64,000 nt of DNA, from the NCBI GenBank assembly GCA_951406725.2, contig OX597819.1, forward strand, positions 116,870,001 to 116,934,000, in the 5' to 3' direction. The position numbers and the translations under genes were made by a program. How positions within the stretch are numbered: the stretch's first letter is position 1; each line of letters opens with the position of its first letter. Source of the stretch: Octopus vulgaris. Its lineage: Eukaryota. Under the pieces are notes generated by a model. The model was not told the origin of the DNA and did not search any database. It worked only from the letters and a program-made list of their open reading frames with translations. Positions 1-64,000 of this stretch are shown here, in pieces.

Positions 1-493
1 AATGGTCATGAATGATAGTGTACACAGACCCGGTACTAATCTTGACCTCTTGGGCCATTTGGCGAATAGTTATGCGTTGACCTTCCAAAATGGCAGCCTC
101 AACTTGACGGACAGACGTCTCATCAACGGCAGAAGGGGGCGACCAGATCTGGGAGCTGTTTCCACAGAGTTCCGACTATGTTTGAATTCACAATGCCAGC
201 GTTTTACAAGGTCATATGATGGGGCATCATCACCATAAGTTACTTTCATTTCATCAAAAGTCTCCCGTGGTGTGCGTCCTTTCAAATACAAAAACCAGAC
301 CACTGCTCGACACTCAACAGGCTCCATTTCACACTTGACTCAGTTCAAACACCTGTAAATCAGAAACCACAATAAGTTCAGAGCTGTAATTCGCCACTTA
401 ATCTATAGAGGTATAAATAAATGCACATGCAAAATTTAAGCTAGATCAAACAACTGCAAGTGGGTCAGGGGCATTACTTATTGAACGCTCCTC

Positions 494-496
<3 letters not shown>
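1..496 (-). mobile_element. Mariner (Tc1/mariner) DNA transposon, 5' end with TIR and frameshifted transposase N-terminus; continues off the window
   Basis: The minus ORF 70-327 (RAVVWFLYLKGRTPRETFDEMKVTYGDDAPSYDLVKRWHCEFK...PRSGRP) is the mariner HTH region. After a frameshift it continues as VEAAILEGQRITIRQMAQEVKISTGSVYTIIHDH. The terminus reads TA-CGAGGAGCGTTCAATAAGTAATGCCCC on the minus strand (~467-496) and abuts (TA)n. Confidence 0.9.
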
Positions 497-550
<54 letters not shown>

Positions 551-591
551 TATATATACACATATATACATATTTATGCAGGTATATATAT

Positions 592-857
592 ATTTGTGGT
601 GCAAGATTTTTTTATGTGAATTCGTGTGTTGAAACAGATATTGTTATATATTCGGAATGGTCATTTTGCCAGTTTAACCAATACAAACACACGCACTATA
701 TATTTGGTGTTATTTTGCTTCAGTGTTATTTATTTTTTACGTTAATCTTAGTCTTATTTCGGTCAGAGTTCTTTCGTCACACTCCTGTGACCGCATCAGT
801 AGTCCTTTGTTTTCTTCTTTCTTATTTGTGTCTCTCCTTACTAACCGTCAGCCATTT

Positions 858-860
<3 letters not shown>
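592..860 (-). mobile_element. Penelope-like element 3' UTR/pLTR fragment with hammerhead-like motif (761-805)
   Basis: Nearly the same sequence as 59985-60250, which lies downstream of a GIY-YIG ORF. Flanked by (TA)n on both sides. Confidence 0.8.
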
Positions 861-1069
<209 letters not shown>

Positions 1070-1249
1070 ATAAATTAAATAGTGATATTAATTGGTATCC
1101 TAACAGTATATTTGCATTGTAATATAACATAATATGCTATGTATATGATATATAAGATGACATAAAAAGTTATTAAACAAACAAAAGAAAAACTGTCATT
1201 TATTTCGACTTATATATATTATTTAATTTCTAGGCAATTCTTATCCCTA

Positions 1250-1398
1250 AATTTCATTATTAACATTCGACGGATATTATTTGTCCCCATCTTGTTTATT
1301 GTTAACAGAAAGTTTCGGCTGATGTACCCTGCAGTCTTCTTCAGGTGTCTTGGGGAAATTTCGAACCTGGGTCCTCATTCCTAAGGTATTCTTCGATG

Positions 1399-1472
<74 letters not shown>

Positions 1473-1586
1473 ATTAATATTATTATTATTATTGTTGCTG
1501 TTGTTGTCGTTGTTGTTGTTCAGGTCACTGCTTGGAATCGAACTCGGAATTTTGGGGTTATAGCACGTATCTTAAACACTACGCCT
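1250..1586 (-). mobile_element. tRNA-headed SINE with internal (AAC/AAT)n and a hammerhead-bearing tail
   Basis: The minus strand reads GGCGTAGTGTTTAAG...GAGTTCGATTCC (A and B boxes), then the microsatellite, then a tail containing acac-CTGAAGA-a-gactg...cagcc-GAAAC. The tail is homologous to 50385-50505 and 51951-52135. Confidence 0.75.
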
Positions 1587-2124
1587 TTTGTACATAAGTC
1601 TCTTCAGGATTTCGGTTCAAAAGACAGGAAATTCCGCCTGAAAGAACGGCCAGATTAAAAAAAAAATTGACTGGAATATCTACTATATAAGTATAGTTAA
1701 AAAGAAAATTAGAACAGATAAAATAATGACATTATTTTATTTATTGTTTGTAATCAGTGGGATTCAACTCCCGAATTTTATAATTGGATTAATTACACAC
1801 CCCTTTGAAGGAACTTCTGTCATTAGTTTGTTACATATATGATATATATATGTAGCTATATCAAACTCCATTCTTCACCAAGTGTCACATATTAGACGAG
1901 GTTCTTCGCAATAACAGTGTAGCACAAAACGGCGGTGCATCAGCATGGCCGCAGCTCTGAGCGGAAACTAGAGAGAATATATATATATATATATAAAGAT
2001 AAGATCGTTAATTTACAATAAAATAACGATTTTATCAAGTAGTCAGCATGGAAAAAATAACATTCAAATGTAATAATTATTAAAAATATAAATTAGGGTA
2101 TTTACGAGATACCCTAATTTATAA

Positions 2125-2790
2125 TCTATATATTTAAAACTCAACTTGTGTGTCTGTGTGTGAATCTGTGTGTGTGTCTGTGTGTTTAACTTCCCGGCAC
2201 ATCTCCTCCTAGCCAATAAATCGTAGAACCACCAAAAATAGGTCACTTAAAGTTTAGGCGAACGAAAATTGAACTGCGCTATTTCTGTTCCGAAATTCAT
2301 CTCGCATGTGCAAAAATCGATAGTGTGTTTGTTTAGGCCTTATCCCATGCATTGAATAGTGAAGTTTACTCAGTCAGCTGTTTGATGGGAACTGTGTTAA
2401 CCACGCGTGCAAGCATGCGTCAGTTGCATGAAAAATAAAAAAAGATCAAGATATTAAAACGAATCGCCGTAAACATTGTAGAAATTCGGCAAAGAAATGA
2501 ATTTTCGGGATGTAGCCTGGAGGGTTTTCTTCGTATAAATCGTTTGGACTTTGTGAACACATACCAATCGTTTTCATAACATTTTTAACGCTTTGAATGA
2601 AATGTGACCATTTTGCGTTGAGTCTGCAGTTTGAATCACTTTAACCAAATTTTAGCTGGCCGGATTTTTGATCATCACGTTACATCGCCAGCGACTACCT
2701 GAAACTCTCCCCTGAAATCCCCGTTGAGAAATCTATATATATAAAACTCAACTTGTGTGTCTGTGTGTGTGTCTGCGTGTTTAACTTTTG
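2125..2790 (+). mobile_element. Helitron-like non-autonomous element with its 5' end duplicated at 2732-2790
   Basis: Starts a|TCTATATAT..AAAACTCAACTTGTGTGTCTG at both 2125 and 2732, resembling the 5' ends of the Helitrons at 2838 and 9563. No CTAG 3' end seen. Confidence 0.5.
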
Positions 2791-2837
2791 GATCTACAAA
2801 GTTTCATTATTAAGGATGGAAAGTAGAGTGTAGCAAA

Positions 2838-2902
<65 letters not shown>

Positions 2903-3276
2903 CTGAAGTTGTCTGTGTATGACATGTTTGGTAGCCTTCAACTAACACTATCTCCTTCGAGACCCTGCAGCGCAAGTTGACCAAAATTGAGAATATGATA
3001 GACGAAAGCTTGCTCTTCATTCTGTAGAAGATAAAATTCAAATCGGACCATGTTAACACCAAAAATGTTTTACATCAAAAAGCTGCTTTTTTTCTATGAA
3101 AATCTCTATTTTTTACGATTTTTGACTGCTGTGTCACCATTTGTCGGTGTATTTCAACTGGAAAAATGTTCACTTGAAGAGAATAACAAGTTGCATAATG
3201 CAAAATTTTTACTTTTCAAAAATTCCAATTCTAAAGGGTCGAAACAAACCCAAGCAAGACTGGATGATCCTACTAG
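2838..3276 (+). mobile_element. Non-autonomous Helitron
   Basis: A|TC 5' end, degenerate subterminal hairpin (cccaagcaagactgga), CTAG|T 3' end, and no TSD. Confidence 0.75.
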
Positions 3277-3283
3277 TTTTATT

Positions 3284-3353
<70 letters not shown>

Positions 3354-3970
3354 GTGTGTGTGTGTGTGTGTATGTATGTGTGTATACATCACCATCGATA
3401 AAATATACTCCAACCAGTGAGACGTAATGCTTAACAAAAAGAAGATTAAAATGACTGTACTATTCGTCGCGTGAGTGTGAAGATACAGGAGTTGAACAAT
3501 TCTTTTTTTGGTCGACCGATTTGCATATTAAACACATTCCTGACAATTAAAATATCCAAGAATATTCACATTCTTGCACATTTCAATTGCTGGTAGGGAC
3601 GCATATATGGTTTTCTGTCCACAATATTCGACTCAGTCTGTTTTGCCGTTGAGAACAAGCAAGAAAGTACAATGTGAAAGAATTAGACGAAATTAGTGAT
3701 GTGAGAAAAATGAAAAATAAACATACAGAGAAAAGGAAAGCAGTGCATGTCTTTAGCCCATTGAAATAGTAATTGAAATGGTTGGTGTGTTTTATTCATT
3801 GGCGAAAGACTTAATGCTTAATCCAGAGCGGGTTCTGTTATCAAGTTCAGTAATGGAAACTTCTCCAGATGGTTAGATTTAAAACACCATTTCGGATACA
3901 GAATTCAGTAGGTCGGTAGAATTCTTAGATCTAAAAAGGATATATATAAACGCCTGCTGGGTTCGGCTGC

Positions 3971-4013
3971 TCTGCATTGATAAGGGGCAAATACCCTGAA
4001 ACTAGTCTGCAGA
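3971..4013 (+). ncRNA. Minimal type I hammerhead ribozyme with U3-A8 core variant
   Basis: tctgca-TTGATAA-gggg(caaata)ccct-GAAAC-ta-GTC-tgcaga. Stem I is a perfect 6 bp and is extended by 3955-3968 pairing with 4015-4027. Predicted cleavage after C4007. Confidence 0.8.
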
Positions 4014-4211
4014 TGCCTGACCCGCAGGGGGAAGCAGCTGACCTCCCCTGTTGGAAGGTTATAATGGACACAGGTTCGTGTGTCACATAGCTAGCTAGAG
4101 GCGATAGCCGCTTGGAGCTAATCAACGGCAGCATCCATCCTATATTTCTGGACTGCCAAATTAGCTTGGCGATAACTATTGATATATATATATATAAGTT
4201 ATATATAAAAG

Positions 4212-4542
4212 ATGGCTCAGTGGTTAGAGCGTCGAGCTTACGATCGTGAGGTTGTGAGCTCGAATCCCGGACCGGGCTGCGTGTTGTGTTCTCGAGCAAG
4301 GCACTTTATTTCACGTTGCTCCAGTTCACTCAGCTGTAGAAATGAGTTGCGACGTCACAGGTGCCAAGCTGTATCTGCTGTTGCCTTTCCCTTGGGTAAC
4401 ACTGGTGGTGCGGAGAGGGAGGCTGGTATGCATGGGCGACTGCTGGCCTTCCATAAACAACCTTGCCCGGACTTGTGTCTAGGAGGGTAACATTCTAGGT
4501 GCAATCCCATGGTCATTCATGACCGAAGGGGGTCTTTACCCT
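4212..4542 (+). mobile_element. tRNA-derived SINE (family S1)
   Basis: A box TGGCTCAGTGG, B-box-like GCTCGAATCC, and TSD ttatatataaaag on both sides. Second copy at 7878-8181. Confidence 0.9.
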
Positions 4543-5431
4543 TTATATATAAAAGTTATACCAGTCTTGCATTTCCTTGATACAGGCCATTAATCTAAGA
4601 TGAGCATCATTCCATGATATTCTACTCTAAGATGTGAAGTGTTTTGTTGGCATTCAGGTCCCGGATATGGCTGTCGGAGAAGAAATATATCGGCATATTT
4701 TTTTAACTTTATTTTCGCATCAACCATCATAATTTTTCTATTGAGCTTCGCTATTTGAAACACTGGAGTGACTTCAGCGTCGCAAAACTCTGAGCTAGCC
4801 ATTCATGGCTGGTTGAGTGAGAAATTTCAATAGGTTGCTACATTTACAAACATGGAGGAAGCACATGGTGTGGTGCATGTGTGACCTCACCAGGTGCCTT
4901 CTTCACTACTCACAGGCGTTCGCAGTGTGAAGCTATTGGTTCAATCAATTTGCATATTAAACAGATTCCTGACAATTAAAATATACAAGAATATTCACAT
5001 TGTTTCACATTGCAATTGCTGTTAGGAAAGCATGTATTGTTTTCCGAACATAATATACGACCAAATATATTAAAGTTTTATAAATCAATACTCTGTTCTA
5101 CATTTTGTATTAGCAACGAGATACAATCACTTGTAAGTTATCTCCAATTAGTTTGTATTGAAGCAATATGTTCGTGTATGGGTAACGGATAAACCGTGGT
5201 GGTGAATAAGAAACAATAACCCATGCTTATAATCCCATTATCTATTTGTCTGTCTGTCATTGTAGTTTTTACATAGACGATCCCTAAATTAGTGACAGAA
5301 CAAAGTACCAGTTATAATAAAATAAGAACAGTTAAACATTTCAAGGGGTTGCAATATGGACGCAGTCCAGTCTTTACAACAATTAAAAGTGGAAAAGTCT
5401 GTTTCTTTCTCTCTACATATACATGAATGTG

Positions 5432-5600
5432 AGTGGTTGTGTGGTAAGTAGCGTGCTTACCAACTACATCGTTCCATGTTCAGTCCCACTGCATAGCACC
5501 TTGGGAAGATGTCTTCTACTATAGCTTCGGGCCGACCAAAACTTGTGAGTGGATTTGGTAGACAGAAACTGAAAGAAGCCCGTCGTATATATGTATATAA

Positions 5601-5641
<41 letters not shown>

Positions 5642-5946
5642 CATGTGAAGGCACTTAGCTTAGGGGTTAAGTTATTCGGCTTGCGATCGTAGGGTCGCGA
5701 TGTCGATTCCTGGCGAGGTGTTGTGTCTTTGTACAAGACAGTTTATTTGAAGGGACCAGCTTCGTCACACTCCGTGTCACGAGGAATCTCCGTGAGAAGT
5801 ATATGAAGGGGTAGGCGTATCTGTTCAGTGCTCAGCCAATTGCACGTTAATAACATAAGCAAGCTGTTCTGTTGATGGGAACAACCGGAACCCTCGTCGT
5901 CGTATGCAACCGAGTGCCATTTATACATACATATATGTATATATAC

Positions 5947-6003
<57 letters not shown>

Positions 6004-6097
6004 TATATACATACATATATATACATATATATATATACATATATAAACATATATATATTCATATATGTATATATATATATATATGTATATATATATG

Positions 6098-6128
<31 letters not shown>

Positions 6129-6196
6129 GTATATATATATATATGTATATATATGTTTATATATGTATGTATTTATATGTATATACATATATATAC

Positions 6197-6243
<47 letters not shown>

Positions 6244-6247
6244 TATG

Positions 6248-6280
<33 letters not shown>

Positions 6281-6480
6281 ATGCATGTGTTTGTGTTTGG
6301 TTGTTCAGCTGCGTGTGTGTGTATGTCTTTTAGTTTATGGGTTTCTCCACTACCGTTTCAGAACCAATGTAGTTTCGTTTAAGTTCCTGTAGTTTAGCGA
6401 TAGAAAGTACCTGGAATGATAAAATAAATGACATGAGCAATTTGTTCGACTAGTGTCTTCAGGGTTTGCGACATTATAGT
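5432..6480 (+). mobile_element. Abundant tRNA-derived SINE (family S2), split by a nested SINE and microsatellites
   Basis: The 5' half (5432-5590) and a degenerate 3' half (~6340-6480) match the copy at 14531-14882. Confidence 0.75.
5647..5920 (+). mobile_element. tRNA-derived SINE (family S3)
   Basis: tRNA-like head followed by a tail (ctcagccaattgcacgttaat...) shared with the minus copy at 23032-23211. Confidence 0.7.
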
Positions 6481-7231
6481 CTCAGCACATCATTGAAAAG
6501 GATGAAAGTAAAATTAAAAAGTTTCTCTCTCTTTGCCTGTCTGCCTGTCTGCCTGTCTGTCTGTATGTCTCCCTATAGGATGCGTACGAGAGAGTAAGTG
6601 CAGGTTATCAATACATCAGAAAAAACGACACCTTGGCCATCTCATGTGACAGAAAAATATTTTCCAGTAGCTTTCAGCTTATGTGTGGACAATATTTCCA
6701 TCGACCTCTGCTGGACCTGCAAGAAAGAAAAAAACAACAACCAAAGAAAAATAACCAAAACGAAAACTAACGTGTTCAATTTGTGTTATAAGCAATGAAA
6801 CGTCTTCATGTTTCTATTCACTTCTGCTGTTATTACACCTTTGTAAATGTAGCTTCTATCTGACCTCATCACAAGGTCACGCGTAAGCCGTATTTCGAAC
6901 AAGTTCCTTTGTTTCTTTCCTCTCGTTCTATATACTGAATTATTTTCACTTGCCCTTATTTCCTTTTAAATGCGAAAAACTAATCATGAGACGTGTGTCA
7001 GAAACCAAGAAACCTAATATAGAAAGAGGAATATAATATTCCGTATGAAGACCGCCCTGAAGTGTGAAAAGGAGAGTCTGCTCCAAGGATAAAGAGATTA
7101 CAACTGTATTGGAACACCTAGAACCAACGAAAACATATTATCATATACACAAAAATCTTAAGTACGTATATATTATAAAAATGCACATACATACGCTGTC
7201 AGACATACATATACACGCAGATATACGCATG

Positions 7232-7355
<124 letters not shown>

Positions 7356-7369
7356 GTATATATATATAG

Positions 7370-7591
7370 TGAGAGTTTACGAAAAATACAAAAGACGAAG
7401 ACAGGTGGTGTACAAAACAAACAGATGTATTAGTATAACGTTCGGGAATAGAAAAAAATATTTTACGTTTCGAGCCTACGCTCTTCTACAGAAAGGAACA
7501 CAGAAAAAACAAGGAGAGAAACAAGGAGAGAAAAAAGGAGAGGAAAAAGGAGAGAAAAAAATGTGTGTAGTGGCTAACGATCTATCATGTC

Positions 7592-7592
<1 letters not shown>
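7370..7592 (-). mobile_element. Short PLE-tail-like repeat with minimal hammerhead-like motif (7461-7494)
   Basis: Minus strand ttt-CTGTAGA-a-gagc(gtag)gctc-GAAAC-GTA-aaa. Homologous to 13230-13400, 20070-20270, 35540-35700 and 56460-56640. Confidence 0.7.
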
Positions 7593-7629
<37 letters not shown>

Positions 7630-7634
<5 letters not shown>

Positions 7635-8265
7635 TATATCTCTATTACTTGTTTCAGTGATTTGACTGCGGCTTGCTGCAGTACCGTCTTTAGTCGAACA
7701 AATCGGCCCAGGCTGTATTCTTTGTAAGCCTAGTACATATTATATCGGGCACTTATGCCGAGTCGCTAAGTTATGGGGACGTAAACACACCAACATCTGT
7801 TGTCAAGCGATGGTAGGGGGACAAACACAGACACAAATACATACATTTATATATATATATATATATATATGCCAGTGAAGGCGCATGGCTCAGTGGTTAG
7901 AGCGTCGAGCTTACGATCGTGAGGTTGTGAGCTCGAATCCCGGACTTTATTTCACGTTGCTCCAGTTCACTCAGCTGTAGAAATGAGTTGCGATGTCACT
8001 GGTGCCAGGCTGTATCAACCTTTGTCTTTCCCTTGGATAACACTGGTGGCGTGGAGAGGGGAGGCTGGTATGCATGGGCGACTGCTGGTCTTCCATAAAC
8101 AACCTTGCCCGGACTTGTGTCTAGGAGGGTAACTTTCTAGGTGCAATCCCATGGTCTGTGTCGTGACCGAAGGGGGTCTCTGATATATATATATATATAT
8201 ATACACGACTGTCTGCTTTCAGTTTTCGTCTACCAGATCGATTGACAAGGTTTTGGTCGGTCCGG
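7630..8265 (-). mobile_element. SINE S2 copy with a nested S1 SINE (7878-8181, + strand) in its internal microsatellite
   Basis: S2 3' part at 7630-7830 and 5' part at 8205-8265. The nested S1 matches 4212-4542 apart from an internal deletion. Confidence 0.8.
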
Positions 8266-8269
8266 AAAC

Positions 8270-9020
8270 GTTGCCGAGATTGATGTCTCAGAGGTTTCCC
8301 TCGAGGTTTCCCAAGTGGCGTCCCGTTTGATCGATGTACTGAGAAGGGTAGAAACAGCAGGGGATGTAGTAAATGACGTGGTTAGAAGTGCAGGTGACGG
8401 AGTTAGTGATATGATAAGGACAATGATGTGAGGATGGTGGTGTTGGATAGCGCCAAGTGCGGCAGCGTTTGCTGGAGCAGGGGAACGAGCCGTGTTGGGA
8501 GGTGGGGTTAGGGAAGAAATTGTGAACCAGCTGGCCATGTAGATTGTGAGTTCGTTTGAAGGAGGGGAGGGGTAGGCTGGATGGCTCGGAGAATGGTGCG
8601 TTCCAGAGGCAGGGTGGAGAGGTGGAGAGTCAGGGTGAGTGTAAACGGGAGACGGGTAACGGTGGGGCTGGTGCAGGGAGAGACAGCATATGCACGGTCC
8701 ACGGGACGTACTCTGGCAGTGGCGGTGCGGATAATAGTGAGGGGATATCCACGAAGGATGAAGTGGCGAGCCATGGTTTGATACTGAGTCTCAATCATGG
8801 ATGTCACTGTAGAACCTGCGCAGACGGAGGAATTGGGGTGGGGATGGAAAGGTTGGTGCTGTTAATTTGAGGTAGAAGTATGAGTCAGTGTTTGTCTGGT
8901 GGATGGAGGGGGAGAGAGTGGAGTGATGTATGATGACCAAAATGTCGGGAAATGTGATGGAAGTGTGGAAAATTGTTTCCGGAGAATTCGAGGGCAAGAT
9001 GGAAATATTGGACAAAAGGG
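8270..9020 (-). mobile_element. Degenerate Penelope-like retroelement (RT C-terminus/thumb plus GIY-YIG)
   Basis: Frameshifted peptides TDSYFYL...PQFLRLRRFYSD and MARHFILRGYP, and in another frame NHVIYYIPC...YIDQTGRHL, all typical of PLE thumb and GIY-YIG regions. Confidence 0.85.
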
Positions 9021-9050
9021 AGGAAGTAGTCTATGCGCGCGCGTGTGTGT

Positions 9051-9093
<43 letters not shown>

Positions 9094-9176
9094 TTCTTGT
9101 ATCAGAGTGTGAATGCGCGTTGTGATTAGACATGAAATGAGTGAATTCTTAAAAAGCTGGAGCAATTTATTAAGAT

Positions 9177-9563
9177 CTAGCAGTATCGCCCGGCGTTGCT
9201 CGGGTTTGTAAGGGAAATAACTATATAAACATTTTTAGAGATGTAAAGTATAATAGCCATCTCAATATGGCTAACTACAAAGGGGGTGGTTACTGTAGCT
9301 TTTTACGTTCTGAGTTTTAATAATTTTTAGAGAGTTACTTCCCTTATATATGCTATAAATGCATTAAAAATGGGAAAAATTATGGTAAATTATTTTTTAA
9401 ATCGTAGACTCATCGTAGACGCGCGCTAATACCCAGAAGGGCTCGATATGAATCACGACTATAAGATATTCAGTTTTGGTTAAACTGCACCGCAAAATGT
9501 GGGAGTAGTTAGGAATCTAGATCGTAAGAGTCAGGCACACAACTTCACTTTGATATATAAAGA
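9177..9563 (-). mobile_element. Non-autonomous Helitron
   Basis: The minus strand begins A|TCTTTATATATC and ends with hairpin cccgagcaacgccggg followed by CTAG. Confidence 0.8.
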
Positions 9564-9897
9564 TATAGACATCTAGAAGAACAAGCTAAATTGTAAATAG
9601 AAGAAGAAATAGAAACCTGTGAGAAGTATATAAATTATCAGTAACAAATATTCAACATATATAATGAACGTGCCCTAGTGACTTACTCGTAAAATTGCAA
9701 CAGATATTTGACACATCAAAATATTAAAAGAAAATTGAATATAGCAGGTTTTGTGTAATCTTAAAATAGTTCTCCCAGAATATCATTTCTTAAGCGCAAT
9801 CGTAATATCTCTGATGAAATCAATACAAGTGTAGATCGCCTCCGTATTTAATACACATAAACACGCTCACATGCGCATATAGTGGTATGTGTGTATG

Positions 9898-9942
<45 letters not shown>

Positions 9943-9957
9943 TAGAGGAAAACCACT

Positions 9958-10120
9958 CTTATGCTAGAAATAGATCCGCTATGGTCTTAGCACTAAGAGA
10001 TGTTCTCCAGAAAAATCTTGCAAAACAACCAAAACGTAATTAAATTTGTTTGTTTTGCTAAATTATACTTGAGAACATTTCTTAGTGGTAAGACCATAGC
10101 GGATCTATTTCTAGCATAAG
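9958..10120. repeat. Inverted repeat with ~50-bp arms
   Basis: 9958-10007 is the reverse complement of 10071-10120 with few mismatches. The insert is bounded by (TA)n. Confidence 0.9.
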
Positions 10121-10259
10121 GGTGTCCACAGAGAGGATTTTCACTCTTATATGTATATAATAAAATTTTACTGAGCCTTCATTTTTTTTAATATGCGACA
10201 CCACTGGTGTGAAATCGATGTTAATTAAATTAAAATCTAATTTCTTACCCTCACTTTAA

Positions 10260-10660
<401 letters not shown>

Positions 10661-10677
10661 TGATATATTATCAAGAC

Positions 10678-10803
10678 GCGTAAGGGTACAGGAAAGCATC
10701 AACATGCTCGAAATATGAGCTAAATTCTTAACTAAACCAGGTAATTTAATTAAGTCTTTAGCTCTTATTTCGAGTAGGTTGATGCTCTTCTGTCTCTTTA
10801 CGC
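10678..10803. repeat. Imperfect inverted repeat
   Basis: gcatcaacatgctcgaaatatgagctaaa pairs with tttagctcttatttcgagtaggttgatgc. Confidence 0.75.
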
Positions 10804-10994
10804 TTCGTGTTAATTTGTATATTATAGCTTAATAATGTTATTTGCCTGTGAACCACCTATGTTACTACTGCTCATACCATCAATTCTAAATTTTATCCAC
10901 ATATGGTATTAAGAGTAGGAATATCTTATTTTAAACCTTCGATTTTGAATGTTATGTTCATATATATCTCTATATATATTCTTTTATTTATTTA

Positions 10995-11300
10995 ATTTTT
11001 TGCTTCCGCTATTTGACTGCAGTTATGATGGAGCACCAAATTACAGAGTTTTTAGGCGAATAAATCGATCCCAGGACTTATTATTAGTAAACCAACTACT
11101 TATTCTATCGGTGTATTTGGCAGAACGGCTAAGTTACGGGGACATAAACATCCCAACATCGGTTGTCAAGTGCTGATATGGTGACAAACACAGACCCAGA
11201 AATACATACATTTCTATATAATCCACTCGAAAGGCGTAAGTCGGCCCGAGGCTATAGTAGAAGACAATTGTCATTCTTACCTGACAGCCACACCTGCGCC
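10995..11300 (-). mobile_element. SINE S2, degenerate
   Basis: Homologous to the reverse complement of 14531-14882. Confidence 0.75.
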
Positions 11301-11483
11301 TAATACACACACAATCGATTTTTAATTAGCCTCTATTATTTCAAAAATCGTAAAATTTCGGCATTTTTCGTACTATCCATCGTGACATCAATTTAACGAA
11401 CAATTCCGAAATTTGACGAAAAATGTTTCACGGATATAAACAGACAGCTTATTAACGGCAAGCTATTTAGCATTTGCGAATTT

Positions 11484-11895
11484 GGATCTTTTCTGTTTCA
11501 ACGGCAGTTTTTAAAAAATATTTTCCACGTGACTAAACACTTTTAAACTTCGTATACTGGTAGAATGTGTTTACAAAACATCTTTTTTCTCTTGGCTTTA
11601 TTGAGAAAATTCTATCGTTTGTAAGATATTTATTGTTTTTTTCTTCAATTTCTGCAATTTCAACCAATCAGTGACGTGTATTGAGGAGAAAACATTCTGT
11701 GCCGTATGAACATGCCCCTCGTTTAAGAAACAGATTGGGTTTATTTACATTTCTGAAGAAAAAAAGATACCCTTTCCCCCACCCACTAACCCTAAAACAG
11801 ATTGAAATGCAATAGATCGATACTAGTGTCATAATTATGGGTGACAATTTCATATGACACCGCTAGAAAAACTGCCGTTCAAACCGAATAGATCC
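11484..11895. mobile_element. MITE with ~28-bp imperfect TIRs
   Basis: GGATCTTTTCTGTTTCAACGGCAGTTTT ... AAAACTGCCGTTCAAACCGAATAGATCC, with a possible imperfect 8-bp TSD (gcgaattt/gctaattc). It interrupts one copy of a local duplication whose uninterrupted copy is ~12170-12340. Confidence 0.8.
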
Positions 11896-12469
11896 GCTAA
11901 TTCTTCATTTGCTAAAACTTAGTATTTCAATTCCTGTTTTAATTCCCCAGCCCTTCAGGTTTTAGATACTTTAGTGCAGTTTATTTCTCAAACACAATTT
12001 AAGCGTTTTGCGCACTAGACGTTGTGACATCGGTTTGACAAAAATCTTCCCCAAATATTAAAATTTCGCTATTTTAAGCACATGCACAAAAAGGACGACG
12101 ACACGGGTTCGCTACCAGACCCTGCTCAATGTTTTGTCAAATTGGTCCTGCCCGTTAATATAGTTTTAAATTTTTTGAAAATTGTCGAAATTTGATGTAA
12201 AATGTTTCATCTCTATAAACAGACATCCTATTAACGGTAATTAATATACCATTGTTTTGATTTGCTAAAACTTATTATTTCAATTCGTTGTTTTAATTTC
12301 CTAGCGTTTCAGATTTTAAATAAGGAAGTGCATTTTATTTCTCAGGCATTCCATGCATTTCTCAGTATTCCATGCATAACCATAATTTTACTTACTGGCA
12401 ATCAAACTACATTTCTGCAAACTACTACTTATATACAAGATTTAACTTATCAGTATAGGTCTTCTTGTG

Positions 12470-12775
12470 GAGGCGCAATGACCCAGTGGTACGGGCAGCG
12501 GACTCACGGTCTGAAAATCGCGGTTTCGCTTCCCAGACCGGGTGATGCGTGTGTTCATTGAGCGAAACCAGCTAAAAACTCCATAAGGCTCCGGCAGTGG
12601 GTGGTGGCGACCCCTGTTGTACTCTTTCACCACAACATTCTCTCACGCTTCCTTCCTGTTTCTTGAGTAACGCTGCGATGGACTGGCGTCTCGTCCAGCT
12701 GGGGGGAACACATACGCCACAGAAATCAGGATCAAGGGCCCATGAACCTGGCTACCCTTGAAAAAGGCGCATTAA
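12470..12775 (+). mobile_element. SINE S4
   Basis: Homologous to 29620-29930 and 10368-10660. Confidence 0.85.
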
Positions 12776-13154
12776 AAAATTAAAAATATCTCTTCTTAAC
12801 TTGCGAATACTTTAGAGTTCAGATTTGCGTGAAGTTACTACGTGAACCGTAACTATTATAGGTTCAGTATCTAATATCAGTCTTTTAAGACTGTGGATAT
12901 TCTCATGTGATCCTCAATTTATTTACTTTATAAGTACGGACTTCTTATCTACCATATCACTTATGTAAAAGGGATTTTAGTCCTCAGATTGGATAACCTG
13001 GATTATTTTGTCAAAACACGAAACATATATGATTTTAGCAGTTTAGCATGAGTGGATTTCGCACACGGAAACCGAACGGAACGAATACAGTCGTATCTAT
13101 GTGTATATTCTGTGTGTGTGTGTGTGTTTCTATATCTGTATATATATATGTATA

Positions 13155-13229
<75 letters not shown>

Positions 13230-13230
<1 letters not shown>

Positions 13231-13402
13231 GGAGAATTCACAAAAAGCAAAAGACGCAGATAGGTGATGTAGACTACAAACAGATGCATTAGTATTGCGC
13301 TCGGAAAGTCAAAAAAGTCTTCAACGTTTCGAGCCTATGCTCTTCCACAGAACGGAACAAAGAAAGAAATAAGGAGAGAAAATAAAGAGAGAAAAATAAA
13401 GA
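13230..13402 (-). mobile_element. PLE-tail-like repeat with minimal hammerhead-like motif (13319-13353)
   Basis: Minus strand CTGTGGA-a-gagc(atag)gctc-GAAAC-GTT; same family as 7370-7592. Confidence 0.65.
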
Positions 13403-14530
13403 ATACACACACACACACACACACACATTTATATATATATATATATATATATATAGCAGAACAAGTAATAGGGAGTTCTTGATACAATATTATATTGTTG
13501 AAAAATAAATAGAAATGACTTTTCTGATTATCTTTCCACTTTAATACTCAGATGTTCATAAATAATTAGATTATTACAGAAGTATACTCAAATAGGGGAT
13601 GGGGTCCTGCTTGAAAGAGATTTTAAAACTGCTTTAGAATGTGTTATACAGTGATTGAATAGGGAGTATTTAATTCTAAATATACATCGATACACAAACT
13701 TACACACACACAAACCCACACGCGCACGCACACGCACAGAGACACACACATACATTACATATACCCATATGTATAACAAATATATGGAGACGTACACACA
13801 CAGGTATACAGAAGTATACAAACGCACACACACAGAAAAATAGGTCTTTACACGTGTACACACGGAGATAAAACAACAAACCCCCATATACATGTATTTA
13901 TTTACATATATTCATACATGCTAACATAAAAAAAGCAGGTAGGAGAATTAAGTAGATCAAGAAGGAAGAATTAGAAATTTTGTGTATAGTCATTTTTGAA
14001 GGAAATAGTTCTATATAGTGGTTCTATATAAATGGTTCTAGAGAATGAAAAAGGTACCCGCTAGCAAGTTACCCACAAACTGAAGAATCTGAAACAGAAA
14101 AAGTAAGGACGTTACATTGAATAATGAAAACATAACATTGGTGTTGCCATAGTGTGCAGCACAGCTGGGAAAGGTTTTAGCTACATCGATTCACAAAAAA
14201 TCGAGAAATCATAATTTTGACTCCTAAGTGATTTGCGTGGTGCTGGGTGTATATATAACTAATTGTTTTTATCTATTGATGTATTTACTGGCAATATTTG
14301 GTCAGTGCTATATAAGCATTTCCGCTGGAAATTTAAGAATTATAAATGTTTGATTGCAATGCTTGGATCTTTTCCGTCCCTTTTAGAGCAAGTCGAAATG
14401 ATGCTCCTCCACATTGAAAAGCCATCTAAATTCGGAATGAAAATGTAAGGGTAATAATTTTAGAGCTAAATATAAAATTATCTGGAAGACCTCAGAGGGT
14501 ACGAACTTCAGACATCGACTTCAACAATGT

Positions 14531-14882
14531 AGGCGTAGGAGTGGCTATGTGGAAAGTAGCTTTCTTACCAACCACATGGTTCCGGGTTCAGTCCCACTGC
14601 GTGGCACCTTGGGCGAGTGACTTCCACTATAGCCTCGGGCGGACCAAAGCCTTGTGAGTGGATTTGGTAGACGGAAACTGAAAGAAGTCCGTTGCTTGAC
14701 AATCGATGCTGGTGTGTTTACGTCCCCGTAATTTAGCGGCTCGGCAAAAGAGAACGATAGAATAAGTACAAGGCTTACAAAGAATATGTCCTGTAGGTCG
14801 ATTTGCTAAAATAAAGGCAGTGCTCCAGCATGGCCACCGTCAAATGACTGAAACAAGTAAAAGAGTAAAAGAGAGAAAAGAG
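14531..14882 (+). mobile_element. SINE S2, near full-length reference copy
   Basis: tRNA-like head (GGCGTAGGAGTGGCT...GGTTCAGTCCC) and (GTAAAAGA)n tail; at least 9 copies in the window. Confidence 0.9.
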
Positions 14883-15417
14883 TAATGTATCTCAATTAAA
14901 AAGGGATTTTACTTTTTAAAATAAATAAATGAAACTGAACATTACACATTAATGGTATTGAGATATTGTTTGTATTCAACTGACCTTGCTTATTTTATCA
15001 ATCTGTAAAATATAGATTGTGTTTTTTTAATTTTCTTTTCTTTGTTATGTTGCTGCATTTTTCATTTTCATTCACACAAGATGCACGCACAAAATTACAT
15101 AGATGAACACACTTATAAACTACATGTGTACGTTTAGTTATTGAATGATTCTTAGCGAACGGGAAGAAAATGGTTATATAAAAATGCTTACATAAACATA
15201 CTTACATAAATATATTTCTGTGTACATATTATATTTCCATTTTTAGAGAATTACATAATGTATCGTAGTGAGGAATATTATAAATTTAAGCTGTGGAAGT
15301 AAAATTATGTTTTATACGACTTTTACTAATCTTAAACGCAGAAATATTGCACATCGCTATTCAAAATTCAATGGAATCTCCCAATTCCTCTCTCTCTCTC
15401 CCTCCCTCTCTTTCCTC

Positions 15418-15497
<80 letters not shown>

Positions 15498-15559
15498 ACG
15501 TGCGTGCGCGCGTGTGTGCGTGAGTATATATATATATATATATATACATATACTACGTG

Positions 15560-15921
15560 CTCCTTTCTGTTTCTAAGTCAATTACCAAATCCACTCACAA
15601 GCACTAGTCGGTCCGAGGGTATAGTACAGCATACATGCTGCAGGACCTGCTTAGTGGGACTGAAACCAGAACCATATGTATGGGAAGTAAGCTTTGTATG
15701 ACTCACTCTAGGCTACACTAACGGTGGGCCACACATACTACATACTGCACACATACCGCACCTTATCAATCTCTCCTCTCACACATGCACACATACGCGC
15801 ACACGGACTTACTCTCACACACACAAACGCACATGTACCTCCACACAAACAACACACACGGAGAAAGAAATCGCTATCGATTCGCAGATTGTTACATATA
15901 TATATATATATATATATATAT

Positions 15922-15970
<49 letters not shown>

Positions 15971-16376
15971 TCTTTTACTCTTTTACTTGTTTCAGTCATT
16001 TTTACTGCGGCAATGCTGGAGCACCGCCTTTAATCGAGCAACTCGACCCCTCGACTTATTCTTTTGTAAGCCCAGCACTTATTCTATCGGTCGCTTTTGC
16101 CGAACCGCTAAGTAGCGGGGACGTAAACACACCGGCATTGTTTGTCAAGCAATGTTTGGGGGACAAACATAGAAACATAAACACACACACGCATATATAT
16201 ATATACATATATACGACGGGATTCTTTCAGTTTCCGTCTACCAAATCCGCTCACAAGGCATTGGTCGGCGCGAGGCTATAGAAGAAGACACTTGCCCAAG
16301 GTGCCACGCAGTGGGACTGAACCAGGAACCATGTGGTTGGTAAGCAAGCTACTTACCACACAGCCATTCCTGCGCC
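15560..16376 (-). mobile_element. Two SINE S2 copies (15560-15720 partial; 15970-16376 full)
   Basis: Reverse-complement homology to 14531-14882. Confidence 0.85.
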
Positions 16377-16381
16377 ATATA

Positions 16382-16431
<50 letters not shown>

Positions 16432-16437
<6 letters not shown>

Positions 16438-17053
16438 GCACGTCAGTAACAAGAAACAAGATGAAATACGAAGAGAAATGAGTGGCAATACGCAAACAAC
16501 GATGCAAGATATGGAAAAGAAAACAAGTAAGACAAAGAGCAACCCTTCATCAGTCGTCGGCACTCTATCCACTCCTCATTTCGAGCGTTGAACAACAAGA
16601 TTAGCCTTTGAAGACTGTTGCTCGCATAAGTACCAAAATAATATTTTGGATCTACAGAGAGTAAAGCTGGGAATAAAATCAGCACGGTGGAGACATAGAA
16701 GGAAACCGAACGAAAAGAATCGTTAGACAGAATGAAGATAAAGTAGCGAACGGTGGCGAAATATTTTCATTGAAAAGACTAAAGATAGAAGCGAGATATA
16801 TAATACGTCCAGACATTAGGACAGTCCTGAAGGAAAAGGAAGATGATCACGTGTGGAAAAGAAAGACGGACGTTGGTCACATATGAGCAATGAAAGAGAG
16901 AGAGAGAAAATAAGGGAGGAGACAGATAGAAAACAGTCAAGGGGAGAAAAAGATGAGGAGCAAAACAGTATAGATTAGAGTCGCATCCAGAAAGATTAAA
17001 ATAAACTAGTTTTGAAATGGATGAGTGGCGTTAAAACAAGTAATATAAATAAC

Positions 17054-17102
<49 letters not shown>

Positions 17103-17262
17103 TATATTGATACCGGACGTCACCGACAGTAAACTACATGAAATACGAAAACAAATGAGTCCAGTACGCAAACAACGAAAGAAACAAAGGGATAACAGGA
17201 CAAGTAACACAAAGCCCAGCCCTTCTTCAGTTCTTTGCTGTCTACTCATTTCGAGCATTGAA
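16432..17262 (-). mobile_element. Two related repeat fragments (16432-16600 and 17110-17262), probably PLE UTRs
   Basis: They share atgaaatacg...tacgcaaacaacga...cccttc(a/t)tcag...ctcatttcgagc, and each abuts (TA)n. Confidence 0.5.
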
Positions 17263-17469
17263 CACAGACACATACGCGCACGCATACACGCAGATAAACG
17301 CACACACACATGTTTACATATATAAATGCATACCCCAACTCGTATTTATTGGTTTAAGAAGAATGTACTCGACCATATAGAAATAATGATAAATGAACAT
17401 TAACTCATAATGAAAGGCAAATGAGGAGAATGCTTTCAACAAGTCAATATTTTGAATATCCATATTCTT

Positions 17470-18177
17470 CTTTACTCTAGCCACACAGCCCAATATTTTA
17501 GCGGAGTGGCTAGTCGATTAGATCGACCCAGTACGCAGCTGGTTCATAATTAATCGACCTTGAAAGAGGTGAACTCAGAACATTAAGACAGACGAAATAC
17601 CTATTTATTTACTACACACAAGGGGCTAAACACAGAGAGGGCAAACAGGGACAGACAAACGGATTAAGTCGATTAGATCGACCCAGTACGCAGTTGGTTC
17701 ATAATTAATCGACCTCGAAAGGGGTGAACTCAGAACATTAAGACAGACGAAATACCTATTTCTTTACTACCCACAAGGAGCTAAACACAGAGAGGGCAAA
17801 CAGGGACAGACAAACGGATTAAGTCGATTATATCGACACCAGTGCGTAACTCGTACTTATTTAATCGACCCCGAAAGCATGAAAGGCGAAGTCGACCATG
17901 GCGGAATTTGAACCCAGAACGTAGCGGCAGACGAAATACCTATTTCTATTTCTTTACTACCCACAAGGGGCCAAATACAGAGAGGACAAACAAGGACAGA
18001 CAAAGGTATTAAGTCGATTATATCTACCCCAGTGCGTAACTGGTACATATGTAATCGACCCCGAAGGGATGAAAGGCAAAGTCAATTCGGCGAAATTTGA
18101 ACTCAGAACGTAACGGCAGACGAAATACGGCTACGCATTTCGCCTGGAATGCTAATGTCTCTACCAGCTGGCCGCCT
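17470..18177 (-). mobile_element. SINE family S5 with an internal tandem multimer (~4 units of ~155-185 bp)
   Basis: The block gtcgattagatcgacccagtacgc...gaactcagaac...gacgaaatacctatt...gacagacaaacggattaa is repeated, and a tRNA-like head lies at 18130-18177. Confidence 0.85.
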
Positions 18178-18357
18178 TATTCTTAATGTCCATATTGATT
18201 ATTCCCTGTTATTAGCATTGGTCTCCCAATGTTTTAACTAATCATCGTTACCAACAGCATGTGCAAATATGATGTTCTCTGCATATGACTCATTCGATAT
18301 ATTGTAATAAGTAGAAGCTTAAAATAAATATTTTGCAATGTAATACGGATATACAGA

Positions 18358-18433
<76 letters not shown>

Positions 18434-19039
18434 GCATGTATATGGATGTTTCCTTACATATATGTCTTCTGTTTCTATACAGAAACATATAAATACAAAG
18501 ATTGATATACACACAGACACAGAGACACATACAAGCATCCATTCACACAATACACACACACTGACTCTCACACAGAGCCATAAACACATACACACACACA
18601 CACACACACACACGTATGGATTCATAGATCTATATGAAAGCGTATATGCTGATAACATCATGCAAATGGGGTTATATGTTAATATATAGCAGTTTGGAAA
18701 TTTATGTTGATTTGTTATATGCGACTGTAAAATGCCTTGTGCAAACTTAAAACATTTTCTAAAATTCTCTAAATTTCCACAAGCTGTCTGGATAAAATAA
18801 CTCGCATCATTTGTTTAGTATTCCCGTTTTTTTTCAGTTCACTTCCTTCCAACTACAAACGTAAGTTTCATCACTTAAGGAACAGCTCCTACTGATATAA
18901 GTAAATATTCCTAGGTTCTACGAAAGATGTCTGCACGTTAAGTTTTGGCGATTAATGCCGGTTAATGATGACTTTACTGATTATACTTACATATAAGACT
19001 CACATATACAGGGACAAAGTTGTGTATAGATGTATATAT

Positions 19040-19446
19040 TCTTTTACTTGTTTTAGTAATTTTACTGCGGCCATGCTAGAGCACCGCCTTGAAGGGTTTT
19101 AGTCGAACAAATCGACTCCAGGACTTATTTTTAAGCGTAATACTTTTTCTGTTGGTCACTTTTGTTAAGCGGTGATAGAGGAACAAACATAGTCACAACA
19201 ACACACACACGCACTCTTACACACACACACACACGCACACGCACACACACACAAACACGCACACAGACACACAAACTTATATACAGCGGGCTTTTTCTGT
19301 GTCTGTCTACCAAATCTAGTCACAAGGCTTTGGTCGGCTCTAGTCTATCGAAGAAGACACTTGCCAAAGGTGTCGCGCTGTCGAACTAAACATGGAGCCA
19401 TGTGGTTGGGAAGCAAGCTTCTTACCGCACAGCCACACCTGCGCCT
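19040..19446 (-). mobile_element. SINE S2
   Basis: Reverse-complement homology to 14531-14882. Confidence 0.85.
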
Positions 19447-19458
19447 ATAAAGAATGAT

Positions 19459-19540
19459 TGTCGGAAGTGGAATGCGAACCAACGCCCACATTTATAGGTC
19501 CAGAACTTGAGTCTGGCGCCTTAAGACCACTCGAGCACTC
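19459..19540 (-). pseudogene. tRNA-Leu(CAA) pseudogene, intronless
   Basis: Minus strand gagtgctcgagtggtcttaaggcg-ccaga-ctCAAgt-tctgg, long variable arm, ggttcgcattcc-acttccgaca. The 5' acceptor strand is lost and the T loop is damaged. Confidence 0.75.
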
Positions 19541-19561
19541 TTTTCACATATGTACATGTAT

Positions 19562-19599
<38 letters not shown>

Positions 19600-20015
19600 G
19601 TATGTGTGTGTATGCATGTGTGTGTCCGTGTGTGTGTGTATCTGTGTGTTATTTTATTCATAACTTTATGTGTGCTTGTTCATTTACTGTGTGAAGTAAT
19701 TATTTGAAGTTCTCTCGAAAGTCATGGCTTATGACTTCAACAATATACAATTCGCACCTGCATGATTAAAGATTCTAAAATGGATACAGAATTTCAAATG
19801 ATTACTTTGAGAAAGTCGTAGAGAACCTCTCATTTCTACAGAATTTGTGGTTTCGATAAATCCTTTATCTAAAATGACTTTTCTAACCAAAATTTACATG
19901 TTACTATTTATAGCATTATCACACGCAGTGTCACACACATACCCCCAAAACGTATATATAAATACATATATTAATTAATTTTATTTCTATGTATTCGTTT
20001 ATGTTTTTTACTGTT

Positions 20016-20380
<365 letters not shown>

Positions 20381-20395
20381 ATATATTTATATATA

Positions 20396-20451
<56 letters not shown>

Positions 20452-20482
20452 ATATATGTACACATATCTCTCTCTCTATATA

Positions 20483-20521
<39 letters not shown>

Positions 20522-21917
20522 ATCCATATCTATGTATGTATATATCTATGTTTTCCTTTTATGTATGTACTCACACACATACACATATATATATGCGTAC
20601 ATATATGTGCGTATTTGTGGGCACACGTTTGTGTTGTTTTGTAAGAAAGATGAAATAAATGTGAAACGTTCTGTTAAGTTAATAGCCGTCTTGAAATGCT
20701 AATGCAAAGCTGGCAGCTATAATAATGTTTTGTAAAATCGTAATTATATCACGGCTCCTGGGGAATATTTATAAAATAAATATCTATCGGCAATAACCCT
20801 AGGTCAGTCGATGACCCTTTAAGGTTAATAGCTATCAGATGCAATAATTGTACAAATTTATAGAAGCTGAATAATATTGGGTTGCGATCGATAACTTTTG
20901 AGAATGGGGATGTTTGCTCTTGTGGCATTAACTTTTAGAACATTATTTTGCCCACTCAGTCACCAGAATATTTATCCACCTTCTTGTGATGTTATATTCT
21001 TAAGTTATTGCTTTTTCTCTATGCTTTGTATATCACATTAAGATTCATTTTGTTTTATTTAAAATATAATCATGCCATTCTCTTTCTGTCTCAGTCGCCA
21101 CCGACAACCTTACTTTGTATCTTTCATTTACTTGTTACTGGACAATTGTTTGCTCCCCGCCAAGGTTCAAGTGTCTTGAACCAAACAGTAATAGAGTACA
21201 TTTGCTACCGCTCCTCCCACATTGAAGAGAATAAGGGAGAGACCATCACTACGAGAAGCTTTCATCTTATTCGTAAATAGTTGCTATGTAAGTTTAGTAC
21301 TGTAAATTTAAACGAATATCGTTGGCACATAAATGCATACACACAGACATATTATATGTAAGGTAAAGAAAAATACACTTACACACACATATTTATATCT
21401 ATATGTAAAGAAAAGAATGCAAACAATACGTTACTTAGATGTTCTTTTTTGTAGGTGCGTAGTATAAGCTTAATCAGGACGTGTCTAACTAATCAAATAT
21501 TTGCTATAAATGAAGAAGCCTTAACCCTATTCAGTTTAAAAGGCAGGACTTCATTTGTCATTAGTAAATTTGGCCCCCATGATATGAAACAGTTCATGTC
21601 ACCATAATTGCTGCAGACAACTGATTTTGGGACATGGAAGTGCTATTAATGCGAAACTACATTACAAGGATATAAAGGAAGCAACTCCTATGTGATTCTA
21701 ATTGGAAACAGCAGCACATGTTGAATAAAAGTGCTAGCTAAATATTCAAGCTGTAGTTAGTAATGTACATTACACAAATCCAATGAGCTTCGCATCTGTG
21801 TTGCGATTTTAAAGACAATAATGCAGTTTAATACAGTGTTAGTGGTAGCTTTGGGAAATACGTAATCAACATCAGTATGAATGAAATCTCTCTACAATGT
21901 TCCAAATAATATTCATG

Positions 21918-22340
21918 TCTAATCGAGGCACAAGGCGCGAAATTTTGGAGGAAGGGGCCAGTCGATTAGATCGACTCTTGAACTCAACTGGTAATTAATT
22001 CATCGCTCCCGAAATGATGAAAGGCAAAGTCAAACTCGGTGGAATTTGAAATCATAACTTAAAGACAGACGAAATACTGCCTATCACTTCGCCCGGCGTG
22101 CTAACGTTTCTTATTTCTTTACTTTCCACAAGGCGCTTAGACAAAGAGGGGACAAACATGGACAAACAAGCGTATTATGTCGATTATATCGACCTCCAGT
22201 GCGTAACTGGTACTTATTTAATCGACCCCAAAAGGGTGAAAAGCAAAGTTGACCTCGGCGGAATTTGAACTCAGAACGTAGCGGCAGGCGAAATACCGGC
22301 TAAGCATTTCGCCCAACGTGCTAACGTTTCTGCCAGCTCC
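21918..22340 (-). mobile_element. SINE S5, dimeric
   Basis: Same units as 17470-18177. Confidence 0.85.
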
Positions 22341-22689
22341 TTACGTTAGTGTTCCGAATAATATTGTTTCAGCCATGACCTTGTTATTTAGAGCTCCCAA
22401 ATAAAGAGGACGCGTGATTGGACACAGAGAAGTCAAAAAGTCAGTTATACCCCACCCTTGTGCATTCAGGCGCCATTTCGTCTAGAATACATATGGATGC
22501 TATCTATGTACTCTATGTCGGTCTATATAATAAGTTATTAGAAAATCAAATTTATTTCAAGAAGGGAGTGGTAAATGTCTGTTGGTCACTGGAATAGTAT
22601 TTATGCAGATACATGTTTTCATTTTGAAAAAACTCTTACATACACATACTTACAGACACCAACACTTAGACATATATGCATACATATAC

Positions 22690-22926
22690 ATATGATGGGC
22701 TTCCTTCAGTTTCCGTCTAGTGATTACACTCAAAAGAATCTGGTCGGCTTGTTGATATAGTAGAAGCCACATACTTGCCAAGGTGCCACTCAGTAGAACT
22801 GAAAAACGAACCCAGGAACCACACACACACAGATTGATAGATATACCGATACATATATATACATACACACATATAAATGTACATATATATATATATACAT
22901 ACACTCACACACACACACACACACAC

Positions 22927-23022
<96 letters not shown>

Positions 23023-23207
23023 CACATATATCCGGGATTCCATCGCTGACGGAGACAAAGGTCCCAGTTGATCTGATTAACGGAACGACTTGCTCGTGAA
23101 ATTAACGTGCAAGTGGCTGAGTACTCCACATACACGTGTTCTTGCCGGGAATGGAACCCACGACTTTACGATCGTGAGCCGAATGCCCTTGCCAGTAAGT
23201 CACGCGC

Positions 23208-23211
<4 letters not shown>
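22690..23211 (-). mobile_element. SINE S2 fragment (22690-22815) and SINE S3 (23032-23211)
   Basis: Homology to other copies in the window. Confidence 0.7.
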
Positions 23212-23271
<60 letters not shown>

Positions 23272-24530
23272 ATGTATGTGTATATGTATGTGTGTGTGTG
23301 TGAGAGTGTGAGTGCATGTGCTTGTGTGTGTATGTATTTAAATACACACACACTGACACACACACATATATATGTTGTGAAGATGGGGTCAAAATACAAG
23401 CTGTGTCTCTGAAAGCAGATTTTCTTATTGCAGTATTCCAAATCCGTAAATAGACCTTACATTTCTGTGAGGTAAGCATGTGTGTGGAAAATTCGAGTAG
23501 ATACTTCCTTCAGAGAAATTATATATCAAATGATATCAAATAATTTCATTCACTGTCTGAGGAATTTCCATTATGAGTTATCTTACATGTTCCGCCTATG
23601 TGTATAATTTAGTAACTCATATTAGTAAATGAAACATATATATGTATATGTGTGTATGTGCGTATGTATATACATATCCATGTATGTGATTATATATGTA
23701 TGTTTGTTTGTATATATGTCTTTACGTATGTCTGTGCCTGTATATACATATACGATCGTGTGTCTGTGTGTGTGCATGCATGGATCTACATATATGTGTG
23801 TATGCATGTACACGCACACGCATATAGATATTGCATGATTATGTGTGTGTGTGTGTGTGTGAAGTAATGGTGTGCACGAGTGAGTGTGTATATGTGTGCG
23901 TGTGTGTGTGTATGTGTGCGTTTCCATGATTATCTATGTGTAACACATTCTTGCGTATGTATGCGTACGTAGATGTGTTTGTATGTATATGTATACCCAC
24001 ATATATGTATATATCTATATATAATAATCATTTGAGGGAATATTAATCCTAACTTACAGGGAAAAAATTCAATTTAGAAATACTTAATCAAATTTCACAC
24101 AATATAATATATATATATATATGTATTCCCCCTTTTAGTAGAAGGAATAGCTATATCTCTTTGACTGCTATTTCTAAATTCGGTGTGTTGGTGAGGCAAT
24201 TCGTTGCTAAACCCTTAATTACTTAGTATTACTTAAATTTTCCTCGAATGGGGCTTTTACATGCCGAAATCTACTTGGTGTAATTGATAATTATCCCTAA
24301 TTAATTAATTTCACCCTTTATTATTACTGATAACCATATTTTATCCCAGTAAATGACCGCAGCATTTTGTCTTGGCTACACGCGGGTGGAAGGGGGCTGG
24401 TGACACAAACTTTCATTCAAACTTTGAATTTCGTGGTACTGGTAATGCTTTGGCTCGCTCTGACACTGAGTTGAGATGATGCATTCTAGTATCTCAAAAT
24501 TTAATATACAATTATTCATAATTGTAGTAT

Positions 24531-24622
24531 CCTGCGCCGATGAGAGAAGAAGTTTGGGTAAAGTAGAATTTTCTAATTCTTATGCTATCCTAAAACTTGA
24601 TCTCGAAACGTACGTCCGTAGG
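24531..24622 (+). ncRNA. Type I hammerhead ribozyme, tandem unit 1
   Basis: cctgcg-CCGATGA-gaga[long hairpin]tctc-GAAAC-gtac-GTC-cgtagg, with a palindromic stem III/loop (acgtacgt). Predicted cleavage after 24616. Confidence 0.85.
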
Positions 24623-25118
24623 TAACTTAAAATTGCATGATAGATTGCCGTCATTTCATTCTTTCTTTCTTACCTGTCTGTGTTTGCCTTTCAAGTGCTG
24701 TGTTTTTACTGAGATCCCCCTTTTAGTAGAAGGAATAGCTATATCTCTTTGACTGCTATTTCTAAATTCGGTGTGTTGGTGAGGCAATTCGTTGCTAAAC
24801 CCTTAATTACTTAGTATTACTTAAATTTTCCTCGAATGGGGCTTTTACATGCCGAAATCTACTTGGTGTAATTGATAATTATCCCTAATTAATTAATTTC
24901 ACCCTTTATTATTACTGATAACCATATTTTATCCCAGTAAATGACCGCAGCATTTTGTCTTGGCTACACGCGGGTGGAAGGGGGCTGGTGACACAAACTT
25001 TCATTCAAACTTTGAATTTCGTGGTACTGGTCATGCTTTGGCTCGCTCTGACACTGAGTTGAGATGATGCATTCTAGTATCTCAAAATTTAATATACAAT
25101 TATTCATAATTGTCGTAT

Positions 25119-25210
25119 CCTGCGCCGATGAGAGAAGAAGTTTGGGTAAAGTAGAATTTTCTAATTCTTATGCTATCCTAAAACTTGATCTCGAAACGTA
25201 CGTCCGTAGG
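25119..25210 (+). ncRNA. Type I hammerhead ribozyme, tandem unit 2
   Basis: Same motif 588 nt downstream; predicted cleavage after 25204. Confidence 0.85.
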
Positions 25211-25401
25211 TAACTTAAAATTGCATGATAGATTGCCGTCATTTCATTCTTTCTTTCTTACCTGTCTGTGTTTGCCTTTCAAGTGCTGTGTTTTTACTGA
25301 GATCCCCCTTTTAGTAGAAGGAATAGCTATATCTCTTTGACTGCTATTTCTAAATTCGGTGTGTTGGTGAGGCAATTCGTTGCTAAACCCTTAATTACTT
25401 A

Positions 25402-25443
<42 letters not shown>

Positions 25444-25484
25444 CGGAGATGTACTCGCAATTCGTTGTGCTGAAACTAAACCCT

Positions 25485-25579
25485 TAAAGCCATTTAAGAA
25501 ACACACAAAGCCGTACTTATTTTCGTCGCTAAAATCCGCGACCTGTTCACTGACAAAGTCCGTGCTGCATCTAAGAAAG

Positions 25580-25610
<31 letters not shown>

Positions 25611-26185
25611 GTGTGTATGTATGTACGTATTCATATATATATGTATGTATGTATATATGTATGTGTGTGTATAAGCACGCACATACACTCTATAAAACAT
25701 AAAGTTATAAACCTGTAGCGATGGATGGATGTAGAGTGACCACTCATCACAACGCTATCAAATTTCAAATTTCAAGTTGAAATTTGATAGCGTTGTGATG
25801 AGTGGTCACTCTACATCCATCCATCGCTACAGGTTTATAACTTTATGTTTTATAGAGTGTATGTGCGTGCTTATACACACACATACATATATACATACAT
25901 ACATACATACATACATACATGCATACACAGGCGTATGTGCGGACATGAATACGTACATACATACACACATGTATGCATACATACACACATACATACGTAC
26001 ATACATATATATGACGAACTAACTGTTACTTTCTTAGATGCAGCACGGACTTTGTCAGTGAACAGGTCGCGGATTTTAGCGACGAAAATATTTTGACAAA
26101 TTAAACTTAAATGTTGGAGTGAATCGAACGGCTTTTTTGTGTGTTTCTTAAATGGCTTATAAACACCTCCCACGCTGCAATTGTA
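25485..26185. repeat. Large fold-back palindrome of a PLE-tail-like repeat, centred at 25769-25776
   Basis: ~25630-25768 is the reverse complement of 25777-~25900, and 25518-25580 is the reverse complement of 26027-26090. Confidence 0.9.
26051..26100 (+). ncRNA. Minimal hammerhead with G3-C8 core variant
   Basis: tttgtca-GTGAACA-g-gtcgc(ggatttta)gcgac-GAAAA-ta-TTT-tgacaaa: perfect 7-bp stem I, 5-bp stem II and palindromic aaaatatttt. Confidence 0.7.
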
Positions 26186-26197
26186 TATATATATATT

Positions 26198-26232
<35 letters not shown>

Positions 26233-26396
26233 ATATATATATAAAATTTTAAAAAAACACCTTTTATCAATCCAAAATGAAAAATTAAATTACACAATCT
26301 AGAAAATTACATATAATAGAAATATTAAAATTAAAATAACAATAAAATACCGATGATTAAGTAAATTGCAAAAAAATAATAAAAGCATATTTAATG

Positions 26397-26450
<54 letters not shown>

Positions 26451-26777
26451 ATATATATATATATATATATACCCATTCACCAACAACTATCACTCAGCAC
26501 ATACATTTCTAACATGCATAACATATAGAATTTAGAAACATATATAGTTTTAAATCTTCGTCACCACTATTTACTTGAAGTAACCTATAATTATTTTCAA
26601 CACCGGTTAAGACGCTACTGTCCCCTTTCAAGGTTTCCTATCCTCTACAATCTCTACGTCTTTTACTGTTCCTACTTGTATCCCTTTCCCTGTAACCCAA
26701 ACGCTCTAAAATCATTAATTAGGTCGCCCCGTAACATACATCATTGACATTCACCTCTTTTCATTCCAGACATTTGT

Positions 26778-27035
26778 CTTCTTCTTCTTCTTCTTCTTCT
26801 TCTTCTTCTTCTTCTTCTTCTTCTCCTCCTCCTCCTTATTTTTCTTCTTCTTCTCCTCCTCCTTCTTCTTCTCCTTCTCCTTCTCCCTCTCCTTCTCCCT
26901 CTTCTCCTTCTCTTCCTTCTCCTCCTCCACCTTCTTCGTCTCCTTCTCCTTCTTCTTCTTCTCCTTCTCCTCCTCCCTCTTCTTCTTATCCTCCTCCTCT
27001 TCCTCCTTCTTCTTCTTCCTCCTCCTCCTCTTCTC
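26778..27035. repeat. (TTC/TCC)n polypyrimidine tract
   Basis: Read directly; source of the poly-S/P and poly-K/E ORFs. Confidence 0.95.
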
Positions 27036-27044
27036 TAATCGCAT

Positions 27045-27332
27045 TTGCGGATCCCTGGAAAACGAACGTCCACCAAATATTCTGTATGTCTGTCCACACC
27101 TTTCAATGCAAAGTATGCCAGGTCTGCAAACGTAATGGAGGCCTAAAATAAAATTTTAAGATCCACAAAGGTCAGAACATATTTGCAACTCTTATTGGTC
27201 CGAACCGGATATGCAATATATGTAGGTGTATTTTCAAAATATTGTCTGGTTTAAAAAACCACATCAGATGCCATGATGCTTCTTAGGGTTAGTTACAGGA
27301 GGTGACTAAACTCTGCCGAAGGAGTAAACAAT

Positions 27333-27337
<5 letters not shown>
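27045..27337 (+). mobile_element. Probable RTE-like LINE 3' end with degenerate C2H2 zinc fingers
   Basis: FQCKVCQVCKRNGGLK..FKIH and ICNICRCIFKILSGLKNHIRCH, then a short UTR ending at (TA)n. A host ZNF fragment is not excluded. Confidence 0.55.
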
Positions 27338-27376
<39 letters not shown>

Positions 27377-27379
27377 TTA

Positions 27380-27765
27380 GATAAACTTAGATATGTTTCG
27401 ACCAAAGATTGTTCCAGGCCATGTCTAACTTAAGAGCACCACCTGATAGGATTATCTGAATCCTGTTTAAGTCAAGTTTTGTTTATGGTCCATTCAAGTA
27501 GTGAGTTTTTGTTGGGTGAGTTGTATCCAATTATGGGTGGCTTATCTGGTATTCCTCGAAGGAATCTATCCAGACTCCGTTTAAAGTTGATGGGATCCTT
27601 TTTCTCTTTGATCTCTTTCGGGACAATGTTAAATAGGGCATGGCCTGTTGAGGAAAAGAAATTATGTTGCAGTGTACATGTATGCTGTGATCTTGAATTG
27701 GACAGGGGACGTGTGGCCCGTGGTCCCAGTCTTGGATGAACCTTGAAGCTAATGTTCAAACTTGA
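27380..27765 (-). mobile_element. CR1-like LINE 3' end
   Basis: ORF 27472-27759 (HPRLGPR...LFNIVPKEIK...FKRSLDRFLRGIPDKP...NSLLEW) matches the CR1-group ORF2 C-terminus. Confidence 0.8.
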
Positions 27766-27767
27766 AG

Positions 27768-27820
<53 letters not shown>

Positions 27821-27947
27821 CAATACAACTGCAAAAACATCACACGAAAAAATTGCAGCTTATTAGTAATGCATAATATTCAATCTCCTGTATTCGACTG
27901 TTTTCCAACTTGTTCCACAAATATGTGCTTCCGCTAGTAAACATACA

Positions 27948-28004
<57 letters not shown>

Positions 28005-28601
28005 CATATGTATGTATATATGTATATATATATATACGTGTGTATGTATGTATGAATATATGCATAGTGCGAAACTCATTGCATATCACTATCATGTTTT
28101 TTTCTGAATATATCAATGATATGATTTTGAAAATGTGTTGGAATGTTGTAATATTGTCATTATACGAATCCATGTAAAATCATGTAGAAGCCATTCGCGA
28201 ACCGAGAAATGCTTTTATAAATGGAGAACAAACTTGCTCAATTTGCTTTTAATCTGACACAGATGCATCCAAGAATCTTGATATCCTAGTCCTTAACAAA
28301 TAAACGTGAACCATACCCAATTTGGGGAGTTGGAATTTATACCTCTCTTGAATGAATGTACCGGACAATTGGCTGACATATATGACGAAAATATAAAGAG
28401 AAATAGAACAAAATAAACATGAAAATTCATAATGTACTGATCTCCAAAACATCGGTATATACATGATATAATTTAAGCTATATTCCATCGCACAACTCCT
28501 AGCCCATGAAATAATTGCCATTTTCGAAATAGATGCCAAATAGATATACAATAAGCATTATTAAATCTCAGAATGAGATTGAAACAGTTATCGCTCGATA
28601 A

Positions 28602-28960
28602 TGTAAAGTATAGAAGCCATCTTAACATGGCTAACCACATAGGGGGGGGTGTTACTGTAGCTTTATAGCTCCAAGAGATCGTCGTCTCCAGCTGGCTTTA
28701 GACACCATTTCACTCCCCTTGAAGTATTTGCAAAGGGAGGCCATCCCTTCCTCGCAAGCCTGAGTGATACGCTCGGACTAGTTTCGGGATTTTTGTCCCT
28801 TGTCAACGGGCGGTAACCACCAGGTCTTGCAAATACTTCAAGGGCACTGAAATGGTGTCTAAAGCCAGCTGGAGACGACGATCTCTTGGGGCTATAAAGC
28901 TACAGTAACACCCCCTCCCCTATGTGGTTAGCCATGTTAAGATGGCTTCTATACTTTACA
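28602..28960 (-). mobile_element. Palindromic hammerhead-bearing insertion with ~132-bp inverted arms
   Basis: 28602-28733 is the reverse complement of 28827-28960; the spacer carries a hammerhead. No TSD. Confidence 0.9.
28770..28812 (-). ncRNA. Minimal type I hammerhead with U3-A8 core variant
   Basis: Minus strand cgcccg-TTGACAA-ggga(caaaaa)tccc-GAAAC-ta-GTC-cgagcg. Stem I has one mismatch and is extended by gcaagacctgg.../...caggcttgc. Confidence 0.75.
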
Positions 28961-29619
28961 GATGTACAATAGTTATCTAAGAAACGACACACAGTTTCAA
29001 GAAATAGTCAGTGGCAGTAAATACAAAATTTGTTTCTAACAAATACATACATATCACTTTATATTTACGCAGAATCAGTTAAACCTCTAATAATCATAGT
29101 TGACATATACAGTCAACAAGGCCATTCGACCGATTGACAAGTACTGTCACTTACATGCACGCATGCATTCTCTCTCCTAGATTTCTTTGTCAGAAATGCT
29201 TCAATATTTAAGAGTTAGCTGGATATCTGCACTTTCTACTACGTATCTATCTTCGTTTTATTATTTATATCGCATCAATTTCGAGGACTCACAGTAACAA
29301 GTGCAAGTTCTTTCCCATCAAATATTTATTCCTCTGTTATTTCCGAACTATATATTTTTGCCATCTGGTTTTATATTCAACTGTTGAAGCCAAACATTAA
29401 GTACATCAATCATACAATACCCAGAGGTATTGCAATGTATAAGGACACAATAACTTCGGCATGCTAACGAACAATGAATTCTTGTAGTACACTTATACAT
29501 ACATATATACAGCTATTTATACATTCACACATATAAATGCATACAAAACATATACTGAACAAAAGCATCACCAGAAAACACTGTACGCCCGAAATTTTCT
29601 TTGTATTCATATACAAGTG

Positions 29620-29930
29620 GAGGCACAATGCCCCAGTGGTTTGGGCAGCGGACTCGCAGTCGGAGGATCGCGGTTTCGATTCCCAGACAGGGGGGTGAAT
29701 GTGTTTATTGAGCTAAAACACCTAAAGGTCTACGAGGCTCCGGCAGGGGGTGGTTGCGACCCCTAATGTACTCTGTCGTCACAACGTTCTATCACTCTTC
29801 TTGTTTCTTGTGTATAACGCTGCGGTGGACTGGCGTCCCTTCCAGCTGGGGGGAACACATACGCCATAGAAACCGGTAAACCGGGCCCATGAACCTGGCT
29901 AGGCTTGAAAAGGGCGCATAAATAAATAAA
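29620..29930 (+). mobile_element. SINE S4
   Basis: Homologous to 12470-12775, with an A-rich tail. Confidence 0.85.
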
Positions 29931-30019
29931 AATTAATTAAATTTATATACAACAGTAAACCTAAAATCTTTGTAATATAGAATATTGTTTTTCATAGAGT
30001 AGAAAGAATAGTGTTTAGT

Positions 30020-32260
30020 TGATGCTGAGAACACGTCATGAAATGTGTTGTCGCATGATTTGCTTTTCCGAGGAGCAGACACTGACGTTGAAAACGAGAC
30101 GTCTGATCTTGGTTTGTGATAGCTTCATTAGCCATACAAGAATAAAATCCCTTCTGTATAAAGATGGCTAGAAGAACTGCGTATCTCTCCCACCCCTAAT
30201 TCATCCTGGTTATATAATCTTATCAACTTTTCATTACGCATTGAATCTTCGGCTCATTCTTCCTACTCCCCTCAATTTTTCAGCTTCTTCGTGCTTTGTT
30301 CATCTCTCCCCTCACAACTCCGATGCATAAGACTTTTTCGGCCTTGACAGTCCGCTCCTACAGTTCAATCTATTAAAAATATCTTCACATAATCGAATTT
30401 ATTGTATACCTTAAACAACGGAAAAATATTGAAACATGACTAGAAATCAAAACGATTTTCGATTGCCTGGAAATCTATGATATAGTGGATATCACTTCTA
30501 TGTCTACCAAAGAACTTTAAAATTACCACCAAATTACTTTAAAATTTTAGAAGAGATCCTTACACTACAGGTAACAAGTGATATGGTTACACTTCTCATA
30601 AATATATGTGAATTGCTTTTGTACTGGGATACATTAAGAGTTATGTGGCAGACTTCATTACTGAGTCAATATAAGCTCTGTTTCGAAATGCTACATGTAT
30701 ATAACTAACAACAGTTACGGATAGTTCAGAAAATTGGAATTCTAGTCTATTGGACATGAAAAACTTTTATCTTAGAACACTATTAATAAAATTCTGTTAG
30801 TAATGTCGTGCATTATTAGCATATTCAAAGTTGTATCATTTACATACATTATAAAACGGTATGCTTTAAATCTACTTTGAGTTTTATCTGTAATGTTCCA
30901 GTCTTAACTGTATAGGAGGATGTTTATTCAACATAAAAAGAAATATAATATTTATATTACATTAAAATATATCTTGTATATTTATATATAAAAAAAAAAG
31001 CAGGTAAAAGTGAATGTAATATTACTAGGAGAAGTAATTAGCTGATTTTTAGCTAAGTAAACCTATTAAGTACTGAATTGTATATGCATGAGTGTATAGA
31101 CAGAGTGATACTGATGTATTAAATTTGTCTAGAACTCTGTCCATATGATAATTAGATAGATATATTTTCAAATATATTTGCAAAAAAGATCAAAAAGCTC
31201 ATGTATACATAAATCGGAAGTAAATTACAAAAAAAAAGTATATTAGTTTATGATTAATATTTTAGCTGTCTGCAAGTTGGTGAGAAAAATATAAACATGT
31301 TTTACTTTTAACCGAGTGCGTATAAGCGGGAGGATACATAGCATGGCGTTCACTTTACTCATTCTTTGTTATTCAGATTTCTTGCACATTAAATTTTTTA
31401 TTCTATTTAGTTAACTAATATTAAAAAAAAATAAACTTATATATATCAAGTGGTGGATTTCCTGCTTGTATATGAACAGAATGATAGCAATGATCTCTTA
31501 ATGATTTCAGTTCGGAAGATATTTTATAATATTCGAATAATTAACATACCTTCCCTACATGGATATGTTATGTACACATGGAATTTGATGTACTAAAGTC
31601 TACCTAAGCATAAGAATCAGCTAAAATCTTTTATGAGTAAGAACGTAATGAAAATAGTAAATTTTTAAGTGACAAAGTTTGATCTCCACTTGATTATTCC
31701 ACCCATGTCACAATCGAAGTCACAGAAAACTAATATTTCTAGTCCTCAGTAGAGCACTCTGTTGAAGAGAGAGTTATAAGGAAATATTTTTAGATGCAAA
31801 GGGATGAGATTCGGGAATTGACAGGCAACAATCCTCATAAAATACAAAAAATATTAAGGAAAATTCATTGCCATGACATATGCAATAAGTAAATTATTTA
31901 TTAATGAATTATATTTTCAATGGACAATGATAAGGATTTTGTTCAAACATTAGGCTGCACGGCTATGAAGGAAATTTAATCTAACTGCAAGTTCTTCATA
32001 GTATTATTTTAAAAAAAATTATGTAAAATTATGTAAAATTTCTGAAAGTTTTCAGAGCTATTACTCTTGATATTATAAGGGTTGCAATCTTATGAAATAA
32101 TCTCCAAACCTGTATTGTTTAAACACTAGAAGAGAGGAACTACTAACTGATTTAACTGAGAAGAAAAGTGAAACAGGTTAGAGTTATGATATTCATGGTG
32201 TCTGTAAAAGATGTTAGCTTACGATGATATCATTAGATGGTCCCTACTTGTTAGTAAATG
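30020..32260 (+). pseudogene. Possible heavily decayed ankyrin...Death/TIR-like gene
   Basis: Frameshifted AEN.HEMCCRM-LLFRGADTDVEN (ankyrin-like, ~30023-30095); IQKILRKIHCHDICNK (Death-domain C-terminus-like); DKDFVQTLG...EI*SNCKFFIVLF..NY (TIR-like, ~31920-32030). Confidence 0.35.
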
Positions 32261-32457
32261 GCAAAAGTCTGAAAAATAATTTCTAACATATGCATATGAA
32301 ATAATATTACATAAATAAAAGTAGAAAGATGAGAGTCAGCACTGTACTTGTCGTGATTTGAACTCAGAACGTAATTAGACAGAGCAAATAATGTATGGCA
32401 TGTACTCAAATGCTGTAGTGATTCTCTCTGTTCTTAGCCTGTATTAGAAAAATATGA

Positions 32458-32682
32458 GGGGGCGACCTGAGAGAAACGTTAGCACGCCGGGCGACATGCC
32501 TAGCGGTATTTCGTCTGCCGTTATGTTCTGGGCTCAAATTCCGCCGAGGTCGACTTTGCCTTTCATCATTTCGGGGTCGATTAAATAAGTACCAGTTACG
32601 CACTGGGGTCGATGTAATCCCCTTGTTTGTCCTTGTTTGTCCCCTCTATGTTTATCCACTTGGGGTTGATAAAGAAATATAT
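32458..32682 (+). mobile_element. SINE S5
   Basis: aaacgttagcacgccgggcg...caaattccgccgaggtcgactttgcc, as in the other S5 copies. Confidence 0.85.
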
Positions 32683-34009
32683 TAGACAAATCAACGCTAG
32701 CAATTGGCTGATACTTTTTTTTAATCCATGGCGAAATTATGAAAAGCGAAATATGAACTGTTACCTGATGATGCAGAGACTTGGGATCATAACGCAAAGC
32801 ATTGTATCCCACAATATTTGAGACTACACACTATTTTGTGGATTGTTCCAGGAGCTTTTAAATGGAAAAATTCAATTTGGCCACTTTAATATCATTGATT
32901 GATAATCAATTTGCCTCTTGGCTCCTTGAGCAGTTACGTAATTGTAAATGCGCTGTTAAAGTTCATACGTTTAATACTGTGTTTAGTGACCGACGTGGTA
33001 TGGAAATATTCTTACGCTAATCAATCATAACGAACACTAATGAATTCATAAACTTCGGTAACATTTCCTTAGTTATATTAGCAGGCATCATAGTGTGAGT
33101 TGATGAAAATGAAATTACCAATCAGCTTAAATCAATGGTAATACAATTGCAACATGTATCTCAGCGCATATAATTTAGCATGATTCTGCTAAAATATTGC
33201 TGCAATTCTGAAACGAAGGCCTTGTCAACGTTTTCAAATTTTGATTTATATTCATACATGCATGAGTGAGAGAATAACTTTGTAGGTAGAAGAAAACATC
33301 TTGTTTAGTTTGGAGTTTGTACTTGTCGTTGCAGAAGTTAAGATGTGTTACCCACTTCCGATATCATTGACTATACGTAAGTAATATGCCACCATTGACA
33401 GCAGCTATGCCGCTATCGATATATAAAGGTTGTGTAGTGATGATTTCAGAAATTTTCTCAAATTTCATTAAAGATAGCATTTCTATAATGTACACAAATA
33501 TTAGCATACGCAGATGGTTGGCCTAATTGGTGACAATTTCCTTTGTTAGGGTCAAATTGAGCCAGAATATATAGGAAATTTAATACCGAAATGATAGGCC
33601 ACATTTCTGCTGTGGTTAAGGAAGTGAAATATGTATATATGATCCCAAAGACAAAGTTTTACTTCAATAACAATAGCAAGGGTTTAAATCAGTATTGGCT
33701 TAACTGAATGGACTGTTCTGGATCATCGGCACATAAAACATCTGTGGTGTGTAAATAGCTCGAATAATGGGGGGGGGCACAAATAATAATATGTTTATGG
33801 GCGTGCATCCTTATATACATGAACATATGCGTGTGTGTGTGTTTGTGTGTGTGTGTGTGCGTGTGCGTGTGTGTAGACATACATAACCAATAAAGAAAAT
33901 GTAGTTAGTGTCTTCCTAAGATTATAATGTGTACTCTACTTAGGAGTATTGAGTAATCCGACTCATAGAATCCTTCAGCAGTAAGGATTTAAATAATGAA
34001 TCAATGGTT

Positions 34010-34720
34010 AGAAGTAAATTCCACTTCACCCCTACACGGGAAAGGACAAATATTTAGATGCGTATATAGACACCATTTCAAAGTTCCCCCTACATATCCA
34101 CAGATGCAAACGAAACCTTCGCGAAGTCTTACAAACATTGAAGAATGACAACTCAATCATCTTAAAAGAAGCCGATAAGGGAGGGGCGATGGTAATCATG
34201 GACAAGGGCTATTATAAAGATAAAATATTGGAAATGTTAACAATCCAAACCAACTGCAACCAAGACACTCAGAAAAAACAATAATGAATTGAATCAGAAG
34301 ACTAATCAATGAATTCCAAGATTCCTTTACAGACAAGGAGAAATATATATGCAACTCTTTAATCAAAGAGAGCAATTTATATGGATTACCCCAAATCCAC
34401 AAAAGCTCCGAAATGCAAAGAGCCATAAATAAGCAGAAGAACCTGTACGTAAAAATACTAAAACCTGCTGACCTCGAAGTAAGACTAATAGTTCCTGGAC
34501 CTCAAGCACCAACACAACATCTAAGTCATCTCTTTAGTTACACCCCTAAAAGATTTGTGTCCTTTAATACCCAGTTATGTACGGGATGGCAAAGATTTTA
34601 TCAAACACATCACTACCAATTTCGCAGAAGGTACTATACTTACAGGTTTTGATGTCACCAATCTCTATACTAATATACCTCACTCTTTATATGAGCATCT
34701 ATGGATAACAGGTGAAGTTC
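34010..34720 (+). mobile_element. Penelope-like RT N-terminal fragment, frameshifted
   Basis: IILKEADKGGAMVIMDK, LYGLPQIHK, RLIVPGPQAPT, IPSYVRD and FDVTNLYTNIPH are PLE RT motifs. Confidence 0.9.
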
Positions 34721-35047
34721 CCCCATCAATTCTATTCTAATACTACTGGAATGAGACATACAAATTATGTCTTAAGTAAAGTTCACTATTTTCCTACATG
34801 TGTTTATGACTGAGTATTGTGTGTGTGTGCGCATGTATATATATGCATAAACACACACACACACACACATATATATATTTATATATATATATTATATATA
34901 TATATACATATATAATATATATAATATATATATATATATATATAATCAATCAATATAGGGTGGCAAAAAAAATTTTGTAGAATTCTTTTACCACCAGCGG
35001 CCTAGTAGGAAAAAATTAAATAGTCATAGACCATTTTTAAGTTCAAC

Positions 35048-35265
35048 ATCAAACAATCAAGGAACGGCTATAATAGGCCATTCACCCACTAGAAATAACA
35101 GCCAAAGCTTCAACCGCAAATAAAAGTTAATTCTGTAAACCAGGAGAAGGGTAAATGTTTTTTAAATTTTCTCCTGGTTTACAGAATTAACTTTTATTTG
35201 CGGTTGAAGCTTTGGCTGTTATTTCTAGTGGGTGAATGGCCTATTATGGCCGTTCCTTGATTGTT

Positions 35266-35269
<4 letters not shown>
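35048..35269. repeat. Inverted repeat with ~100-bp arms and a 20-bp spacer
   Basis: 35048-35148 is the reverse complement of 35169-35269; flanked by (TA)n. Confidence 0.95.
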
Positions 35270-35346
<77 letters not shown>

Positions 35347-35440
35347 ATCCAAACAAGAAAGCACAAAAAATCACGACAACGCGAGGACGTGGAACATATA
35401 TAGTATTATTGGACGCTCAGGAAAGAAGGAAAGAAGGAGG

Positions 35441-35475
35441 ATTTAACGTTTCGAGCGGAGCTCTTCGTCGGAAAC
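35441..35475 (-). ncRNA. Minimal hammerhead (CCGACGA core) in a PLE-tail-like repeat (35340-35530)
   Basis: Minus strand gttt-CCGACGA-a-gagc(tcc)gctc-GAAAC-GTT-aaat. Confidence 0.65.
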
Positions 35476-36353
35476 ATAGTAGAAGGAAAGATCCAGAGAA
35501 GGGAAGACAGAGAAAAAAAAATCGCCAACTGTTGCAATTTATAGAAAACAAAAGTCGACGACAAGCAAGCGTATAGTTTAACGCTCAGGAAGAATGGAAA
35601 AGTCTTCGACGTTTTGAGCCTGTGTTCTTCCCTATAAAGAATTGCGAGTAAAAAATTAACGGAGAGAAAAAGTGTTTTGGGCTTAACAGTTCAAAATGAT
35701 GAAATGGCTGGAAGAAAAATGCTGCATGAAAGGGAAATACTAAAGCGTGAATGGGCGATAATAGCGCGTGAATATATGTGACAGTGGTTTGTATGTGTGA
35801 ATGGAGAGAGTGAATATCTATGTGTGGGCGAATCTGTATGCGTGTGAGTAGCTTATGTGTGCGTACATATTATGGAGTGTTGTGCGTTTCATGTATTGGT
35901 GTGTATGTATATGTGCATATAGACATGTATACGTGTGTGTGTGTATGAAGGGGTTATCGTGTGTATGTGCAAAACATGGACCTGCGTGTGTATAGGAGCA
36001 TGAGTGTGTGTGTACAAGTAATTTAGTGTGTTGTGGGGTATGATATGCGTTTCGTGTATCTGTGTGTGTATGTGTGTATGTGTGTAGATATCGACCTGTA
36101 TATATGTATGATGCTATCGTGTGTGTGTGTGTCTATGCATCCGTGTTTCCGTTTAGCAGCGGATGTGTGCCTGTTCGGGTGGTGTGAGGTATATTAGTAT
36201 AGAGATTGGTGTGTGCAAGTGTGTATATGCGTGTGTAACCCTATGGTGAGAATGCGTATTGTGCATGTTTCGGTGAGAAATTTGTATGTCTTTATTATGC
36301 GCGCTGCGTGTGTGGGTGTATATTGTCTGTGTTCGGGCGTTTTGTGACACGCA

Positions 36354-36402
<49 letters not shown>

Positions 36403-36882
36403 GAGTTTATTCCCGCGTTGTATATTTAGTTCCTGATTTATCGGGATGAAGTCCATCACGTACGTATATTGTTAACTTGCTAACTGTTTGTACGCTAGCC
36501 ACAATGATTACAATGTTTACATATATCGCATCAATATGATTTCATTTAATACTTTTGTCTGATTGTATTTGAACATTGGTTACTAATTAAAGACGGAACA
36601 GCGCGAAGACTGTATAACGCTTTGTTGTTCTTTCGTGTCTAATTGATCAAACATATAACTGATATGAAACCCGGATAACAGAAGGCAAAACAAACGATAC
36701 TGTGAAAGATTGAGCTATTGTGGGAACCGATATTAGTGAAAGTAAAAGTAAATTAGAAACAGAATCAAATGAATAGAATATAGCACGAGTGCGTGTGTTT
36801 GTGAGTGTATGAAAAGTATTTCAAGAAATATTTAAGGAAAAGAAAATTAATGTTTGATACTGTGGAATTTTAACAGGTTTCA

Positions 36883-36937
<55 letters not shown>

Positions 36938-37073
36938 TTATTGTGATTCTAGGTGGCATTCAAAATATACGTAAACGACTTTGAATTAAATGTTATGACA
37001 CAGAAAACAATTGTCACCAATTCAATATTTTCAAAATTATTCTGCATGGAAAGAGATGATGCATTTTAAAAAC

Positions 37074-37146
<73 letters not shown>

Positions 37147-37199
37147 CCACCCACTCTCACTACCCACATATATCGTCAACATGTTTGAAAATGTGGTCA

Positions 37200-38420
37200 T
37201 CAAGAACCAAGGAAACGGACGTCCAGAAGAACCACTATCTTCTAAATTTGAACAAGCATGTCTTCTGCTACGTCAAGGAATGTCTAACACGCCATCCCAT
37301 CGATGATGTCCTTAAAGCTTTGGGATTAAATGTAAACTCCGATATCATGACTTCAACAAACCCTTCAAGAGAGTCTACAAATATATCCTCCTATTAAAAT
37401 TGTTCAATAAGGGAATACATGGTAAACTGCTACACTGGTTTAACTATATCCTGGTGAATAGAACATAAAATGTTGCGATCTGTGGCGTCAACGCAAGTCC
37501 AGTTAGTCTACCAGTGGTGTACCCTGTGGATCTGTTTCTGACCCTCTTCGCTTTATAGACTATCTATTCGTGCTCATAAAGAACATTTTTTCGCAGATGG
37601 CTCTATGCTCCAGAGATTTTTTTAACGGAAAAGAATACCGAACTAAGCTCCTATATAATTGTAAACGAGTGGGCGATCAAAAACCCATTTGTTGTTAAAT
37701 TACGGAAACCTTGAACTCATGAATTTTGAAAAAAGAATGCTTTCAAATAAACATATTCTCTTCTTAAGGTCGAAACGGCTCACTGAGCGAGCTCTGGATC
37801 TTCACAACTTTCTGGTCCAAAGACGACGAATAAGTTGTCTTCATTCTCATTTCTCCACCTTTGTATTGTCACACCCAGAATACTACTTCTCCTCGTGGTC
37901 CTCCATACTAATCAAACATGACGAAAATTGAGTCACCTCAGAGAGCAGTCACTAAAGAATAAAAGACATGGCTCATCTTCATTATGCAATACACTTAAAA
38001 TATTAAAGCTTTATTCTCTCCAGCGGCTGCTACGAGGGCTACAGCATGTGCACAATGTGGCGAAAGTACCACCAGCATTGCCCAAATGACGTTAACATCA
38101 CATTTAGAATTCATACAGGGCTGGGGCCACATGCCATATACCCCTTATATCATCCAGGCTTACACCACGTAAATTCACTGCAACACGCCTCCTTTACCTC
38201 AAAAGGGTATGTTGTGCTTTTCATTATCCGAAGACAAATCAAAGACGAAAGAAGACTAATTTCTTCAAGAACACCAGAGAGGCCACATACGTGGAAATAG
38301 TACCTGGTATGAATGGTTGTTGGCGAAACAAAACGACTTAAATATGGTTTAACAGATCTTATCAGGAGATCACCTCAAATTAGTCAAGGCTTAGGCCAAT
38401 CTTTGTCCGAAAAGCATCTC
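37200..38420 (+). mobile_element. Degenerate CR1-like LINE (RT to 3' end)
   Basis: Eroded remnants (GI.GKL, SGVP.GSV..P, FADGS), and a 3' part HCPNDVNITFRIHTGLGP homologous to 27380-27765. Confidence 0.75.
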
Positions 38421-39885
38421 TCTTTTCCTCTCTCTCCTCTCTCTCTTCCAATTTCTCTCTCTTCTTCTCTCTCTCCATCTATCTAAGTATGTGTGTGTGT
38501 CTGTGTGTGTGCGCAGGAGCGTTTCTTTTTGATATATGCCCTCCTTTGCAGAACTCAAGCTGGTCATTAAAAATATGACGAGACTCTTTTGTTTAAATAG
38601 ATTGTATTCTCGGAGTTTATAAAGTATATGGATTCAATAATATATGCATATGTATGTGTGTTGTGTATAAGTGTGTCCGTGTTTATAAACGTCCACTCGT
38701 GGTTGCGCATATTGCAATAAAACACAAGCGCATATGATCCTACAAACCCGCATGCGCGTGTGTGTTGATGCAATTATATATATTCCATATGCATATGTGT
38801 GTATTTATGTCTGTGTATGACTGTGAGTATAATACACAAAGAGAGAGAAAGAGACATACGTGAAGAGAAATGTGTAACCGAATGCGCGTTGTTTAGATAA
38901 GGAACAAAAAAGAAAATGTCTCGGATGAAAAGAAGGGTATAGAAAAATTCAAACAGTGAGGACACATTGAAAGAAATATAATATGAAATCCATTCTATTA
39001 TATAGGGAAAATAAAAGGTGAGACACTGACTGACAACTACTTTTTCCCGGTAAAAATACCAGAGAAAAAAGTCATAGTGTGATAATATATATTAATTTCT
39101 AAGTTTATTTTTTGTGAGCAATATGAATATGATATTGCTTCATGAATTGGCTTGCTTTTTAAACTGAGGCAATTTATCTACTCATGCTTTAGAAATATAC
39201 CCACGGATAAGGTAACCTACGCACACCAGCTCGCATGTTTTTCTTTTTTTTTTTTTTACAGTGTTTTAATCTTTGTATGAAACCTGTCTGTATCTTTTCT
39301 TCTAAGAGTCTTTGTTCCTAGCTTGTGATAATCCCCTCGACTATAAATGTGGTTTTATCAACTGTATCTGGTGAAAAAAAAAAAAAAAAAGAAACCAAAA
39401 TAGATTGATAGTGAGATAATTAAAAATTAAGAACAAAAAGTACTGTCATTGGTTTCCTGTATTACCGAGAATTTGTCATTAACATGATGAAAGCTGCAGA
39501 GTTACTAATCAGCACCGGCTTTGTTTGATGTACATTTCCGATGTTTGAAAACATTGGTAATAATTTCAGGTTCTTTGTTCTTTAATGATGGTTTCGGTTA
39601 AAAATTAATGTTTGTGATTAAATTCCTATACTGCTATGGCTAAAATTATAAATTAACTGCTAATTAGGTGATAAAAATAATTAGAAAAAACACTCATAAT
39701 TAGTGAAGATCGCTTATAATTAATTTCTTCACTACATTCTGGTTCTCTTCCTTTTTTTTATTTTCAAAATTCTAAAGTTTTTTTAGATGTTTTTAAGTTT
39801 TCTATTTATGACATTTTTTTTTATCACCAAGTAAAAATTTTGCAGAGACAAAGAAACAACTTGAATAAAAATGAGATTATCGAAA

Positions 39886-40337
39886 ATATTGATTTCCTTT
39901 GAATATGAAAACAGGAGGGGAAATTTTATATCTTTGTCAAGGGCCTTCGTGATACAAATAACTTCTGGTAAATCATGATTAGATCAGACACCATATTATC
40001 AAGAGATTATCCCTTTACTGTCCTATGAAACAAATGATATATGCAAGTTCAGGTTCTCGATTGAAGGTCATATTGATTACAAAAATGAGGGTTGATATTT
40101 GTTGAAGGATTCCTGAAATATGAAAACGGGAGGGGGAATTTTATACCTTTGTCAAGGGCCTTCGTGATACAAGTAACTTCTGGTAAATCATGATTAGATC
40201 AGACACCATATTATCAGGAGATTATCCCTTTACTGTCCTATGAAACAAATGATATATGCAAGTTCAATTTCTCGATTGAAGGTCATATTGATTACAAAAA
40301 TGAGGGTTGATATTTGTTGAAGGATTTCTGAAATATG
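39886..40337. repeat. Local tandem duplication, 215-bp period, ~2 copies
   Basis: tttgtcaagggccttcgtgatac occurs at 39933 and 40148. Confidence 0.95.
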
Positions 40338-40983
40338 TAAAGAAATTAATGATATTAACTGGGATAAATGACCAGAACTATTCTCATAGGAAATAGAAAA
40401 CTGTTTACATTTCTGATGTCCATAAAACGCCACAAGCAGAAATGATTTGTTTCGAGCTAGCAAATGAAACGATATATAGCGTTATACTACTAATAATAAT
40501 AGTTAGGATCAATCTCATATTAAAGATAATTACATTACTGACAACAAATAAAATATACATACGTTGCTATTTATCAGTAACACCTATGTCGATCCTGATC
40601 AAACATGCCGAAATGCGTCCGAAACATGACCCACAGTTTTGTTCTGTTTTGTTTCAAGGTGCACTGTATACAGTAATTCATTATCAAACGAAATATTTCT
40701 TTTCATAAGGATTAATGTGTATTTGAGAATAATTTTTGTCATATTACTTGTATTTAGATCTCCCCACGCTGACACAGAAACATCAATACAGATTATATTT
40801 GTACTAAGGTATTTCAGAGTAACGTACTAAAAATTCCAATATTTACGTTATGTTTTCAGAATATGATCAATCATCTTAGATCATACGAAATGAAAAAAAA
40901 AGAACGAAGAATTATATTTAAACCATAAGTGAAACATTCTTTGATATCTATCTATTTATCTATGTATCTAACTATCACTCAAT

Positions 40984-41048
<65 letters not shown>

Positions 41049-41122
41049 TACATACATATACATATTTATACACATATATATATATATATTTATATTGAAT
41101 GTATATAAATATATGTATATAC

Positions 41123-41156
<34 letters not shown>

Positions 41157-41899
41157 ATGCGTGTACACGCCGATATATATATATATATACATATACCGAC
41201 ACACACACATAAACACAGATACAGACATACGCACAGTTATATATGCATATGAAGAAAGAATATCTAATAGAAATAACGCACTCACACACATACGTATAAA
41301 TTATCCGTTTATACAAAGGGAGTGTTAATATCATTTCGTATTAAATATATAGTAGTTCTGTGCATATATGTTTTGATAAATGAATATTTTGATAAGTACG
41401 CAATTTATTTGCCATAAATTCTTTGTACTACGATCTGGTAAGTCGCACATACACACGAGTACATGCACAAAATTACACACCGATGTTTGCACATATAGAC
41501 ATCAGTAATAATAATCATCTATAGAAATAGATATAAAAAAACAAATACTACAATATTTCAATGAGAACACCATTAATCGGTTTACCTACCTAAGTAATTC
41601 TAAGGCGCATTAAATTTCAAAGTAATGCCTAGCAATATATACACACATGCACACTCGCATTTATATACACAGATATATTCAATAACACAGATCATAAATT
41701 CTTGATTAATGACAATCATTTTCGCCTCTAGTGGATGTGTCACATTTACCTAAATGCAATAAGGCCAGCCTCACTGGAGGGTCCCGAGTATCGTGAGACC
41801 TATATTCCCTAACGGTGAGACACCAATGCCTGGTGGTAAGAGAACCGTGATGGAGATTTGTTTGTGGCTCGATAACCAATAACCTTTTTGATATGATTG

Positions 41900-43374
41900 G
41901 TCACGCTATTGAAACGTCGGACTAGATACCTTGCTATATCTATTCTGTGATCAAGCTAGAGCAATAAAGAAAAATTGTTGGTTCACAGAAGTAGAGCTCG
42001 AAGCTGTCAAAAGTCAGAGATAACAATGAAAATAAAAATTCTTACTAATAAGAGTATTCCCATAGCACAGGAAAGGAGCAGTGGTAGCTTACTTGATAAG
42101 AGACATATAGATGATCTCAAAGAAGACAATAAAACTAAATGACAGATGAACAAAAGGCAATCTACGGCCGAATAAAGACAAGACTACAGGAGAACGATAG
42201 AGACATTATTTTCAGCCTTAAAAAGGTTGATCGATGGAAATTGAACCAAGAAACGAAAATTGTCAATGAAATTCTGATATACATCAGAACAAACAACATC
42301 ACAGAAGCAAATAATTTGATCAAGGCAGCAAATATTGTTGCAGCAGGAAATGTGGGTGTTCATGTCAAGAATTAGAAACATAACGTGACTGAAAAAAGAA
42401 AAACCCATGGTGGAAAAGAAGAATCCAGGCAGGGATAGACATGCTCCCGAAGGAAATCTCTGTGTTACACCGACATGATAAAAGAGAGCTTAAAAGCGAA
42501 TAAGAATACGTGGCGCTGAAAAGGAAGTATTATTGAAACGACCTGAAAGTAGAAGAAGAAGAGCTGAAACAGCGCCTCGTTGCAAAGAAAGCAAATATGG
42601 TAAGATACAACCAAAGAATAAAGGGTTGCCACCACAATAGGTTATTCAGAGTAGATCAGAAGAGATCTATGCCTGAAAAACATTGTAAAAGGCAATACGG
42701 TAGAAAATTACAGGACGATATCCTGTTTTTCCCTAATGTGGAAGTTATTGATTGGAATACTCGCAGAGTCAATATATGAACATCTGGAAAAAAAAGGAGT
42801 CCTGCCATATGAGATGAAGGGTTGCAAGCGTAAGTGCAGAGGTACGAAGGATCAACTCCTGATAGACAAAACTTTACTTAGAGACTACAAGAGGAGGAAA
42901 GTTAACATAGCCATGCCATGGATCGATTATCGTAAGGTGTACGTTATGATTCCACATTCTTGGATTATGAAGTCTATGAACCTATTTGGCATTGCATCGA
43001 ATGTTGAGCGATTGCTTGGAAAAGGTATGGAGAATTGGAGGACGGATCTGGCAGCATACGAAAAAGTTTCGGGACAGTAGAAATTAGGAGGGGCATCTTC
43101 CAATGGGGACGAACTGTCCTCACTGATCATTGTACTGTGCTTGGTTCCACTAACCCTGATTCTGAGGAAAGCAAAAGCTGGGTATGTATTCAAAAGCCGG
43201 CAGCAAAAAGTCAACCATTTGTTACTGATGGATGACTTGAAACTTTATGGTAAAGATGAAGCCCAAGACAGTAGTTTCTTTTATACTGTGTACACCTTCA
43301 GTGCCGATATCAGAATGGAGTTGGGACTCAGAAAGTGTGGCGTGTTAGTCTTGGAGAGAGGCAACATGAAATAA
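41900..43374 (+). mobile_element. R4/Dong-clade non-LTR retrotransposon, internally deleted pseudogene
   Basis: WKLL.GILAE.IYEHL...[18 protein letters not shown]...[21 protein letters not shown] and VNHLLLMDDLKLYG. Confidence 0.85.
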
Positions 43375-44529
43375 AGTAAACTTAAATACAGAAATGAAAA
43401 CAGAAAGAAAACCTAACAACAGATAACACTTTATGTTACATGTCAGTATCTCGGGAGAAAAGCCTTTTACAAATATCCCGAACCGGCACATTTGTTAGAG
43501 ATGCATGGGAAACGATGTATGATGCATAGAATGGTATAACATCATAATAACAATGCCTAATGCAGCAGTCGTCAAAGTTTTAATTCATTGTTTTAATTCA
43601 TGAAATAGGTTGACCTCTTTGCTCTTCATTTTATTGATATTAAGCTTTCCTTAAGGTATTCGTGAAATTTTGAATAAAACATTTCTCTGGCTGTATCTTG
43701 CATGGTGTGCTTGGCTGCATCTGTTCTTGTAGATAAGCAATCTAAGGATTTCTACTCCGATGTAAATATCGCCACATTTAAGTAGTTGTCATCTACGCTA
43801 TTTCTAATAATTCAATGTTAGATGTGGGAAAGATCCAAGTACATAAACAGAGCAATTTAAATAAAATTCTCTGCATCACGATGTGAATAATGTGCAAATC
43901 TTAGAAATCATTATCGATAAATACATATATCTTCCCATAGACGTGTATTCGGTGGGGTGTTAAATCTCACATGTATGTTCAAGTGGGTCGAAATGAATTT
44001 GTGTGTGTATGTGTCTATGTGTCTGTGGGTGTATCTATGCCTGTGTCTGTAAAGTTCTATGGTATATTTCCAGTGAAATATTTCGTTATATTTCAATGTG
44101 TATATTTATTGGAAAGACGATACAACGCTGACTTAAAATAAAGGAATAAAAACAGAAGGCATAGAGATCACTGGTTTTCTCTTTATCTTATATTTCAATA
44201 TTCCGGCATTAAAATGTATATGAAAGAGGTCACCTACGTTAATAAACTAAAACAATCGATTGGAAGTTAGACGACAGAACCATGGCGCATATAGATTGTG
44301 ATAATAAAGATTTGCACTGCATGCGACTTTGCTTTCCATAGATCTAACACAATTATACCAGCTTGACATTATCTGCCATTTCCTTATGATTTCTACACTA
44401 ACGGAGCATAGTTACTTCCGTTACTGCTAATAGCTTTCGTACTTAGTAAATTATCTTTTATCAATATACATACACAATACGCCCTGATACACACACACAT
44501 ATATGCATAAACACACATTATTATATATG

Positions 44530-44575
<46 letters not shown>

Positions 44576-44829
44576 TATATATATATAAATATATTCATAA
44601 ACAAATACAATGCTAACATAGGCATACACATAAGCACACAGGCAAACACATACGCGTACACACACACACTCACACATACATATATGTGTATATACATACA
44701 CACAGACATGACAGAAGTAAATAGACATACTTAAAGTGGTTAAAATTTATTTAAATTTGAAATAGTACATTCAAATTATTCATTAACAATGTGAATATCT
44801 AATATTTATAAGACATGTCCTTTACATTT

Positions 44830-45780
44830 TTCAGTACAAAGACCCTATTACGCTTGTTACTGATAAGATGACGAATATTCTCTTCAGAAATTTCTTGCAA
44901 AATTTCACGCAGTAATCTGAAAAGCTCTGCCTTTCAGGACACTTTCTTTTGCTTTTTACAAAGTGTTCTGTCCATTATGCCGCAGAGGTGTTGAAGAGTT
45001 TATGTGCGGTGATTGGCTTGGCTACATAAAATTTTTAATGCCTTCACTTCCAACCAATTGTGAGTCATTTTAGCCATGTGACAGGAACCACATCTTCCAT
45101 AAATAAAGAGTCTTCTATAATCCTTTCATTAATGGAGAAGATTGGAAGTAATCCTTTCTCCAATATGGGCACATGTTTCCTTCGCACACAACCGCATTCC
45201 AAATTGCTCCAAATCGCACCCCAGACATCACAGAATAGCTGGAGTGTTTCATGGTTCGCTGCAATCTTTCCTGTAAAATTCTTGATCACAGAGTCTCTAC
45301 ACCCACATTCGAAAACCGTCAGAAAATCGAGCAAATCTGGAATCATCAGAGAATATGACGGTGTCACAAAATGCCAGTGGCCTCTCTACAATCTCACTGC
45401 CCTAATCTTTTCTCGGCTAGGTATTGTTGGTTCGAAGACGTGGCTTCCTTCTTGTTGCTCGGCCACTTTTTGTGGAGATATATGGCAGATGCTCTGGGAC
45501 TGATACCATCTTGTTCTGCTATGTTAGAGGCGTTGCAATAAGGATTATCCTTTTAACGAAGTGAAGTGTCCTGGTCGACTTGGACGGGATGATGTGGACT
45601 CCTTATTCACACTGGTTAATTGCGCACTCACACTATTAAATGTAGAAGGCGGGATTCCAAGGTTTCCTGCAATTTCACACTAAGTCCACTTTCAGATTGA
45701 TCCACAAAACGGCATCTTTGGAATTTGGACAGTTCCAAGACTTCTCTTTTATGTGACATGATTAAGCAGTCACATACAGA
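44830..45780 (-). mobile_element. Tc1-like transposase pseudogene
   Basis: Frameshifted VIFSDDSRF, VWGAI, ILEKGLLP...FMED and PSQSP remnants of the Tc1 DDE domain. Confidence 0.85.
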
Positions 45781-46846
45781 ACCTGAGACAAAATTGTCAA
45801 TTAATAAAAAGTATAAACCTATTCAAGTAAAAATAAACATAAGACAATGCTTTATGAGTGTTTATTTATTTCTGTCGTGTGTGTGTGTGTGCATGTGAGT
45901 GTGTATGTGACTATGTGTGCGTGAGTGTGTGTGTGTGCGTGTGTGTGTGTGTACACTCATGCGCACGTATGTACATACCCACATAAATGTATACATAAAT
46001 ACATCAATACAAGCATACATTAGTTCTCTCTTCTGAAAAACTGAAAATGCAGTTTCGCTTAAGAAGTTTTCAGTAAGCCTGAATATGACTTGATCTATTA
46101 TATCTTATAATAGTCGTTTCATTAAACTGCGTCGATTTTATTGCTTATTATGTGAATAACGTATCGAGAGAGATCTGTAAAAGATAACGGGAAGCTGTAC
46201 TTATCAACTTACATTGTCTTTTTTACAATTACGTGAACTACTTTAATATTTAATATCTCTTATAATCAGCTACGCTCGCCCATTTTCCTCTCACTCTGAA
46301 TAAAACACTATCAATTGTAACAGGTTATATATTTATATGTCAACAAATATTCCTGATAGTTTATACCACGCAATCAGTAATGAAATATCGTGTGTGACAA
46401 TATGAACGTTTCATTTTAAAAGGATTAGTGTTGAATTTTCTTGGCAGACATGAAATTATTATTTTTCACACTAGTAACAACATTCTTGTGATTAAAGTAA
46501 AACATATAAATATATGAGTCTTGCAAGTTATATAATACGAATATTATATTCGAAGTATACTTTAACAGGGTTTTTTTGTAAGCAGTGTCGATTGCTATAA
46601 ATTTGTAAATGATAATAGTTATTTTATATGTTTAACATTTATAAACGATCACCGGATATAATTTTCCGTGCAGTTTTGATTCATACTGAGACTCGCTCAC
46701 AAACACACGCATGAACACACACGCACACACACACACACACACATAAATTCATACATATCACATACATATATACAAACACATATACACGTATATACATATA
46801 TAAGTATACATATATGTATGCATATATACATATATACATATATATA

Positions 46847-46901
<55 letters not shown>

Positions 46902-46904
46902 TAA

Positions 46905-46936
<32 letters not shown>

Positions 46937-47501
46937 GCGTGTGTGTGTGTGTCTGTGTGTAATTTCGGGCATGTATATTGTTATGTTATTTTGAGGATAC
47001 CTCTTAAAAGGCATGTTAGCATCCAATGTTACCAGGTCTAACCCTACATATCGATGAAATACGCGGGAATCCAGTATTGCTTAATAGTATGGATGTTTAT
47101 TATTTAATAATAGGCGCAAATATTACACGGAGTCCAAGTATATTCCTATAGATACTTGTTTCAATTCGATATATATGAGTATATTTCAATATAGCGTATG
47201 GAATAAAGAAAATGGCGAGTTTAACATAAAGGTATCAATTTAATAACATATTTTCAATTCTCTGTTACCTAGAGTTATTTCGATATTCAACCCATTGAAA
47301 TTGCAAATTAATAAGTAAAAATTGCAATTTGAAAATAGCGAGTTACATATTTCTTCAAATTGCAATTTTAATTTATTAATTTGTAATTTGAATGAGTTGA
47401 GTGTGGAAAAATTGTAGGTAACAGAGAATTGACAATATGTTAATAACTTGACGTTTGCCTGTTAAACCTTCCATTCTCTTCTTATCAAACACACACACAC
47501 A

Positions 47502-47604
<103 letters not shown>

Positions 47605-47728
47605 CGAAATTTGCTATGATGATCCGGTTCCTGACTGAAGATTAAAGGCTTCGAATGACCCGTCCGTTTTTTGTGTCGTCTCTTTGTGTATTTCACGTTC
47701 TTGTCCCTTTTTATATATAATTTTATAC

Positions 47729-47792
<64 letters not shown>

Positions 47793-47845
47793 TAAATATA
47801 AATATATAAATATATATATATATATATATAAATATAAATATATAA

Positions 47846-47883
<38 letters not shown>

Positions 47884-47889
47884 TATATA

Positions 47890-48517
47890 TCAATAATAAA
47901 GGGTGTGAAATCAATTAATTAATTTAGAAATAATCATTAATTTCATCAAGTAGAGTTCGGCATGTAAAAGATCCATTCAAGGAAGGTTTAAGTAATACTA
48001 ATTAATTAAGGGTTCAGCAACGATTTGCATCACCACACAGCGAATTTAGAAATAGCAGTCAAAATGTTTTGGCTATTCTTTCTACTTAAAAGGGAGATCT
48101 CAGTAAAACCAAAGCACTTAAAAAACAAACAACGCAGGCAAAAGAGAAAGAAATGACGAAAATCATTCTATATTAAGTTACCTACGGACGCACGTTTAGG
48201 AATTAAGTCATAGCAGAGCATAAAAATTAAATAATTATGTCTTACCTGACTATTTTCCTCCTCAGCGAAGGACTCTTCAATTATAAATAATTGCGTCTCA
48301 ATTATTAATAATTGTGTATTAAATTTGAAGGCACTAGAAGACATCACCTCAACTCATGGTATCAGAGAGAGCGTAATTCTTGCCAGTACAGCCAAATTCA
48401 AAGGGTGAATGGAAGTAAGACACCTTCCCCTTCCGCCAGCGTTAATACACAATTATTAATAATTGAGACGCAATTATTTATAATTGAAGAGTTCTACGCT
48501 GAGGATGAAAATAGTCA

Positions 48518-48522
<5 letters not shown>
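47890..48522 (-). mobile_element. Diverged, permuted relative of the 588-bp unit, with a short inverted duplication (48442-48522)
   Basis: Colinear reverse-complement similarity to 24128-24715; 48442-48522 is an inverted copy of 48242-48322. Confidence 0.8.
48181..48271 (-). ncRNA. Degenerate type I hammerhead (canonical CUGAGGA; G12 mutated)
   Basis: Minus strand ccttcg-CTGAGGA-ggaa...ttcc-TAAAC-gtgc-GTC-cgtagg. Confidence 0.7.
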
Positions 48523-48569
<47 letters not shown>

Positions 48570-49319
48570 GGTATGTAGAAAAATACAACATGGACAAGAA
48601 CGTATAACTCTTAGAAGACGATACAATAAACACGGACAGGACATTCGATATATATATAGTAATTTCGGCTGATTAATCTTGAGATTACTAGATCACGGCC
48701 AGCCCTCCAAGAAAAACTAGCAACGAGCATTAGAAAAACTAAGCTGGGAGCGTAGATTTCCTGGAAGAAGGATCGAATGCATACGGACACCAGGACAGCA
48801 AAAGGGACGAATATAAAAAAACAAAAATAATGGAATACAGAAACATGAAATACAGAAGCATTAACGGTGAGAGAGAGGAGGGACAAACGCGACAAAGAGC
48901 GAGAAGAGAGAGAAAGAAGGAATCAGAGAGGAAGAAGAAAATGGAAGGTTTAACCGGCAAACATCAAGTTATTAACACACACACACGCACACACACAGAC
49001 ACATATATATATATATGTGTGTGAGGGTGTGTGTATGTGTGATGGATGAAGTGACCTTATGTGTACATTTGATCACTATAAACAAATCATCTATTTGGTT
49101 TTTCGGTAACAAACTGTCGAAATTTCATATCTCGTCTAAGGTTACATATATATAACAATGGACTCTCCCGTCCTTAGTCAAGGTATGAAGATTTGACAGT
49201 TTCTTACGGAACAACTACACAGTTAATTTATTTATAGCGATCAAATGCTTGTGTAGACATAAGCTCACTCCTTCCATCACGCACAAACACACACACACAC
49301 ACGTTAAATAAAATGAGAC

Positions 49320-50230
49320 AACAAAACAAAGGCTGTGTGAGATATATAGCACATTTATAAAGAGAAAGGCACACTTACAACTGTTTCTGCGATATTATGG
49401 ATATCCCTTCATCAGAGACGTTACGAGAGAGTTAAATAGAGGCGAAATACTAGAGTTCAAGATCAGGAGTTATTTTCGAAAAGGATGGATATACGAGGTA
49501 TAAGGGGAAATAAGAGAATAAAGATAATAGTAAAAATATATGTAGGGTGTTACAGTTTCTGTTCCATTATGTAAAGAAAGTGCTCCCCCACTTAGAACCT
49601 TCTAAGCATGTCACCCCACCTCTCATTCTCTCCCACCCTATTCTTTCTATCCGGATATCTCTCCCCTCCCATCCTCTCACAATATTTTGACTATCATCTA
49701 GCTCTCCTATTTTCATTTTCTTCCTTTCCGTCTTTCACTTTCCTCCCCTATTCCTTTTGACTAATACCGTCTTTCTGTCTCTTCTTTCTATCTACTTACT
49801 CCTCACCAGTACATTCTCAAAATTTCATTCACACCAAAAGAGCCCTTGAATGAACAGCACATGGAATTTATGTCTCTACCTTATCCACTTTTAATAACAA
49901 AATATGAACTCCTATCGGAATTTACGTACTGTGGACAAAAAGCATTTCCCCCATTCTACACAGCACTATCCTTACATAATGGAACTGCAACTGTAACATC
50001 CTACATATATTTTTCCTTTTATGTTTATTCCCTTATTTCCCTTTATGCTCCGTAAATCCATCCTTTTCGAAAATATCTCCTCTTACTGAACTTTACTATT
50101 TCGTTCAAGTTAACGCTCTCGTATATCTCGTATATCCCTAATATCTAGAAACAGCTGTAAGACTACGTTTCTTTTTATAAAATTCCTATAATTTCCACAC
50201 AGCCTCAGAACTGTTCTCTTATTTTATTTA
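49320..50230. mobile_element. PLE remnant with diverged inverted tails; hammerhead at 49372-49420 (-)
   Basis: 49320-49585 is roughly the reverse complement of 49960-50230. Minus motif gtct-CTGATGA-a-gggatat..atatcgc-a-GAAAC-agtt-GTA; the plus copy keeps GAAAC-agct-GTA-agac (50148-50163). Confidence 0.7.
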
Positions 50231-50384
50231 GCATATACACGCTCACACGAGACCCGCATTATAAATCATCACTCGTACTGTTATCGAACCGAAAGTATAA
50301 CTATAATCCTCCCGTAGTACTTACATAGCCTTACTTGTCATCTTGTGTTTTCGGGATACCAATACATCTCATATATACGTTATT

Positions 50385-50591
50385 TATATTATTTACATTT
50401 GACGGATATTTCTCCTTATCTTCATGGTTGTTAACACAACATTTCGGCTGATATACCCTCCAGCCTTTCGAACCTGAGTAATCTTTCCTAAGGTATATTC
50501 CGATGTTGTTGTTGTTTTTGTTATTATTATTATTATTGCTCTTATTATTATCATTCAGTAGTTTTATTTTTATAGCCCGCGCTCTTCACCA
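50385..50591 (-). mobile_element. Inverted, deleted copy of the HHR-tailed SINE
   Basis: The tail is homologous to 1250-1400, and a head remnant tggtgaagagcgcgggcta lies head-to-head with 50601. Confidence 0.7.
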
Positions 50592-50681
50592 ATACAATAT
50601 ATGGTTAAGAGCGCGGGCTACTAACCCCAGATTCCGCGTTCGATTCCAGGCTGTGACCTGGATAATAATAATAATAATAAC

Positions 50682-50799
<118 letters not shown>

Positions 50800-50801
50800 T
50801 A

Positions 50802-51200
50802 ATAAAGACCTACTCATTGAAATTGAGATAAAGACCTACTCATTGAAATTGAGAAAATGTGGCATCTCAAGGCGGTTACAATACCAGTGATCGTAGGAGC
50901 ACTAGGAATGATCAAGAAGGGAACCGAAAATTATATGAGAATGATCTCTGGCTTACCATCCCTGCAAGAAGTGCAAAAGATTGTCTTAACTGGTACATCA
51001 CACGTATTGAGAAGAGCATTGTCGATGTGAGAACTGTTGCTGCTCATGTATTTTAATTTAACTTAAAAAAAATAAAAAAAATTGGGGACTACTGAGTTTG
51101 GTTTCATGGCCTACCAATGTATACTATGAGTTTCTTTGCCCTAGGAGTCGGGAAGACACTCGGCAAGAAATGGAAGCAAATTTGAAAGAAGAAAAAAAAA
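50802..51200 (+). mobile_element. 5'-truncated Dong/R4 element 3' end inserted in (TAA)n
   Basis: KDLLIEIEKMWHLKAVTIPVIVGALGMIKK...LQEVQKIVLTGTSHVLRRALSM* (stop 51028-51030) is an RLE-type C-terminus. There is a 26-bp duplication at the 5' junction and (AAT)n on both sides. Confidence 0.85.
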
Positions 51201-51249
<49 letters not shown>

Positions 51250-51389
51250 TTTTCTACTCTAGGCACAAGGCTAGCAATGTCGGAGGAGAGTGTAAATCGA
51301 TAAACTGTCAAGGTAAATATCAACGAAAGAAACTTCACAAATGAGTTACTGGATGCACCATTTTTACCTCATGATTGTTTATAATAATG

Positions 51390-51440
<51 letters not shown>

Positions 51441-51444
51441 GCAA

Positions 51445-51874
51445 ACGTTCTGATCAACACTACAGGTTTCCTTGTCAGTTGTTTGATCTTAACCAGTTGA
51501 GCATGCCCCTAGGTGGCTGACGGCATGTGCGTCTCTGATCACGAGCAGAAGTAGTGGGGGAGCATGATAGCCATGTGTTGAGAGGGATTCTTTGGGGTCT
51601 GAATAATTCACCTCTGGAAACATGGGTCTTTCGTTCAACATCCTTAAACAACTCTTATTCAGCGACGTTTCTTCTACGAGAAGAAAATTGTAACTGGGTC
51701 TCACCTGGGAGGTCATGTGCTGTTTATCTTGACATAAGACCACTATATCTCTCACATATGGTTGTGATGCATGTGGCTAGTGTACCATTACAGACGGGTA
51801 GTCATGACAGGTATACTGGGCTTCGTGTATTTTACCCCAGTGTCACTTTCATGGCATGCACTGCTCTCTCACTC

Positions 51875-51875
<1 letters not shown>
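51445..51875 (+). mobile_element. Unclassified repeat, likely a non-LTR 3' UTR, between (AAT)n tracts
   Basis: GC-richer block ending ...ctctctcactc-(AAT)n. No protein motif recognised. Confidence 0.45.
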
Positions 51876-51949
<74 letters not shown>

Positions 51950-53343
51950 TACATCGAGAAATACCTCAGGAATGAGAAACCATGTTCCAAATTTCTTCAA
52001 GACGCCTGTTGAAGGCTGAAGGCTATCTCAGCCGAAAAGTTGTCAACAACAAACCAAATGATAACAAATATCCGTCAATTATAAATAATGAAAATAATGT
52101 ACATAATTCCTCATCTCTTAAATATAGAACTATAGACCTTATATATGTATATCTATATCTATATCTATCTATATCTCCCTCTCTGTCTCTCTCCCTATAT
52201 ATATATATATATACATACATACACACACACACACACACTGACATATATATGTATATATGTATGCATGTAAAAATATATACTTATTTATTTATATGTAAGT
52301 ACGTACGTTTGTTATATGCACGCGTGGGGGTTACAAAAGACGGAATTGCTTATTTTATAATTTATTCGTGTCGTTGCTGCAGATGTAATCTTTACTTTCG
52401 AAAGTTATTGCCAACTCTATTTTTGATGAAGCAATATGCAATATTGAAATGTAATGTTTAATTAAGTATTGATCAACACTTCCTTTGATCACACATTTAA
52501 ACATGACCCATACTAATTACACAATTGCATATATTTTGGTACATTGTTTAATTGGAATTCGCTTTGATTCCAATTTTAATTTAAATATAGTTTGAAGTGT
52601 GGGAGCCTAGCTACATTGTATTACGATGGCATTCATTTTTGAGCTAAACTCTTTATTTCATGTTGCTCTAGTTTACATTCGGAGGCATGCTGATTCTCTC
52701 TGAGAACTATGTTAATAGGTAATATGGAGCAGATATTCATCTTTAGACTGCTCAACGAGATTCATCTGCAAAACCTGTCTGACCTTTATTTCAACTTCAT
52801 CGAATGTCTTTGAACGTGTTTGGCCCGATTTGTTGTGACAGGTGATATTTTCGGTGCGCAAATTGTAATTGAGGTACTGGTCAGGAATGAGTGTTGCTTA
52901 TATTGCGCTGCTAATAATCGGCCATGCACTGCAGTGTGAGATATTTGCCGAAGGTGCAACGGAGTAGGACTGAGCTGAAAGCATGATATAGTAATTATAA
53001 AATATACATACACACAAGCACCCTCACACACACGCAGGCATAAAAACACACACGCATGCTCATACACGCACACAAACACACTGACGCAGAGGAACGCACG
53101 CAGATATACACACATAAACACAAAGAAACACATGCACATACATATATGCATGTAAGCACGACTGAGTAATCAAAGGTCCCTGGCTTTGGGTAAAAGAGGA
53201 TAAAGTACGATAGGTTAATTTTGACTATATTAAATGTATCGTCCTAAGATCCACACTTATTTCAACGGAATATCTTGTGAAAGAACTCAGATAGATGGGC
53301 CTCACGACACGCCTTTTACGATGTACTCAAAGCAAGAAATTTG

Positions 53344-53438
<95 letters not shown>

Positions 53439-54269
53439 CAGTATTTTGTGGCATAGAAAATCATATATTTATTCTGTACGAATACTTTCTTCACCCCTAA
53501 ATATTTATAATTGTATATAAATTCATTAGTTGCTATCATTTATTAGTTTCTCTTGCATATTCTTAATTTATGCATGTGTATGCAAATATAGTATTGGTAT
53601 ATCCCATTTATGTTTATTAGAAATTAAAGAAATAAAGAATTTTGACATGTACGAATATTTATCCCCCCCCCTCTGTACATATATATTTATATATTCGATA
53701 TTGAAATATAAATATAAAGATATCTTAGTTTTTTTTTGCTGATATGGGAGGCTGGATTCATGCATTATTAGTTTGTTTCCATTACAGAAGTTTTCGAATT
53801 AAGTCTACCATCGGCTGCATGCTATGCAAAGTAGGAAAGTATCCTAGTGTCTTAACAAATTTTCAAGCCGATGACATAGAGTATGGTATTTATTCCTGTT
53901 TTGGAAAACACAGATTCGTTTAGTTCGTGGAGTCTCACATGAATTCACGTGAATAAAACAACGAATCAATGACTCAAGAGACGTTACTCCCGGGTGATTT
54001 GTTTTGGCTGCTTTTCTCTCTTGGATTTGTGTTTTAGGCAAATCGTTTTGTGCAATCAATTGTTTGCATTATATTGCTTTTATTCTGGGCATGGTGTTCT
54101 TATACTTGTGTCCTGAGGATGTTTGTGATTAGGATATATTTCTTCTGTGTGTGGTGTTTGCATGCTCTATGTGTTTAGATTTCAAGTTTAGGAAAGAGAG
54201 TATCTCCGTGGAATTACTGTCGCAGATATTGGCTCTTCTTTGAAATATCTGAGAGTAAAATATTTCTCG

Positions 54270-55930
54270 TTCGCACAGTTGTGGCTCATTTTCGTTTCCA
54301 TGGCCACTCTAGTGACCTGTTGGTAAAACTCCCCTGCAAACAAGAAGCATGCGAGCGGGAGAGCAATTTCAGCCAGATGAAGTGTGGTGTGATGTTGGAC
54401 GTTGGGTGGAAGGTCTAAAAGTGTTTTAGTACAAGAATGCCTTCGATGTGTAGGATGACGGTATATTGACTCTTAATATCAACCGCGAAGAGAAGTTTAG
54501 AGGGACCAGAAGGGAAGGAAAAAGAGTTAGATAGGAGAACTTGGTTAGTGTAGTGGATGTGGAAGGGGAGGTGAGCTACCTGGGGGCAAAAACACGGTCG
54601 AGGCATTTACATATAAATTCCGTGGCCGAAGACGATGGAGCGGCCAGAGGTTTTGTGGATTTTGGGACGAAAGCCAATATTAAGGTGCGTGGAGTGCGGA
54701 AAATGAAGCTGAAGGCGGCTGGAGGGACATAGAGGGAGGTGAGGTCAGGGATAGTGGAGGACACAGTCTGCTGGTAGTTAGGTGTAGGGTTGGAGGACAG
54801 AGAGCAATAGGTGTCTTGAAGATGGTGGAGAGCTTCAGATTTGTAGTGTTCTACACGCCCCACCACCACCTTCCACCCTTGTCATCCGGTTTCATGATGC
54901 TATCTTTGCAGCATCGGAAACGTTGAATGGCCGAACGTTCGGTCGGGGAAATATTAAAATGTTGGGGACGCGTGCGAAAGTTAAACCGGTCCACAACATG
55001 TTGGCAGATGCTTGGAAAATGATCAACTGCTAGGAACTGTCCAGGAGCTGGCATCTTGTGGGATGGTCAGCAGCCTAGGTCAGTGAAGCAGTCTCCTTCA
55101 TTAGGTGTAGGCTGAGTGCAGTGGAATAGTGCATATGACTTGATGCGGTTCACAAAGCTATGAATATCAGCACGGGTCTGAGGTTCTTTACTGGATGGAG
55201 TAAGGGGGATTAATCGTAGACCCTTATTGAGAAGAGAGTGCCCTGGTTCAGAGAGAAGAGATCAGGGGGAATGGTAACAACAGACTTAAGTGGGAGGGCC
55301 TGGATGAGTTAGACATTGGGGCGATAGTGGTGGCAGTGGAAGGCTGGGAGAGAGAGGATAGGTGCGTGGGGGTCTGGAGTAACGGAAGGGCTGGGATGAG
55401 GATAAGGAGGGGGTGTATCGGGAGGGAGAGAAATTAGTGAGGGTGGGTGTAGTGGCATCGGATAGGACAGAATGAAGGAGTGAGTGGAGTTTATGTTGTT
55501 TAGTGCGAGCCAGGAACTCGTGGAAATCATGATTTAAATGGATAATGAAGCGTAGAGTAGAATGTGCAAAGGAAGGTGAATGGCAAGAAAAAAGGGTGGC
55601 ATAAGCGAGAGGGAGAAGACGGTCGAGGGCGTGTATTAGAACGAATGATGGCAGTCGTAAGGCGGTGGAAAGTAGTACTGAGTTTGGGTAAGATGGCAGA
55701 AGCAAATTGGAAATCGAGGCGGAAAACTTTGGTGTTTAGATGGTAGTGTAGGCAGTGACTGAAAAAGGAAACATGAGTAGGAAAGCGTGTTTTTTTTAAT
55801 ATCAGCAGGGAAAGATGAATAGAAGTTTGAAAGCAGCGGAAAGGAAGCAGTGATAGGTGTTTCTTTAGGTGGTGGTGAAGGTTGAGTAGGACAGATTTGT
55901 AATCGGGCATACTGAAAAAAAAGCGAAACA
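54270..55930 (-). mobile_element. Degenerate Penelope-like retroelement, N-terminal region plus RT
   Basis: IMKPDDKGG, LFAVDIKSQYTVILH and FAGEFYQQVTRVAMETKMSHNCAN (compare Y.Q..G.AMG). Its 54935-55030 segment is inverted at 56158-56250. Confidence 0.85.
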
Positions 55931-56459
55931 AGAAAAAAAGAAAAAACATGAAGTAAAGGAGATAGAAAGGCAAAGTAATAACGTACGGCATATCAAAGTT
56001 TAAAAAATTCAAAAGCCGTGAAGAGAAAAAAATGAAGAGAAAGGCAAATTAACAACGTACGGATTAAGTAAAAATAGAAAGTTCAAAAACTGAAGACTGC
56101 TTTATCAACCTGCGTTGCCGACATTCCCACTAGACGCCAGCGCCTGGAGAGTCCCATGCAGTTGATCATTTTCCAAGCATCTGCCAACGTGTTGTGGACC
56201 GATTTATTTTTCGCAAGCATCCCCGACATTTCACATTTCCCCGACCGGACGTACATTATATTGGAGCAAATTTACATCAACGGAAAAGTCCAGTGAAATC
56301 CGTGAAAGTATAACCAGTGGTAAATCGGGAGGAGTGCTGGTATGTAGATGAAGTGAGGTGCAGAATAGTCATGCAGTAGTTGAGATATGTAAGTCGAAAG
56401 AGTAAGAGGCTAAAGCAGGATAAAACTGGGGTGGCCACATGATCGTACAATATATAGTT

Positions 56460-56640
56460 GAAATTTACAGAAAAACAAAAGACGAAGAGCAGGTGTATGA
56501 ACAACAAACAGTTGTAGTAATTTGACGATCGGAAATGCTAGAAATTCTTTTACATTTGGAGCCAACGCTGTTCAACTGAAAGGAATACAAGGAATAAATA
56601 CAGAGAGAATAAAAACAATATGCAGTCAAGCATGGTGACT
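56460..56640 (-). mobile_element. Degenerate member of the 7370/13230/20070 repeat family
   Basis: aaaagacgaagagcaggtgtatgaacaac..., with a decayed hammerhead-like motif at ~56555-56582. Confidence 0.55.
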
Positions 56641-56829
56641 GGCTGGAAAAAAATACAGGTTTGACAGTAGAGGTTGAAAGAAGGGGAGATAATAATGTAT
56701 TGGTGATCTCAAAATTAAGGTGCGCTTCCACGTGTGCGTATGTGAGAATGTTTTAGTGTTTGTGTGTGTGTGTGTGAAAAGGGCTGGTAACTTTGACATG
56801 GGTGGATATGTGCGTCTACAACGTGTGAG

Positions 56830-56866
<37 letters not shown>

Positions 56867-57118
56867 CTTACACGCAATGAGTCGAAACAGGGACAGCTGA
56901 AGAAGGGGAATGTTCCTTGTGTTGTATGTCTTGCTTCTCTGTTTTTTCGTTGTTAAAAAAAGTCCGTTTCCTTGTTTTGTTTTTATGTTTTCGCTTCTCG
57001 TGTTCTAAGTCTTTTTGTGGTGTCCTGTACCCATATATGCATGTATATATACATATAGGTGTAGATATGTACATATATGTATGTATGTACGTATGCATGT
57101 GTTTTACTTATTAAATTG

Positions 57119-57161
<43 letters not shown>

Positions 57162-58277
57162 TATAATAGTAGAATTTCTTTGGAAATCGATATTATTCTA
57201 TTGAAATATTATATATAATATATTCTCTTCTATGAATTAATTACAATTTACTTTCTTAAAATTTTGGTGAGATATCGATTGTCAAAACAGGCAAAATCCC
57301 CTGTCAATTAAGTAGGCAATATGGCACATACATATTTATACTCTGTATGTGTGTGTGTTTGCGCGTGTGCGTGTGTGTGTCTTTGTGTGCGTGACTGCGT
57401 GTATGATTGCGTCCGTGTATTTGCGTCCATGTGTGTATGTATATATACTCCGGAATTTTTATGCTTAAATTGGCATCTCATTATTTTCATTAAAAATTGT
57501 GTCTTCTACTACAATATTCTCAATACCTTTCTGCGAATAATATCTAAATGTTTAATTGCACATTCAGATATTTTCTAACCAGAGGAGACTTTTTTTTCCT
57601 TTTGTAGAAATTAATTTTACCTGTATCAATTTCTTATATATTTTGTTCCTCTAAATTGATCATAATAATTGAATGTAAAACTATGCATGCTTCATTTTTC
57701 AAAATTAAATATTGGAAAATATTTGAAAGGCAGATTCGCTTTGAATAATTTATCACTTTTATACCCTCATATAGAAGGTACAAACCTACCAATTCAATTA
57801 TAATTACTTTCTATCTATTACCTATTAATGCAATAATATATCCATACATTGACATATTAATACATGAGATTGAATTCTACGCATATTTTAAAACATTACA
57901 AGAATGTACAATGAAGTACAACTGCCAGATATCTTGAACTTAGATTAATCCACGTTCCTTCCCCACTGCATATGGGTATGATAGCAATATAATGCTAATC
58001 CAATAAATTAAAATTGACAGATACTAAATAGGTCGGATTCCTTATCGTGTACTCGTTTCATACATATGTATAAAGCTAATAAACTGCGTATTTAAATATA
58101 ATTACATCAAATTTATTATATTATAGATTAATTAACTAAATGTCTACATCGAGCAATTAACTTAACTGCCATCAATTTTCATTTGCGAATTGGTATATTT
58201 CGCTGTTCTGTAGGAAAGCTTTACGTTTCAATTCCCTACAACTCATTTGTAAAATTTCGTATAAGCATGTTAGTATA

Positions 58278-58472
58278 CTATTTTACTCTTTTACTTGTTT
58301 CAGTCATTTGACTGCGGCCATGCAGGAGCACCGCCTTTAGACGCGCAAATCGACCCCGGGACTTATTCTTTGTAAGCCCAGTACTTATTTTATCGGTCTC
58401 TTTTGCCGAACCGCTAAGTGACGGGGACGTAAACACACCGGCATCGGTTGTCATGCTAGGGGGACAAACACA

Positions 58473-58543
<71 letters not shown>

Positions 58544-58704
58544 GACAGGCTTCTTTAGTTTCCGAGTACCAAATTCACTCACAAGGCATTGGTCGGCCCG
58601 GGGCTATAGCAGAAGACACTTGCCCAAGATGCCACGCAGTGGGACTGAACCCGGAACCATGTGGTTGGTTAGCAAGCTACTTACCACACAGCCACTCCTG
58701 CGCC
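58278..58704 (-). mobile_element. SINE S2, full-length
   Basis: Reverse-complement homology to 14531-14882 and 15970-16376. Confidence 0.9.
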
Positions 58705-59367
58705 TTTATATATTTCATGTATATACTATTTATTATTTATTCGTAATCTTTATGTTGTAAGACGCTGATAATTGTTATGACTAATAACACAAAGTTTCAT
58801 GGGATTGTTTAAATCGAAAATGAATGCCTTCTATTGGACGGCACTGAACGTTCACACGATACACTGAGGAAGTCATAACTAATGATTTTCAATCTTATTA
58901 TTTGTAGATTACCCAGAAAACTTACGTTATCAGAGGCATGTTCATGGGTACTGAATAAATATATCCATGTTTCCTTTTCATATTTCAATTTTGTTCAGCG
59001 TATATTTCTGACTTGCGACATTCCTCTGACATTTCAAAACATTACTTCTCAAATTCTGTGTTTCGTACTAAACAGGAAGTGACTATCGGAAAGATGTTGT
59101 AAATGGAAAAAAAAACTGTCATGTCTTCCATTTAAGAAATGAACTAATGAACAACAAATTTATTTTGAAGTTCCTATAAATTATGATAACTCATAACGAA
59201 AGGAAATTATTCATTTATTTTTTCACATCCGGCACGTGTTGAAGTAAACAGTCTTAGTAGTGACATATACATACACACATACATGCATACATGCCTGCGT
59301 ACATACACACATACATGCATACATGCCTGCGTGCATACACACATCCATGCATACATACATACATACA

Positions 59368-59398
<31 letters not shown>

Positions 59399-59909
59399 TT
59401 ACTAATGCGGACATTTTGAAAATCGAAGAGAAAGATGAAATGCGCACGTCTACCCAGGCAAGTGCACACATGTAGGACACATATTGGAGTGATAATAAGA
59501 GAGATAACGGTTTTAACTTGAGTTATTTCGATCATAACCATCAGTTACATTGGCAAACACTCTTACTAATTATGTCATCGATGCAAATAAAGCATACGCA
59601 GTCAAAGATCCCTTATATGGTAATCTTCTACTGAACGATTGAAGTGATGTGTATAAGTTGAAATGAAGAAAACTACATACCATCTTATTCGGGTGAATTA
59701 CAAGAAATTGGCCATCTATCATCTTGTCTTACATAGAAACAAAGACACTTTGAATCAAGAGGATTTGCAATACCAGAGTTCTGCATAGGGCGTTACTTGG
59801 GGATCGATAACAGGAACAATGCTTCGATTGATATATATGTATATGTATATATACTATATTTGTTCCACGTCCTCGCGTTGTTGTGTTTTTTGTGCTTTCT
59901 TGTTTCGAT

Positions 59910-59976
<67 letters not shown>

Positions 59977-59984
59977 GTTTAAAT

Positions 59985-61479
59985 ATTTGTTGTGCAAGAT
60001 TTTTTATGTGAAGTCGTGTGTTGAAACAGATATTGTTATATTTCGGAATGGTCATATTGCCAGTTTAACCAATAAAAACACACGCACTATATATTTGGTG
60101 TTATTTTGCTTCAGTGATATTTATTTTTTACATTAATCTTAATCTTATTTCGGCCAAAGTTCTTTCGTCACACTCCTGTGACCGCATCAGTGGTCCTTTG
60201 TTTTCTTCTCACTTACTTGTGTCTCTCCTTACTGACCGTCAGCCATTTTGTATTTCTATTGTATGTCTTCATTTGCGCATGCTTATATCTCTATGTGCGT
60301 CTATGTTTATTTAGTGTGTGTGGGGGGGGGATGCCTGTAATATTTGTATCTTCTGGTTATATACATTCTTGTAATTTGTATTTTGTTTTTGTTGTTGTTG
60401 CTTTTGTTCTAATTTTATTCATGTGTTTACATCCACCCATTATTATCATTACATATGCTTGTATGTATGTATAACAACAATACTAGTAATAATAATAATA
60501 AATCTAATCGAGAAAAAAAAAAAAAAGAATATACATATACATATATATACATATACATACACATACATATACATATATATATATATATACATATATACAC
60601 ACATATATACACATATACATATACATATATATACACATATACATATATATAGATATTCATTTCTATTTCTTTAATTACCTGTGTATTTATTATGTTTGCA
60701 GGATCCACTATTGTCATATGTTGTGGTGTGCGCTATTGCTCCATTCTAGTTTTCTATTCAGGCTAGGTTTATTTTCTATTATATGTGTAGCTTCTGTAAT
60801 TTGTCTAATTGTTGCATCTGTTCTATGTGTGGACAATATCTTAATCTCTATGTTATTGATTGATCCCCCGTGTTCTTGTTCGGCGTGTTGGTACAGAATC
60901 GATGAGCTTTTACCTTCCTTGAGTTGTCTCCAATGTTCATTCACCCGCTCACCAATGCTTCTTGCAGTTTCCCCTACGTATGTTACTGTCTTGTTACTTT
61001 TTCTCGATTAGATTTATTATTATTATTACTAGTATTGTTGTTATACATACATACAAGCATATGTAATGATAATAATGGGTGGATGTAAACACATCAATAA
61101 AATTAGAACAAAAGCAACAACAACAAAAACAAAATACAAATTACAAGAATGTATATAACCAGAAGATACAAATATTACAGGCATCCCCCCCCCCCACACA
61201 CACTAAATAAACATAGACGCACATAGAGATATAAGCATGCGCAAATGAAGACATACAATAGAAATACAAAATGGCTGACGGTTAGTAAGGAGAGACACAA
61301 GTAAGTGAGAAGAAAACAAAGGACCACTGATGCGGTCACAGGAGTGTGACGAAAGAACTTTGGCCGAAATAAGATTAAGATTAATGTAAAAAATAAATAT
61401 CACTGAAGCAAAATAACACCAAATATATAGTGCGTGTGTTTTTATTGGCTAAACTGGCAATATGACCATTCCGAAATAT

Positions 61480-61486
<7 letters not shown>
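59985..61486 (-). mobile_element. 5'-truncated Penelope element: GIY-YIG C-terminus, 3' UTR/pLTR, and an inverted pLTR copy
   Basis: Minus strand [17 protein letters not shown]...[15 protein letters not shown] (60714-60985). 60030-60515 is the reverse complement of 60998-61486. Confidence 0.92.
61321..61365 (+). ncRNA. Hammerhead-like motif with A9C core (also 60152-60196 and 761-805 on the minus strand)
   Basis: ggacca-CTGATGC-g-gtcaca(ggag)tgtgac-GAAAG-aa-CTT-tggcc. Confidence 0.6.
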
Positions 61487-61518
<32 letters not shown>

Positions 61519-62104
61519 AAAGATAATGGCAATGTGCAGATGAACGGCCAGATGGATTCTGAGATCTTATAGAGCAATGGACCAAGAAATTATACTGGTC
61601 GTAGGAAGGACATTTCTTCTCAGCTCTCTAGACTACTGCTCTCAACCACGGTGTCAATTTAATAACTGAACTCTAAGCAGTTAAGTGGTTCTACTCCAAG
61701 TAGATTGCCTCAAGGGAATAATTGAGCTTCAGGAAGACACTCACTAGAGAGAAAGATGGGACGATATGCGGTTAAACACCTATCAAAGATCCTAGAGCGG
61801 TTGGCAACAAACGTTGTCGTCGAACGTTATACTGTAGTTTTACAAAAGTTCCGCAGATCACATCTAGAGTAAGAATTATATAATGCAATAGCTTATAATT
61901 CAAATGCCCGAAACACCTTAAAGATCTACATCGAATCTCAAGAATAATCAGCCGAAATTGCAAGGATAATCGGGTTCTTGACTGAAGATAGAAAATTTAG
62001 AATGACCGGTCCTTGTTTTCTTTTGTATCGTCAATCTGGTTGTTTTGTTGTTACTTTTTCTATCACGTAGTTGTCCGGATGTTTTGCGTTCTTGTCCAGT
62101 ATTG

Positions 62105-62210
<106 letters not shown>

Positions 62211-62232
62211 ATATATATATATCTATATATAT

Positions 62233-63110
62233 AGGGAAGACAACTCTTTGGAGTTCTTCAATTTGTGTTTCTCAAACTCCCCAAATTCTATATATTCCCC
62301 TTCTACCAATGTAAAGACGGGATCACCACACAGGAGAGAATTAACAAGGAGAATCTCGCTATTGAAAAATTCCAAACACAACTTAATATGCAAACTCCTT
62401 GTTGATCAAACTTCCTTTTTCTACCTCATTCTTCATGGATGGACTAACATAAATATATAAGGATACCATGCATTCATCACTTCAAGCTAAAACTTATATT
62501 CTTTAAATATCATTTTTACTAATGTTGTTATTACTATCATTTTTATTATATATGATATAACAATCTGAAATGTAATTGTCTATGCAAATTTATATAATTA
62601 GAAAATAATATAAATAAAGTGTTAAAATCTGAAAGTTAAGTTAACAAAAAATTATATAAAAAAGATAATGCAATTGAAGCTAAAATGATAACTTTATAAT
62701 TTGCGGTTTATTAGCAGCCTTTATTGCAGGGGATTTTGAGAAACACAGATTGAAGAACTCAAAAAAGTTGTCTCCCCTTATTCACAACACAGGAACTGAA
62801 GAACCACAATTACTACTACTTCCTGTTTTGCCAACATCCTTAATTAAACCAAACAACACATGGTCTTAATCCCAGTGGATCCTAATACTTCAAGGTAATT
62901 TTTTCGTGAACAATTATTAAACTCAAGATACACAACGAACTCACAATGTATCGGAGTACTTATTTTTAAATTTTTGTACATATTTATTATTATTCTTTTG
63001 CAAAAAACAATGCAACTTTCTTTTTTCCCCTTTCTCATTTTTAAAAAACTTTTTTACCTAACTATTCTTGATAAGTCACATTATGACGAAAACCGGTTTG
63101 AATAAATATA
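62233..63110 (+). mobile_element. Penelope 3' fragment with a short inverted 5' segment
   Basis: [33 protein letters not shown] (~62289-62387) is a PLE endonuclease C-terminus. 62233-62283 is the reverse complement of 62729-62779. The element ends with a hammerhead just before TA-rich sequence. Confidence 0.8.
63063..63104 (+). ncRNA. Minimal hammerhead with U3-A8 core and UUU triplet
   Basis: tattc-TTGATAA-gtca(catta)tgac-GAAAA-ccgg-TTT-gaata, with palindromic aaaccggttt. Confidence 0.75.
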
Positions 63111-63236
63111 TATTTATATATTTTATCAATCTCTCATTTCATTAAAATTTTCTTTCAATTTAGCATTCTGCATTTTTACAATTTTTCCTTGCTTATCATT
63201 TCTCCAAGTGCGGTCAACACAAACCCACCATTCATT

Positions 63237-63308
<72 letters not shown>

Positions 63309-63334
63309 TATATAGCAGCGTACGTACACTTTGT

Positions 63335-63384
<50 letters not shown>

Positions 63385-63466
63385 TGTATGTATATATCTA
63401 TATATATACATATATATATGTATATATATATATATATATATATACACGCATATATGTTTGTATGTA

Positions 63467-63507
<41 letters not shown>

Positions 63508-63510
<3 letters not shown>

Positions 63511-64000
63511 TGTACTTCTCAACACATAAGAGTACTTCTCATGGGAGACTTCAATCTACCCAATGTCAGATGGCCCGAGTGCCTTTCTCTCCCAGGAATG
63601 ACACGATGTGAACAAGGGCAGGCGAGGTCCCTCCTGAACCTCATCAACACCCTGTACATGGAGCAAGTAATACTCCAACCAACCAGGGCAGGTAACACAC
63701 TGGATCTCTGCTTCACAAATAATATGGATGTCATCCATAATGTGAAAGTGACACCGCCACTACTCTCGGATCACAACATTGTAGAGCTGACCATGTACGG
63801 GCCAAAGGAAAGCATGGACATGCAGCCTACAAGAAACTCTCAGAATCTTTCCAGCTTCAACTTCCATAAGGCAAACTGGAAACAAATTGAGAAAGAGATC
63901 CTCAAACAAAACTGGCCTGAATGTCTCTCCTCGCAAGACATCGACATGAAACTTCAACATACATGTCTGTAATGCAAGCCATATGCTACAAATGTGTCCC
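63508..64000 (+). mobile_element. CR1-like LINE APE endonuclease fragment
   Basis: [13 protein letters not shown]...[15 protein letters not shown]...LSDHNIV; stop at 63970-63972. Confidence 0.9.

Follow-up and report, generated by a model that had tools for sequence, protein, structure and literature searches.

Two short, highly divergent inserts in a 64-kb stretch of octopus DNA (the whole of which is called the window below, and whose coordinates are used throughout) raise the question of what kind of mobile element they derive from and which machinery placed them there. The original prediction described a small family of two retrozyme-like members built around an unusual U3-A8 hammerhead ribozyme core. 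With moderate confidence, we interpret the inserts as copies, each shorter than one unit, of a retrozyme-like element that is non-autonomous and was moved by Penelope machinery. The repeat is likely an octopus representative of a known kind that has already been described from other animals. Published work is cited here from those parts of each paper that were available.

Hammerhead ribozymes and conserved stems of the two copies

A descriptor for type I hammerhead ribozymes was run over both strands of the 64-kb window. It matched three sites, at 3977(+), 28806(-), and 63068(+). The U3-A8 pair, a helix II of 4 bp, and a palindromic helix III are common to all three. The loose form of the descriptor matched 0.28 times per window across 60 dinucleotide-preserving shuffles; none of the 60 contained a match to the strict form. 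A second descriptor with a different stringency recovered two of the three hammerheads, and its mean over 100 shuffles was 0.13 matches. The type I core (nucleotides 3-9, 12-15, and 16-17, with the 3-8 base pair) is in place and is closed by helices I to III, of which helix I is open-ended; helix I is paired in 11 of 12 cells and helices II and III in all. Both inserts named in the original prediction are thereby confirmed as real, complete type I hammerheads with the rare U3-A8 core pair, a natural covariant that is active in vitro (PMC3088659).

The hammerhead of the first insert (copy 1) spans 3971..4013(+), as defined by the descriptor and a pair table. Its helix I is formed by 3971-3976 and 4008-4013, U3 is nucleotide 3977, and A8 is nucleotide 3982. 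Helix II (3984-3987/3994-3997) has a G-U base pair at 10.1-11.1, helix III (4001-4006) is a 2-bp palindrome, and the cleavage site is predicted to lie after C4007. The hammerhead of the second insert (copy 2) lies at 28770..28812(-), with U3 at 28806 and predicted cleavage after C28776. It was found by the descriptor and also aligns with the Rfam family Hammerhead_HH9 (RF02275) at an E value of 1.7e-6 and 32.7 bits, which does not reach the gathering score of 52. This alignment spans the whole model, loops 1 and 2 included, and gives copy 2 the features of a canonical type I hammerhead: a 6-bp helix I, a 4-bp helix II, and HH9-like loops 1 and 2. The Hammerhead_HH9 family differs from the copies, which have the U3-A8 pair and a much shorter helix III. 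Rfam returned no hammerhead match for copy 1 or for the hammerhead at 63068 at E values up to 10, and nothing in the window reached a gathering score. By alignment to copy 2, copy 1 has helices of equal size and a 6-nt loop 2; one of its loop 1 bases is unlike that of copy 2, and a minority of the copy 1 family carries the copy 2 base. Neither hammerhead has an extra base after A9. In copy 1, helix I continues into a rod with loop 1 as an internal loop (3952..4031(+)), and this extended helix I is more stable than shuffled sequences in both copies (folding z scores of -3.13 for copy 1 and -3.48 for copy 2).

Copy 1 (3950..4180(+), 231 nt), which is delimited by alignment and by loose ends of the family at 3950 and 4180-4185 and is probably a 5'-truncated piece of a putative unit of ~295 nt, aligns colinearly with copy 2 (28602..28826(-), 225 nt). 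The architecture that the two inserts were proposed to share, U3-A8 hammerheads included, indeed matches the sequence at these positions. The copies are identical at 119 of 229 aligned positions (52%) and at 24 of 31 core positions. For the region 3' of the cleavage site (86 of 177 identical), shuffles aligned as well in 2 of 2,000 cases by local alignment and in 4 of 2,000 by end-free global alignment. Twenty-nine proposed base pairs are formed in 77 of 79 cells, and eight of them have changed on both sides, compared with at most one when the partners are slid; these controls use two to four related rows, with the structure read from those same rows, and are not probabilities. Copies 1 and 2 are better read as two subfamilies. 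Stem I pairing had been said to persist despite a complete change of sequence, and four of its six pairs have changed on both sides, but one is unchanged, and in copy 2 another is replaced by a C-A mismatch.

Two further stems are conserved 3' of the hammerhead. A 6-bp hairpin from the pair table at 4154..4171(+), with its counterpart in copy 2 at 28615..28632(-) (z = -2.88), has all six pairs formed in all four rows, two of them with two-sided change, and is a candidate signal for the start of reverse transcription. A bulged stem, also from the pair table, lies at 4093..4119(+) and at 28667-28693(-) in copy 2. It consists of 4 bp and 5 bp, a 3-nt bulge, and a 6-nt loop, and is a candidate protein-binding site whose folding alone is weak (z of -1.12 and -0.38). 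The purine/pyrimidine hairpin that had been singled out at first finds no folding support by itself (z of -0.65 and 0.06). A palindromic hexamer also occupies the equivalent aligned position in both subfamilies (4050-4055 and 28728-28733); that of copy 1 is palindromic with the majority base of its family, and an inversion joint of copy 2 (see below) falls exactly at its hexamer.

Covariation, together with stops in all sense frames of both copies, bears out the view of these inserts as non-coding, structure-conserved ribozyme retroelements. An antisense frame of 76 codons in copy 1 has no Penelope similarity. An overlap between hammerhead and ORF start of the Poseidon type was rejected because every sense frame meets a stop codon inside the copies and, as judged by eye, inside the extension of the family. 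Four window pieces of the repeat served to build a profile and a covariance model, which recovered only those pieces in the window, with the next best match at an E value of 0.48.

Insertion footprints and the Penelope elements of the window

The second insert had been placed at 28602-28830(-). This location stands, but copy 2 itself reaches only to 28826 and, in its own orientation, is preceded by an inverted arm of 134 nt (28827..28960(+)) that the prediction omitted. The arm duplicates the 3' part of copy 2 (28602-28733), to which it is joined at the palindromic hexamer and is identical at 129 of 132 positions, with 3 mismatches and 2 gap columns. A 65-nt 3'-terminal fragment of the copy 2 subfamily, with its hairpin kept (folding z of -3.61), is present at 9241..9305(-) (E = 1.9e-15) and is identical to copy 2 at 57 of 69 positions. 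Because the two arms are nearly identical to each other and much less similar to this fragment, the inversion likely arose at insertion. Copy 2, its inverted arm, and the fragment all end on one base, 13-14 nt past the 6-bp hairpin, and the pieces of 65, 225, and 231 nt combine 5' truncation with a fixed 3' end.

Copy 1 is bordered on the right by a (TA)n run (4181..4207) that is matched by a TA run on the left (3939-3949). Its 10-nt shared flank is this TA run, and with such runs on both sides, a target duplication would be indistinguishable from a microsatellite. The flanks of copy 2 share a word of 7 nt at most, which is offset from the insert ends. The target-site duplications of metazoan retrozymes, where present, exceed 4 bp. 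No tandem repeat was found at either site. The marks observed at these insertions (fixed 3' end, 5' truncation, inverted arm, and (TA)n target) are of the Penelope type.

The window is rich in microsatellites and carries several other repeats. A tRNA-headed SINE-like repeat was recognized by eye in two copies, at ~4205-4545(+), directly after copy 1, and at ~7880-8170(-); ARAGORN called no tRNA in either. A near-perfect palindromic, MITE-like element beside (TA)n was likewise seen by eye at ~35040-35270. LINE remnants include an endonuclease at 63316-63972(+) (Exo_endo_phos_2, E = 3.6e-10) and a reverse transcriptase at 42655-43080(+) (RVT_1, E = 6.4e-5). Overlapping open frames at 45039-45503, with no Pfam match for 45065-45385, have a non-repetitive composition and are possibly a host exon.

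For the Anolis element Poseidon, internal initiation at a stem-loop, cleavage at AT-rich DNA, and a tail have been established (PMC11167929). Like the copies, the pseudo-LTR hammerheads of EN+ Penelope elements (PMC4209133; Poseidon PAc, PMC11167929; PMC8557442) occur with 5' truncation and an inverted 5' copy, and EN+ Penelope-like elements also share with the copies a fixed internal 3' end near a stem-loop and AT-rich targets; their optional extension may correspond to that of the copy 1 family. The footprints of the copies are matched in geometry by a coding Penelope insertion at 59980-61487, which is flanked by (TA)n runs. Its inverted arms measure 301 nt (99%) and 248 nt (91%), and it has a GIY-YIG C-terminal remnant at 60738-60998(-), a layout like that described in PMC8557442 and PMC11167929. 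At 60190(-) and 61327(+), this insertion contains a motif that resembles a hammerhead and in which position 9 is C and the 6-bp helix II is bulged; the motif recurs at 799(-).

These marks would also be expected if the copies were solo pseudo-LTRs, the 3' ends left by 5' truncation of coding Penelope-like elements, which we consider a serious possibility of less than even probability. The 5' extension of the family described below would then be additional 3' UTR, and the 3' extension would be an optional tail of 30-40 nt or the beginning of the next tandem unit. Penelope-like elements account for 6.83% in O. vulgaris (PMC13282606), and Penelope insertions are mostly 5' truncated and in many cases carry a tail and an inverted copy (PMC8557442). 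The U3-A8 pair is found in the Penelope hammerheads of Schistosoma, which number ~1,300, are mostly single motifs, and are extremely variable (PMC4209133); the copies thus have it in common with Schistosoma Cercyon, and a palindromic 2-nt helix III loop occurs in Penelope elements as well.

The window itself holds six Penelope coding remnants, and the third U3-A8 hammerhead (63062..63105(+)), which belongs to a separate element, lies 675 nt downstream of one of them, the C terminus of a Penelope RT-GIY-YIG protein (62274-62393(+), E = 1.7e-5). Part of the same feature (62233..62393(+)) is a 50-nt inverted cap at 62233-62282, a copy of 62729-62778. The interval 62233-63230 is probably one Penelope insertion that comprises the inverted cap, the protein C terminus, an AT-rich 3' tail, and the hammerhead at 63068, and that has no similarity to copies 1 and 2 beyond the core. 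Decayed remnants of Penelope RT/endonuclease also occur at 8306-8967(-), 33956-34761(+), and 54203-55258(-), and a reverse transcriptase fragment at 34293-34649 shares 78% identity with a protein of Octopus bimaculoides, which points to an octopus-type genome.

Several observations weigh against assigning the copies to Penelope tails. No Penelope RT or GIY-YIG coding sequence was found within ~1 kb of copy 1 or copy 2, the nearest remnants being 4.1 and 5.1 kb away, and for want of a linked ORF we do not class the copies as a Penelope element. GC content is 50-52% in the copies compared with 27% around the third hammerhead. In PMC7229834 and PMC7761336, retrozymes are assigned the canonical hammerhead type and Penelope elements the minimal one. 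Unlike the minimal hammerheads of EN+ Penelope elements, which combine an extra base after A9 and a long helix II with a lack of tertiary loops, the copies are of the canonical HH9 type, have neither the extra base nor the long helix II nor an adjoining ORF, and keep loop 1/loop 2 sequences of the tertiary type.

A comparison set of 46 Penelope loci (L003-L048) was taken from bacterial genome bins, where they presumably represent animal host DNA; many are from a single Stappiaceae bin. Descriptor matches were obtained in eight of the 46: in six the match follows the ORF on its coding strand, and in two it is weak and lies on the reverse strand. The latter, U3-A8 matches in L023 and L032, were rejected as chance on account of their weak helices. 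All six ORF-downstream hammerheads, two of which come from one tandem contig, have C3-G8, and the extra base after A9 is present in five. The distance of 675 nt between ORF and hammerhead in the window falls within the range of 155-1145 nt at five Penelope loci. Rfam found no hammerhead in the 15 Penelope loci scanned. The profile and covariance model of the copies matched nothing in the 46 loci, all from other animals, which also counts against Penelope tails as the source of the copies. However, the tandem Penelope units L014/L015 have the same helix III palindrome as copies 1 and 2, and together with the U3-A8 hammerhead at 63068, which is unbulged and without the extra base, they indicate that core type does not cleanly separate retrozymes from Penelope elements. 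A Penelope search of viral contigs found none, and a second protein query yielded no homologue.

The copy 1 family in DNA and RNA sequencing runs

Family-level data were gathered for the family of copy 1 only, from sequencing runs, four of which were aligned at 80% likeness. The copy 1 stretch, whole or in part, was present in 20 of 24 listed runs (15 studies, five organism labels), and none of the 24 contained half of its words. Family matches in DNA comprised 3,522 of 40,628,035 contigs in run X2 and 1,849 of 28,564,347 in run X12. In X2, summed depth reached ~2e5 in the core and 1e6 over 4066-4089, compared with 43 on the unique flank; it is not to be taken as a copy number. The family of copy 1 is plainly large and high-copy, and the idea of a small family with two members is not supported.

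Variation within the family includes changes in paired positions. Pair 10.1-11.1, which is G-U in the window, is A-U in 109,444 of 171,678 depth in X2 and G-C in one X12 loose end, and G3974A occurs alongside C4010T as a second, unphased compensation. Among the 24 of 421 loose ends shown, those at 4180 and 4184 have mixed flanks (agreement of 0.54 and 0.45), and others share an extension, either on the 3' side (29 and 15 contigs) or on the 5' side (34 and 27 contigs). The family therefore extends at least 30 nt past both ends of the window copy, and in part of the family, the 3' extension is at least 35 nt long. A 14-nt motif of this extension is absent from the window. The 15 joints shown of 18 consist of 10 strand switches, four skips, and a single go-back, each seen in one DNA contig and none in RNA. 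Six of the 10 strand switches start at 3949-3953 and may merely reflect the family's own 5' extension. The inverted-copy signature was also seen in X12 record 5 and in internal strand-switch joints.

When the 30-letter loose ends were compared by eye with the window sequence, both extensions were found to pair with it. The 3' extension pairs with 4148-4152 (5/5), 4125-4132 (8/8), and 4059-4071 (10/13), and the 5' extension pairs with 4048-4058 (10/11) and 4033-4043 (8/11 plus one G-U in DNA, 9/11 in RNA, and 11/11 with the listed variants). The pairing of the 5' extension, which the window copy lacks, prolongs the extended helix I rod in the family. The partners are antiparallel, nested in order, and abut at 4058/4059. 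With random ends, two nested tail helices arose in 6 of 4,000 trials and an abutting tail end in 15 of 4,000, whereas two nested head helices arose in 11 of 6,000, or 1 of 4,000 at a stricter RNA score. This nested, abutting arrangement suggests a rod-shaped unit of ~295 nt, either circular or tandem, whose length would be about 231 + 35 + 30 - 2 = 294 nt if the ends join. The modeled structure is a branched rod whose two tips would be formed by the hammerhead and the 3' hairpin. If the copies were instead Penelope tails, an ORF of 2 kb would have to be looped out at exactly the point where the extension partners abut. A head-to-tail join was not seen, and the two 30-letter ends overlap by 2 letters only; this junction test is weak because reads of 150 nt from a diverged haplotype would have to bridge ~63 unseen bases.

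RNA matches to the family amounted to 301 of 12,895,792 reads (X23) and 303 of 11,974,664 reads (X24), a low level of about 23-25 reads per million, with ~6% of each run covered. These two runs bear another organism label, and the RNA and DNA are from different samples. The reads fall about equally on both strands, and their ends do not pile up at the cleavage site; in these reads, a missing pile-up cannot inform on cleavage, and such libraries may lose circles.

The lack of a read-end pile-up at 4007 would fit a linear, SINE-like, non-autonomous Penelope derivative with an internal deletion, which would retain the rod and the 3' signals and move as linear RNA, and in which the hammerhead is a passenger and no circle forms. 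Precedents exist, in that insertion of Anolis Poseidon in vitro was unaffected by hammerhead mutants and no reads ended at its hammerhead cleavage site (PMC11167929), and of nine dimer constructs from Xenopus, eight failed to cleave (bioRxiv 10.64898/2026.07.22.740005). We nevertheless regard such a derivative as quite unlikely, since the core, helices, and tertiary loops have been kept at 52% identity, which argues for selection on cleavage, and since pairing across the ends is better explained by a closed or tandem unit.

The RNA differs in composition from the DNA. RNA reads that reach the 3' end share one extension (41 and 67 reads, with agreement of 0.93 and 0.89), whereas the DNA flanks are mixed. 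Roughly half of the RNA reads have variants whose share of DNA depth is 1% or less, such as A4124C (40 of 65 reads versus 2,989 of 274,067), and this suggests that a few loci probably dominate expression. Furthermore, a 5-nt duplication that ends at the cleavage site (window 4001-4007) is present in 45 of 123 and 32 of 91 RNA reads, with 27 and 28 different start places, and is absent from both DNA contig sets (X2 and X12). In structural terms, the duplication would turn the 2-bp helix III into one of 4 bp with a 3-nt loop. Given that the DNA and RNA samples differ and that contigs drop rare variants, a genomic variant is the likelier source.

A rod-like unit of viroid size and the RNA variants that are rare in DNA could alternatively point to an exogenous viroid-like circular RNA that left a genomic footprint when it was reverse transcribed by Penelope enzymes. 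This origin appears highly improbable: the family fills thousands of DNA contigs under several organism labels, the descriptor scan places the hammerhead on one strand only, and with RNA and DNA from different samples, a few expressed loci suffice to explain the variants. A related proposal, in which a ~295-nt viroid-like circle is primed by Penelope at the fixed hairpin and the expressed pool is unlike the genome, is doubtful. If the duplication did arise and persist at the RNA level, by ligation or RNA-to-RNA copying, it would mean that an animal retrozyme evolves outside the genome, and that such a retrozyme is evolving toward a monomer-active ribozyme.

Proposed mechanism and relation to known retrozymes

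Our preferred explanation remains a retrozyme-like element mobilized by Penelope proteins. Transcription would start from full-unit or tandem loci, in keeping with the low-level family RNA observed, and the hammerhead is predicted to cut after C4007 (C28776 in copy 2). The 2-bp palindromic helix III suggests that two hammerheads per transcript are needed for cleavage. Two cuts would free a monomer of ~295 nt, which a host ligase of the RtcB type could close; cleavage in dimers and ligation by RtcB are both established in other retrozymes (PMC7229834). A Penelope protein might then bind the 3' hairpin and the bulged stem and nick AT-rich DNA. Reverse transcription would begin internally at the fixed 3' end, just past the conserved hairpin, and early stops and template switching could account for the short products and the inverted arm. 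Each copy in the window has a single hammerhead and is shorter than the unit; no circle can be released from such copies, which are likely dead ends.

This reading gains support from the canonical HH9-type loops and from the putative closed rod of ~295 nt. Because its tandem units and circles are putative, we use the term "retrozyme-like" and leave the element outside the retrozyme class. Metazoan non-LTR retrozymes resemble the copies in having a canonical type I hammerhead with a weak palindromic helix III, in being non-coding, as the octopus unit appears to be, in reaching thousands of copies with Penelope elements alongside, and in having a self-paired unit in the range of 150-450 nt, where the octopus unit would also fall. 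Published units measure 220-245 nt in coral, 350-390 nt in mussel, and 330-350 nt in axolotl (Cervera and de la Pena 2020, PMC7229834). In contrast to metazoan retrozymes, the octopus element has a U3-A8 core, its copies are dispersed and shorter than one unit, and two conserved 3' stems are common to subfamilies that are 52% identical; in the accessible text of PMC7761336, animal retrozymes show no conserved motif that points to a partner. Coral and mussel retrozymes also yield abundant circles, whereas the RNA level here is low. Retrozyme monomers derived from pseudo-LTRs (Li, Clavereau, and Pollet 2026, bioRxiv 10.64898/2026.07.22.740005) are, as here, solo chromosomal copies with a Penelope origin or dependence. 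As far as the available part of that preprint goes, the set covers vertebrates, three insects, and a coral, with no mollusc, and activity is tied to at least two tandem units, unlike in the copies.

Hammerhead patterns had no match in viral, metagenome, and prokaryote genome contigs, and a 20-mer of copy 1 at two metagenome loci was dismissed as chance (only the 20-mer matches, at GC of 0.57 and 0.69). The hammerhead of Hydra-1_Obim is C3-G8 and differs from those of the copies, and two diagnostic 10-mers are absent from the available portion of the PMC8557442 supplement. In the accessible text of PMC13282606, we found no mention of ribozyme, hammerhead, or retrozyme. No cephalopod report of this repeat family was found in a search that lay outside most subscription papers, Repbase, and the PMC7229834 supplement. 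The retrozyme kind and the presence of U3-A8 in Schistosoma Penelope elements are known; what is new is the cephalopod occurrence, insofar as no such report was found.

If the copies prove to be the tails of coding Penelope elements, they would be ordinary and of little interest. The case for mobilization of animal retrozymes by Penelope elements, as presented in the accessible parts of PMC7229834 and bioRxiv 10.64898/2026.07.22.740005, rests on co-occurrence and phylogeny. Here, an apparently non-coding unit with a canonical hammerhead is tied to Penelope-type scars, which allows candidate cis-signals to be named: the two stems kept at 52% identity, one of them right before the fixed 3' end. 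A candidate partner lineage can be named as well, as the same window contains a Penelope tail with a U3-A8 hammerhead. If our preferred explanation is true, it would extend retrozymes to cephalopods.

Follow-up and report, generated by a model that had tools for sequence, protein, structure and literature searches.

A non-coding unit of 588 bp, repeated head to tail in the genome of Octopus vulgaris and dispersed over most of its large contigs, carries a type I hammerhead ribozyme (HHR) motif in each repeat. The reading that we favour, and hold to be probable, is that this family is a non-autonomous non-LTR retrozyme, inserted into (TA)n tracts from a predicted RNA circle by a protein of the Penelope-like element (PLE) type, with reverse transcriptase (RT) and GIY-YIG domains, acting in trans. 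The copy described here lies in a window of 64,000 nucleotides, the whole stretch of DNA that was analysed, on contig C6; the genome-wide work covered 2.8 Gb in 227 contigs. A first-pass annotation of the window had already assigned the array to the animal non-LTR retrozymes, with a type I HHR capable of acting as a dimer, and this assignment is supported by the tandem non-coding units and by the HHR that each of them holds.

The array and its family

Within the array 588 is the sole real period: 686 of 688 positions match at an offset of 588 and 100 of 100 at 1176, the next best offset reaching 37%, and overlapping unit copies differ at two sites only (24444/25032 and 24526/25114). Tandem Repeats Finder did not report the array because its period limit is 500. 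Positions in the unit are counted from the first base after the predicted HHR cut (u1 = 24617), which places u588 at 25204. The first-pass annotation had described a 588-bp tandem that starts and ends in mid-unit between (TA)n tracts, and it was correct in this, the array being one base longer on the left and two on the right than it had given (Table 1). Any target-site duplication of this copy is masked by the TA tracts at both flanks, and no LTR layout was seen at the mapped insertion ends of family copies. The GC content of the unit is 36.8%. The claim that the array holds no open reading frame of 60 aa or more stands for frames that begin with ATG (at most 49 aa on the plus and 47 aa on the minus strand), while the minus strand also holds one frame of 67 aa when frames are read from stop to stop. 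The unit had also been called long for an animal retrozyme, which is true against a range of 150-450 bp (PMC7229834) but not against one of 51-972 bp (bioRxiv 10.64898/2026.07.22.740005). A scan for bacterial promoters, irrelevant to this DNA, stayed at chance level.

Table 1. Features of the array in the window (u, position in the 588-bp unit).
Feature	Positions	Strand	Remarks
Left TA-rich target remnant, short	24102..24126	.	At the truncated 5' junction
Single-armed insertion, 2.18 head-to-tail 588-bp units	24127..25405	+	5' end u99, 3' end u201
Type I hammerhead 1 (predicted)	24531..24622	+	Predicted cut after C24616
Predicted 588-nt monomer	24617..25204	+	Between the two predicted cut sites
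Near 3'-end zone, u197-212, putative RT start 1	24813..24828	+	87/165 ends; zone shown in unit 2
Far 3'-end zone, u293-316, putative RT start 2	24909..24932	+	60/165 ends
Type I hammerhead 2 (predicted)	25119..25210	+	Same letters as hammerhead 1 throughout; predicted cut after C25204
Right (TA)19.5 target tract	25403..25441	.	First TAT common with the element's 3' end (microhomology u199-201)

Directly to the right of the array, at 25470-26200, lies a different element with inverted arms. At its junction (25457-25487) we found a gapped 23-nt match to u168-190, with a score of 34 against 27 for the best of 500 shuffles, perhaps filler copied from the neighbouring array.

A DNA search returned at least 196 family matches (40 of 2020 candidates scored); the full-length ones are 98-100% identical, and among the scored matches arrays reach about ten units. 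Exact counts over the whole genome gave 269 occurrences of u1-20, 252 of a longer pattern spanning the cut site and 1575 of u178-203, together with 800 intact HHR motifs of the family; controls with reversed patterns gave 0. Older branches, at about 90%, 78% and 67-70% identity, hold the same non-coding unit, and searches with two of them returned only further non-coding units. In every copy long enough, u588 is followed by u1 with no open reading frame between them, in three branches down to 67% identity, and no PLE open reading frame was found inside any unit of the fetched copies. The outcomes that the first-pass annotation had set against its own reading, such as a single unit or a unit that is always the pLTR of a coding Penelope, did not occur as far as they were put to the test: the unit is present in many copies throughout the genome, and none of these was found to be the pLTR of a coding element. 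The window itself holds an older, decayed family copy at 47879-48442 (minus strand; 67-81% identity), which ends on TA at about u311 and has one HHR, of core CUGAGGA, in which GAAA is damaged.

Our literature search found no report of the 588-bp family or of any cephalopod retrozyme; Repbase and Dfam lie outside that search and may list it as an unclassified or Penelope repeat. The word 'ribozyme' is absent from the available text of an octopus repeat-annotation paper (PMC13282606). What is new is the family as such, its ribozyme with U4C and a long stem II, the start zones that we mapped and, described below, a rule for the pairing of ends.

The hammerhead ribozyme

In hammerhead 1, stem I is formed by 24531-24536 (CCUGCG) and 24617-24622 (CGUAGG), the core CCGAUGA with its U4C change occupies 24537-24543, and stem II extends over 61 nt (24544-24604); GAAA (24605-24608) leads into the palindromic stem III ACGUACGU (24608-24615), and the GUC cut site ends at 24616. 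The three helices follow one another in type I order, and every core position is canonical (C3 G5 A6 N7 G8 A9/G12 A13 A14/A15.1-U16.1/H17) except for U4C in the youngest branch, where it is fixed (190 units, 3 substitutions). Across 190-202 young units the catalytic core hardly varies. Older branches mostly have a canonical CUGANGA core, and U4C is also present in single older copies (L223, L275 and L305).

Covariation across three branches is seen in all three stems. In alignments whose rows are mutually related, so that their shuffle counts are no probabilities, paired cells amount to 97.9% (32 HHRs) and 99.5%, against 13-42% in slid controls; stem II has compensatory changes at two basal pairs and one outer pair, the palindrome centre over 32 HHRs is UA in 14, CG in 11, UG in 5 and other in 2, and stem I is altered on both sides at two pairs once the third branch is added (14 rows). 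Since the stems covary among relatives, the hammerhead is not a chance resemblance. The annotation had predicted one HHR per unit with a U4C core, an extended stem II and a stem III that is palindromic, all of which we recovered; the term minimal, which it had used for adjacent HHRs, does not hold for this ribozyme, because a 2-bp stem III with a palindromic loop is retained. The 588-nt length that it gave for a released monomer follows from the two predicted cut sites (24616 and 25204). The predicted fold of this monomer has a free energy of -159.7 kcal/mol (z = -6.0), reached by 0 of 100 shuffles.

The natural occurrence of U4C in a viroid is documented: its activity in vitro is considerably lower, and infectivity is still supported (PMC3088659). 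A search of the window with Rfam gave 0 matches at the gathering score, and hammerhead families were absent from the 12 weak matches (E up to 10). A long stem II and U4C point out a class of ribozyme that Rfam misses; hammerheads with a long stem II may be frequent in this genome and escape Rfam. Further HHR-like motifs, with a stem II of about 40-60 nt and a palindromic or near-palindromic stem III, were noticed at L034, L038, L039, L070 and L073; the one at L034 appears to be part of the pLTR of a coding PLE.

Insertion ends and the pairing of arms

Insertion ends were mapped in 104 insertions, a non-random sample drawn from DNA-search and pattern matches, with one duplicate locus and arms below 76% identity left out of the end map. 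The outer 3' ends (n = 165) fall mainly into a near and a far zone (Table 1), with 7 more at u240-279 and 11 elsewhere; altogether 154 of them lie 197-316 nt after the HHR cut, and 153 are joined to TA repeats. The window copy uses the near zone for its own 3' end, at 25405. The interval of about 100 nt between the two zones is the equivalent of the PLE 'tail'. Microhomology alone cannot explain the zones, because only 9 of the 24 TAT/ATA sites of the unit lie within u197-316. The 5' ends are truncated or inverted and scattered (n = 163; chi-square against uniform, p = 0.016), with mild clusters at u42-53 and u372-398, near two TCATTC motifs. These motifs (24656-24661 and 25002-25007), which we take to resemble an initiator, may act as internal promoters or as sites of pausing.

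In 61 insertions there are two arms that diverge from a junction of their 5' ends. Leaving out 10 that have an end outside the zones, 49 of 51 have one end in each zone (p = 6e-13). A replicate set of 44 loci, scored more loosely and with wider zones, gave 14 of 14 (3 left out), so that near and far ends are paired in 63 of 65 two-armed insertions over both sets. The first-pass annotation had taken the permuted array of more than two units as what rolling reverse transcription of a circle would leave, and had proposed mapping the starts and ends of copies for circular permutation. Random permutation is not what the mapped copies display, since their ends mark two fixed internal starts. The 3' ends are fixed, a trait shared with PLEs, and an identical array would be left by a tandem transcript that had not been cut, so permutation is no evidence of rolling reverse transcription.

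The end map also bears on whether the family could be a satellite-like repeat amplified at the DNA level, its hammerhead a dead relic. The U4C core, the lack of an Rfam match and signs of exchange inside long arrays would suit such a repeat, but the polar ends already contradict it, and it would also have to account for dispersal over most large contigs, TA targeting and 5' inversions, as well as for a core that is nearly invariant in young units and for stems that covary; we regard it as very improbable.

Coding Penelope-like elements and the putative partner protein

A GIY-YIG search, with 148 of 6136 candidates listed, was used to sample the coding PLEs of the genome. Sixteen of the listed candidates have open frames of 781 aa, which hold an RT domain, a C-x4-C-x2-C linker and a GIY-YIG domain. 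This family has two end sites, 40 nt apart on TA, which account for 39 of the 41 ends listed (the list counts two loci twice), and one end of each kind occurs in 4 of 4 two-armed copies. A second coding family, of 784 aa, is very young, with copies up to 100% identical; its ends likewise lie about 40 nt apart on TA and are paired in 11 of 11 two-armed copies. The near-plus-far rule is therefore obeyed in 15 of 15 two-armed copies of the two families, which are probably both of the Neptune type, judged solely by the linker as described in PMC8557442. Tail, inverted 5' copy and microsatellite bias have all been described for PLEs (PMC8557442), and an anole PLE initiates internally at two sites, on both strands, in vitro (PMC11167929). 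The octopus unit follows the end rules of the coding PLEs of this genome, and given these parallels PLE-type target priming is very likely the route of insertion. Points against the favoured reading are the length of the tail, about 40 nt in both coding families examined and about 100 nt in the unit, and the lack of DNA similarity between the unit and either family.

Two young Neptune-type families (L061-L076, L322-L327 and, immediately before the window, L240:2032-6636) have an upstream open reading frame of about 470 aa that overlaps the RT-GIY-YIG frame, and their pLTRs contain small HHR-like motifs with the core UUGAUAA (U3-A8 type). Other PLE-related sequences occur around and in the window: a PLE copy with a long pLTR-ORF-pLTR span 3-8 kb before its start; small HHR-like motifs with a UUGAUAA core and a palindromic stem III at 3977-4007 and 63068-63099 (both on the plus strand), the latter matching the pLTR region of a PLE in L219; a decayed PLE RT fragment at 34018-34689 (plus strand); and a long inverted-repeat structure at 60030-61487 with a weak GIY-YIG match at 60717-61007.

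The first-pass annotation had suggested looking for a linked autonomous PLE. Among 50 GIY-YIG loci and 20 full-length Neptune-type loci, which sample part of the PLE complement, no coding partner sharing DNA with the unit was found; the single family matches at sampled PLE loci are an ordinary family fragment (L038) and L315. The unit itself is not an autonomous PLE, as it has no open reading frame for RT and GIY-YIG. Could it then be the pLTR or 5' region of an undiscovered coding PLE, with the arrays as truncated partial tandems of that element? We think this quite improbable. All its end features are those of PLE pLTRs, and the GIY-YIG listing covers only the fraction of candidates given above; yet in copies long enough u588 always runs into u1, and at the PLE open reading frame fragments inspected near family copies the PLE's own 3' UTR or a TA tract intervenes. 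The closest approach is at L259:68-1749 (minus strand, contig C1, about 155.326 Mb), where a canonical-core family copy with its end at u201 is followed, after 4 nt, by a 5'-truncated open reading frame of the 784-aa Neptune-type family, on the same strand. The frame is joined at about residue 325, a point at which 20 of 20 other fetched loci of that coding family continue with their own sequence, and both parts are young (99.7% and 100% identical to their nearest copies). L259 is therefore not a pLTR but a nested insertion or a template-switch chimera, and it is the best lead to the partner element.

A circular or a linear template

In the retrozyme reading favoured here, a locus with two HHRs, like the window array, would be transcribed, and the HHRs would cut slowly, as a dimer formed through the ACGUACGU palindrome and weakened by U4C. 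Cutting would release the 588-nt monomer, which a host ligase would close into a circle. A PLE protein would nick both strands of a TA tract, and cDNA synthesis would begin inside the unit, at roughly u201 for one strand and roughly u300 for the other. Copying would proceed back across the ligated HHR site until each cDNA falls off, which would give arms of more than one unit, and the arms would then be joined at their 5' ends.

The points in favour of a circle are indirect. Crossing of the cut site is the rule, with 252 of the 269 u1-20 matches continuing through it. The 201 crossings contain one indel and, in two loci, four substitutions at u1, and no ligation scars were seen; canonical-core branches cross the site as well. 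As expected after a monomer bottleneck, variants that define subfamilies or are private to an insertion are as a rule carried by every unit of both arms. Three of the 163 5' ends lie exactly at u1, against 0.28 expected, and five other positions also hold 3-4 ends; L012 repeats pieces of u3-31, as if the enzyme had reached the end of a template. Some variants are present in only part of the units of long arrays (L231, L233, L099 and L161), and in L231 and L233 they recur with a period of three units, which reflects either block duplication after insertion or a trimeric template. Unit-specific variants of this kind point to later exchange or to multimer templates, and a single monomer circle does not explain them. 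Array length was rejected as a proof of rolling copying because long arrays share unit-specific variants.

The same PLE-driven, non-autonomous element could also be copied from an uncut, linear read-through transcript of a tandem source, with no circle. The HHR would then only free 5' ends from host transcripts, or cut rarely, and unequal exchange would maintain the long arrays. We see this as possible but distinctly less probable. It draws on the only PLE that has been reconstituted, that of the anole, for which uncut RNA is the main substrate in vitro and HHR mutants insert normally (PMC11167929). Against a circle stand also the lowered activity of U4C in vitro (PMC3088659) and the cleavage in vitro of only one of nine dimers of Xenopus retrozymes (bioRxiv 10.64898/2026.07.22.740005). 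The recurrence of unit-specific variants inside long arrays also fits a linear template, as does the clustering of some 5' ends near the TCATTC motifs, whose likeness to an initiator is presumed. Most copies, however, are shorter than one unit or have one HHR, and a lineage copied only from linear RNA would be expected to grow shorter. Units and arms mostly share one haplotype, and compensatory changes have preserved the ribozyme across about 30% divergence.

The lengths of arms can be read both ways. At intact-motif loci on contig C1 and the first 59.5 Mb of C2, 10 of 25 U4C arms cross at least two HHRs, against 5 of 46 canonical arms (p = 0.006), and among the youngest copies, with a neighbour at least 98% identical, the figures are 10 of 22 and 4 of 26 (p = 0.03); this effect is confounded by lineage, because the U4C arms are largely from one branch. 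The excess favours a linear template, but it is also expected if a circle were re-cut less often, and it fits slower cutting under either model. In Logan contigs of six public runs, guessed to be RNA with none recorded as such, the unit is covered in every bin for five runs and in 28 of 29 bins for the sixth; the unit junction is crossed, as it would be in tandem DNA too. An intron, considered on account of AG/GT just after the cut, left no splice joint in the contigs of eight runs, a result without weight as these are contigs only, and no A-to-G editing excess was seen in private variants (A>G 12, T>C 38). Taking these points together, we judge a circular template to be about twice as probable as a linear one.

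A more tentative proposal, which we offer as a conjecture that may well be wrong, is that the youngest lineage weakened its own ribozyme through U4C, so that the template survives longer, arrays lengthen and the latest burst followed. The PLE RT would act in vivo as an asymmetric dimer, making a single start at each of two fixed sites of a rolling circle, with the two starts serving opposite strands of the target, and the partner would read RNA shape and not shared sequence.

Relation to known elements and significance

Judged by its sequence, the family has the defining properties of an animal non-LTR retrozyme. It resembles those of coral, mussel and axolotl (PMC7229834; bioRxiv 10.64898/2026.07.22.740005) in its non-coding head-to-tail repeats with one type I HHR per unit, a weak palindromic helix III, a GC content below 50%, a highly structured monomer and coexisting PLEs, and differs from them in the 61-nt stem II and in U4C being fixed in the youngest branch. 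Circular RNA has been shown for the coral, mussel and axolotl families and is a prediction for the octopus family. With Neptune-type PLEs and the anole Poseidon element PAc (PMC8557442; PMC11167929) it has in common two internal starts downstream of the HHR, a tail at one end only, 5' truncation, an inverted 5' arm and AT-rich or (TA)n targets; unlike them, it has no open reading frame and a tail of about 100 nt in place of 30-40 nt, and its HHR is of full size and not of the minimal PLE type. It is also similar to non-autonomous Chlamys elements such as MRC1, which are non-coding PLE derivatives with multicopy head-to-tail insertions, although at their 3' ends the non-autonomous Chlamys elements generally resemble an autonomous partner, and a canonical HHR is described as lacking from most Chlamys elements (PMC8557442).

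It has already been proposed that retrozymes derive from PLEs or are moved by them, and that circles made by HHRs could yield copies of more than one unit (PMC7229834; PMC4209133; PMC7761336; bioRxiv 10.64898/2026.07.22.740005). The mover of animal retrozymes, and whether the circle is its template, have been stated to be open questions (PMC7229834; PMC7761336; bioRxiv 10.64898/2026.07.22.740005). Whereas the retrozyme papers argue from co-occurrence and pLTR similarity, the ends of the octopus insertions point directly to PLE-type priming, and the family gives direct genomic footprints, in the form of mapped start sites, of PLE-type priming on a retrozyme. The near-plus-far rule quantifies the known 'tail at one end only' and narrows the possible mechanisms of PLEs. 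The same genome also offers hundreds of family copies at 97-100% identity, intact proteins of two candidate partners, and ribozymes that exist naturally in a canonical and a U4C form; together with the footprints they make the choice between a circular and a linear template testable in one in vitro system.
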